DNA from: Pristiophorus japonicus
Taxonomy: Eukaryota
Assembly (NCBI RefSeq): GCF_044704955.1
Contig: NC_091984.1
Location: forward strand, 147,746,001 to 147,810,000
Direction: 5' to 3'
DNA length: 64,000 nt
Position 1 is the stretch's first letter, and each line of letters begins with the position of its first letter. The notes under the pieces were generated by a model. The model did not search any database, was not told the DNA's origin, and worked only from the letters and a program-made list of their open reading frames with translations. The translations under genes and the position numbers were made by a program. This document shows positions 1-64,000 of this stretch, in pieces.

Positions 1-707
1 GAGTGGGACTAATTGGGTAATTCTTTCAAAGAGCCGGCACAGGCACGATGGGCCGAATGGCCTCCTTCTGTGTTATAAGATTCTAGGCTGTGTGCGCGGT
101 TCACAGTTTTCTCCCGTGTCATTAACAAACGTACAGCTGTGACAACCTCCCTCTTTCACTTCCTCTGTGGGTGAAGTTTCATTCTTCTGATCTGACAATC
201 TCTTCAGTTATTTTTTGCACGGGGGATTTCTGCTGTGGTCTGAGTCTCTAATAATAACTGTCCAATAAGGCAGAATAACAGCAGCTCGGACCGGCTCGGA
301 CAGCGGACCCAGGCTCAGTGCTGACCCTGCAACGTCCTCCTCACCAACATCTGGGGACTTGTGTCAAAAGTGGGAGAGCTGCCCCACAGACTAGTCAAGC
401 ACCAGTTTGACATAGTCCTACTCACAGAATCATACCTTTCAGCCAATGTCCTACTGCACCCCCACCACTGACCTTCCTGCCTCCAAAATCCGTGAATCCT
501 GAAACAGGAACCCGTTTGAAGAACAGTTTGTATTGAAGTTCTGGGTGTGAAAGAGTCTTTGCTGAGAAAACAATCACGATCACGAGAGAAAAAGTTACTC
601 GGTAAAATAATGGAACTAAAGGTGGACAAGTACCCTGTACCTGATAGCCTGCATCCTAGGCTCTTAAATGAAGTGGCTGCAGAGATAGTGGATGCATTGG
701 TTGAAAT
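1..707 (+). repeat. Segmental duplicate of the cluster 5' flank (direct copy at about 55159-55865; 1-440 also inverted at about 9880-10304)
   Basis: Shared non-TE text such as cacagttttctcccgtgtcattaacaaacgtacagctgtgacaacctccctctttcacttcctct in all three places. Confidence 0.9.
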
Positions 708-2381
708 GCATCAGAGGGTCTAGTGAGGAGGAGGAACTGAAGGATATCCTTGTTCGGCGGGAAATTGTGTAAGTGAAATTGATGGGATTGAAGGCCGGTA
801 AATCCCCGGGGCCTGATAGTCTGCATCCCAGAGTACTTAAGGATGTGGCCCTAGAAATAGCGGATGCATTTGTGATAATTTTCCAACAGTCTACTGACTC
901 TGGATCAGTTCCTTTGGACTGGAGGGTAGCTAATGTAACACCACTTTTTAAAAAGGGAGGGAGAGAGAAAGTGGGTAATTATGGACCGGTTAGCCTGACA
1001 TCAGTAGTGGGGAAAATGTTGGAATCAATTATTAAGGATGAAATAGCAGCGCAATTGGAAAGCAGTGACAGGATTGGTCCAAGTCAGCATGGATTTATAA
1101 AGGGGAAATCATGCTTGACAAATCTTCTGGAATTTTTTGAGGATATAACTGGGAGAGTAGACAAGGGAGAACCAGTGGATGTGGTGTATTTGGGCTTTCA
1201 AAAGGCTTTTGACTAGATCCCACACAGGAGATTGGTGTGCAAAATCAAAGCACTTGGTATTGGGGGTAATATACTGACGCGGATAGAGAACTGGTTGGCA
1301 GACAGGAAGCAGAGAGTCGGGATAAATTGGTCCTTTTCAGAATGGCAGGCAGTGACTAGTGGAGTGCCACAGGGCTCAGTGCTGGGACCCCAGCTCTTTA
1401 CAATATACATCAATGATTTGGATGAAGGAATTGAGTGTAATATCTCCAAGTTTGCAGATGACACTAAACTGGGTGGCAGTGTGAGCTGTGAGAGGGACGC
1501 TAGGAGGCTGCAGGGTGAATTGGACAGGTTAGGTGAGTGGGCAAATGCATGGCAGATGCAGTATAATGTGGATAAATGTAAGGTTATCCACTTTGAGGGT
1601 AAAAATGCGAAGACAGAATATTATCTGAATGGAGGCAGATTTGGAAAAGGGGAGGTGCAACGAGACCTGGGTGTCATGGTTCATCAGTCATTGAAAGTTG
1701 GCATACAGGTACAGCAGGCGGTGAGGAAGGCAAATGGTATGTTGGCCTTCATTGCTAGGCGATTTGAGTACAGGAGCAGGGAGGCCTTACTGCAGTTGTA
1801 CAGGGCCTTAGTGAGGCCTCACCTGGAATATTGTGTTCAGTTTTGGTCTCCTAATCTGAGGAAGGACGTTCTTGCTATTGAGGGAGTGCAGCGAAGGTTC
1901 ATCAGACTGATTCCCGGGATGGCTGGACTGACATATGAGGAGAGACTGGATCAACTGGGCCTGTATTCACTGGAGTTTAGAAGGATGAGATGGGATCTCA
2001 TAGAAACATATAAAATTCTGACGAGACTGGACAGGTTAGATGTGGGTAGAATGTTCCCGATGTTGGGGAAGTCCAGAACCAGGGGACACAGTCTTAGGAT
2101 AAGGGGTAGGCCATTTAGGACTGCGATGAGGAGAAACTTCTTCAATCAGAGAGTTGTTAACCTGTGGAATTCCCTGCCGCAGAGATTTGTTGATGCCAGT
2201 TCATTAGGTATATTCAAGAGGGAGTTAGATATGGCCCTTACTGCTAAGGGGATCAAGGGATATGGAGAGAAAGCAGGAAAGGGGTACTAAGGGAATGATC
2301 AGCCATGATCTTATTGAATGGTGGTGCAGGCTCGAAGGGCCGAATGGCCTACTCCTGCACCTATTTTCTATGTTTCTATGT
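708..2381 (+). mobile_element. 5'-truncated CR1 LINE (RT domain and 3' UTR) nested in an older CR1
   Basis: [30 protein letters not shown] motifs; tttctatg tail; one in-frame stop near 1214. Confidence 0.92.
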
Positions 2382-3840
2382 AAATCTACCAAAGTTCCCT
2401 AGATTCTGGAGATGTCCCAGCAGATTGGAAAACCGCAAATATAACGACCCTATTTAAAAAAGGAAGGAGACAGAAAACAGTAAACTATCGACCAGTTAGC
2501 CTAACATCTGTCATTGGGAAAATGCTGATGTCCATTATTAAGAAAGCAGTAATAGGACATTTGGAAAAGCATAATTCAGTCAAGCAGAGTCAGCATGGAC
2601 TTATGAAAGGGAAATCATGTTTGACACATTTGCTGGAGTTCTTTGAGGAAATAATGTGTAGGGTGGATATGGGGGAACAAGTGGATGCAGTGTATTTGGA
2701 TTTCCAGAAGGGATTCAATAAGGTGCCACATAAAAGAATACCGGACACGATAAGAGAAAATGGGGTTGGTGCTAATATATTAGCATGGTTAGAGGATTGG
2801 CTAACTAACAGAAAACAGAGAGTCAAGATAAATGGGTCATTTTCTGGTCGGCAACCAGTAACTAGTGGGGTTTCACAGGGATCGGTGTTGGGGCCTCACC
2901 TATTTACAATCTATATTAATAACTTGGATGAACGGAATGAGTGTAAAAAATCGAAGAGCAAATTATTATTTAAATGGAGAAAGATTACAAAATGCTGTAG
3001 TACAGAGGGACTTGGGGGCCCTTGTGTATGAAACACAAAAAGTTAGTATGCAGATACAGCAAGTAATCAGGAAGCAAATGGAATGTTGGCCTTAATTGCA
3101 AGGGGGATGGAGTATAAAAGCAGAGAAGTCCTGCTACATCTGTACAGGGTATTGGTGAGACCACACCGAGAGTACTGTGTACAGTTTTGGTCTCTTTATG
3201 TAAGGAGGGATATATTTGCACTGGAGGCAGTTCAGAGAAGGTTCACAAGGTTGTTCCTGAGATGAAGGGGCTGACTTATAAAGAAAGGTTAAGCAGGTTA
3301 ATCAGAACATAAGAAATAGGAACAGGAGTAGGACATACGGCCCCTCCGCCATTAAATAAGGTCATGGCTGATCTGATCATGGACTCAGCTCAACTTCCAC
3401 GCCCGCTCCACATATTCTTGTAAACTCCAAAGAGTATGAGAGGTGAACTTATTGAAACATATAAGATTCTGAGGGGGCTCGACAAGATGGATGCAGTGAG
3501 GATGTTTCCACTCATAGGGGAACCTAGAACGAGCGGGCAGAGTTTAAGTATAAGGGGGCGGTCATTTGGAACTGAGATGAGGAGGAATTTCTTCTCTCAG
3601 AGGGTTGTAAATCTGTGCAATTCTCTGCCCCAGAGAGCTGTGGAGGCTGGGTCATTGAATATATTGAAGGTGGCGATAGACGGATTTTTGAACGATAAGG
3701 CAGTAAAGGGTTCTGGGTAGCAGGCAGGGAAGTGGAGCTGAGCCCATTATCAGATCAGCCATGATCTTATTGAATGGCGGAGCAGGCTCGAGGGGCCAAA
3801 TGGCCGAGTCCTGCTCCGATTTCTGATGTTCTTATGATTC
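2382..3840 (+). mobile_element. Decayed CR1 LINE (continuation of about 560-707)
   Basis: Fragmented RT ORFs (QHG..KGKSCLT, QGSVLGP) and ttcttatg-type tail. Confidence 0.88.
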
Positions 3841-4321
3841 TTTGGCCTAGAATTTCCCCGGTCTAGCACCAGCCAATAAGAGGGTTTTGTTCAAATAATC
3901 GCAGCCGCCTTGCTTGCGGCCCGGGACACGTCATCCACCATTTTGGTAAGGGCCTTACCGCTGTTGTTGGCAGCACTCGCCTCACAATGAGGATTGTCAG
4001 ATGGTGACACCAATGCCTGGCTCGAGCCATGACTGTTAATTGGGGCGTTTGCGCTCACCATATGGCCCTGCCCTAAGCACACACAGAAAAGCAGGCGTGA
4101 AGCAGCCCCGCACAGATGCTGTTGGTGCTTCTTAACGAGCCACACATCTTTCAGGTATGTTTGTATTTAAGCTCTGGTCTGTTTTAAACAATATATTTTA
4201 TGGAAGTAGTAGCTTGGTGCAATAAATGTTAAATATTTTCTCAGTGTGCAGGGAATGCAAGGGGTGCTGCTGGACGTGTTCAAGGCCTTGGGTGGTAAAG
4301 AAAGGTCCCTGGAAAGACTGA

Positions 4322-4425
4322 AAATGCTGGAAATACTCAGCAGGTCAGGCAGCATCCATGGAGAGAGACAGAATTAACGTTTCAGCTCAAGCTGTTGTCT
4401 GACCTGCTGAGTATTTCCAGCATTT
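4322..4425. repeat. Inverted repeat with perfect 27-bp arms (palindromic interspersed element)
   Basis: 4322-4348 is the exact reverse complement of 4399-4425. Confidence 0.9.
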
Positions 4426-5074
4426 ACTGTCTTTATTTCAGATTTCCAGCTTCTGCTCGCAAAGGGAGGAGGAGGAAGTGGAAGGAAGGAGGCAACCCAG
4501 ACAGCCACTTTCTGGCCGGGATATCCGGGATCGAATCATCCGCCTGTGGTCCCAGTGACCACATCCCCAATCCCTTTTCAACATGAGTCCCATACTTTAC
4601 CGTCCCTCTGTTACTGACCATCACAGCGTCCTCTTGGCCACAGTGCTGAAATAAAATCGTGAATCTTCGGAAATCTCTATTCCAGAGAGCTGTGGAGGCT
4701 GGGTCATTGAATATATTTAAGATGGAGATAGACAGATTCTTGAACTACGGGGAGTCACGGGTTGTGGGGAACAGGTGGGGAAGTGGAGTTGAGGCCAAGA
4801 TCAGATCAGCCATTACCTTATTGAATGGTGGACCAGCTCTAGAGGCCGTACGGCCCACTCCTGTTCCTTTTCCTTATATTCTTGTGTATGAGTCCTGATT
4901 GCTGGAGTTTGTTGGTAGGTGGGTGATAGGGGCGTGGTGCATTGAGCAGCGTGTGAGGCTAGTGGTGCTGTTGGTGGGACACGGACTTTGAAGATGAATT
5001 CTCTGACCTTGACCACTCCGTTAGGTCATTGAACATTTGGTGGCACTGCATCCAGGTCCTCAGGTCCTGGTCTC

Positions 5075-6150
5075 ACTGCCTTTGAAACGTTTGTCTGGTG
5101 CAGCCTCCTCGCCCCCTTGGATAGAGAACATCTCTACCCCCTCTGCACCTCCTCGCTTGGTGGCAACACTGTTTCAGACCCTGATGAGTTCCTGGTAAAA
5201 GACATGCAGCCCCGCATGGTGCTCCTGATGCCCCCAGGCTCACAAACAGGAGCTGCGTGTCATAATTGAGGCAGTAATGCTGGCGGAAGAAATATGTCAT
5301 CAGCGCACACCATCTAGGAAGGGGCTCGACGTACAGGTATCTCTGCAGGATCTGAAGACGGAAAGTCGCATGCTGGGTACTGACGCACACCAACGCCTGA
5401 CCGCCCTCCCTAAGTAGGAGACGCAGAACCACAGCAGAGACCCAGTGCTTCCTGTTATCCAGAAGAAGTCCACCAGCTTCTTCTGTATCTTGGCGACAAA
5501 AGCAGGGCGGGGGGGGGGGCAAAGTGACCAGCCAGTACCACAGCATAGCGGCCACTAGCTGGTTTATGACTCGCGCTCAACCCCTGTAGGACAGCACTTG
5601 GAACAGTCCTGTCCAGCGCCCTCGGCGAGCGGCAACTTTGTCCTCCAGCTCCTGGCAGTTCACCGGCCAGGCTTCCTCATCAGGGCTAAGGTAGACTCCC
5701 ACATAGAGGAGATGGGTCATGCTCCAGGCAAAAGACCTGCACTCCTCTGGCAGGGAGTTCATCTGCCAGTGACCGACCAGGGGTCCGGAACATTTCTCCC
5801 AATTGATCCTGGCGGAGGATGCGGCCGAGTAAATCTCCTGGCACTCATGCATCCTCAGTAGGTCAATGGGATCCTCGACCATGAGGAGCACATCATCAGT
5901 GTAAGCCGAGAGGACAACCTCCACGCCCGGCCCTTACAGAGCCAGTCCCGTCAACCTCTTCCGCAAGAGGCGCAGGAAAGGCTCCACGCAGATGACATAT
6001 AACTGGCCAGGCATTGGGCATCCCTGGCACACCCCTTTCCCAAAGCGAAGGGACGCCGTCAAAGATCCGTTAACCTTAATCAGACAATCCATGGCGGCGT
6101 ACAAAAGTCAGATCCGGGCGACGAATGTTTCCCAAACCCGAAAGCATGCA
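5075..6150 (-). mobile_element. Tx1/L1-clade LINE ORF2 fragment
   Basis: G..QGCP..GQLY, SAYTDDV and SSARINWEK motifs; same family as 24236-26160. Confidence 0.8.
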
Positions 6151-6151
6151 G

Positions 6152-7280
6152 AGCCTCTCTGGCTACAGGTGTGGTGCCGGAGGACTGGAGGACTGCTAAT
6201 GTTGTACCTTTGTTTAAAAAGGGAGAAAGGGATAGACCGAATAATTACAGGCATGTCAGCCTAACCTCAGTGGTGGGGACATTATTGGAAAAAATCCTGA
6301 GGGACAGGATAAATCTTCATTTAACAAGACACGGATTAATCAAGGACAGTCAGCATGGATTTGTTAAGGGAAGATCGTGTCTGAATAAAGTGCATTTTTT
6401 GAGGAGGTAACCAGGAGGATTGATGAGGGCAGTGCATATGATGTAGTGTGTATGGATTTTAACAAGGCTTTTGATAAGGTCCCACATGGCAGACTGCTCA
6501 TGAAAGTAAAAGCCCATGGGTTTCAGGGCAAAGTGGCAAGTTTGATCCAAAATTGGTTCAAAGGCAGGAATCAAAGGGTAATAATTAACGGGTGTTTTTG
6601 TGACTGGAAGGCTGTTTCCAGTGGGGTTCTGCAGGGCTCAGTACTAGGTCCCTTGCTTTTTGTGGTATATATCAATGACTTGGACTTGAATGTAAGGGGC
6701 ATGATCAAGAATTTTGCAATTGAAACTAAAATTGGCCATGTGGTTGATAATGAAGAAGAAAGCTGTAGACTGCAGGAAGATATCAATGAAATGGTCAGGT
6801 GGGCAGAACAGTGGCAAATGGAATTCAATCCGGAGTAGTGTGAGGTAATGCATTTGGGGAGGGCTAACAAGGCAAGGGAATACACATTAACTGGTACGAC
6901 ACTGAAAAGTGCAGAGAAACAAAGGGACCTTGGAGTACAGGTCCACAGATTCCTGATGGTAGCAGGTCAGGAAGGTAAGATGGTTAAGAAGGCATATGGA
7001 ATACTTGCCTTTATTAGACGAGGCATGAATACAAGAGCAAGGACATTATGCTTGAACTGTATAAAACACTGGTTAGGCCACAGCAGGAGCACTGCGTGCA
7101 GTTCTGGTCACCACATTACATTACAAGAAAGATGTGATTGCACTGGAAAGGGTGCAGAGGATGCAGAGGTTACAGGGCTACGGACAGAGAGCTGGAAAGT
7201 GGGATGAGGCTGGATAGCTCTTGGTTGGCCGGTGTAGGCCGAAACGGATTCCCTCCGTGCTGTGAATTTCTATGATTCTA
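6152..7280 (+). mobile_element. Decayed CR1 LINE
   Basis: PEDWRTANVVPLFKKG, DFNKAFDKVPH, QGSVLGP. Confidence 0.88.
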
Positions 7281-8479
7281 TCATGGACAGATGCATCTAC
7301 AACAGGCAGATCCTGAAGGGTGGAAGATGCCTGTGCGTGGATTTTTTTTAACATGTGGTGACCGTTGCACACCAGCCTTCACACGGGCTCGACAGAGCTA
7401 GGTCTTGGTCCAGTGGCAAGGGTTAACCAGGACGACTGGAGACCTGCTCTGCTGTACGGACCGAGTGTGCACACATATCGCAGTGTGGGCTGGCCCGTGC
7501 TACCCCTGGGCCCCTGGCCACACCCCCACAACACTCTGGGTGAAGAAATTTCCCCTCAAGTCCCCTCTAATCACTTTAAATCTATGCCCCCTGATTGTTG
7601 AGCTGGAGGAGGAAATTCAGAAACTCCAACGCTGAGTTCAAGCACAGACCATTGCTTCCTTGCGTATGAATTGAAGCATAATTAAAGTTACATGCTCTGT
7701 GAAGATTTTGTTCATGGGAATAAAACTTATTTTATTGTAGGAGAGAGCAATTTCAGGTAATATTTGTGTGTCTGGCTAACAGAAATAGGTCCATCCTACC
7801 AACTCTTTCCAGGCCCCTCATAATTTTATACACCGCAATCAGGTCTCCCCTCAGCCTCCTCTGTCCAAAGAAAACAAACCCAGCCTATCCCATCGTTCCT
7901 CATAGTTAAAATTCTCCAGTCCAGGCAACATCCTCATATATCCTCTCTACCCTCGGGTTAACGTCTCATCCGAAGAAATCGTACTGTTAATTAAACACTG
8001 AAGACGAGAACTTTGAAGTGTTGGGAATACTCAATGTATCAAGACAGGAACATTGTAAACATTGATTGTGACATCATGCACTCACAACCTCCCCATAGTA
8101 TGCACAATGTGAGCACCAGACCCGAGGACAGAACCCAAGGAGATGTGCCCAGCACCAATCCAGAACAATGATCAATGTAAAGCCAAAGCTGAATGTTATC
8201 AGGGCTGCTTTGCCGATGATTGCCCTGTGATCGCGGGCACCAGCAGCACACACACCTCTTGTGGGTACAGTCGTGTTGTGGTTATGTTGCTGCAGAGCAC
8301 TCCACAGGCCTGCACTAATAATCCCCACAATCTCACCATGGCCCTTTGACTATTTCAATTCAGCTCTTTTTAAATTCTGGAAATAAAAAGCTGGTCTCAG
8401 TAAAAGTGACCACAAAGCTGTCAAATTGTCACAAAAGCCCAATTGGTTCAGTGACATCCTTTAGGGAAGGAAACCTGCC

Positions 8480-9990
8480 GTCCTTGCCACATAAAAGGTT
8501 ACTGCCCAAGATAAGAGCTCACGGGGTTGTGGGTAATATATTAGCATGGATAGAGGATTGGCTAACTAACAGCAAACGGAGAGTCGGGATAAATGGGTCA
8601 TTTTCAGATCGGCAATCTGTAACTAGTGGGGTGCCGCAGGGATCAGTGCTGGGGCCTCAACTATTTACAACCTATATTAATGACTTGAATGAAGGGACCG
8701 AGTGTAATATAACCAAATTTGCTGATGTACAAAGATAGGTGAGAAAGCAAGTTGTGAGGAAGACACAAAGATTCTGCAAATGGATATAGACAGGCTGAGT
8801 AAGTGGACAAAGATTTGGCAGATGGAGTATAATGTTGGAAAATGTGAAGTTATCCACTTTGGTAGGAAAAATAAAAATTATTATTTAAATGGGGAGAGAT
8901 TACAAAATGCTGTGGTACAGTTCATTGATATCTTCCTGCAGTCTACAGCTTTCTTCTTCATTATCAACCATAGCCGAGTTTAGTATCATCTGCAAACTTA
9001 GTATCATCTGTAATCATTCTCCCTACATTCAAGTCTAAATCATTGATATATACCACAAAAAGCCAGGGACCCAGCACTGATCCCTGCCGAGCCCCACTGG
9101 AAACAGCCTGCCAGTCACAAAAACACCCATCAACCATTACCCTCTGCTTCCTGCCTCTGAACCAATTTTGGATCCAACTTGTCACTTTGTCCTGGATCCC
9201 ATGGGCTTTGTGACCAATCTGCTGTGTGGGACCTTCTCAAAAGCCTTGTTGAAATCCAAATACACTGCATCATATGCACTGCCCTCATCAACCCTCCTGG
9301 TTATCCCCTGAAAAAATTCAATCAAGTTATTCAGACACAACCTTCCCTTAACAAATCCATGCTGACTGTCCTTGATTAATCCGTGCTTTGTTAAATGAAG
9401 ATTCCTCCTATCCCGCCCCCGAGGTTAGGCTGACTGACCTGTAGTGACTCGATCTATCCCTTGCTCCCTTTTTAAACAAAGGTACCACGTTTGCAGTCCT
9501 CCAGGCCCCCGGTACCTGGGATTGCAATGTCAGCATCGCCCCTCTCGGCCAGCTCGGTCAGTAGTGGTGCTACCGAGACACTCTTGGTGATGGACAGTGA
9601 AGTCCCCCACCCAGAGTACATTCTGTGCCCTTGCTACTCTCAGTGCTTCTTCCAAGTGGTGTTCAACATGGAGGAGTACTGATTCATCAGCTGAGGGAGG
9701 GCGGGAGGTGGTAATCAGCAGGAGGTTTCATTGACCGTGTTTGACCTGATGCCATGAGACTTCATGGGGTCCGGAGTCAATGTTGAGGACTCCCAGGGCC
9801 ACTCCCTCCCGACTGTGTACCACTGAGCTGCCACCTCGGGTGATGGAGGAGTCTGGGACATTGGCTGAAAGGTATGATTCTGTGAGTAGGACTATGTCAG
9901 GCTGGTGCTTGACTAGTCTGTGGGGCAGCTCTCCCACTTTTGACACAAGTCCCCAGATGTTGGTGAGGAGGACGTTGCAAGGTTAGCACT
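8480..9990. mobile_element. Mosaic of CR1 RT fragments in both orientations plus a LINE endonuclease fragment (-)
   Basis: [14 protein letters not shown] on both strands; PDIVLLTESYL APE motif at 9728-9946. Confidence 0.8.
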
Positions 9991-10837
9991 GAGCCTGGGT
10001 CTGCTGTCCTAGCCGGTCCGAGCTGCTTTTATTCTGCCTGATTGGACGGTTATTATTAGAGACTCAGACCACAGCAGAAATCCCCCGTGCAAAAAATAAC
10101 TGAAGAGACTGTCAGATCGGAAGAATGAAACTTCACCCACAGAGGAAGTGAAAGAGGGAGGTTGTCACAGCTGTACGTTTGTTAATGACACGGGAGAAAA
10201 CTGTGAACCGTGCTAACAGCCTCGAATCTTACAGCACAGAAGGAGGCCATTCGGCCCATCATGCCTGTGCCGGCTCTTTGACAGAATTACCCAATTAGTC
10301 CCACCCCCCCTCTCTTTCCCCGTAACCCAGCAAATTGATCCTTTTCAAGTATATATCCAATTCCCTCTTGCAGACCTGGGCCCACAGCATTAGACTGCCC
10401 CTAACCTGGGCACAACATTGGCATCTCATTCATTCACTGGGGCAGGAAATGCCTGGTGTATGAAATGAAGTCCAGGGCTCTGAACATTCCCTCTCCTCTC
10501 CTCTCCTCTCATGCTGGGGTCCAGTTCCATGGGCCCCGACAGCACATTCTGACCTCACCTACTTCCTCATTCCACGTGTGTAAGCCTGGACCCTATCACC
10601 AGGATATCTGACTGCAGGAGGCCTCACCACTGTGTCCAGCACTGTCCTCACCCGAAATCCACACACAGTCTGCATTGATCTGGGGCCTTTAACGTGCCAA
10701 AGGTCACAAGACACTTCACATCGCTGCTGTAAGAACGTGGGGAGCGGGGGTTCGGGGGGCTTTAGGAAGGGTGATTGAAGGCCTGGGTGAAAGGATGGCG
10801 TTAGATGGAGGAGAGAGAGCTGGAGAGGGGGAGGGAT

Positions 10838-13290
10838 TAGAACATAAGAAATAGCAGGAGTAGGCCTACGGCCCCTCGAGCCTGCTCCGCCTTTTAATAT
10901 GATCATGGCTGATCCGATCATGGACTCAGCTCCACTTTCCTGCTTGCTCTCCATAACTCCTTATTCCCTTATCGGTTAAGAAACTGTCTATTTCTGTCTT
11001 AAATTTATTCAATGACTCATCTTCCACAACTCTCTGAGGCAGCGAATTCCACAGATTTACAACCCTCAGAGAAGAAATTCCTCCACATTTCAGTTTTAAA
11101 TGGGTGGCCCCTTATTCTAAGATTATGCCTCCTAGTTCTTGTCTCCCCTATCAGTGGAAACAGCCTCTGCATCCACCTTGTCAAGCACCCTCATAATCTT
11201 ACATGTTTCGATAAGATCACCTTTCATTCTTCTGATTTCCATTCAGTATAGGCCCAACCTACTCAACCTTTCCTCATAAGTCATTGCCCTCATCTACGGA
11301 ATCAACCTAGTGAACCTTCTCTGAATGCCTCCAAAGCAAGTGTATCCTTTCTTAAATATGGAAACCAAAACTGCACGCAGTATTCCAGTTGTGGCTTCAC
11401 CAATACCCGGTATAACTGTAGCAAACACTTCCTTGCATTTATACTCTATCCCCTTTGCAATAAAGGCCAAGATTGCATTGGCCTTCCTGATCACTTGCTG
11501 AACCTGCTTAATAACCTTTTGTGTTTCATGCACCAGGACCCCCAGTTCCCGCTGTACTGCAACACTTTGTTATTTTTCTCCATTTAAATAAAAACTTGCT
11601 CTTTGATTTTTTTCTGACAAAGTTTATAACCTCACACTTTCCAACATTATATTCCATCTCCCAAATTTTTGCCCATTCACTTAGCCTGTCTATGTCCTTT
11701 TGCAGGTTTTTTGTTTCCTCCTCATACCTTGTGTTTACTCCTTTCTTTATATTGTCAGCAAACTTGGCTACATTACACTCGGTCTCTTCTTACAAGTCGT
11801 TGCTACAGATTGTAAATAATTAGGGTCCCAGCACTGATTCCTGCAGCATCCCACTAGTGACTGATTGCCAACCCGAGAATGAACCATTTATCACGACTCT
11901 GTTTTCTGTTAGTTAGCCAATCCTCTATCCATGTTTATATATTACCCCCAACTCCGTGAACTTTTATCCTGTGCCTTTAATGTGGCACCTTATTGAATGC
12001 CTTCTGGAAATCCAAATACACCACATCCACTGGTTCCCCTTTATCCACCCTGCTCATTACATCCTCAAAGAATTCCAGCAAATTTGTCAAACATGACTTC
12101 CCCTTCATGAATCCATTCTGACTCTGCCTGACTGAATTATGATTTTCCAAATGTCCTGCTACTATTTCTTTAATATTTTCCCAACTGTTCTATAGTTTCC
12201 TGTTTTTTGTCTGCATCCTTTTTTTAATATGGGCATTACATTTGCAGTTTTCCAATCTGCTGGGATCTCCCCAGAATCCAGGGAATTTCGGTAAATTACA
12301 ACCAATGCATCCACTATCCCTGTCGTTACTTCTCTTAAGACCCGAGAATGCAAGCCATCAGGTCCAGTGGATTTATCCGCCTTTAGTCCCATTATCTTAC
12401 TGAGAACCACCTCCTTAGTGATTGTGATTGTGTGAAGTTCCTCTCCCCCCGATAGACCCCTGACTATGCACTGTTGGGATATTTTTAGTGTCTTCTACTG
12501 TAAAGATTGCTGCAAAATATTTGCTCAGTGTTTTTGCCATCTCCATGTTCCCCATGTTCCCATGACTAATTCCCTGGTCTCGTCCTCTAAGGGACCAACA
12601 TTTATTTTATCCGCTCTTTTCCTTTTTATATACCTGTAGAAACTCTTGCTATCTGTTTTTATATTTTGTGCTAGTTTACTTTCATCTTCCATTTCTTAAT
12701 CATCTTTTTAGTCATTCTTTGCTGGATTTTAAAAGCTTCCCAGTCTTCTGTCCTCCCACTAATTTTGGCCACCTTGTATGCCCTTGTTTTTAAATTGGAT
12801 ACCGTCCTTTATTTCTTTAGTTAGCCACGGATGGCTATCTTTTCTTTTGCATCCTTTCCTCCTCACTGGAATATATTTTTCTTGAGAGTGATTAAATATC
12901 TCCTCAAATGTACGTCACTGTTCATTAACCGTCCTACATTTTAATCTATTTTCCCAGTCCACTTTAACCAACTCTGCCCTCATACTTTTGTAGTCTCCTT
13001 TATTTAATCTTAGTATACTAGTTTGAGATTCAACTTTCTCGCCCTCGATCTAAATTTGAAATTCAACCATGATATGTTCACTCATTCCAAGGGGATCGTT
13101 TACTGGGAGATTGTTTATTAATCCTGTCTCATTGCACAAGACCAGATCTAAGATAGCCTGCCCCCGGTTAGTTTCTTTACATACTGTACAAGGAACCCTT
13201 ATGCACTCGATCAACTCTTCTTCAAGGCTACCCTGACCAATTTGATTTGTCCAATCAATGTGCAGGTTAAAATCACCCACTACAATCATA
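10838..13290 (-). mobile_element. Decayed CR1 LINE ORF2 (APE end to 3' UTR)
   Basis: GDFNLHIDW, ILDLVLCN, KSTGPDG motifs; tail at 10838. Confidence 0.88.
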
Positions 13291-13299
13291 CCATGAGAA

Positions 13300-13985
13300 C
13301 TTCCAGCGCGAGCTGCTCCAAGTGAGCGATGGCTTCGAGGTGGGTGATTGGGTGATGTCATCAGGACCCAGGTCGGCATTTGGAGCGTGGGCAGAAACAT
13401 CGGCGGACCCAGGTAAAGCAGAGGAGTGGGAAGGTCGCGGGGAGGTGTGGCGAGTGATCGAGGTGGAGGAGCGATTAGGGATCGTGGCTGAGATTCGGTG
13501 GCGGAAGTCCGGCAAATGTTTGGTGCGGAGGTGCGGCGGGAGATCGTGGTGGAGGTCAGGTGACTGTTTGGCGCAGAGGTGCGGCGAGAGATCGTGGCGG
13601 AGGTGCGGCGAATGTTGGTGGCGGAGGAGCGGTGAGGGATCGTGGTGGAGGTGCGGCAAATGAGGGTTCGGGGCCCAAAAGAGCCGAGGGCCCAGGGGCA
13701 GCACGGGCCAGCCCACACTGCGATATGTAAGCACACTGGGTCCGTGCAGAGCAGGCCTCCAGTCATCCGGGTTAATCTTTGCCACTGGATAAAGGCCTAG
13801 CTCTGTCAAGCCCGTGTGGTGGCTGATGTGCAACGGTCACACATGTTAAAAAAAATCCACGCACAGGCATCTTCCAGCCCCTCAATTGGAGTTCAGGACT
13901 GGTCATCGGGTCCTTCATTGAAACATCTGTGAACTCATTTGGAAGCAAGTCATCCTCGTTCGAGGGACCGCCAATGATGATGATG
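13300..13985. repeat. Interspersed non-autonomous repeat with internal degenerate GC-rich tandem units (related copies at about 7330-7520 and 57215-57535)
   Basis: Shared core gcagcacgggccagcccacactgcgatatgtg...; end resembles the RTE-type catcataggcagtccctcg terminus. Confidence 0.65.
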
Positions 13986-14184
13986 AGTAGGTCAGTGAGG
14001 TCAGGGACAGTCGGTCAGTGAGGTGAGAGGTAGTAGGTCAGTGAGGTCAGGGGCAGTAGGTCAGTGAGGTCAGGGTTCATATTGGAGTGAGGCAGGGTAC
14101 GGACACTGCATTTTGGAAAGTTGGGGTTTATGGAGAGCGGATGAAGGAAGCCAGGAGGGGACAACGAAATAATCGAGTTTAGAG

Positions 14185-14375
14185 ATGAGACTGCACACAG
14201 GGAGGTTAAAGTAATAGTGACCTCAGTCTTTATCAAGACACTCCAGAGTGAGGAACAGGCCTTAGGGGCTGGCTTATGTACAGTGCTCCCAAGGGATGCT
14301 GGGATCCCTTGGGACTTCAGGGGATGTGCTCCCTGGTGGCAGAACATGGGAGTGCATGCTTTACAGATACACAAC
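14185..14375 (-). mobile_element. Probable solo-LTR fragment (related piece at about 43735-43915)
   Basis: Begins TGTTG on the - strand, has TATA-like and ATAAA-like signals; shares cccaagggat..tgggat.c.ttgggact.caggggatg with about 43830. Confidence 0.45.
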
Positions 14376-15074
14376 AGAGCCAAGCAGAGCCATGGGTTTC
14401 TTCCATCAAGGGACTGATGTAGGGCGGAGATGGGCAACGTTGGAGATGGAAATAAGAGGATGTGGCGTTCGAAGCTCAGTCTTTGGAGAACCAATAGGAA
14501 GGAGCCATGTTTCCTGGTCTCTAGTGGAGGAGCGGCACCCTTCAGTGAGAAAACCAAGGCCTGTCTGAGGGCAGGTATTGTGACGGTCAGAGGTCCATTT
14601 TGTGGAAGGAGGAAAGGTCAGAGAGACCACAGACATTGTGCTCACCATGGACTCCGCCGCTGAGTGGGGTCAGCGGCCGGAAGGAAGCCCGAGCGTCGCC
14701 GGGGGCGAGGGAGGCACGAGCGTCACCGGGGGGGGGGGCGGGGGGAGGGAGGGAGGCCCGAGCATCGCCGGGGGGGGGGGAGGAGGGAGGGAGGGAGGCC
14801 CGTACTTTAGGGTGAGGAGTGAAGGTCGGGCCCAAACCTGTGGATGGGGCGGGTCGGAGGCTCACAGCCGTTGAGTTCGCCGGGATAGGTTGGTGCAGCT
14901 GAGTCGGCCAATGGGGAGTGAGCAGCGAGGGTCCAGCTGGAGGGACATGGCAGCAGGCAGGTCGACCTGGAAGGTAGGCCGAGGATGGGCGATGCGTAGT
15001 GGGACCTTGCGTACAGGATTTTAGGGATTTAGGGGTCGGTAAAATACTTACACCGCAGTCAATCCACCTACGGC

Positions 15075-15937
15075 CCAAGCACCCAAGGCCCCACCCGACT
15101 GCTGGCCAAGAACGAGGAGACACCCTTCAAGGACACTGAAGCAGTCAGGACCCGCTGGAAGGAACACTTTGAAGATCTCCTTAATCGAGAATCTGCCTTA
15201 GATCTGAGTGTCCTCGACTCCATCCCGCAGCATGCTACCCATCACCTTCTCAGTAAAACCCCAGCCCTGCACGAGGTTGAAAAGGCCATCCATCAGCTGA
15301 AGAACAATAAGGCATCGGGGACAGATGGAATCCCCGCTGAGGCATTAATGTATGGCAGAGCGTCACTATTGACATGAATGCATGACCTCATCTCTCTCAT
15401 CTGGAGGGAGGAGAGCATGCCGGGAGATCGCAGAGATGCAGTAATCGTGATCCATCTTTAAAAAAGGGGACAAGTCCGACTGCGGCAACAGCAGAGGAAT
15501 CTCCCTGTTATCAGCCATTGGGAAAGTCATCGCGAGAATCCTCCTCAACAGTCTTCTCCCTGTGGCTGAGGAGCTCCTGCCGGAGTCACAATGCGGATTC
15601 CGTCCACTACGGAGTACAACGGACATGATATTTACGGCGCGACAACTGCAAGAGAAAAGCAGGGAACAGCACCAACCCTTGTCCATGGCCGCCTTTGACC
15701 TTACAATGGCATTTGACACTGTTAACCGCGAGGGTCTGTGGACCATCCTCCTCCATTTCGGCTGCCCCCAAAAGTTTGTCCCCATTCTCAGCCTGCACCA
15801 CGACGACATGCAAGCCATGGTCCTAACCAACGGATCCATCATAGACGCAATCCACATTCGGACCGGAGTCAAGCAGGGCTGCATTAACGCACAAACCCTA
15901 TTCTCGATCTTCCTGACGACAATGCTCCACCTCACAC
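15075..15937 (+). mobile_element. RTE-clade LINE RT fragment
   Basis: LLPESQCGFRP.RST.DMIF, AFDTVNRE, GVKQGC. Confidence 0.88.
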
Positions 15938-15939
15938 TA

Positions 15940-16320
15940 TTGGAGAACCAATAGGAAGGAGCCATGTATCCTGGTCCCTATTGGAGGAGCAATAGGAAAG
16001 AGTCATGTTTCTTGGTCCCTATTTGGGGATCAACAGGAAGGGGCCATGTTTCCTGGTTCCTATTGGGGGACCAATAGGAAGGTATCATGTTTCACGCGGC
16101 CTATTTGAAGACCAATAGGAAGGAGCCATGTTTCCTGGGCCCTATTCGAGGACCAATAGGAAGGAATCATGGTTCCTGGTCCCTATTGGGGGACCAATAG
16201 GAAGGATCGATGTTTCCTGGTCCCTATTGGGGGATCAAAAGGAAGGAGCCATGTTTCCTGGCCCCTATTGGAGGACCTATAGGAAGGGGCTATGTTTTGT
16301 GGGCCCTATTGGAGAACCAG
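15940..16320. repeat. About 41-bp palindromic minisatellite (about 9 copies)
   Basis: Unit ggaccaataggaaggagccatgtttcctggtccctattgg(g); one unit at about 14483-14530 and inverted units at about 52215-52350. Confidence 0.9.
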
Positions 16321-16857
16321 TGGGATGTGGAGTGTGCATCCTTCCTGTTGTCAATGTTGGATCGTTGGCACCTGATCCCAGCAAAAACCCCTGACCTGGA
16401 GCGGGCCCATGGAAGGGGAAAGGATTCGTAGGTGTTCTGAGTGGACAGGATGGGGCAGTGGGTCAGACCCTGTCCTGTCGCTCCAGCTCACACTGAAGGG
16501 GTGAGGATCTCCTCCCTCTGCTGGGCCTTCATGAAATCAGCTTTCTGTCCAAACTGGTCCCCACTGAGAAAAGGCCCTTAATTGGGCAATAAACAGCCAG
16601 TGTACTGAGAGAGGCCAAGGGATGGCCACTGTGGGGAATGGGGCCTTACTCCAGGAGAATGCATTTTCTGGGGTCAAGGGTTAACATCCATTGATGGGGC
16701 AGGGCACAGGGAGGTTTACTCTGCATTTCAGTGTGCTGCACCGGGGAGTCTGTGGGGAAGGGAGAGTGACACAGAGAGTGAAACGGGGAGAGAGAGGCTA
16801 TGAATCAGAGACAGAGAGGTGTGGAGGAAAGCTGTGAGACATAGGGCAATGAAGGCT

Positions 16858-16897
<40 letters not shown>

Positions 16898-16941
16898 GGG
16901 AGAGGGAGTGGAACCGCGAAGGAGATGGAGGGAGAGAAGAA

Positions 16942-17038
16942 GAGGAAGTGTAAGTTGCTGACGTGGCTTTCTCTGGGTGAAGACATTTACATACTGAGGG
17001 ATGGGCAGTGAGACTCTCTCAGGCTGCAGGTTTATAAA
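16942..17038 (+). promoter_or_regulatory. Ig light-chain V promoter
   Basis: PU-box GAGGAAGTG 16942-16950, CRE-like TGACGT 16959-16964, octamer variant ATTTACAT 16985-16992, TATAAA 17033-17038 about 60 nt before the leader ATG. Confidence 0.8.
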
Positions 17039-17097
17039 GCAGGGCCCAGTGAAGGGCAGTTTATCAGTAAGCAGGCACAGGGACAGGAGCAGACACC

Positions 17098-17146
17098 ATG
17101 ATTTCACCCATCCAGCTGATCTGGCCTCTGGCATTCTGCGTCGCAG
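17098..17146 (+). CDS. IGKV: Ig kappa-type (type III/NS4-like) leader exon, MISPIQLIWPLAFCVA(G)
   Basis: accATG start, hydrophobic 16 codons + G, phase-1 donor G|gtac at 17147; splices in frame to the V exon. Confidence 0.93.
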
Positions 17147-17333
17147 GTACCAATCTCTCTCCTTCCACGTTTAATATCTCCCTGCTGTCGATTTCTGTCC
17201 AACTCTACTGACCAGTGATTGAAGGGAAAATGCTGACACTAGAGGAGAGCTCAGTGTCTCGAGCAATCTCTCATTTTACAGCGTCTTTCTGTGACAGTGC
17301 TTACTTCACTTTCTTTCTCTATTTCCCCCTCAG

Positions 17334-17638
17334 GTATCAGTGGGGACATCATCATGACCCAGTCTCCCCCGGTGCTGTCAGTGAGTGAGGGACAGACTGC
17401 AACCATCACCTGTACCGCCAGTGCATCCGTTAGCAATTATGTTGCTTGGTACCAGCAGAAAGCCGGGCAGAAACCCACTCTGCTGATCTATGCGGCAACA
17501 AATCGTTTCACTGGAACCCCCGATCGCTTCACCGGCAGTTACCAGTCCAACACGTTCACCCTGAGCATCAGCAACGTGCAGAGCGAGGATGTCGCAGACT
17601 ATTACTGTCAGCATGGGCAATACAGCAGCTCCGCTGGA
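17334..17638 (+). CDS. IGKV: Ig kappa-type V exon, germline and unrearranged ([16 protein letters not shown]...TITC...WYQQ...LLIY...[18 protein letters not shown])
   Basis: Polypyrimidine tract + cag acceptor ending 17333; both Cys, WYQQ and DYYC motifs present; no stops; followed directly by an RSS. Confidence 0.97.
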
Positions 17639-17666
17639 CACTGTGATACACAGCCGTACAAAAACC
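17639..17666 (+). other. V recombination signal sequence, 12-bp spacer
   Basis: CACTGTG + atacacagccgt (12 nt) + consensus nonamer ACAAAAACC; V-12/J-23 is the kappa arrangement. Confidence 0.96.
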
Positions 17667-17964
17667 TCAATATACACAGCCCCACCTCCTGTACTGACTC
17701 ACCCCACAGTTATATATAATATATAATAATGGACACACAGCCCCACCTCCTGTACGGTTTTACACATGACTGACACACAGCTCGATGGGAGTGATGGCAG
17801 GAACATTCAGCTGGAAGCTGCAGTGAATTGGGAAAGGATGGAGTGGGTCAGAGAGGAGTTGGGGCTGTGTCTTCATCACTGACAATCTCACAGCTCTACT
17901 CTGTACATTCAGACAGCACGGAGACACTGGGTGGTCCTGTGTCCTCAATCCAAATAATCTCACA

Positions 17965-18750
17965 AACCCCCCACTATTGAGAGGGCCACAACTTATAAAA
18001 CCCAAAGCATAAACATGATAGGACAGTGAACAAGTGAAATGGTCGTGCTCTTTCCCTGCCCATCCCACACTCCAGGCCCTGCGGTGCCCATCCGTCGCAG
18101 AAGGCCTCAGGCCTACCCTGGGCTCCGTCCCCAGGTCCACCCGGGTGTGGAAAAAGCCCCCGAAGGGAGACAGGCAGGCAGTGCGGCCACCCCATGGGCC
18201 CCGTCCAACTGCGACCTGTGGATGGTCACCTCCGACCTGCCCACTCCCCCGGCACTGGGTGACCAGACCCAGGAGCAGGCCCACGGTGAGGCGCTCTGAC
18301 CTGCCCGCTCTCCCTGCACCGGGTGACCAGGCCCAGGAGCAGGCCCACGGGGAGGCCCTCTGACCTGCCCACTCCCCCCGCACCGGGTGACCAGGCCCAG
18401 GAGTGTGGGACTGAAGTGGAGCCAGAAATCGAGGAGCAGCCCCTTCAAATAGTGGAAGAGGGGCTGCATCCTCTCGCACTCCATGTGCACACGAGTCACG
18501 GAATGAGGAAACAGGTTTCTAAAGCCCCTGAAACTCGTTATTTTATAATGATCCCCGAGGAAGGCCTGTGTCAGCAACACAAACATCTCGCTTGCAGACG
18601 GAGCCCGTTGTTCAAGGGGCACAAAGAGGTGAGCCCTGTGTGAGGGGGACTTTCATTCTCCAGCAATTCCGTGGCCCCAGGGTTACCGTCTGATGGGGCG
18701 GGAAGGGCAGCTGGGAGATTTGTCCCAAACACGTTGGATCTCCCGGGCAC
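17965..18750 (-). mobile_element. Tx1-like LINE 3' fragment between V and J, with an internal 64-bp tandem duplication (18231-18403)
   Basis: MECERMQPLFHYLKGLLLDFWLHFSPTLL matches the ORF2 C-terminus at 25317-25985. Confidence 0.85.
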
Positions 18751-18764
18751 TGCCACAGACAGCT

Positions 18765-19034
18765 CGGACACAGGGAGAGGGAGGGAGAGAGAGAGAATGA
18801 GGGAGGGAGGGAGAGTGTGAGTGAAGGAGTGAGAGAAAGAGAGTGAGAGGGAAGGAAAGAGAGACTGAGGGAGAGAGAGAGATAGAGGGAGTGAGTGAGA
18901 GAGGGAGTGAGTGAGGGGAAGATGCAGAGAGAGAGTGAAGGAGAAAGGTGAGAGAGAGAGAAAAAATGAAGGAGAGTGAGAGAGAAACCGAGTGAGCAAC
19001 AGATAGAGTGAGACATGAGAAAGAGACAGAGGGA

Positions 19035-19080
<46 letters not shown>

Positions 19081-19110
19081 GAGAGAGGGGGAGAGAGACT
19101 GAGTGAGCCA
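18765..19110. repeat. (GA)-rich purine tract with (CA)n microsatellite
   Basis: Direct reading; (AC)n at about 19035-19076. Confidence 0.95.
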
Positions 19111-19118
19111 GGGACGGA

Positions 19119-19157
19119 GGATATTGTACAGCCGCTGCACTGGAAGCTGTCACTGTG
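19119..19157 (-). other. J recombination signal sequence, 23-bp spacer
   Basis: GGATATTGT (2 mismatches to GGTTTTTGT) + 23 nt (19128-19150) + consensus CACTGTG 19151-19157. Confidence 0.92.
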
Positions 19158-19192
19158 GCTCACGTTCGGTAAAGGAACCAAGCTCAGACTGA
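19158..19192 (+). CDS. IGKJ: Ig kappa-type J segment (LTFGKGTKLRL)
   Basis: FGxG motif directly after the RSS; phase-1 donor A|gtaagt at 19193. Confidence 0.96.
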
Positions 19193-19289
19193 GTAAGTAA
19201 ACCCCAATGCTCCGTTATTAACACTTTAAATACTGAATCTTTCTAAGACACAAATGCTGAATATGCGAAGGTGTTTGTTTACATATGAT

Positions 19290-22200
19290 TACATTTGATC
19301 CTCCCATCTTTCCTCATCTAAATCTATCAGCATAACCCTCTATTCCCTTCTCCCTCATATCCCTGTCGAGCCTCCCCTTAAATACATCGATACTATTCAC
19401 TTCAATCACTCCCTGTGGTAGCCAGTTCCACATTCTCACCACTCGCTGGGTAAAGAATTTTCTCCTGAATTCCCGATTGGATTTCTTGCTGACTATCTTA
19501 TATTGATGGCCTCTAGTTCTGCTCTTCCCCACAAGTGGAAACACTCTCTCTGTATCCACTCTATCAAATCCTTTCCTAATGTAAAAGAACTCTATCAGGT
19601 CACCCCTCAGCCTCAAGAGAAAAGAGCCCCAGCCTGTTCATCCTTTCCTGATATGTACACCCTCGCATTTCTGGTCCCATCCTTGTAAACCTTCTCTGCA
19701 CCCTCTCCTGTGCCTGTGTATAGTTTATATAATATGGTGGGGAGCTGCGGTGAATGAAAGGCTTAAGTTAAGAGTGCTGTGTATGACAGGGAGCCCGGCT
19801 GTATTCCTTTACCCACACTCCCCCTTCACCCAGCAAAGTATAAGTAACGAACTGTTACCCACCGTGTGGAGGAGATCTGGACGTTGGCACACTGCGGTCC
19901 CATCCCTGCACAATCCCCGGAAATCGCTCCCGAGCCTCCTACCTGTCTCAGTGTGACAGACACGGTGTGTGAGACACGGGCAGAGTGTGGGTGTGAGTGA
20001 GTGAGCTCGCTGGGGGCAGTCTGTGCTCCTGTCACAGTCTCTGATATAACTGAGCTCAGCCTCAGCACACTGACACTCCCGAGGTCCCGCCTCCCCCAGC
20101 TCCAACTCTGATCTGTCCAGCCCCCGCTCACCTCCTGTCCAACTTCTGATCACAAACAGGGGCAGCCGGGCTCGCAATCCAGCGGCTGCAGTGCTCCAGG
20201 GTTGTGGGGAGACTCTCAGTTGCTGTTTCTGTGGCTCGAGTTCAGGCCGATATTTATCCCTCAACCTACATCACTGAAACATAGAAAATAGGAGCAGTAG
20301 TAGGCCATTCGGCCCTTCGAGTCTGCACCGACATTCAATATGATCATGTGTGATCCCCTGTCTCAACACCATATTCCCTCTTTTTCCCTATACCCTTTGA
20401 TGCCTTTTGTAAGCCAAGGGGTAAGCCATTTAGGACCGAGATGAGGAGAAACTTCTTCACCCAGAGAGTGGTGAACCTGTGGAGTTCTCTACCACAGAAA
20501 GTTGTTGAGGCCAATTCACTGAAGATATTCAAAAAGGAGTTACATGAAGTCCTTACTACTAGGGGGATCAAGGGGTATGGAAAGAAAGCAGGAATGGGGT
20601 ACTGAAGTTGCATGTTCAGCCATGAACTCATTGAATGGTGGTGCAGGCTAGAATGGCCGAATGGCCTACTCCTGCACCTATTTTCTATGTTTCTATGTTT
20701 CCAGAAATCCATCTATCTGCCCCTTAAATATATTCAGTGACTTGGCCTCCACAGCCTTCTGTGGTGGAGAATTCCACAGGTTCTCCACCCTCTGAGTGAA
20801 AACATTTCTCCTCATCTCGGTCCTAAATTTCCGACCTCGTATCTGAGATTGTGACCACTTATTCTAAACTTCCCAGCCCGGGAAAGCATCCTCCCCAGAT
20901 CCAGTCTATCCAACCCAGTCATAATTTTATATGTTTCAATGAGATCCCCTCATTCTTCTAAACTCTAGTGACTGCAGGCCCAGTCGACCCAATCTCTCCT
21001 TATACGACAGTCCTGCCATCCCAGGAATCAGTCTGGTGAACCTTCGCTGCACTCCCTCTATGGCAAGGATATCCTTTCTTCAGTAAGGAGACCAAAGCTG
21101 CACATAATACTCCAGGTGCGGTCTCACCAAGGCCCTGTAGTAAGACCTCGTTGCTCAAATAAACCTCTTGCAATGAAGGCCAACGTACCATTTGCTTTCC
21201 TAACTGCTTGCTGCACCTGTATGTTTGCTTTCACTGACTGGTGTACAAGGACACCCAGGTCCCTCTGTACATCGACACTTCACAAACCATCACCATTTAA
21301 ATAATACTTTGTCCTTATGTTTTTCCTACCAAAGTGAGTAACTTCACATTTATCCACAATATGTTACATCTGTCATGTGTTTGCTCACTCACTCAACCTA
21401 TCTAAGTTTCATTGCATCCTCCTCACAACTCATAATCCCATCTAATTTTGTGCTGTCAGCAAACTTGGAAATATTACATTTGGTTCCCTCATTCAAATCA
21501 TTTATTTATATATTGTGAATATCTGGGGCCCAAGCACTGATCCCTGTGGTACCCCACTCGTCACTGCCCGCCACCCTGAAACACACCCATTTATTCCGAC
21601 TGTTTCCTGTCAGTTAACCAATTTTCAATCCATGCCAATACATTACCCACAATCCTATATGCTTTAATCTTGCACATGAACCTCTTTTGTGGGATTTTTA
21701 TCAAAAGCCTTCTGAAAATCCAAATACACAACATCCACTGGTTCTCCATTACCTATTCTATCAGTTCGATCCTCAAAAACTCCAGTAGGTTCCTTTCATA
21801 AATCCACGTGACTGTCTTTAACCCCGTTGATGTTATCTAAGTGCACCGTTATCACATCCTTTATAATAGACTCCAGTATTTTCCCTATTAATGACCGGTC
21901 TGTAGTTCCCCATTCTCTCTCCCTCCTTTTTTAAATAGTGGGGTTACATTTGCCACCCTCCAATCTGCAGGAACTGTTCCATAATCTATAGAATTTTGGA
22001 AGATGACAATCAATGTATCTACTATTTCCATGGCTACCTCTTTTAATACTCTGGGATGCAGATCATCAGACCCTGGGGATTTATCGGCCTTCAGGTCCAT
22101 TAGTTTCTCCAGCACTATTTTCTTACTAATAATCATTTCCTTTAATTCCTCTTGTTCACTGGACCCATGGTTCACGAGTATTTCTGGGAAGTTATTTGTA

Positions 22201-22940
22201 TCCTCCTCCATGAAGAGATCATTTACCTCAGTGCTGTGTGTGGGAGCTTGCTGTGCACAAATTGGCTCCCGTGTTGGCCACATTACAACAGTGACTACAC
22301 TTCAAAATGTACTTCATTGGCTGTGAAGCACTTTGGGACATCCTGAGGTGTGAAAGGTGCTATATAAATGCAGGTCTTTCTTTAATTTCTCTTTTCTTTT
22401 TGTTAATTGGGACTCGCACAATTCCCCTGCTGATTAAACTTGGACCCAGCAGAAAATCCCCAGATCACAGACGAATGTTCCATAAGAACATGGGAATTAG
22501 GAGCAGGAGGAGGCCATTTGGCCCCTCGAGCCTGCTCCACCATTCAATGAGATCATGGCTGATCTTCTACCTCAACTCCACTTTCCTGCACTGTCCCCAT
22601 ATCCATCGATCCCTTAATATCCAAAAATCTATCGATCTCCGGAATATACTCAAGGACTGAGCCTCCACAGCCCTCTGGGGTAGAGAATTCCAGAGATTCA
22701 CCACCCTCTGAATGAAGAGGTTTCTCCTCATCTCAGTCCTAAATGGCCGACCCCTTATTCTGAGAATGTGACCCCTGATTCTAGACTTCCCAGCCAGAGG
22801 AAACATCCTCCCTGCATCGACCCTGTCAAGCCCTGTCCGAATATTGTATGATTCAATGAGATCCCCTCTCATTCTTCGAAACACTAGAGAATATAAGCCT
22901 AATATACTCGATCTCTCCATAGGACAATCCCCCCATCCCA
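19290..22940 (-). mobile_element. Several CR1 fragments in the J-C intron (19290-19740; 20275-22210 with nested + piece 20412-20700; 22480-22940)
   Basis: RLRGDLIE, KSPGSDDLHPRVLKE, FFTQRVV motifs and CR1 tails; 19740-20270 is not CR1. Confidence 0.85.
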
Positions 22941-23184
22941 GATGTCCGTCTGATGTGTCTGCGTGTTTGTCACACGTGACGGAGCAGGAGTTCCACCAGC
23001 AACACAGGACGTTACCTCAGTGCCCGGCCCACTTTCCCCATCCACTTACCACATTCTTACAGGTAAACGGGCTCAGCACCTGCCCTCGGCCGGTGAAATG
23101 TCTCCCCTCTACACCACAGGCTGCCCATCATCTGCTCCCCATCTCACTCCTGAAGGCACTACCTCTGGCTGGGGCTCAGCTCCT

Positions 23185-23590
23185 CTCCCCAAGTGGGCTC
23201 ACTGTCCCAGTGTGAGCCCAGAGACTGAGCTCCCCAAGTGGGCTCACTGTCCCAGTGTGAGCCCAGAGACTGAGCTCCCCAAGTGGCCTCATTGTCCCAG
23301 TGTGAGCCCAGAGACTGAGCTCCCCAAGTGGGCTCACTCTCCCGGTGTGAGCCCAGAGACTGAGCTCCCCAAGTGGGCTCATTGACCCAGTATGAGTCCA
23401 GAGACTGAGCTCCCCAAGTGGCCTCATTGTCCCAGTGTGAGCCCAGAGACTGAGCTCCCCAAGTGGGCTTATTGTCCCAGTGTGAGCCCAGAGACTGAGC
23501 TCCCCAAGTGGCCTCATTGTCTCAGTGTTAGCCCAGAGACTGAGCTCCCCAAGTGGGCTCACTGTCCCAGTGTGAGTCCAGAGACTGAGC
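23185..23590. repeat. 45-bp minisatellite (about 9 copies)
   Basis: Unit gagctccccaagtgggctcactgtcccagtgtgagcccagagact, starts at 23227, 23272 ... 23542. Confidence 0.97.
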
Positions 23591-24235
23591 GTGTCAGGCT
23601 AATCGACCGTGAGGTGTCAGCCGTGGCTCAGTCACTAGCATGCTCGGCTCTGAGAAAAGGAAGATTTGCATTTATATAGCGCCTTTCACGACCACCAGAC
23701 ATCCCAAAGTACTTTACAGCCAATGAAGTACTTTTTGAAGTGTACTCACTGTTGTAATGTGGGAAACTCAGCAGCCAATTTGTGCACAGCAAGCTCCCAC
23801 AAACAGCAATGTGCTGATGACCAAATAACCTGTTTTTGTTATGTTGATTGTGGGATAAATATTGGCCAGGACACCGGAGTTTGATTTGAACCCACAATCT
23901 CTGACTCAGAAGCGAGGGTGGTTCCAACTGAGCCACTGGCTGATACCATTCGGCCCATCGTGTCCGTGCCAGCCGACAAAGATCTATCCAGCCTAATCCC
24001 ACTTTCCAGCTCTGGGTCCGTAGCTCTGTAGGTTACGGCACTTCAAGTGCACATCCAAGTACTTCTTAAATGTGGTGAGGGTTTCTGCCTCTACCACCCT
24101 TTCAGGTAGTGAGTTCCAGACCCCCACCACCCTCTGGGTGAAAAAGATTCTCCTCAACTACCCTCTAATCCTTCTATCAATTACTTTAAATCTGTGACAC
24201 CTGGTTAGTGACCCTACTGCAGAGGGAAATAGGTC

Positions 24236-26160
24236 TTGGCCGCATCCTCCGCCAGGATCAACTGAGAAATGTTCCGCACTCGTGGTGGGTCAGTGGCAGG
24301 TAGACTCCCTGCCAGAGGAGCTCAGGCCTTTTGCCTAGACCACGACCCATCTCCTCTATCTGGGAGTCTACCTTAGCCCTGACGAGGAAGCTTGGCCGGC
24401 GAACTGCCAGGAGCTGGAGGCCAAAGTCGCCGCTCACCTAGGGCGCTAGACAGGACTGTTCCGAATGCTGTCCTACAGGGGTCCAGTGCTAGTCATAAAC
24501 CAGCTGGTGGTCGCTATGCTGTGGTACCGGCTGGTCACTTTGACCCCTCCCCCTGCGTTTGTCGCCAAGATACAGAAGAAGCTGGTGGACTTCTTCTGGA
24601 ACAACAGGAAACATTGGGTCTTTGCTGCGGTTTTAAGTCTCCCGCTTAGGGAGGGCGGTCAGGCGTCCGTGTGCATCAGTACCCAGCATGCGACTTTCCA
24701 TCTTCAGACCCTACAGAGATACCTGTACGTCGAGCCCCCTCCTAGGTGGCGTGCGCTGGTGACGTATTTCTTCCGCCAGCAGTACTGCCTCAATTATGAC
24801 ACGCAGCTCCTGTTTGTGAGCCTGGGAGGCATCAGGACCCCCATACGGGGGCTTCCTGTCTTTTACCAGGAATTCATCAGAGTCTGGAACAGTGTTGCCA
24901 CCAAGCGCAGGTCTCCCCCGTCTGGAGTGGCAGCTGTCCTGCAGGAGCCGCTGCTCAGGAATCTGTACCTCCATGACCGCGGTTTTAGGTGGCAGGCAGA
25001 CAAGAGTGCTGTGGCTGGCGAGGTGACCAGGGTCAGGGATCTGCTCGATGACGGAGGAGTGGGCTGGATGGTGCCAGACGTGGTAGGATGTTGCCTAAAC
25101 TGGGTCAACATCCAGCGCGCGGCCAATGCCATCGAGTCGCTAAAAACAGCAATGGTCCCTGACTCCGTTAGGTGTGCCGAGGAGGCTCAAGCACGTGGGC
25201 CGATCCCCTCCGAACTGACCCCCATCCAGACAGAATTCCTCATCGCACCAAGCCCCGAAACCTCCTTTGGGAGCCGGCGCCTCCCAACTTGAGCCTCCAT
25301 CTGGGAAATCCCCTCCGTGCCTTTCAGTTCTGCATGGAGGGGTTTCCTGTACAGGCTTCTCCTGCACACTCTCAACCTTGCCATCCTCGTCTGCCATCCA
25401 GACACACCATGGCATACCATCTTGTCGTCCGGAGGAGGCGGGGGTCCCCAGTGGAGTGCACTCTACGCGGGAGTCCTCCCTCTATTTATTGGGGACTTGG
25501 CCTGGAGGGTGTTGCACGGAGCAGTCCCGTGCAATAAGTTTTTAAGTTGGTTCACGGGCTCCCAGGCCGCCTGCAATTTCTGTTGTCTGGAAGAGTCCGT
25601 GTTCCTTGTTTTTATGGAGTGTGTGAGGTTGCAGCCCCTCTTCTGTTATTTGAAGGGGCTGCTCCTCAAATTCTGGTTGCACTTCAGTCCCATACTCCTG
25701 ATCTTTGGGCACCCTATGCGGAGAGGAGCGGGCAGATCAGAAGGCCTCCCCGTAGGACTGCTCCTAGGCATGGGCAAGGTGGCCATCAGCCGGTCCAGGC
25801 AGCGGGCGGTCGAAGGGGTCATTCATCCTGACTGCCTGCCTCTCTTCCGCGGTTACATCCGAGCCAGGGTATCCCTGGAGCTGGAGCACGCGGTGTCCAC
25901 CGGTACGCTCGCGGCATTCCACGAGAGGTGGGCACCGGAGGGACTGGAGTGCATCATCACCCCCGGCAACCAAATTTTAACTTGATCATTTAATTTTATA
26001 GTTTAATTTGTTTAATTTGCCAGTTTTAGTGCCCCCCCTTTTTGGCCCAGGGGACACTTGTATAATTTGTGTGTTGGTGCCCTCAAAAAAAAAGGGCACT
26101 GGAAAAATGTATCTTGGTGTGTGACCCTCCCCCCGCCTCCCTACAGGGGGCATTTGTTTA
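24236..26160 (+). mobile_element. Tx1/L1-clade LINE, ORF2 C-terminal half and 3' UTR
   Basis: ORFs 24465-25292 and 25317-25985 with LSY.G.VLVIN and the C..C...ES...F..C zinc-knuckle remnant. Confidence 0.82.
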
Positions 26161-26184
26161 AAGTGCACAAATAAAATAGTTGTG

Positions 26185-29070
26185 GGAAATAGGTCCTTCT
26201 TAACCACTCTATCTCGGCCCCTCATAATTTTATACACCTCAATTAAATCTCCCCTCAGCCTCCTCTGCTCCAAAGAAAATAACCCAGCCTATCCAATCTT
26301 TCATCATAACTAAAATTTTCCAGTCCTAGTAACATCCTCGGAAATCTCCTTTGTACTCTAGCTGTGGCCGAACTAGTATTTTAAACAGTTATAGCATAAC
26401 CTCCCTGCTCTTATATTTAATGCCACGACTAATAAAGGCAAGTGTCCCATATGCCTTCTTAGCCACCTTATCTACCTGGCCTGCTACCTTCAGGGATCTG
26501 TGGTCCTGCACTCCAAGGTCCCTTTGTTCCTCTACACTTCTCAGGGTCCTACCATTTAATGTGTCTTCCCTTGCCTTGTTAGCCTTCCCCAAATGCATTA
26601 CCTCACAGTTCTCTGGATTGAAATCCATTTGCCACTGTTCTGCCCACCTGACCAGTCCATTGATACCTTCCTGCAGTCTACAGCTTTCTTCCTCACTATC
26701 ATCTGCAAACTTCTTAATCATGTTCCAGACATTGAAGTCTAAATCATTGGTGTATATTCCAAAGAGTAAGGGACTTAGTACTGAGCCCTATGGAACCCCA
26801 CTCGAAACAGCCTTCCAGTCACCAAAACGCCCGTTGACCATTACACTTGGCTTCCTGCCACTGAGCCAACTTTGGATCCAACTTGCTACTTTCCCTTGGA
26901 TCCCATGGGCTTTTACTTTTCTGCCACATGAGACTTTGCCAAATGCCTTGCAAAAATCCATGTAGACTACATCAAAGGTGCAATACTCATCGACCCTCCT
27001 TGTTATCTCCGCAAAAAATTCACTCAAGTTAGTCAGGCACGACCTTCCCTTAACAATTCCATGCTGACTGTCCTTGATTAATCTGTCGCTTTCTATATGA
27101 CAATTTATCCTCTCCCTCAGAATTGTTTCCAATAATTTTCCCACCACCGAGGTTAGGCTGACTGGCCTGTAATTACTCGGTCTATCCCTTTCTCACTTTT
27201 TAACCAAAGGTACACGTTAGCAGTCCTCCAGTCCTCCGACACCACACCTGGAGCCAGAGAGGATTGGAAAATGATGGTCAGAGCCTCTGCTATTTCCTCC
27301 CTTGCTTTTCTTAACAACCTGGGATACATTTGATCTGGGCCTGGTGATTTATCCACTTTCAAAGCTGCTAAGCCCCTCAATACTTCCTCTCTCACTATGT
27401 TTATCTTATCTCATATTTCACACTTCTCCTCCTGAATTACAATGTCTGCATCGTCCCTCTCTTCTGTGAAGACAGATGCAAAGTATTCACAAAGAACCAT
27501 ACCCACGTCTTCCGTCTCCACACACAGGTTATCTTTTTGGTCTCCAATAGGCCCCACTCTTGCCTTGCTCTTTATGTATTTATAAAACATCTTTGGGTTT
27601 TCCTTGATATTACTTGCCAATATGTTTTCATGCCCTCTCTTTGCATTCCTAATTTCCTTTTTAATTTCACCCCTGCACTTTCTAAACTTCTCTGGGCTTT
27701 CTGCAGTATTTAGCTCTGTGTATCTGACATAAGCTTTCCTTTTTTGCCTTATCTTACCCTGTATGACCTATGCCATCCAGGGGGCTCTAGATTTGGGAGT
27801 GCCACCCTTTTCCTTTGTGGGAACATACTTGCTCTGAACCCTCACTATCACCCCGTTGAATACCTCCCACTGCTCTGACACTGATTTACCTTCAAGTAGC
27901 TGTTTCCAGCCCACTTTTGCTAAATCACCTCTCAGCTTAGTAAAATGGGCCTTTCCCCAATTGAGAACCTTTATTCCTGCTCTATCTTTGTCCTTTTCCA
28001 TAACTACGCTAAATCTAACTGAATTATAATCACTAGCACCAAAATGCTCTCCCACTGATGCTCTTTCCACCTGCCCAGCTTCATTCCCTAAAACTAAGTC
28101 CAGAACTGACCCCTCCCTTGTACTGGCTATAAAAGTTCTCCTGAATGCATTTGAAGAATTCTGTGACCTCTATACCTTTGACACTGATTCCATCCCAGTT
28201 AATGTGAGGGGAGTTGAAATCCCCGACTATTGCTGCCCGATTGTTTTTGACGTTCTCAGCAATTTGCCGACATGTTTTCTCTTCTATCTCCCTCTGACTG
28301 TTTAGGGGTCTATAGTACACTCCGAGCAGTGTGATCGCCCCTTTTATGTTCATCATTTTAACCCATATGGACTCATTTGATGATCCTTCTAACATATCCT
28401 CCCTCTGTCAGAGGTGCTGTCTTTCAGATGAGACGTTAAACCAAAGTCCCGTCTGCCCTCTCAGGTGGACATGAAAGATCCCATAATTACTACTGGAAGG
28501 GCAAGGGGGTTCTTCCCAGTGTCCTGGCCAATATTTATCCCACAACAAACATCGTTAAAACTGATGATCTGGTCATGATCTCATTGCAGTCTGGGAGCTT
28601 CATAGAATCAGAGAAATTTACAGCATGAAAGGAGGCCATTCAGCCCATCGTGTCCACACCGGTCGACAAACATCTATCCAGCCTAATCCCAGCTCTTGGT
28701 CCGTAGCCCTGTGGGTTACGGCATTTCAAGTGTACATCCAAGTACTTCTTAAATGTGCTCAGGGTTTCTGCCTCTACCATCCTTTCAGGCAGTGAGTTCC
28801 AGACCCCACCACCCTCTGGGTGATGACATTTCCCCTCAAATCCCCTCTAAATCTCCGACCAATCACTTGAGATCTATGCCCTGGTTATTGAGCCCTATGC
28901 TCAGTGAAATAGGTCCGTCTTATCCATGCTATCTAGGGCCCTCATAATTTTATACAGCTCAATAAGGTCTCCCCTCAGCCTCCTCTGTTCCAAAGAAAAC
29001 AACCCCAGCCTATCCAATCTTTCCTCATAGCTAAAATTTTGCAGTCCAGGCAACACCCTCGTAAACCTTC
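26185..29070 (-). mobile_element. Decayed CR1 ORF2 (26185-28400), SINE fragment and CR1 3' end (28600-29070)
   Basis: GVYYRP, GDFN, KSPGPD, KFADD motifs. Confidence 0.87.
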
Positions 29071-29622
29071 CTGTGTGCAATTGTTTGTGAAGCAACTTCG
29101 GAAGTCCTGAGGTTGTGAAAGGCGCTATATAAATTCAAGGCTTTCTTTCATTGAAGTGGGTGGGCCCTGATCCTGACTCTCAGCCATTGTCCGCGCACTC
29201 TGACCTTCCAGGAGGTCACGGGATCATTGGGAGCAGTGACCCTGCCTGACCCCGGTACACTGAGGCTAATTGTCGCCTCACCATTGACCTCACCCCGGTG
29301 CTGGGCAGCAAGCTTTTAAATGCAATCTAGAAGCTTCTACACCGACACCCAACATGAAGCCTTGCTGAAGTGTGTTTATACAAGTGTGTCGCAATGTTCC
29401 CGGATAAAGTTCTCCCGATCTGTGTGTGATCTGAGCTTTCTCACTGCTGAGCCTGTTTCCCCTGTATCCACCCATCTACAGTTCGAGCTTCCTGCCAGTG
29501 AACAGTGTCTTAACGGGACACTCAGTCTTTACCGACTCTTACTGTTAACCATATCAGTGCTGAATGTGTGCCAACCCTGCACTGCAGATGTTTATACAAC
29601 AGTCCAATCTGATTTTGAGTAT

Positions 29623-30085
29623 CAGCTGTGACTCACTGTGTTGCACTCTCGCCTCGGAGTCAGAAGGTTGTGGGTTCAAGTCCCACTCTACGGACTTGAG
29701 CACAAAAATCGAGGCTGACACTCCAGTGCAGTGCTGAGGGAGCGCCGCACTGTCGGAGGGGCCGTCTTTCGGATGAGATGTAAAACCGAGGCCCCGTCTG
29801 CCCTCTCAGGTGGATGTAAAAGATCCCTTGCCACTATTTTGAAGAAGAGCAGGGGAGATCTCCCCGGTGTCCTGGCCAATATTTATCCCTCAACCAACAT
29901 GACAAAAGAACAGATTATCAGGTCGTTATCACATCGCTGTTTGTGGGAGCTTGCTGTGCGCAGATTGGCTGCCGTGTTTCCCACATTACAACAGTGACTA
30001 CACTCCAAAAGTACTTCATTGGCTGTAAAGTGCTTTGAGATGTCCGGTGGTTGTGAAAGTTGCAATATAAATGCAATATTTCCTT
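29623..30085 (+). mobile_element. tRNA-headed Deu-domain SINE (SacSINE1-like); related pieces at about 22225-22380, 23620-23940, 28405-28600, 35015-35345, 40135-40430, 44835-45735, 47060-47245
   Basis: Box B GGTTCAAGTCC, core gtgctgagggagcgccgcactgtcggagg...gtcctggccaatatttatccctcaac, L2-like tail. Confidence 0.75.
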
Positions 30086-30313
30086 TTTATTTAATCACCT
30101 TAACATCAAACGCATTTATATTTAGATCAAACTGATCAAGTGAGGCAAAGAAGATTAAGAATTAGTGTTGCTCACCTCTAATGGTTAATCACCAGCCAGG
30201 AGTTCATTAACCCAACTCTCCGTTATCAGATGTGAATTATCCCCACACGGAAACACCCACAGAGACACACACACTAATATACACCTATTAAACATCCTTC
30301 TCCTCCCTTTCAG

Positions 30314-30642
30314 GCCGAGGGAAGACACCACCCACGCTGACCCTGCTGCCCCCCTCCCCGGAGGAGGTCACGACCAAGGGCACTGCCACCCTGGTGTGCC
30401 TCGCCGATCACTTCTACCCCGATGCGGTGGAGGTGGAGTGGAAGAAGGACGGAGCGACCATTTCGGCCGGGGTCCAGACCAGCGACTACCTGCGAGCTTC
30501 GGACAACACCTACAGTGTCAGCAGCCTGCTGACCCTCTCTGGCTCCGACTGGGAGTCCAACGCCAGCTTCTCCTGCAGCCTCACCCACGAGAGCCTCTCC
30601 TCTCCCCTCAGCAAGGGGGTCAGGAGAGCAGAATGTGCGTAG
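30314..30642 (+). CDS. IGKC: Ig kappa-type constant exon ((S)RGKTPPTLTLLPPSPEEVTTKGTATLVCLADHFYP...YSVSSLLTLSGSDWESNASFSCSLTHESLSSPLSKGVRRAECA*)
   Basis: Acceptor tcccttt-cag ending 30313; phase 1 matches J; C1-set motifs ATLVC, FYP, W, YSVSS, FSC; penultimate inter-chain Cys; TAG 30640-30642. Confidence 0.97.
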
Positions 30643-30804
30643 TGTGTCAGGGACAGTCCGCGGGGGAGACACAACTTTAAATAGAACAGGGGGTGAGCCG
30701 GGAGGGCAAAGGTCATTGTCAGCACTGCATTTCTACTTTCTTCCTTCTCGGGACTGGGTCAGGGAAAGCATCTGAGTGTCAGGGGGTAAGGCACGTTATT
30801 GGGG

Positions 30805-30944
30805 CAGTGTCGAGGGAGCTTTACTCTGTATCTAACCCGTCCTGAACATGCCCTGGGAGTGTTTGATGGGACAGTGTAGAGGGAGCTTTACTCTGTATCT
30901 AACCCGTGCTGTACCTGCCCTGGAAGTGTTTGATGGGACAGTGT
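30805..30944. repeat. 67-bp tandem repeat (about 2 copies) in the 3' UTR
   Basis: cagtgt(c/a)gagggagctttactctgtatctaacccgt... units start at 30805, 30872 and 30939 (partial). Confidence 0.85.
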
Positions 30945-31234
30945 TGACTCGTGCTGCCAAGTAAAACCTCTCGAAGATGCTGAAGACTGTCAGCAGAGTA
31001 AAACTAATGTTAAACTGCGAAGTGCCGCTTCAGTAAGCAGACCCCCTCCCTGCTCACCCTGCTGTTACAATTCAAGGTTTTGTCCCCGTTTAAAGGGACA
31101 GGATTCTCACGGTGTGGAGAAAATCCACACAACTGTTTTAATGAAGCTGCATTCTCCCTGTGAATGTCTCCAGCTCACTCTCGCTGGGCTGTTTATTCAA
31201 GTCATGTTTCTCTAAATGTGAATCTGTAAAAGGC

Positions 31235-31240
31235 AATAAA
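31235..31240 (+). terminator. Probable poly(A) signal of the light-chain mRNA
   Basis: AATAAA about 600 nt after the stop, followed by GT-rich gtctgtgtctgg. Confidence 0.7.
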
Positions 31241-31944
31241 CATGAAGAATATTCAGTCTGTGTCTGGCGAGTGCTTTGGAAATGTCCCACCTCCCCCTCA
31301 GCTGGATTGGCTGCATTTCAGTAAGTGTCTGTCCTGATTGGCTAGGTGGGCTGTCAATCAATGGCACGTCAGCAGGAGATTTGTTTTAAAGCCAATTATC
31401 AATCATTTTAAAACGATCAATTTGACCTCGAACCCCTGGAGTGCACAAGATTAAACACAGAGACACTAAAAGCTGCTGGGATTAAACCCTCCCAGTCTGA
31501 GCATTGGCTCTCACTCTGCACACTGGGGGTGTTGGGGCAGCCCCGATCGTGGGATCGCACTGTGCACTTGTGCTGACTGCTGGGAGCAATCTGGGGGCAG
31601 GAGGCCAAGGTCACAACGTTGCATTCTCTCTCCTTAACGTGTGGCTTGTGGCAGCAGCACAAAACTGTACCGAGTGAGGCCTCAGCTTCGGGAGAGGAGC
31701 AGTCAGTGTATCACTGTGTACATGTCCCTGAATGTTAGTGTGTCTTACCCAGCACCGCATGTCGGTGTGTGTGTGTGAGTGTTACCCAGCACTGTTATGT
31801 CGGCCTGAGGAGTGCTCCGCGGTGATGCGCTCTTTAAGGGACTGTGGGGGAGGAGGGGAGTGGAGGGGTGACCTGGGCGGATGATCAGGGGCTGACCTTG
31901 TGTGGAATGGTGGGGACCAGGGCGATCGCAGGGGTGTTCTCAGG

Positions 31945-33975
31945 GAGTCTCACCAATACCCTGTACAGATGTAGCAGGACTTCTCTGCTTTTATACTCCA
32001 TCCCCCTGACAATAAAGGGCAACATTACATTAGCTTTCCTGATCACTTGCTGTACCTGCATACTAACTTTTTGTGTTTCATGCACCAGGACCCCCAGGTC
32101 CCTCTGTACTGCAGCAGTTTGCAAGTTTTCTCCTTTTAAATAATAAATTGCTTTCCTATTCTTTCTGCCAAATGGATAACCTCACATTTCCCCACATTAT
32201 ACTCCATCTGCCAACGTTTTGCCCACTCACTGAGCCTGTCTATATCCCTTTGCAGATTTTTAGTGTCCTCCTCACAATGTGCTTTCCCAGCCACCATCAT
32301 AGGCAGTCCCTCGGAATTGGGGAAGACTTGCTTCCAATCTTAAAATGAGTCGTTAGGTGACTGAACAGTCCAATACGAGAACCACAGTCCCTGCCACAGG
32401 TGGGACAGACAGTCATTGAGGGTAAGGGAGGGTGGGACAGGTTTGCTGCACGTTCCTTCCGCTGCCTGCACTTGATTTCTGCATGCACCGTGGCGATGAG
32501 ATGCGAAGTGCTCAGCGCCATCACAGATACATTTCCTCCACTTCGGGAAGTCTTTGGCCAGGGTCTCCCAGGTGTCAGTGGGGATTTTGCACTTCATCAG
32601 GGAGGCTTTGAGGGTGTCCTTGTAACGTTCCTCTGCCCACCTTTGGCTCGTTTGCCGTGAAAGAGTTCCGAGTAGAGCGAGTATTCAAAAAGGAGTTAGA
32701 TGTAGTCCTTACTACTAGGGGGATCAAGGGGTATGGCGAGAAAGCAGGAATGGGGTACTGAAGTTGCATGTTCAGCCATGAACTCATCGAATGACGGTGC
32801 AGGCTCGAAGGGACGAATGGCCTACTCCTGCACCTAGTTTCTATGTTTCTATGTTTGGGTGTCTTGTATCTGGCATGTGGACAATGTGGCCTGCCCATGG
32901 AGCTGATCAAGCGTGGTCAGTGCTTCAATGCTGGGGATGTTGGCCTGGTCGAGGACACTAATGTTGGTGCGTCTGTCCTCCCAGCAAATTTTGCTACTTT
33001 ACACTCAGTTCCTTCGTCATTAATAGAGATTGGAAATAATTGAGGCCCCAGCACCGATCCCTGTGGCACCTCACTAGTTACTGTTTGCCAAAGGGAAAAT
33101 GACCCATTTATCCTGATTCTCTGTTTTCTGTTAGTTAGCCAATCTTCTATCCATGCTAATATAATACCCCCAACCCCGTGAACTTTTATCTTGTGTCTTT
33201 TATGTGGCACCTTATCGAATGCCTTCTGGAAATCCAAATACACCACATCCACTGGTTCCCCTTTATCCACCCTGCTCGTTACATCCTCAAAGAATTCCAG
33301 CAAATTTGTCAAACATGATTTCCCTTTCATAAAACCATGCTGACTCTGCTTGATTGAACTACGCTTTTCCAAATGTCCTGCTACTGCTTCCTTAATAATG
33401 GACTCCAGCATTTTCCCAACGACAGATGTTAGGCTAACTGGTCTATAGTTTCCTGCTTTCTGTCTGCCTCCTTTTTTAAATAGGGGCGTTACATTAGCTG
33501 TGCGTGCTTTGGAGAGGGCGTTAAAAGGAGCGGCGACATCCAGAATACCAGATTTTGCCTCAATTCAACAACAACAACCTGTATTTATATAGCACCTTTA
33601 ACGTAGTGAAACGTCCCAAGGCACTTCCCAGGAGTATTATGAGATACAAAATTTGACACCGAGTCACATAAGAAGAAATTAGTGTAGGTGACCAAAGAGG
33701 TATGTTTTAAGGATCGTCTTGAAGGAGGAAAGAGAGGTAGAGAGGCGGAGAGGTTTAGGGAGAGAGTTCCAGAGCTTGGGGTCTCGGCAACAGAAGGCAT
33801 GGCCACCAATGGTTGAGCGATTATAATCAGGGATGCTCAGGAGGGAAGAATTGGCGGAGCACAGACATCTCGGGGGCTTGTGGGGCTGGAGGAGATTACA
33901 GAGATAGGGAGGGGTGAGGCCATGGAGGGATTTGAAAACATTGATGAGAATTTTAAAAATTGAGGCATTGCTTAA
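31945..33975 (-). mobile_element. Nested CR1, RTE 3' end (about 32295-32960) and L2-like 3' fragment (about 33570-33975)
   Basis: CR1 RT motifs; CPTCGRDCGSRIGLFSH RTE C-terminus; (aac)n-tailed L2 end. Confidence 0.8.
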
Positions 33976-34199
33976 CCTGAAGCTGATGACGGTCTCTACC
34001 CTCCCCTTTCCCCCGCCCCTCAGAGCTGCTCCCAAGCCTCGCTCCCTCCCCTCCCTCACTCCTGCCCTCCTCACACCCCATCCCTCCTTCTCCCTCCCCC
34101 CAATCCCAACCCTCCCATCCATCACCCTGCACTCCCTCCCCACCTTTGTGCCCCCCTACCTCACATGCCCCTCCTCCCCCCCCCATCCCCTCCGTTCCT

Positions 34200-37100
34200 C
34201 CCAAACTGGAGTAGCCCATTCGGCCCCTCGAGCCTGCTCCACCATTCAATGAGATCATGGCTGATCATTTATCACAACTCCACTTTCCTGCACTGTCCCC
34301 ATATCCCTCGATTCCCTTAATATCCAAAAATCTATCGATCTCCGTCTTAAATATACTCAACGACTGAGCCTCCACAGCCCTCCGGGGTAAGGAATTCCAA
34401 CGATTCACTACATTTTCTGAGTGAAGAGGTTTCTCCTCATCTCAGTCCTAAATGGAGGACCCCTTATTCTGAGACTGTGACCCTTGGTTCTAGACTCCCC
34501 AGCCAGAGGGAACATCTTCCCTGCATCTACCCTGTCAAGCCCTGTCAGAATATTGTATGTTTCAATGAGATCCCCTCTCATTCTTCGAAACACTAGAGAG
34601 TATAGGTCTAGTCTACTCAATCTCTCCAAAGGACAATCCCCTATCCCAGATGTTCGTCTGATGTGTCAGCGTGTTTGTCACACGTGACGGAGCAGACAGC
34701 AGGAGTTCCACCAGCAACACAGGACGTTACCTCAGTGCCCGGCCCACTTTCCCCATCCACTTACCTCATTCTTACAGGTAAACGGGCTCAGCACCTGCCC
34801 TCGGCCGGTGAAATGTCTCCCCTCTACACCACAGGCTGCCCGTCATCTGTTCCCCATCTCACTACTGAAGGCACTACCTCTGGCTGGGGCACAGCTCCCC
34901 TCCCCAAGTGGGCTCACTCTCCCAGTGTGAGCCCAGAGACTGAGCTCCCAAGTGGGCTCACTGTCCCAGTTTGAGCCCAGATACTGAGCATTTCAGGCTA
35001 ATCGACCGTGAGGTGTCAGCCGTGGCTCAGTCACTAGCACGCTCGTCTCTGAGAAAAGGAAGAAAGACTAGCATTTATATAGCGCCTTTCACAACCGCCA
35101 GACATCCCAAAATGCTTTACAGCCAATGAAGTAATTTTTGAAGTGTACTCACTGTTGTAATGTCGGATATGCAGGAGCTAATTTGTGCAAAGCAAGCTCC
35201 CACAAACTGCAATGTGATGATGACCAAATAACCTGTTTTTGTCATGTTGATTGAGGAATAAATATTGGCCAGGACACCGCAGTGGGATTTGAACCCTCAA
35301 ATTCTGACTCAGAGACGAGGGTGCTACCAACTGAGCCACTGGCTGACTCCATTCGGCCCATCTTGTCCGCGCTGGCCGTCAAAGAGCTATCCAGCCTAAT
35401 CCCACTTTCCAGTTCTAGGTCCGTAGCCCTGTAGGTTACGGCACTTCAAGTGTCTATCCAAGTACTTCTTAAACCACCCCCACCATCCTCTGGGTGAAGG
35501 CATTTCATAAGAACATAACAACATAAGAATTAGGAACAGGAGTAGGCCATCTAGCTCCTCGAGCCTGCTCCACCATTCAACAAGATCATGGCTGATCTGG
35601 CCGTAGACTCAGCTGCACTTATCCGCCCGCTTCCCAGAACCCTTAATTGCCTTATTGGTTAAAAATCTATCTATCTGTGATTTGAATACATTCAATGAGC
35701 TAGCCTCAACTGCTTCCTTGGGCAGAGAATTCCACAGATTCACAACCCTCTGGGAGAAGAAATTCCTTCTCAACTTGGTTTTAAATTGGCTCCCCCATAT
35801 TTTGAGGCTGTGCCCCCTAGTTCCTGTCTCCCCGACCAGTGGAAACAACCTCTCTGCCTCTATCTTGTCTATCCCTTTCATTATTTTAAATGTTTCTACA
35901 ATATCACCCCTCATCCTTCTGAACTCCAACGAGTAAAGACCCAGTCTACTCAATCTATCATCATAAGGTAACCCCCTCATCTCTGGAATCAGCTGAGTGA
36001 ATCGTCTCTGTACCCCCTCCAAAGCTAGTATATACTTTTTAAAAAAGGAGGGAGAGAGAAAACAGGGAATTATAGACCGGTCAGCCTGACCTCAGTAGTG
36101 GGTAAAATGATGGAATCAATTATTAAGGATGTCATAGCAGTGCATTTGGAAAATGGTGACATGATAGGTCCAAGTCAGCATGGATTTGTGAAAGGGTAAT
36201 CATGCTTGACAAATCTTCTGGAATTTTTTGAGGATGTTTCCAGTAAAGTGGACAAAGGAGAACCAGTTGATGTGGTATATTTGGACTTTCAGAAGGCTTT
36301 CGACAAGGTCCAACACAAGAGATTAATGTGCAAAGTTAAAGCACATGGGATTGGGGGTAGTGTGCTGACGTGGATTGAGAACTGGTTGTCAGACAGGAAG
36401 CAAAGAGTAGGAGTAAACGGATACTTTTCAGAATGGCAGGCAGTGACTAGTGGGATGCCGCAAGGTTCTGTGCTGGGGCCTCAGCTGTTTACATTGTACA
36501 TTAATGATTTAGACGAGGGGATTAAATGCAGTATCTCCAAATTTGCGGATGACACTAAGTTTGGTGGCAGTGTGAGCTGCGAGGAGGATGCTATTAGGCT
36601 GCAGAGTGACTTGGATAGGTTAGGTGAGTGGGCAAATGCATGGCAGATGAAGTATAATATGGATAAATGTGAGGTTATCCACTTTGGTGGTAAAAACAGA
36701 GAGACAGACTATTATCTGAATGGTGACATATTAGGAAAAGGGAAGGTGCAACGAGACCTGGGTGTCATGGTACATCAGTCATTGAAGGTTGGCATGCAGG
36801 TACAGCAGGCGGTTAAGAAAGCAAATGGCATGTTGGCCTTCATAGCGAGGGGATTTGAATACAGGGGCAGGGAGGTGTTGCTACAGTTGTACAGGGCCTT
36901 GGTGAGGCCACACCTGGAGTATTGTGTACAGTTTTGGTCTCCTAACTTAAGGAAGGACATTCTTGCTATTGAGGGAGTGCAGCGAAGATTCACCAGACTG
37001 ATTCCTGGGATGGTGGGACTGACCTATCAAGAAAGACTGGATCAACTGGGCTTGTATTCACTGGAGTTCAGAAGAATGAGAGGGGACCTCATGGAAACGT

Positions 37101-40100
37101 TTAAAATTCTGACAGGTTTAGACAGGTTAGATGCAGGAAGAATGTTCCCAATGTTGGGGAAGTCCAGAACCAGGGGTCACAGTCTGAGGATAAGGGGTAA
37201 GCCATTTAGGACCGAGATGAGGAGAAACTTCTTCACCTAGAGAGTGGTGAACCTGTGGAATTCTCTACCACAGAAAGTAGTTGAGGCCAATTCATTAAAT
37301 ATATTCAAAAGGGAGTTAGATCAAGTCCTTACTACTCGGGGGATCAAGGGTTATGGCGAGAAAACAGGAAGGGGGTACTGAAGTTTCATGTTCAGCCATG
37401 AGCTCATTGAATGGCGGTGCAGGCTAGAAGGGCTGAATGGCCTGCTCCTGCACCTATTTTCTATGTTTCTATGTTTCTATACTTCCTTAAATAAGGTGAC
37501 CAAAACTGCACGCAGTACTCTAGATGCGGCCTCACCAATACCCTGTACATTTGCAGCAGGACCTCCCTGCTTTTGTACTCCATCCCTCTCGCAATGAAGG
37601 CCAACATTCCATTCGCCTTCCTGATTACCTGCTGCACCTGCAAACTAACTTTTTGGGATTCATGTACAAGGACCCCCAGGTCCCTCAGCACCGCAGCATG
37701 TTGTAATTTCTCCCCATTCAAATAATATTTCCTTTTACTGTTTTTTTTTCCCCAAGGTGGATGACCTCATATTTTCTGACATTGTATTCCATCTGCCAAA
37801 CCTTAGCCCATTCGCTTTATCTATCTAAATCTCTTTGCAGCCTCTCTGTGTCCTCTACACAACCCGCTTTCCCACTAATCTTTGTGTCATCTGCAAATTT
37901 TGTTACGTTACACTCTGTCCCCTCTTCCAGGTCATCTATGTACATTGTAAACAGTTGTGGTCCCAGCACCGATCCCTGTGGCACACCACTAACCACTGAT
38001 TCCAACCCAAAAAGAATCCATTTATCCCGAATCTCTGCTTTCTGTTAGCCAGCCAATTCTCTATCCATGCTAATACATTTCCTCTGACCCCGCGTACCTT
38101 TATCTTCTGCAGTAACCTTTTGTGTGGCACCTTATCGAATGCCTTTTGGAAATCTAAATACACCACATCCATCGGTACACCTCTATCCACCATGCTCGTT
38201 ATATCCTCAAACAATTCCAGTAAATTAGTTAAACATGATTTCCCCTTCATGAATCCATGTTGCGTCTGCTTGATTGCACTATTCCTATGTAGATGACCCG
38301 CTATTTCTTCCTTAATGATAGCTTCAAGCATTTTCCCACTACAGATGTTAAACTAACCGGCCTATAGTTACCTGCCTTTTGTCTGCCCCCTTTTTAAAAC
38401 AGAGGCGTCACATTAGCTGCTTTCCAATCCGCTGGTACCTCCCCAGAGTCCAGAGAATTTTGGTAGATTATAACGAATGCATCTGCTATAACTTCCGCAT
38501 CTCTTTTAATACCCTGGGATGCATTTCATCAGGACCAGGGGACTTGTCTACCTTGAGTCCCATTAGCCTGTCTAGCACTACCCCTCTAGTGATAGTGATT
38601 GTCTCAAGGTCCTCCGTTCCCACATTCCCATGACCAGCAATTTTTGGCATGGTTTTTGTGTCTTCCACTGTGAAGACCGAAGCAAAATAATTGTTTAAGG
38701 TCTCAGCCATTTCCACATTTCCCATTATTAAATCCCTCTTCTCATCTTCTAAGGGACCAACATTTACTTTAGTCACTCCTTTCCGTTTTATATATCGGTA
38801 AAATTTTTTACTATCTGTTTTTATGTTTTGCGCACGTTTACTTTCGTAATCTATCTTTCCTTTCTTTATTGCTTTCTTAGTCATTCTTTGCTGTCATTTA
38901 AAATTTTCCCAATCTTCTAGTTTCCCACTAACCTTGGCCATCTTATACCCATTGGTTTTTAATTTGATACTCTCCTTTATTCCTTGGTTATCCACGGCTG
39001 GTTATCCCTTCTCTTCCCGCCCTTCTTTTCACTGGAATATATTTTTGTTGAGCACTATAAAAGAGCTCCATCCAGTCCTCCACTGTTCCTCAATTGTGCC
39101 ACCGTTTAGTCTGTGTTTCCAGTCTACTTTAGCCAACTCTGCCCTCATCCCACTGTAGTCCCCTTTGTTGAAGCATAGTACGCTCGTTTGAGACACTACT
39201 TCCTCACCCTCAATCTGTATTACAAAATCAACCATGCTGTGATAACTCATTCCGAGAGGATCTTTTACTTGGAGATCGTTTATTATTCCTGCCTCATTAC
39301 ACAGGACCAGATCTAAGATAGCTTGCTCCCTGCTCCCTTCCCCTCACACGCCCTCGAAACATCCGACCAATTACTTTAAATCTATGCCCCCTGGTTGTTG
39401 ACCCCTCTGCTAAGGGAAATAGATCCTTCCTATCCACTCTATTTCAGCCCCTAAAAAGTTTATACACCTCAATAAGGTCTCCCCTCAGCCTCCTCTGTTC
39501 CACGGAAAACACCCCCAGCCTATCCAATCTTTCCTCATGGCTAAAATTTTCCAGTCCAGGCAACATCCTCGTAAATCTGCCGATGTGCAATTGGTTGTAA
39601 AGCACCTTGGGATGTCCTGAGGTGGTGAAAGGCGCTATACAAATTCAAGGCTTTCTTTCATTGAAGTGGGAGGGCCCTGATCCTAACCCTCACCCATTGT
39701 CCGCGCACTCTGACCTTCCAGGAGGTCACGGGATCATTGGGAGCAGTGACCCTGTCTGACCTCGGTATTTTGAGGCTAATTGTCGCCTCACCCTTGACCT
39801 CACCCCGGTGCTGGGCAGCAAGCTTTTAAATACAATCTAGAAGCTTCTACACCATCACCCAACATGAAGCCTTGCTGAAGTGTGTTTATACAAGTGTGTC
39901 GCAATGTTCCCAGATAAAGTTCTCCCGATCTGTGTGTGATCTGAGCTTTCTCACTGCTGAGCCTGTTTCCCCTGTATCCACCCATCTACAGTTCGAGCTT
40001 CCTGCCAGTGAACAGTGTCTTAACGGAACACTCAGTCTTTACCGACTCTTACTGTTAACCATTTCAATGCTGAATGTGTGCCAACCCTGCACTGCAGATG

Positions 40101-40430
40101 TTTATACAACAGTCCAATATGATTTTGGGTATCAGCTGTGGCTCAGTGTGTTTCACTCTCGCCTCTGAGTCAGAAGGTTGTGGGTTCAAGTCCCACTCCA
40201 GGGACTTGAGCACAAAAATCTAGGCTGACACTGCAGTGCAGTGCTGAGGGAGAGCTGCACTGTTGGAGGGGCCGTCTTTCGGATGAGACGTTAAACCGAG
40301 GCCCAGTCTGCCCTCTCGGGTGGATGTAAAAGATCCCAGGGTACTATTTCGAAGAAGAGCAGGGGAGTTCCCCCTGGTGTCCTGGTCAATATTTATCCGT
40401 CAAGCAACATGACAGAAGAACACATTATCA
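34200..40430 (+). repeat. Direct duplicate of J-C intron segments (34200-35506 ~ 22500-24140; 39340-40430 ~ 28830-29920)
   Basis: Colinear unique blocks and identical TE junctions in the same order. Confidence 0.9.
35507..39330. mobile_element. CR1 (-) interrupted by a younger CR1 (+, about 36036-37480)
   Basis: 344-aa RT ORF 36206-37240; flanking - strand CR1 halves are contiguous across it. Confidence 0.9.
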
Positions 40431-40924
40431 CCACCCTCTGAGTGAAGATGTTTATCCTCATCTCAGTTCTAAATGGCTGACCTCTTATTCGGAGACTTGT
40501 GATCCCTGGTTCGAGACTCCCCAGCCAGACAAAACATCCTCCCTGCATCTACCTTGTAAAGCCCTGTCAGAATTGTATATGTTTCAATGGGATCCCTTCT
40601 CATCCTTCGAAACTCTAGAGAGTATAGGCCTTGGAACTTGCGGAACCAGGCGGGTAGATGGAGTTCAGATACAGATGAGCAATGATCTGATTGAATGGGG
40701 GAACAGGCTCGAGGGGCTGAATGGCCTCCTCCTGTTCATTGTGTCCAGCAGCAGCTGTGTACCTCTCCGCAACCTCATCTTGACTTTTATCAGTCGCATC
40801 AGAGCCTTGATTCCCTCACCAGGGGTCTGGTGTTTCCAGATCAATGTCCAGCTGATCGATGCCATGAGTCAGACTCAGTGAGCGCTGTCAGAGGATGGAA
40901 AGGCTGCTCTAACTGCAGCCTTGT

Positions 40925-41700
40925 TCTAATGCATTTGGGGCGGGGCAACAAGGCAAGGGAATACACAATAAATGGGATGGTACTGAGAGGGGTGGAGGAA
41001 CGGAGGGACCTTGGAGTGCATGTCCACAGATCCGTGAAGGTAGCAGGCCAGGTCGATAAGATGGTTAAAAAGGCATACGGATTACTTGCCTTTTTAGCTG
41101 AGGCATTGAATACAAGAGCAGGGAGGTTATGCTTGAACTGTATAAAACACTAGTTAGGCCACAGCTAGAGTACTGCGTGCAGTCCTGGTCACCACATTAC
41201 AGGAAAGATGTGATTACAGAGGAGATTCACGAGGATGTTGCCAGAACTGGAGAATTTTAGCTCTGAGGAAAGATTGGATCTGCTGGGGGTGTTTTCTTTG
41301 GAACAGAGGAGGCTGAGGGGAGACCTTATTGAGGTGTGTAAAATGATGAGGGGCCTAGATAGAGTGGATAGAATGGACCCATTTCCCTTAGCAGAGGGGT
41401 CAACAACCAGGGGGCATAGATTTAAAGTAATTGGTGGAAGGTTTAGAGGGGAGATGAGGAAACAATTCTTCACCCAGAGGGTGGTGGGGGTCTGGAACTC
41501 ACTGCCTGAAAGGGTGGTAGAGACAGAAACCCTCACCACATTTAAAAAGTACTTGGATGTGCACTTAAAGTGCTGTAACCCACAGGGCTACGTACCCAGA
41601 GCTGGAAAGTGGGATTAGGCTGGGTAGCTCTTTGTTGACCGGCGCGGACATGATGGGCCGAAATGGCCTCCTTCCGTCCTGTAATTTTCTGTGATTCTAT
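40925..41700 (+). mobile_element. CR1 3' fragment
   Basis: LEQRRLRGDLIE, FFTQRVV; gattctat tail. Confidence 0.85.
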
Positions 41701-42124
41701 GATCGTGCTGGTGGTGTTGACCACTTTAAAAGACGCAGCATACATTTTATTGAAGCTATTTCCGTTCCCGGTTTCCCCACTGCCAATAATTAGATCAATT
41801 CATGCTGCAGCGCCCCCTTGTGGTACATCTATATGTGCTCCACCCAAACCCCTGCTTGCAACCCTTGAACTCACATTGCCTCCGCTTCCTGGAGCCCCGC
41901 TCCTTTATCACAGCATCTCACAGCACAGAGGGAGGCCATTCGGCCCATCAAACCAGTGCTGGCTCTTTGAAAGAGCAATGGACTACTATGGCCTGGACTA
42001 ATGATCCAGAGACACGAGTTCAAATCCCAGCACGGCAGCTGGGGAATTTAATTCAGTTGATTTGGAATAAAAAGCGAGTGTCAGTAATGGTGACCATGAA
42101 ACTGCCAGATTGTCGCAAAAACCC

Positions 42125-44665
42125 ACCTACCTGGCCTGCTACCTTCAGGGATCTGTGGACATGCAAACCAAGGTCCCTTTGTTCCTCTACACCTTTCAGT
42201 GTCCTACCATTTAATGTATATTCCCTTGCCTTGATAGACCTCCCCAAATGCATGACCTCACACTTCTCCGGATTAAATTCCATTTGCCACTGTTCTGCCC
42301 ACCTGACCATTTCATTGATATCTTTCTGCAATCTGCAGCTCTTTTCTTCATTATCAACCACACGACCGATTTTAGTGTCATCTTCAAACTTCTGAATCAT
42401 ACCCCCGACATTCAAGTCTAATACCCCTCTAAAGTTCCTGCAGTATTGAGCCCTGTCATAAGCCTTCCTTTTTTAATTTATCCTACACTGTACTTCCCTT
42501 GACATCCAGAGGCCTCTAGATTTGTTAGCCCCACCCTTTTTCTTTAAGGGAACAGACTTACTCTGAAACCACAGGATTTCCTCCTTGAATGCCTCCCACT
42601 GCTCTGACACTGATTTACCTTCAAGTAGCCGTTTCCAGTCCACTTTGGCCAAATCTCATCTCAGCTCAGCAAAATTGGCTTTTCCCCAACTGAGAACTTT
42701 TATTCCTGGTCTCTATCTTTGTCCTTTTCCATAACTACCCTAAATCTAACTGAATTATGATCACTGGAACCAAAATGCTCTCCCACTGATACCCCTTCCA
42801 CCTACCCCTCTTCATCCCCCCAAACCAAGTCCAGAACCGTTCCCTCCCTTGTTGGGCTTGTTACAAACTGGCTAAAAAAGTTCTCCTGAAGGCATTTTAG
42901 GAATTCCGCACCCTCTATATCTTTCACACTAATTTTATCCCAGTTAATGTTAGGGTAGTTGAAATCCCCTGCTATAACTGCCCTATAGTTTTTGCACTTG
43001 TCAGAAATGGGCCCACATATTTGATCTTCTCTCTCCCTCTGACTGTTTGGGGGTCTATAGTACACTCCCAGCAGTGTGATTACCCCTTTTTCGTTCTTCA
43101 ATTCGACCTATATGGCCTCATTTGATGATCCTTCCGACATATCATCCCTCCTCACAGCTGTAATTGTTTCTTTCAATTGTTTCACAACTGCGACCCCCTC
43201 CTTTTTTATCCCCCTCTCTATCCCATCTGAAAACCCTGTAACCAGGAATGTTGAGCTGCCATACCTGCCCTTCTTTCAGCCATGTCTCAGTAATAGCTAT
43301 AATATCGTACTCCCAAGTGTCTATCTGTGCTCTCAGCTCATCTGCCTTATTCCCTATACTCCATGCATTGAAGTATATACCATTGAGCACTGCCAAACTG
43401 CCTTGTTGTCTATTTTCTAGGCTTTGTTTCCTCTGTCTTCCAAAATCACTTTCTATTTTTCTGCTTTCCAATTCCAGCTTTGCTTCTCTTCCCACTGAAT
43501 CCATTCTCAGGTTCCCATCCCCTGGTAAGCAAGTTTAAACCCTCCCCAAAGGCAATAGCAAATCCCCCCACAACGATATTCGTCCCGGCTCTGTTGAGGT
43601 GCAACCCATCCGGCTTGTACAGGTCCCACCTCCCCAGAAATGGTCCCAATACCTCAGGAAACTAAAGCCCTCCCTCCTGCAACATCTCTCTCGCCATATA
43701 GTCATCTGCTTTACCCTCCTATTTCTGCAGTCACTATTGTGAGCTCAAAATAAAGTGTGACATTAGTCTTTTTTGCAGGTTTCCAGAGTGCCCCCGCATC
43801 CTGTGAAGCCTCCTTAAATACCTGTACTCCCAAGGGATTATGGGATTCCTTGGGACTCCAGGGGATGAGCCCTTTGGTGGCTGTCCATAGTAAATACAAG
43901 TCCACATATATAACAACTAGCACGTGGCACTGGCAGTAATACGGAGATTCCTACCTTTTGATGTCTTGCTTTTTTATCTCTCTCCTTGCTCCCTACTCTC
44001 CCCCTGTAGGATCTCATCCCTCTTTCTACCTGTGTCATTGGTACAGATATGGACCACAATCTCTGGCTGTTCACCCTCCCCCCTCAGAATGTACTGCAGC
44101 CACGCAGTGACATCCTTGACCCTGGCACCAGGCAGGCAACATACCATCCTGGGGTCACGTCTGCGGCCGCAGTAATGCCTGTCTGTTCCCCTAACTATCA
44201 AATCCCCTAGCACTATTGCTCTTCCACTCTTCTTCCTCCCCCCTGTGCAGCTGAGCCACCCGTGGTGCCGTGGACTTGGCTCTGGCTGCACTTCCTAGAG
44301 GAACCATCGCCCCCACCAGTACTCAGAACACAATACTGGTTGGAGAGCAAGATGGACTCGGGGGACTCCTGCACTCCCTGCCTGGACCTCCTCTTCTGTC
44401 TGGTGGTCACCCATTCCCTCTCTGCCTGCACAGTCTTAAGCTGCGTGGTGGCCATCTTTAGAAACGTGCTATACATAAAGTTCTCAGCCTCGCGGATGCA
44501 CCGCAGTGACTCCAGCCGCCGCTCAATCTCCAACACGCGGAGCTCGAGTTGCTGTAACTGGTGACACTGACTGCACATGTGGTCGTCCAGGCCACGAGAA
44601 GCATCCAGGACTTCCCACATGGCACAGGATGTGCTCTCCACGGGACAGAACTGCCCTGCCATGCC
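42125..44665 (-). mobile_element. CR1 LINE retaining ORF1 (Cys-rich/coiled coil + esterase-like) and the ORF2 endonuclease; defective
   Basis: C..WE...H.C..C; IVLGD.IVRG...CCLPGARV.D; YFNAWSI.NK...DIIAITETWL; GVYYRPP. Confidence 0.88.
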
Positions 44666-45106
44666 TCTATTTAATAGACTGAGAAATGACTGAGCAGAAA
44701 TAAACTTAAAACTATTAAAAAAACAAATAATAGCCTGGCCTACATCAGTTCGGCCATAATTTGTGGATTCTTTCACCCCACTGAGGGCGAACACCATCGA
44801 TGGGCCATTAATGGTCGTAAGTTTTCAGCTCAGTCAGCTGTGGCTCAATGGGCAGCACACTCACCTCTGAGTCCAAAAGTTGTAGGTTCAAGTCCCACTC
44901 CAGAGACTAAGCTCAGAAATCTAGACTGACAGTCCCAGTGCAGTACTGAGGGAGTGACGCATTGTTGGAGGAGCCGTCTTTCAGGTGAGAGGTTAAACTG
45001 AGGCCTTGCCTGCCCTCTCAGTTAATGATCCCATGCCACGACTTTGAAGAAGAGCAGGGGTGTCCTGGCCAATATTTATCCCTCAATCAACATCACAAAA
45101 TCAGAC

Positions 45107-45571
45107 TGGGGTTGAAATTGCCCTGCTGTGCACCTACCATTAGTGCCTCCAGGGGCCACTAAGGAGATGGGACAGTGTTTTTCCCGGGGAGGTGGGGACA
45201 GCTACCAGCTCCCGCGGGATTTTGCAGAAACACGCAACGGAGAACGTCCCATGAGCCGTGTCTGTGCCAGTCCTGAGGGTCACGAACCGGTCCGCACTTC
45301 GCTGGCGAGGTGAAGCTTACTGCGATGTGCGTGTCGCCATTTGATTTTGCCGAATTACCGGTCGGGCCTTTCTGTGCCAATGTGGCGGGGTTGGTGCTGC
45401 GATGGTGCAGCCCAACACTCGCCCCCCCCGAGCCCACCCCCAGGGGAAGTGCAGTGCACCACATTGCGCTCCACTTCCTGTCAGGGGCCGTGACCTCAAT
45501 TTCGCTCCCGGGGCGGGACTTCGGCGTGGGAAAAGTTACTGCACCATCCGGGGCAATATGCAATTTAGGCC
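45107..45571. mobile_element. Probable non-autonomous DNA element (Harbinger-like MITE) inserted into a SINE
   Basis: Imperfect TIRs ggggttgaaattgc...gcaatttaggccc; SINE sequence resumes right after it. Confidence 0.55.
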
Positions 45572-47274
45572 CATTATCTGGTCATAGTCACATGTGGGAG
45601 CTTGCTATGCACAAACTGTCTGTCGTGTCTCCTCCATTACCGCAGTGACTACACTTCAAAAATACTTCATTGGCTGTAAAGCGCTTTGGGATGTCCTGAG
45701 GTGGTGAAAGGCGCTATATAAATGCAAGTCTTTCATACCAATTCAGCTCAACATCTTTGAAACACAAACCCGCGGACAGTGACGGACAGGTAAAGACCCT
45801 GTGGTCCATCCAGCCCGTCCCACACAATTGTGATACCTTGAGTATCACAGTATAGACTCTCCACCCCACCCAAACCTACCTGATCTCCTGGGAGAGGCGA
45901 AAAACCAGGGAAAAAACCCATTGGGGGAAATAACTCTGGGAAACTCCTCTCCGACCGCCCCCGCTCCCCCCGCAGGCGATGGAAACTAGTCCAGGAGGTC
46001 ACTGTGGCCCTGAATTCCCTGCAGTAACTACCTTCTGTAAGTGGTGATCTCCGCACCGGCCACAAACAGGTCCTGCTCTCGCTTATGTACACCTCATGGA
46101 TTTAAAATTACAAGCTTTCCCCACAGTGTCAAGTGCTGCAAATACTGTGTTACATTATCAGGGTTATATTCTCACTGTCTGTCATTGTCACAACACTCGC
46201 TTTATAAATGCAAGTTGTTGTTGTGTTCAGGGGCCGCTGTATCTGTCTCAGGCTTCTTATCCATCCCCCCTTCCCTTCACCCTCCATTGGGGGCCGTGCC
46301 TTCAGCTGCCTGGGCCCTAACTCCCTGCTCCCTAAACCTCTCTGCCACTCCACCCCTCTCCTCTTTTAAGATCTCCCTTCAAACCCAATCTGTGACTCTC
46401 CCTCCCAGCCCCTCCCCCTTTGGCTCAGCACCACTTTGACCAGATTACGCCTCTGTCAGCTGCCTCGGGATGTTGTTCTAATGTTCCAGTTGTACAGCAA
46501 ATCAGGTTGTTGCTGCTGTACCTGGTGGCAGAGCGTCTCTGTGTAGATATACCCCGTGCACCGAGCTCCGCGGTGAGGCCTCCCACAGTGGAATGGCCTG
46601 CCGATGCTCGCTGCAGTGCGGAGTGGCTACTGACCCGCCAATTGGTCTGAGACACCGCCTCACGAGCGGACAAGGAGATACACGCTGAGATCCATCATCA
46701 AATGACACGTGGGGAACTGGAAATTATTCTGCAAACCTGACTGGAGGTTTGGTACAAACGGGTTTTACAAACCAATCAATTGAGTGACACAGAAATTGTC
46801 CAAAAATTTGGTCTTTTCAGAATCAACATCGCCCCCTTTTGGTATGAAGACAGCACTGCCAATTTCCCTCACAATTTGACTGAGCTGCAATTTTCAATGT
46901 CTCCTTACGTGGCTCGCTGTCAATCTTTATTCTATAATGCTCCTGTGAAGTGCTCGGGGAGTTTTCCTGTGTTAAAGGTGCTGTATAAAAGTTGCTGTTT
47001 TTGTTTGTTCTGAGTTAGCTGTTTCAACTGAGGTCAGGATATGACTCACAGCTCAGACTGTGTGGCATCCAGTGATGCAATGTTGTATCTGGGTTCAAGC
47101 CCCACTCTAGGGATCTGAGTGCAAAATAAAGACATACACTACTGTGCAGTCCTGAGGGAGTGCTGCACTGTCAGAGGGGCAGTACTGAGGGAGTGCCGCA
47201 CTGTCGGAGGGGTGGTACTGAGGGAGTGCCGCACTGTCGGAGGGTGTGCGTGTGTGCATTGGGAAATTTCAGTC

Positions 47275-48902
47275 CTAGTCACACAGCAATTGTTGGCAAC
47301 GGTCTCTGATGAAGTCCATGTAGCCCCTGTTGGGTTCCCCTGGATTATTCTCAGTTACTGAGGAAGTCTCGGCAGATCCAATACATGGGAATGCCGAGCG
47401 CAGTGTTGACCGACTGGACCTGGTGACCTGCAGCAACACCTGGACCCTCCGATTCCCCCCTTGGCCAAGTTTCCCAGCACACTGTCCTCACTTTATCTCA
47501 CGGCATCTCAGAGCGGTTGAATCGTTGCATGGGATTTGTCTGCAAACAGTTGGATGGTGTCTGCTCTCAACTGGATTATGTTCTTACAGAGGCTCGACAG
47601 CGCCTCCTTCTGGTTCTCCTTGTTCTCCCACAACAACAACAACAACTTGTATTTATATAGCACCTTTAATGGAGTGAAACATCCCAAGGTGCTTCACAGG
47701 AGTATTATGGGATACAAATTTGACACCTAACCGCATAAGTAGAAATTAGTGCTGGTCAAACAGGTCGGTTTTAAGGGGCGTCTTGAAGGAGGAAAAAGAG
47801 GCAGAGAGGTTTAGGGAGGGAGTTCCAGAGCTTGGGGCTCAAGCAACAGAAGGCACGGCCACCAATGGTTGAGCGATTATAATCAGGGATGCTCAGGAGG
47901 GCAGAATTAGAGGAGCGCAGACATCTTGGTTGGTTGTGGAGCTGGAGGAGATTACAGAGATAGGGAGGGGTGAGGCCATGGAGGGATTTGAAAATAAGGA
48001 TGAGAATTTTGAAATCAAAGGCGTTGCTTAACCGGGAGCCAATGTAGGTCAGCGAGCACAGGGGTGATGGGTGAGCGGGACTTGGTGCGAGTTAGGACAC
48101 AGGCAGCCGAGTTTTGGGTCTCCTCTCATTTACGTAGGGTAGAATGTGGGAGACCAGCCAGGATTGCATTGGAATAGTCGAATCTAGAGTTAACAAAGCA
48201 TGGATGAGGGTTTCAGCAGTGGATGAGCTGAGGCAAGTGCGGGGACACGTGATGTTGTGGAGATGGAAATAGACGGTCTTAGTTATGCTGCGGATGTGTG
48301 GTCGAAAGCTCAGACTAATCAACGGGACCGTCACTTTATGAGACCAGTAATGGGCTCCAATTGTAATGTTGCCCAGGCCCATGACACACAGAAACTGGAC
48401 AAGTGTAGAGCAAACACCCCAACAATCTGCTCACCAGCGTGTCTGTGAGCTGCAGCTGTGAAACCCGTGGAGATTTGAACAGCTCTCCGAAGGAGGAAGC
48501 CACGGTGATTGGCTGACAGTCTGGGACGGTAAGGATCGGAGCTGCCTGCCCTTCCACAATGCCCGGCAGGCTGAGGCCAGTGTATTTCACCATTGCTCTG
48601 ACCGGCAGGACAGCCTCCTTGTCGGACTTGCCCAGGTCCATCATCTGGTCCCATCCCCCACTTTTCACCGTGTCCTTACCGACTGTTTTATTATTGATCG
48701 GAGCCAGTGGGTCCTTTAGTGCCCCCACGCAGTCCATGCCCATCTCTGCTTCTCCATGTTTCACACCCAGCTGAGAAATCTCACTGGTTGGATTTGCCGT
48801 GGGGAGCAGTACCATTGAGCAGAGAAACATTAGCACAGGGGTTGAGATGAATGAGCAGGGCGCAGAATAACACAGGAATAATGTAGTCACCACCGCTGCC
48901 AT
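47275..48902 (-). pseudogene. Unidentified decayed coding sequence interrupted by an L2 element
   Basis: gagATGg at 48902, open to 48336; coding-like frames with stops resume at 47630-47275. Confidence 0.35.
47631..48310 (-). mobile_element. L2-like LINE 3' fragment
   Basis: (aac)n tail; HIRSITKTVYFHL...AETLIHA; same family as 33570-33975. Confidence 0.82.
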
Positions 48903-51900
48903 CTCGGGCTTAGTGTTCAGACAGCAGCCAGGGATCGAAGGGTTCAATAGATTGAAGCTCTCTCCTCGTTGCTCTCTCAGGCACAAATGCACAGTCGTAG
49001 CACTTTGCTGTGATTGGTCCACCCCTGCGGTTTCTGTGTTGCCATGGTTTCCATTGTGAGGCCAGGGGACATGAGCCCTCAGTGGTGATGTGTCCCGCGG
49101 GGGTCATGTGCCCATATAAGTCCTGCCTGCTGTGTGTGTCAGTTTAAGGTGAGTGTTGGGGATGAAGGGCCAGACCTGAGATACAGGCGAGACGGACAAG
49201 GCAACATTCACATCCCTGGGCAGCCATGTTGGATTGAGCAGCTGTTTCTTCCTAATAGACAACCCTCCACACCACAGACTCTCAAAGTCCTTGTGGCAAA
49301 AGGTGTAGAAATGGGAGTGTCCCACAGACATTTCCAACAGCATTGACCCAAATTGGGATTTTCATGTGTCGGGGATTGAAACTGTTTAATGACGTCATGA
49401 GGAAGTAGTTGTGACATCAGAGCATTTTGTTGTGACATCAGAGCGGTCCATTGTGACATGTGTTCCAGTCTTCGCCCCTTTAAAATGGCCGTTTATTGCC
49501 GACCAGCCCAGGTTTCTCCCCCACATATCCTCCCTGCTTTCCTCCTTTGGCCTCGAGAGAGAAATCTCAGATCACACACAGATCGGGAGAACTTTATCCG
49601 GGAACATAGCGGCACACTTGTATAAACACACTTCAGCAAGGCTTCATGTTGGGTGTCGGTGTAGACGCTTCTAGATTGCATTTAAAAGCTTGCTGCTCAG
49701 CACGGGGGTGAGGTCAAGGGTGAGGCTACAATTAGCCTCAGTGTACCGGGGTCAGGCAGGGTCACTGCTCCCAATGATCCCGTGACCTCCTGGAAGGTCA
49801 GAGTGCGTGGACAATGGGCGAGGGTCAGGATCAGGGACCTCTCACTTCAATGAAAGAAAGCCTTGAATTTATATAGCACCTTTCACAACCTCAGGACGTC
49901 CCAAGGTGCTTTACAACCAATTGCACACAGGAAGGTTTACGAGGATGTTGCGAAGACTGGAAAATTTTAGCTATGAGGAAAGATTGGATAGGCTGGGTTT
50001 GTTTTCTTTGGCACAGAGGAGGCTGAGGGGAGATTTAATTGAGGTGTATAAAATTATAAAGGGCCTAGATAGAGTGGATTGGATGGACCTATTTTCCTCA
50101 GCAGACTGGTCAACAACCAGGGCATAGATTTAAAGTAATTGGTGGGAGGTTTAGAGGGGATTTGAGGGGAAATGTCTTCACCCAGAGGGTGGTGGGGGTC
50201 TGGAACTCACTGCCTAAAAGGGTGGTAGAGGCAGAAACCCTTAGCACATTTAAGAAATACTTGGATGTACACTTGAAATGCCGTAACCCACAGGGCTACG
50301 GACCCAGAGCTGGAAAGTGGGATTAGGCTGGATAGATCTTTGTCCGCGGCGTGGACACGATGGGCCGAATGGCCTCCTTTCATGCTGTAAATTTCTCTGA
50401 TTCTACGAAGCTCCAGACTGCAATGAGATCATGACCAGATCATCGGTTTTAACTATGTTAGTTGTGGGATAAATATTGGCCAGGACACTGGGAAGAATCC
50501 CCTTGTCCTTCCAATCATGATTATATGAGCTTTCATGCCCACCTGAGTTAAATTTAGCGTAGTTATGTAAAAGGACAAAGACAGAGCAGGAATAAAGGTT
50601 CTCAATTGCAGAAAGGCCCATTTTACTAAACTGAGAGGTGATTTAGCAAAAGTGGGCTGGAAACAGCTACTTGAAGGTAAATCAGTGTCAGAGCAGTGGG
50701 AGGTATTCAAGGGGAAGATAGTTAGGGTTCAGAGCAAGTATGTTCCCACAAACGAAAAGGGTGGCACTCCCAAATCTAGAGCCCCCTGGATGGCAAAGGG
50801 CATACAGGGTAGGATAAGGCAAAAAAGGGAAGCTTATGTCAGATAGCCAGAGCTAAATACTACAGAAAGCCCAGAGGCATATAGGAAGTGCAGGGGTGAA
50901 ATTAAAAAGGAAACTAGGAATACAAAAAAAGGGCATGAAAAAATATTTGCAAGTAAAATCAAGGAAAACCCGAAGATGCTTTGTAAATACATAAAGAGCA
51001 AGAGGATAACTAAGGAAAGAGTTGGGCCGATTGGAGACCAAAAAGGTAACCTGTGTGTGAAGGTGGAAGATGTGGGTATGGTTGTAAGTGAATACTTTGC
51101 ATTTGTCTTCACAGAAGAGAGGCACGATGCAGGCATTGTAATTAAGGAGAAGTATGAAATATTAGATGTGATAAACATAGTGAGAGAGGAAGCATTAAGG
51201 GGTTTAGCTTCTTGGAAAGTGGATAAATCTCCAGGCCCAGTTGAAATATATCCCAAGCTTTTAAGAGAAGCAAGGGAGGAAATAGCGGAGGTTCTGACCA
51301 TCATTTTCCAATCATCCCTGGCTACAGGTGTAGTGTTGGAGGACTGGAGGACTGCTAACGTGGTACCTTTGTTTAAAAAGTGAGAAAGGGATAGACCAAG
51401 TAATTACAGGCCAGTCAGCCTAACCTCGGTGGTGGGAAAATTATTGGAAACAAATCTGAGGGAGAGGATAAATTGTCATATAGAAAGGGACGGATTAATC
51501 AGGGACAGTCAGCATGGATTTGTTAGTGGAAGGTTGCGCCTGACTAACTTGATGAATTTTTTGCGGAGATAACAAGGAGGGTCGATGAATGTTGCACCTT
51601 TGATGTTGTCGACATGGATTTTTGCAAGGCATTTGGTAAAGTCTCACATGGCAGAAAAGTTAAAAGCCCAGGGATCCAAGGGAAAGTGGCAAGTGGGATC
51701 CAAAATTGGCTGAGTGGCAGTCTCTCACTCTGTCTCCGTCTCTCGCTCTCCCTTCCCCACAGACTCCCAGGTGCAGCACACTGAAATGCAGAGTAAACCT
51801 CCCTGTGCCCTGCCCCACCAATGGATGTTAACCCTTGACCCCAGAGCATGCCTTCTCCTGGAGTAAGGCCCCATTCCCACAGTGGCCATCCCTTTGCCTC

Positions 51901-52779
51901 TCTCAATACACTGGCTGTTTATTGCCCAATTAAGGGCCGTTCTGTGCTGTGGGCCTATTCTCAGTGGGGACCGGTTTGGACAGAAAGCTCATTTCATGAA
52001 GGCTCAACAGAGGGAGGAGATCCTCACCCCATCAGTGTGAGCTGGAGCGACAGGACAGGGTCTGACCCACTGCCCCATCCTGTCTGCTCAGAACATCTTC
52101 GAATCCCTTCCCCTCTCCTTTCCCTTCCATGGCCCGGCTCCAGGTCAGGGTATGCCAATGATCCAAAATTTGCACCAGGAAGGGTCCGCACTCCACGTCG
52201 ACCATGGACTCCATATCCCACTGGTCCTCCAATCGAGCCCAGGCAACATGTTTCCTTCCTATTGGTTCCCCAGTAGGGACCAGGAAACATGGCTCCTTCC
52301 TATTGGTCCCGCAATAGGGACCAGGCAACATTGCTCCTTCCTATTGGACCACACTGACCTACTGCCCCTGACATCCCTGCCCTCAGAGTCTGTGTTGAGG
52401 GTGAGGTGCCCTGCGGTCAGTTATCCTGTTGGCAAGCATCTTGAGAATGTTGGCACGTTAAAGGCACCAGATCAATGCAGATTGTGTGTGGATTTCGGGT
52501 GTTGATAGTGCTGGACACAGTGGTGAGGCAGTCGGATATCCTGCTGAGAGAGTTCAGGCTTACACACGTGGAATGGGGAAGTGGGTGAGGTTGGAACGTG
52601 CTGTCAGGGCCCATGGAACTGGACCCCAGCATGAAGCCTTCCTCAGGAGAGGAGAGGGAATGTTCAGAGCCCTGGGCTCCATGTTCCACACCAGGCATTT
52701 CCTGTCCCAGTGAATGAATGAGATGCCAATTTTGTGCCCAGGTTAGGGGCAGTCTAGTGCTGTGGAAAACTAGATTTAA

Positions 52780-55150
52780 GTAATGCCCCTCTTTAGAAAA
52801 GAAGGCAATCAAAAAGCAGGAAACTATAGACCAGTTAGGCTAACATCTGTAGTTGGGAAAATGTTGGAGTCCATTATTAAAGAAGCAGCAGCAGGAGATT
52901 TGGGAAAGCATAATTCAGTCAGGCAGAGTCAGCATGGATTTATGAAGGGGAAGTCATGCTTGACAAATTTGTTGGAATTCTTCGAGGTTGTAAAGAACAG
53001 GGTGGATAAAGGGGAACCAGTGGGTGTGGTGTATTTGGACTTCCAGAAGGCATTTGACAAGGTGCCACATAAAAGGTTACTGCGCAAGATAAAAGTTCAT
53101 GGGGTTGGGGGTAATATATTAGTATGGTTAGAGGATTGGCTAACTAACAGAAAACAGAGAGTCGGGATAAATGGTTCATTCTCAGGTTGGCAATCAGGAA
53201 CTAGTGGGGTGCCATAGGGATCAGTGCTGGGACCTCAATATTTACAATCTATATTAACGACTTGGATGAAGGGACTGAGTGTAATGTAGCCAAATTTGCT
53301 GATGATACAAAGATGGGAGGAAAAGCAATGTGTGAGGAGCACACACAAAATCTGCAAAAAGACATAGACGAGCTAAGTGAGTGGGCAAACATTTGGTAGG
53401 TGGTGTATAATGTTGGAAAGTGTGAGGTTATGCCCTTTGCCACAAATAATCATTGAGCAAGTTATTATTTAAATGGAAACAAATTACCAAGTGCTTCAGT
53501 ACAGCAGGACCTGGGGGTCCTGGTGCATGAAGAACAACAGGATAGTATGCAGGTACAGCAATTGATCAGGAAGACAAATGGAATCTTGGCCTTTATTGCA
53601 AAGGGGATGGAGTATAAAAGCAGGGAAGTCTTGATACAATTATACAGGGTATTGGTGAGGCCACACCTGGAAAACTGCATACAGTTTTGCTTTCCATATT
53701 TACGAAAGGATAAACTTTCAAGCAGTTCAGAGAAGGTTCATAGAAACATACAAACAAAGAAAATAGGTGCTGGAGTAGGCCATTCGGCCCTTCGAGCCTG
53801 CACCACCATTCAATATGATCATGGCTGATCATGCAACTTCAGTACCCCATTCCTGCTTTCTCTCTATACCCCTTGATCCCTTTAGCTATAAGGGCCATAT
53901 CTAACTCCCTTTTGAATATATCTAACAAAGTGGCCTCAACAACTTTCTGTGGCAGAAAATTCCACATGCTCACAACTCTCTGACTGAAGAAGTTTCTCCT
54001 CATCTCGGTTCTAAATGGCTTACCCCTTATCCTCAGACTGTGATCCCTGGTTCTGGACTTCCCCAACATCGCAAACATTCTTCCTGCATCTAATCTGTCC
54101 AATCCCGGCAGAATTTTATATGTTTCTATGAGATCCCCACTCATTCTCCTAAATTTAATTGAATATAAGCCTAGTCGATCCAGTCTTTCTTCATTTGTCA
54201 TTCCTGTCATCCCGGGAATCAGTCTGGTGAACCTTCGCTGCACTCACTCAATAGCAAGAACGTCCTTTAGGAGACCAAAACTGTACACAATATTCAAGGT
54301 GTGGCCTCATCAAGGCCCTGTACAACTGTAGTAAGGCTTCCCTGCTCCTATACTCAAATCCTCTCGCTATGAAGGCCAACATGCCATTTGCCTTCTTCAC
54401 CACCTGCTGTACCAGATGTGTCATTGAGCAAGAGGCGCTTCAGGTGCCTGGACAGGTATGGAGGCGCACTTCACCACTCACCAGCGAGGATGTACAGGAT
54501 AATCGTGGTGTGCTGCATTGTGAAAAACATAGCACAGCAATGAGGACTATTTGTGCAGGAGGAACCAGTGGCTCAGCACTCCTCATCTGATCTGCATTCC
54601 AATGAAGTGGAGGAGGACAAGGAGCAGGAAGAGAAAGAAGAAGCCGCCAAAGTCACCACTGGGATGATTCCGGGGATGAGGGGGTTGACTTATGAGGAAG
54701 GTTGAGTCAGTTGTGCCCTTGCTCATTGGAATTTCGAAGAATGAGAGGTGATCTTATCGAAACGTATAAGGTTATGAGGGGGCTCGACAAGGTGGTTGCA
54801 GAGAGGATGTTTCCACTGATAGGAGAGATGAGAACGAGGGGGCATGATCTTAGAATAAGGGGCCACTCATTTAAAACTGAGATGAGGAGGAATTTTTCCT
54901 CTCAGAGGGTTGTGAATCTGTGGAATTCGCTGCCTCAGAGACCTGTGGAAGCTGGGTCATTGAATAAATTTAAGACAGCGATCGACAGTTTCTTAACCGA
55001 TAAGGGAATAAGGGGTTATGGGGAGCGGGCACGGAAGTGGAGCTGAGTCCATGATCGGATCACCCATGATCTTATTAAATGGTGGAGCAGGCTCGAGGGG
55101 CCATATGGTCTCCTCCTGCTCCTATTTCTTATGTTCAATATGTTCTTAAA
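52780..55150. mobile_element. CR1 mosaic inserted in the relic cluster
   Basis: RT motifs on + (52783-53740, 54660-55150) and - (53740-54410). Confidence 0.85.
54414..54650 (+). mobile_element. Harbinger/PIF transposase C-terminal fragment
   Basis: RCVIEQ, then in another frame RRFRCLDRYGGALHHSPARMYRIIVVCCIVKNIA followed by an acidic stretch. Confidence 0.75.
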
Positions 55151-55729
55151 GTGAGGAGGAGTGGGACTAAATGGGTAATTCTTTCAAAGAGCCGGCACAG
55201 GCACGATGGGCCGAATGGCCTCTTTCTGTGTTGTAAGATTCTCGGCTGTGAACGCGGTTCACAGTTTTCTCCCGTGTCATTAACAAACGTACAGCTGTGA
55301 CAACCTCCCTCTTTCACTTCCTCTGTGGGTGAAGTTTCATTCTTCTGATCTGACAATCTCTTCAGTTATTTTTTGCACGGGAGATTTCTGCTGTGGTCTG
55401 TGTCTCTAATAATAACCGTCCAATCAGGCAGAATAACAGCAGCTCGGACCGGCTCGGACAGCGGACCCAGGCTCAGTGCTGACCCTGCAACGTCCTCCTC
55501 ACCAACATCTGGGGACTTGTGCCAAAAGTGGGAGAGCTTCCCCACAGACTAGTCAAGCACCAGCCTGACATAGTCCTACTCACAGAATCAGATCTTTCAG
55601 CCAATGTCCCACAGCCCACCCCTCACACCGCACCCCCCCACCTCCCGAATCCCGTGAAAAATAAACAGGAACCCTTTTGAAGAGGAGTCTGTTCTGAGAT
55701 TCTGGGTGTGAGGTATTCTGTGCTGAGAA

Positions 55730-58700
55730 AACAATCACTATCACTACAGAAAAAGTACTTGGTAAAATAATGGAACTAAAGGTGGACAAATCCCCTGGAC
55801 CTGATGGCCTGCATCGTACGGTCTTAAATGAAGTTGCTGCAGAGATAGTGGATGCATTGGTTGCAATCTACCAAAGTTCCCTGGATTCTGGAAAGGTCCG
55901 AGCGGATTGGAAAACTGCAAATATAACGCCCCTATTTAAAAAAGGAGGGAGACAGAAAGCAGCAAACTATAGACCAATTAGCCCAACATCTGTGGTTGGG
56001 AAAATGCTGGAGTCTATTATTAAGGAAGCAGTAGCAGGACATTTGGAAAAGCATCATTCAATCAAGCAGAGTTAGCATGGTTTTATGAAGGGAAAGTCAT
56101 GTTGACACATTTGCTGGAGTTCTTTAAGGATGTAACGAACAGGTTGGAAAAGGGGGAACCAATGGTTGTGGTGCATTTGAATTTCCAGAAGGCATTCAAT
56201 AAGCTAACACAAAAGATTACTGCGCAAGATAAGTTGGCTCCTCGAGCCTGCTCCGCCATTAAATAAGATCATGGCTGATCTGATCATGGTGTCAGCTTTA
56301 CTTCCCTGCCCGCTCTCCATAACCCTATATTCCCTTATCGCTCAAAACTCTGTCGATCTCCGCCTTAAATATATTCAATCACCCAGCCTCCACAGCTCCC
56401 TGGGGCAGAGAATTCCATAGATTTACAACCATCTGAGAGAAGAAATTCCTCCTCATCTCAGTTTTAAATGGGCGGCCCCTTATTCTGAGACTATGCCCCC
56501 TAGTTTTAGTTTCCCCTATGAGTGGAAATATCCTCTCTGCATCCATCTTGCCGAGCCCCCTCATTGTCTTGTATCTTTCAATAAGATCACCTTTCATTCT
56601 TCTGAACTCCAATGAGTATAGGCCCAACCTACTCAACCTATCTTCATACGTCAACTTCTCATCCCTAATTGCCCTTGAGAAGATGATGGCGAGCCGCCTT
56701 CTTGATCCGCTGCAGTCCCAAAGTGCTGTTATTGAGGGATATCACTCCAGTGTGTGGGTTTATCACTCCATTGGAGGCACTGAGGCCGATGAACACCTTA
56801 AACCAGAGGCAATCGTATTGGAGGGCAACCATTAGAAAAGGAAGATTGAGGTTGTAATTAAAGAATATCATAAATGAAGGAACTTTTAAAAAAATAGATC
56901 ACACAAGAATAGAGATGATGATTTGTCCAGCCTGGAAAACGAGGATATCATTGCAAAGAGTGTGGAAAAATGGTCACGTCAAATATTACAAGATTCAGTC
57001 CCCATGGAGGAGTGGGACACAATTCTCTGCGACTTAGAATACCTTCTTTCCGATATCTCGGATACGCTGTTCACCATGATGCAGCAGACAAAGCCATGGC
57101 CAAATGCAGGCCGGGGCCATTAGAGGGAGCAGCACCTGCTGATGCACTGTGGGCAGGTACAGCAGGAATGGCAATGTCAGGACGAAGGAGCGGCAATAGT
57201 TTGTAGAATGATGTGATCGGTGCCCAGGAGAGGCGAGGGCCCAGGGACAGCACGGGCCAGCCCACATTGTTATATGTGTGTGCACTAGGTCCATGCAGCA
57301 GAGCTGGTCTCTGGTCGTCTTGGTTAATCCTTGCCACTAGACCAAGACCTAGCTCTTGCACATCAGCCACTACACGGGCTTGAAACGGCCACCACACGTT
57401 AAAAAAAGTCCACAGAAATCTTCCACCCTTCAGGATATAGTTCGGGATCCGAAATAGCAATGAAATACCTGTGAACTCATCCCTTTTCGGCATGGAAGCA
57501 AGTCATCCTCATTTCGAGGGACTGCCTATGATGATGACATTGAAGAAGTTCCATGATTTTGACCTCGTGACGATGAAGGAACAGAATATACGTTTCCAAG
57601 TCTGGATGGTGTGTGACTTGGAGGGGAACTTGGAGGGGAACTTGTAGGTGATGGTGTTCCCATGCGCCGGCAGCACTTGTCATTCTAAGTGGTAGAGGTC
57701 GTGGGTTTGAGAGGTGCTGCCGAAGAAGCCTTGGCCAGTTGCTACAGTGCATCGTGTACATCGTACACACTGCAGCCACGGTGCGCCGGCGGTGGAGGGA
57801 GTGAATGTTTAAGGTGGTGGTGCCAATCAAGTGGGCTGCTTTGTCCTGGATGGTGTCGAGTATCTTGAGAATTGTTGGAGCTGCCCTCAGCCAGGCAAGT
57901 GGAGAGGTTCCATCACACTCCTGACTTGTGCCTTGTAGATGGTGGAAAGGCTTTGGGGAGTCAGGAGATGAGACACTCGCCACAGAATACCCAGCCTCTG
58001 ACCTGCTCTTGTTGCCACAGTATTTATGTGGCTGGTCCAGTTAAGTTTCTGGTCAATGGTGACCCCCAGGATGTAGGTGGTGGGAGGTTTGGCGATGGTA
58101 ATGCCGTTGAATGTCAAGGGGCAGTGGTTAGATTCTCTCTTGTTGGGAGAATGCTCATTGCCTGACACTTGTTTGGTGTGAATGTTACTTGCCACTTATC
58201 AGCCCAAGCCTGAATGTCGTCCAGGTTTTGCTGCATGTGGGCATGTGCCAGTTCATTGGATATATTCAAGAGGGAGTTAGATATGGCCCTTACGGCTAAG
58301 GGGATCAAGGGATATGGAGAGAAAGCAGGAAAGGGGTACTGAGGGAATGATCAGCCATGATCTTATTGAATGGTGGTGCAGGCTTGAAGGGCCAAATGGC
58401 CTACCCCTGCACCTATTTTCTATGTTTCTATGCTTCATTATCTGAGGAATATTAATTAAGGAAAGCCAACATAGATTTGTTGAAGGTAAATTGTGTTTAG
58501 CCAATTTGATTGAGTTTTTTGATGAGGTAACAGAGAGGGTTGATGAGGATAATGCGGTTGACGTATTCCAAAAGACATTTGATAAATTGCCACATAATAG
58601 GCTTGCCAGCAAATTTGGAGCCCATGGAATGGGGAATGGTAGCATAGTGGTAATGCTACTAAACTCATAATCCAGAGATCTGAACCAATGATCCACAGAC

Positions 58701-59342
58701 ATGAGTTCAAATCCCATCACATCAGCTGGGAAATTTAGATTTAGTTAATTCAATAAATCTGGAATAAAAAAGCTAGTGTTAGTAATGGTGACCATAGAAA
58801 CATAGAAAATAGGTGCAGGAGTCGGCCATTCGGCCCTTCGAGCCTGCACCGCCATTCAATAAGATCATGGCTGATCATTCCTTCAGTACCCCTTTCCTGC
58901 TTTCTCTCCATACCCCTTGATCCCTTTAGCCGTAAGGGCCATATCTAACTCCCTCTTGAATATATCCAGTGAACTGGCATCAACAACTCTCTGTGGCAGG
59001 AAATTCCACAGGTTAACAACTCTCTGAGTGAAGATGTTTCTCGTCATCTCAGTCCTAAATGGCCGACCCCTTATCCTAAGACTATGTCCCCTGGTTTTGG
59101 ACTTCCCCAACATCGGGAACATTCTTCCCACATCTATCCTGTCCAGTCCCGTCAGAATCTTATATGTTTCTATGAGATCCTCTCTCATCCTTCTAAACTC
59201 CAGTGAATAAAGGCCCAGTTGAGCCAGTCTCTCCTCATATGAGAGCCCAGCCATCCCTGGAATCAGTCTGGTGAACCTTCGCTGCACTCACTCAATAGCA
59301 AGAACGTCCTTCTTCAGACTAGATGACCAAAAATGAACTCAA
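55730..59342. mobile_element. CR1 and other LINE fragments (55730-56660, 57535-58250, 58250-59342)
   Basis: KSPGPDG, ILGVTIDQKLNWTSH, RRMREDLIE motifs; 56720-57210 is not assigned. Confidence 0.8.
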
Positions 59343-59346
59343 GATT

Positions 59347-59707
59347 TGATAGAGAATTCAAACTGGCTGCATTCAGACAGGCTGTGAAAATTCACAGACA
59401 CCAAGTCAGAGCTGCTATGTGAGTGGGAGCATGTTGCATTAAGTCATCAATCAACTTGACATTTTAGGATTTTGGGTAGCGAGCCAATTAAAAGGTTAAA
59501 AGACTATAAATTAAGCCAATAAGGTCAAAGAAGGCGAGTTCTTTTCTGTAACTTGATCCAGGTATAAGTACAGCGATTTTGACCATGTGATATCAGAAGG
59601 ACAAAGACCTGGCTTAAAGCCAAGAGCTTCTTACTGCTGCCAAAAATAAAGTGACATTAAAACTATAATCGGAGTTCGTATTTCATTGGAAATTAAGAGA
59701 TCTAACA
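59347..59707 (+). mobile_element. ERV 5' LTR
   Basis: TGATAGA...TCTAACA inverted termini, CCAAT 59484 and 59516, TATAAG 59563, AATAAA 59645, PBS directly 3'. Confidence 0.8.
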
Positions 59708-59711
59708 ATTT

Positions 59712-59729
59712 TGGCGTCACGAACACGAT
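59712..59729 (+). other. Primer binding site, tRNA-Ser(CGA)-type
   Basis: TGGCGTCACGAACACGAT; from memory, one mismatch to the complement of a vertebrate tRNA-Ser(CGA) 3' end (TGGCGTCACGAACAGGAT). Confidence 0.75.
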
Positions 59730-59995
59730 CGCTGAGGGAAGAAACTGAATTTTGGACATCGGACCTACATACTGAGGTAAGGACTCTTCTTTATAAAAAT
59801 CCTCAGTCAAAAGTCTAAATTTGCCTCTCCTTCTTCGTGATTCCAAAAGCCTCCGGTTTGCGAACCCTCCAGTTGGTAGTCGGTTTGAGGTCCCATAGAC
59901 GTCTAAACTTCGGCGGTGTGTTAGTTAATTAATCACCGACCTATTGATCGGCTAGAAAGCCTACGACTCGAGACTCCAGTAAAAAAATCAGTATT

Positions 59996-61558
59996 ATGGC
60001 AGCAGGAGATAAGAGCAAAGAATTGCCTACAACTGTTAAAGGTGAGCAGGCACCACCTGAGGTTTCGCTAGATGAAATTCTCGAACAGTTGAAAGAATAC
60101 ATAGAGCAACAATTCAATTTATCTAAAACCTATATTAAGATCGAACAAAAGTACGGAACCTCCAAAGGACAATGGTCCTTGGACGAGATTAAGAAGGTCT
60201 GGGGAAAAACGACCCGTGTGAAAAATAAAGAGCAAACTAGATGGTCCCTAGCCATTATGAGAACGATCCGAAACTGGAATGAAATTATAATGCGTTCCCA
60301 ACCTGATCGAGAACTGACCAGTACAAAGGATCAATTGCAAGCTGTTTGTGCACAGCTGCGACAGAAAAAGCTTGAACTTGAAAAGCTGGAAGCGGAAGTT
60401 AAAGATCTTAAAGGTGAAATTACAGAATGGAAAAAATCATTCGGTCAAGAGACAGTAATAGGAAAAGGAAAATGTATTGGTCAATTCCCAGGGTACCCAT
60501 GTTTGGATAAATTAAAAGCGCAAACCCCAAGACACGACCGAGGAATAGATACGAATTCTGAATCCTCTGACGATACAGGGTCGGAGGATGAAGAATTAGG
60601 GGTGCACTTTGCCCCATTTAAAAAAAGACGAGTTGTTAGTCAAATCAGAAGAGACTGCGGATGAGGGCGGAACCAAAAAAATGAGGAAAAGGATGTACGA
60701 AAAATACTTGGTTCATGATACGGCAGACCCAGAGAAAATTGATAAATGGTCCAAGGAATTGGCCAATCCAAAGAAAGGGGGAGTGAAAACGTGGGACCAA
60801 TTGGACCGCTTAAGAAATATATATCAACTTCATCCCTGAGACGGAGTACAAATTTTGACCATAATGGTGCCAAAAACACAGGGAAGAAAATTGCACGACA
60901 AGATAGAAGAAGCTTTGGGGCAGGATGAGCAAGGATTAGACACAGGGTGGGAGGTGATTAAACACTGGCTGCAAGCCTTCAGTCCAGCTAAGACAGACTG
61001 GGGAAAAATTGCAGCCTGCCAACAGAAAGGAACAGAGGAGGTCCTGGAGTATGACGAGCGGTTTAGATGCACGTGGCTAGAACATTCAGGTATGAATAAT
61101 ACAGATGAGGAAATGGATGAACAAGTGTTTGGACCCCTGAAAGCAGCTTTCGTGGCAGGTCAAAAGCCAGAACTGTCCAAAATGCTTAAGGTAGTGTTAC
61201 CGGACTGGGAAGGTAGAGGAACTACCTTTGCAGCATTGGTGGATCGATGCAACCAATTAGATCGGGATATGGGAGCTAAAGTCCGAGCTGTACAGGCTAT
61301 GGGATGGAAATCCCAGGATTCCGATAAACAGTCATTCGGAAAATTACCCGGAAAATGTCATTATTGTGGGAAAGAAGGTCACTGGGCCAAGACGTGCAGG
61401 ACAAAACAGAAAGATCGTGGCTGGGGAAGAGGACGCAGCCAGGGATACATTCAGCCAAGAAACCAGGCTTGTCACAAGCTAACGACCTCATAGAAGCATT
61501 TAAGCGACTGACAATACAACAACAGAAGGAGTTACTTGGGATAGCAAAAAACGATTAG
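59996..61558 (+). pseudogene. gag: ERV gag (frameshifts near 60650 and 61460, in-frame TGA 60837)
   Basis: MHR-like QQKGTEEVLEYDERF; CCHC knuckle CHYCGKEGHWAKTC; position after PBS. Confidence 0.88.
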
Positions 61559-64000
61559 AGCCCACCCTGGCCCCTCTCCTCGCACTAATACAACAGAGGG
61601 GAGATGGGCTATATATAACTGTGAGGGTGGGCGATAAGGATGTGGACTGTCTTTTAGACACAGGGGCGGAATTAACATGCTTACCCCGACGATATGGAGA
61701 CTTTTTGCCGTTGGATGGTAGGGCACGTACAGCCTATGGAGTTGGAGGCCATAAAATGGAAATTAAAAGGACAACACCGGTACTTAAAGGGCTGGGTCCA
61801 CATGAACTAACCACGCTGGTCTGTATAGGCCCAGTAGATCAACCCCTTTTGGGAATGGACATTCAAATCCAAATAGATTCATCGTTGCATTTTGAGGATG
61901 GTCGGGTGACATGGTCAATTAGAACTTTGAAGAAAGAAGAATTGAAGGAACACCCGATATGGGCTAAAGATAAGAACGATTGTGGCCTACTCCAGATGGA
62001 GCCTGCGTCATTTACCGGGACCAAGCCTCCATGCACTAAACAGTATCCCATCAGTCCAACTGCCATCGCGGGAATCTTACCGGTTATTCAGCAATTGGAG
62101 AAACAAGGGGTGCTTATTAAAATGCATAGCTCCTCCAATAGCTCCATGTGGCCGATACAGAAATCTAATGAGACTTGGCGTTTGACTGTCGATTATAGGA
62201 AAACTAACCAGTGTATTGATCAAAAAGCTCCTTTGGTTGCAGATCCCTCCACCATTTTTAATGACCTCAAACCGGAACATAAATATTTCTCGGTTATAGA
62301 TATGGCCAACGGATTTTGGTCGGTGCCTCTGGCACCGGAGGTTCGACAGTGGTTTGCTTTCACGGTCCAAGGACAACAGTATACTTGGACCCAGTTACCG
62401 CAGGGTTTCCACAACAGCCCTACGGTATTCCACATGGCTTTACAAAGCCATTTGCGAGAATTACCTCCCCTGTCATCCACAGTCATCCAATATGTAGATG
62501 ATATCCTGCTAGCTTCAAACACGGAAGACCAGCATGAACAAGATTTACGAGCTTTGCTGGACCACCTTCGGCTGAAAGGACATAAAGCCAGCATCGACAA
62601 AGCACAAATATCCCAAGAAGAGATTGTATACCTGGGACAAAAGATTTCACAAGGAAAGAGAGAACTTACCCGGGATAGAACTGCAGCCAATTGGGCTGCT
62701 ATAAAACCCACCACTATTCAGCAACTAAGGTCTTTTTTGGGATTGTGTAACTTTAACAGAAATTGGAGTGACTCCTTCACACAGCTTGCTCAGTCACTGA
62801 ATGATATTTTAAAGGGGAAACGTGCCTCTAAAGAAGCCATCACCCTCACTAAGGAACAGCAAGAGGCCTTCCTGAGTTTGAAAAAGGCTTTGTGTTCAGC
62901 ACCGGCTCTAGGAATCCCTGACAGTGGTAAGCCATTTGTCCTCTTTGTCCATGACAAAGAAGGATATATGACAGCGAAACTGACACAAGCACATGGGGAT
63001 CGGCAAAGACCTATTGGCTATTATTCGGCAAAACTGGATGCGGTATCCCTTGGATGGGGAAGTTGCCTAAGGGCTATGGTAGCTACATGTCGAACGGTAA
63101 TGATCACTGTGGGTCTAGTCCTCGACCAAAAGCTGATTGTCAAGTGTCCCCACAATGTACATGCTTTGCTGTCTATGAATAGAATGTCTCAGGTGACGGC
63201 AGCTAGATGGACCCGCTGGACAACAGTTTTGGAAGCTCCAAATCTCCATATCGTCCGGGCCAGCCCGGTTAATCCCGCAACTATGCTCCCGATGCCAGAA
63301 TCGAGGGAGCAAGAGGGGGGAGAATGTGAAGAGCATGACTGCGTGGAGATTTGAAAAGAAACAGAAGAAGCAGCCTTAGCAGCAGAGGAGCCTCTACACA
63401 ACCCAGACCTCATCCTGTTTACAGATGGTTCTTCCTTTGTTGACAATGGTACCAGAAAAGCAGGATGGGCAGTTACAACCTTATATGAGGTAGTGGCAAA
63501 AGGATGTTTACCCTCAGGAACGTCAGCACAACAGGCCGAGTTAAGGGCCCTGTCAGAAGCATGTCGAATAGCAGAAGGACAGACAGCTAATGTCGACACA
63601 GATTCACGTTATGCTTTTGGAGTCGTTCACGACTTTGGTCTGTTATGGCGGAAAAGAGGATTCCTCACTGCTGCTGGTACACCTATCCGAAATGGAAAAG
63701 AAGTCCGAGACTTACTGGAGGCCATACAATTACCTCAGGAAGTGTCCATCCTGAAGTGTAAGGCCCATACAAAGGAAAATACCACAGAAGCTCAGGGAAA
63801 TGCCCGAGCCGACCAGGCAGCTAAAGATGCCGCCTCACAGGGCGTTCCTCCAGAAGAACCAACACAGATGTGCAGATTGAAAGCACTCAGGACTCTGACA
63901 CGAGACATTCAAACAATGCAAGGCGAGCGCTCCCGAGAGGAAAAATGGACTGGATTGAGGCAGGAATTAAGCTATGTGAAGATGGTGTCTGATGACAAAG
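61552..64000 (+). pseudogene. pol: ERV pro-pol (protease, RT, connection, RNase H); in-frame TGA 63352; runs off the window
   Basis: LLDTGA; LPQGFHNSP; QYVDD; SAPALGIPD connection domain; LFTDGSS, SAQQAEL, DSRYAFG, GNARAD in the same frame after the stop. Confidence 0.95.

Follow-up and report, generated by a model that had tools for sequence, protein, structure and literature searches.

A candidate B-cell enhancer block 5′ of V in the split light-chain clusters of Pristiophorus japonicus

Shark kappa light-chain genes (NS4, type III) are described, in the parts of PMC5192425 and PMC2193156 that were available, as many split V-J-C clusters with a few germline-joined genes. A locus built in this way raises the question of how a B cell turns on one or a few among dozens of near-identical mini-loci. 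An initial annotation of one such cluster in Pristiophorus japonicus placed a candidate B-cell enhancer upstream of V, recognised by an Ets-IRF composite element, and supposed that each mini-locus carries its own copy 5′ of V rather than 3′ of C. We compared this block with its copies across the genome, with its counterparts in other organisms and with known immunoglobulin enhancers.

The block and its cluster in the window

The stretch of DNA that we analysed (64,000 nucleotides, hereafter the window) is C8:147746001-147810000 and holds one complete light-chain cluster, with leader, V, J and C all in open frame. Its features are given below, where numbers of copies refer to the 100 matches listed for the block in this genome:

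97 to 317, minus strand: second block copy, 6 kb 5′ of a C exon without V or J, this C exon lying just left of the window
9856 to 9989, minus strand: high-copy repeat fragment on the 5′ side of the block, from contig depth
9990 to 10214, plus strand: candidate enhancer block, kappa-locus-specific, non-repeat, 225 bp; best-kept portion approximately 10021-10175
10038 to 10045, minus strand: CCAAT box (CTGATTGG); CCAAT core 10041-10045 kept in 98/100 listed copies
10050 to 10059, minus strand: perfect MEF2 consensus site, identical in 99/100 listed copies
10068 to 10073, plus strand: RUNX-type site ACCACA, 97/100 listed copies
10076 to 10086, plus strand: kB-like site AGAAATCCCC, one base off the consensus used
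10090 to 10099, minus strand: loose MEF2-like site directly after the kB-like site; weak, varies among copies
10141 to 10154, plus strand: Ets-IRF composite element AGAGGAAGTGAAA (10141-10153), GT-GAAA-G variant, also fits BLIMP1
10168 to 10173, no strand: E-box CAGCTG, 24 bp 3′ of the start of the Ets core; 97/100 listed copies
10215 to 10317, plus strand: high-copy repeat tail on the 3′ side of the block, from contig depth
16930 to 17097, plus strand: V promoter; holds an Ets site at 16941, TGACGTGG at 16959, a variant octamer at 16985-16992 and a TATA-like box
17098 to 17666, plus strand: leader exon (ATG 17098), intron, V exon and 12-spacer RSS (17639); open frame, Pfam V-set
19119 to 19197, plus strand: 23-spacer RSS and J (near 19156) with FGXG motif
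30314 to 30642, plus strand: C exon; open frame, Pfam C1-set
55255 to 55475, minus strand: third block copy; belongs to a relic with pieces of the upstream DNA and of the J-C intron and without promoter, V, J and C

Most of the many V-J-C clusters in the locus are split, V carries a 12-spacer RSS and a few genes are germline-joined, features that fit shark kappa (NS4). We take the isotype name from these features, and neither a V-versus-C protein comparison nor a PDB search settled it. Two germline-joined V-J genes, at C8:148180049 (one of a family of six by position) and C8:146963971, are both out of frame. Of 43 V-bearing units, 39 keep the strong Ets site of the V promoter, 28 keep TGACGTGG and 42 keep the octamer, which is a variant in place of the canonical form. 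In almost every cluster read, the nonamer of the J-side 23-spacer RSS (19119-19157) departs from the canonical form and reads GGATATTGT. Beyond the poly(A) signal of the cluster, 31240-31900 is cluster-specific unique DNA containing an E-box, three CCAAT boxes and a CRE-like site and no Ets-IRF element, and it is 92-97% kept in the other clusters read.

All five motifs of the initial annotation were re-located in the letters at the coordinates given for them, and a motif scan found the MEF2 site at 10050-10059 in addition, for which no difference is listed in three other organisms. The block was said to lie 7 kb upstream of V, in agreement with the 6.9 kb that separate it from the leader ATG. 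GGAAnnGAAA (10144-10153) is intact in 86 of the 100 listed copies and its Ets core is broken in the other 14. The most variable motif is the kB-like site (identical in 83/100 listed copies), whose core letters and strand relative to the Ets-IRF element are those of the human Ig-lambda enhancer; the loose MEF2-like site at 10090-10099 occupies the place of that enhancer's MEF2 site. Another Ets/IRF-like string (10118-10131) immediately precedes the composite element on its 5′ side and is nearly invariant among copies, with position 10130 altered in three other organisms.

The strict composite element occurred in 0.26% of 20,000 dinucleotide shuffles of the block, and its combination with E-box and RUNX site in 0.01% of shuffles and in 0/2030 background tiles of 225 bp, figures which overstate significance because the motifs were picked after the sequence had been seen. 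The composite element and MEF2 site jointly were found in 0/2030 tiles.

We used the contigs of four other organisms to establish the repeat status of the block, not its copy number. Depth on these contigs was 1e5 to 1e7 on both flanks (9900-9989 and 10215-10320) and at most 76 on the block, and the unique block is therefore 9990-10214; for this interval the description as non-transposon DNA holds. We presume the 5′ repeat fragment (9856-9989) to be LINE-like and the 3′ tail (10215-10317) to be SINE-like. A 40-aa frame of the 5′ repeat had no Pfam match, and the block had no match in Rfam. A search of sequencing runs listed no RNA data set containing the block, a result that speaks neither for nor against any reading. 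The contigs of two other organisms continue from the block into the 3′ tail, and in organisms B and E homology ends at 9990, with only 9-11 letters beyond it, too few to judge the 5′ repeat there.

The composite element, E-box and RUNX site are unchanged in all three copies in the window, as had been reported, with CTGATTGG altered in the copy at 134-239 and the kB-like site in the copy at 55292-55397. It should be noted that three near-identical young copies are by themselves no evidence of constraint. The 134-239 copy proved not to belong to a complete cluster, its C exon having lost V and J. This arrangement recurs, in that 18 clusters (including window 1-451) keep a block and a C exon 6-9 kb apart, with promoter, V and J gone. 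In three mapped V-J-less clusters, as in the relic, the match to the J-C intron resumes near 26.5-26.9 kb, which suggests a common old deletion.

Distribution and position of the copies

Rather than the three paralogues first counted, the 5.9-Gb genome contains 105 to 111 copies of the block. An exact 23-mer had 78 matches, a 35-mer over the composite element had 105 (at most 3 mismatches) and a second 35-mer, chosen independently from the 5′ end of the block, had 111; copy positions and motif counts in this report are those of the 100 matches listed of the 105 and of the 111. All but 2 (of 100) and 1 (of 100) of the matches listed fall in C8:143.5-148.8 Mb or in small unplaced contigs; five unplaced contigs carry listed copies, three of them with the same C exon. 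Dispersed copies, which would have marked the block as an ordinary repeat, were absent, and the matches listed lie near-exclusively in the kappa region. The block is real and locus-specific, and it is probably functional.

Outside the main region, one copy at C8:159.5 Mb adjoins J and C. It belongs to an outlying cluster (C8:159520254-159564900, 11 Mb from the main locus) in which an intact V is inverted 36 kb from an intact J and C and an Ets-broken block lies between V and J/C; this cluster could rearrange by inversion. A lone copy with 92% identity (C8:114855529), at a distance of 29 Mb from the locus, lacks the 5′ repeat flank, its CCAAT, RUNX and Ets sites are altered, and there is no Ig exon in the 30 kb read around it.

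The MEF2-kB pattern had 355 matches genome-wide against 1047 in the control and was too loose, and the kB-to-composite pattern at other spacings had 23 against 15. The latter pattern led to an eight-copy segmental family at C19:45.2-51.9 Mb, in which a kB-like core is combined with C/EBP-like sites and a string that loosely matches the Ets-IRF element. This family is unrelated to the block, and the 3 kb read for three of its eight copies showed no Ig feature.

A block lies within 11 kb upstream of 53 of the 66 V genes (48 in the same orientation and 5 more inverted) and within 20 kb downstream of none (0/66), where random placement would give 16% at 11 kb and 26% at 20 kb; these block-V distances rest on the 100 matches listed per 35-mer, the second 35-mer having added six same-orientation blocks. 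Six V genes with an inverted block at 16 kb also have a same-orientation block at 5.3 kb; in the one of these six 5.3-kb blocks that was read, the spacer of the composite element is changed and both half-sites are left. Five clusters have an inverted block, and the two examined both have intact V, RSS, J and C. For the C exons, a block was found less than 35 kb upstream in 82 of 93 cases and within 10 kb downstream in none (0/93). No conserved composite element was found in the J-C and 3′ stretches examined, with a loose match in 3/49 C regions (29 of them short or partial), and none occurs in the window from J to 41.7 kb. As far as the block itself is concerned, the supposition that each mini-locus has its own element, 5′ of V and not 3′ of C, holds approximately, with about one block per cluster, lying 5′ of V, and none close on the 3′ side; an enhancer of another kind may still lie 3′ of C.

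The 13 V genes (of 66) without a block within 20 kb are of interest as the exceptions. Ten were read, and none is an intact same-orientation V-J unit with an intact C; 4 of the 10 pass as V genes. One block-less V has an adjacent split J (FDKG) and a C with a stop, and one is a germline-joined V-J out of frame. This is weak support for a role of the block, because truncated duplicates would lose block and J together.

In the 10 kb around each of the 100 listed copies we found a same-orientation V within 9.3 kb for 43, a C exon only for 18 and neither for 39. In these 43 units, 2.9-8.9 kb separate the block from V, and natural distances overall span 2.9-10.3 kb. Most tiles between 13.5 and 16.9 kb are kept in only 7-25 of the 43 units, whereas the block's own retention (43/43) is given by construction, because the units were chosen by having a block. 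Many blocks stand head-to-head, 10-22 kb apart, and many V-less copies face the block of another cluster in this way; copies that look orphaned may therefore be shared rather than dead. This qualifies the earlier description of an exon-less relic keeping an orphan copy: the 55292 copy does lie in a relic without promoter, V, J and C, but it may be shared.

Constraint and natural Ets-core mutants

We compared rates of change within the genome on a tree of 92 copies, leaving out 8 of the 100 (the outlier of 92% identity and 7 copies whose 3′ flank is truncated); copies had been found via a region that includes the composite element, which gives a slight bias toward its conservation. Non-CpG changes per site were fewer in the block than in the repeat flanks (0.55 vs 0.82, p = 0.001), and about equal in the motifs of the initial annotation and the rest of the block (0.49 vs 0.56, p = 0.33). 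Among the 32 clusters with intact V and C, those motifs had 0.13 changes per site vs 0.23 elsewhere in the block (p = 0.16), and 0.10 vs 0.24 (p = 0.04) with the MEF2 site included; in the other 60 copies, MEF2 included, the values were 0.33 vs 0.40 (p = 0.27). The composite element is kept to a similar degree in copies with and without a linked V. Diversity (pi) in the 43 V-bearing units was 0.049 in the post-RSS spacer, 0.035 in the promoter, 0.025 in the 5′ repeat flank, 0.024 in the block, 0.022 in the leader-V intron and 0.016 in the core of the block, the bounds of which were set after the fact.

In organisms B, E and F one contig each covers the block, with 14/173, 21/243 and 17/215 letters different (approximately 92% identity), and no contig joins block and V. 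Between 10016 and 10186, E and F show 13 differences, all of them outside the 43 bases (of 171) of the motifs first annotated (P = 0.02, or P = 0.006 when MEF2 is added after the fact), a result which amounts to about one comparison since most differences are common to all three organisms; two listed differences, private to the window's copy or to B, were dropped from the test. In B, differences that lie less than some 30 bases from the end of the contig may have escaped the count, so an intact composite element is certain only in E and F. For organism D only a 22-letter piece over 10141-10162 was found, with neither block nor V unit at 80%, and it is uninformative. As a control, the promoter-leader-intron-V unit had 30/536 differences in B, 66/731 in E and 64/773 in F; within it, in B, the leader-V intron had at least 10/187, and the post-RSS spacer had 40/223. 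No contig of E or F covered this spacer, a gap that carries no weight as evidence. Between species, then, conservation of the block equals that of the V unit and does not exceed that of the leader-V intron, while the spacer changes at about twice the rate of the block. The two lines of evidence differ on whether the annotated motifs are better kept than their neighbours: over all copies they are not, which goes part of the way toward one of the refuting conditions named in the initial annotation, and across species the differences avoid them.

These values bear directly on a reading in which the block is neutral unique DNA that was copied with its cluster and kept alike by recent duplication or gene conversion, its motif set being due to chance. 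The copies differ by only 2-5%, the block is no less diverse than the repeat flank and the leader-V intron, its divergence between species equals that of the V unit, the annotated motifs are not distinguished over 92 copies, and 57/100 listed copies have no same-orientation V within 9.3 kb and yet keep the block. Neutrality fits less well with the absence of composite element plus MEF2 site from the background tiles, the retention of the block while the DNA between block and V turns over, the avoidance of motifs by the differences in other organisms, a rate in the post-RSS spacer of organism B that is twice that of the block, and motif constraint which appears in intact clusters and not in the rest. 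We therefore regard neutrality as unlikely, while giving it some weight.

Natural mutants offer a further view of the composite element. The Ets core of the 100 listed copies carries one common change in 13 and a different change in one outlier, and the common change has two origins on the tree; in the portion of PMC13307996 available, a GGAA-to-GAAA change is reported to abolish PU.1 cooperation. The 12 Ets-broken V-bearing clusters fall into three sets of 4: in one V is broken, in another C is frameshifted, and in the third V and C are open and J has FSKG, which we count, as an interpretation, as a defect. By comparison, V and C are intact in 28 of the 29 Ets-intact clusters scored, whose J has FGKG in 22, FSKG in 1 and was not seen whole in 6; two Ets-intact V-bearing units without a paired C (one of them without RSS) and eight rows without a V call are not among the 29. 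The association of Ets loss with a broken cluster gives a Fisher p of 4e-5, which is inflated because there were only two origins. TGACGTGG in the promoter is kept in 1/12 of the Ets-broken family vs 27/31 of the others. Both independent losses of the Ets core thus fall in decaying clusters. However, each of the 12 Ets-broken clusters is backed by an intact block in inverted orientation, 13-22 kb beyond its own on the upstream side, and the loss could also reflect redundancy. One partner of this kind is the window's 55292 copy, standing head-to-head 19.4 kb from the block of the next cluster, whose Ets core is broken. The Ets-broken subfamily (e.g. C8:147820766) has a V with a distinct CDR1 and a J with FSKG, with an insertion in V in three copies and a 28-bp deletion in C in three.

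Proposed function and relation to known enhancers

We consider the block to be, with somewhat better than even confidence, a B-cell enhancer present once per shark kappa V-J-C cluster, 3-10 kb 5′ of V, a proposal built on the letters and their copies. The predicted binding factors are PU.1 or Spi-B together with IRF4/8 for the site at 10144-10153, MEF2 for that at 10050 and an E-protein for that at 10168; the site at 10076 may bind NF-kB. The bound factors would open the site, and the block would loop to the V promoter, with its own Ets site, TGACGTGG and variant octamer, and would drive transcription and V-J accessibility of its own cluster. It may also target hypermutation, as the lambda enhancer does. 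The GT-GAAA-G form is one preferred by BLIMP1, going by the text available of PMC13307996, so BLIMP1 may compete for the site in plasma cells.

The block may alternatively be regulatory without being mainly an enhancer of its own V, acting instead in hypermutation targeting, as a locus-wide shared element or as a BLIMP1-bound silencer, which we judge improbable. Such roles would suit the report, in the accessible part of PMC3972084, that enhancers of the lambda type, placed upstream or downstream and facing either way, direct hypermutation while hardly affecting transcription, and they would suit the BLIMP1-preferred variant, in which the common change removes the Ets half and keeps the BLIMP1/IRF half, as well as the many head-to-head blocks. 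They accord poorly with one block per cluster, close to V in 53/66, and with the loss of the Ets core alongside promoter and exon decay.

It is very improbable that the block is the promoter of an upstream sterile or non-coding transcript. Its well-kept CCAAT core does lie 5 bp from an AT-rich run, but this run is the perfect MEF2 site and is too near the CCAAT box for a TATA box, intact clusters are served by inverted copies, and the Rfam search gave no match. Least credible of all are the readings of the block as a piece of some dispersed transposon or as a cryptic RSS deleting V-J in the manner of the kappa-deleting element: two repeat fragments enclose it and it contains a heptamer-like string at 10070, a 12-bp spacer and a nonamer-like string at 10089, but there are no dispersed copies and no high depth in other organisms, and 4/4 mapped V-J-less units keep homology up to 10317, so that their breakpoints are not at the signal-like string.

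Returning to the enhancer reading, we compared the block by eye alone with known light-chain enhancers. The initial annotation drew a parallel between GGAAnnGAAA and the Ig kappa 3′ and lambda enhancers; the lambda enhancer is indeed the closest, and the kappa 3′ enhancer is less alike. The tetrapod Ig-lambda enhancer (human, mouse E-lambda 2-4/3-1 and chicken), like the block, holds a kB-like site and MEF2, PU.1-IRF4 and E-box sites in about 130 bp. The kB core letters of the block are those of the human enhancer, and the 10-letter core of the composite element is that of mouse E-lambda 2-4, on the same strand. The kB-to-Ets spacing is 67 bp in the block vs 74 in human lambda (a count by eye from the part of PMC3972084 available), and in both the E-box lies 3′ of the composite element, at 24 bp in the block vs approximately 50 in lambda. 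The same source, as far as available, gives the lambda order as E-box, kB, MEF2, PU.1-IRF4 and second E-box, and describes the sites as required for hypermutation targeting in either orientation (DIVAC). Unlike lambda, the block has no E-box 5′ of kB, and its perfect MEF2 site is 5′ of kB with only the loose one 3′, so that the lambda order of sites is not reproduced. It also has extra CCAAT and RUNX sites, and it serves a kappa-type gene from 5′ of V, once per cluster, with no copy within 10 kb 3′ of a C exon (0/93). We infer by analogy that the block may work like the lambda enhancer family.

The Ig-kappa 3′ enhancer/Ed shares with the block a PU.1-IRF composite element, a 3′ E-box, a 5′ kB-type site and the isotype, going by the accessible text of PMC3972084 and PMC13639285. 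It differs in lying 3′ of a single C-kappa, and no MEF2 site is marked for kappa 3′ in Fig. S5 of PMC3972084, within the part available. The mouse V-region enhancers (E88, E34, kappa-RE1 and E-lambda 2-4) are found among or 5′ of V genes, E-lambda 2-4 sitting between C-lambda4 and V-lambda1 (PMC9263370 and PMC13639285, in the portions available), and the 5′ position of the block therefore has a precedent. From the same partial sources, however, the mouse elements number a few per megabase translocon and make long-range contacts, whereas the shark block occurs once per V-J-C mini-locus. For sharks, the accessible text of PMC2435157 proposes rare or limiting formation of promoter-enhancer complexes in Ig mini-loci and names no element, and a mapped shark Ig enhancer was not found in the literature searched, a set that takes in only a minority of subscription papers.

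A more far-reaching suggestion, which we offer as tentative and rather doubtful, is that the block and the tetrapod Ig-lambda enhancer descend from a common ancestral light-chain enhancer, that each block governs activation as well as hypermutation in its own cluster, and that the Ets mutants were silenced by enhancer loss before their exons decayed. The approximately 100 natural copies of the 225-bp block, some mutated in the Ets core, some inverted and some without a V, make it testable how a B cell activates one or a few mini-loci. If the enhancer reading is true, the grammar of PU.1-IRF4, MEF2 and E-box sites in light-chain enhancers would date to the base of the jawed vertebrates.
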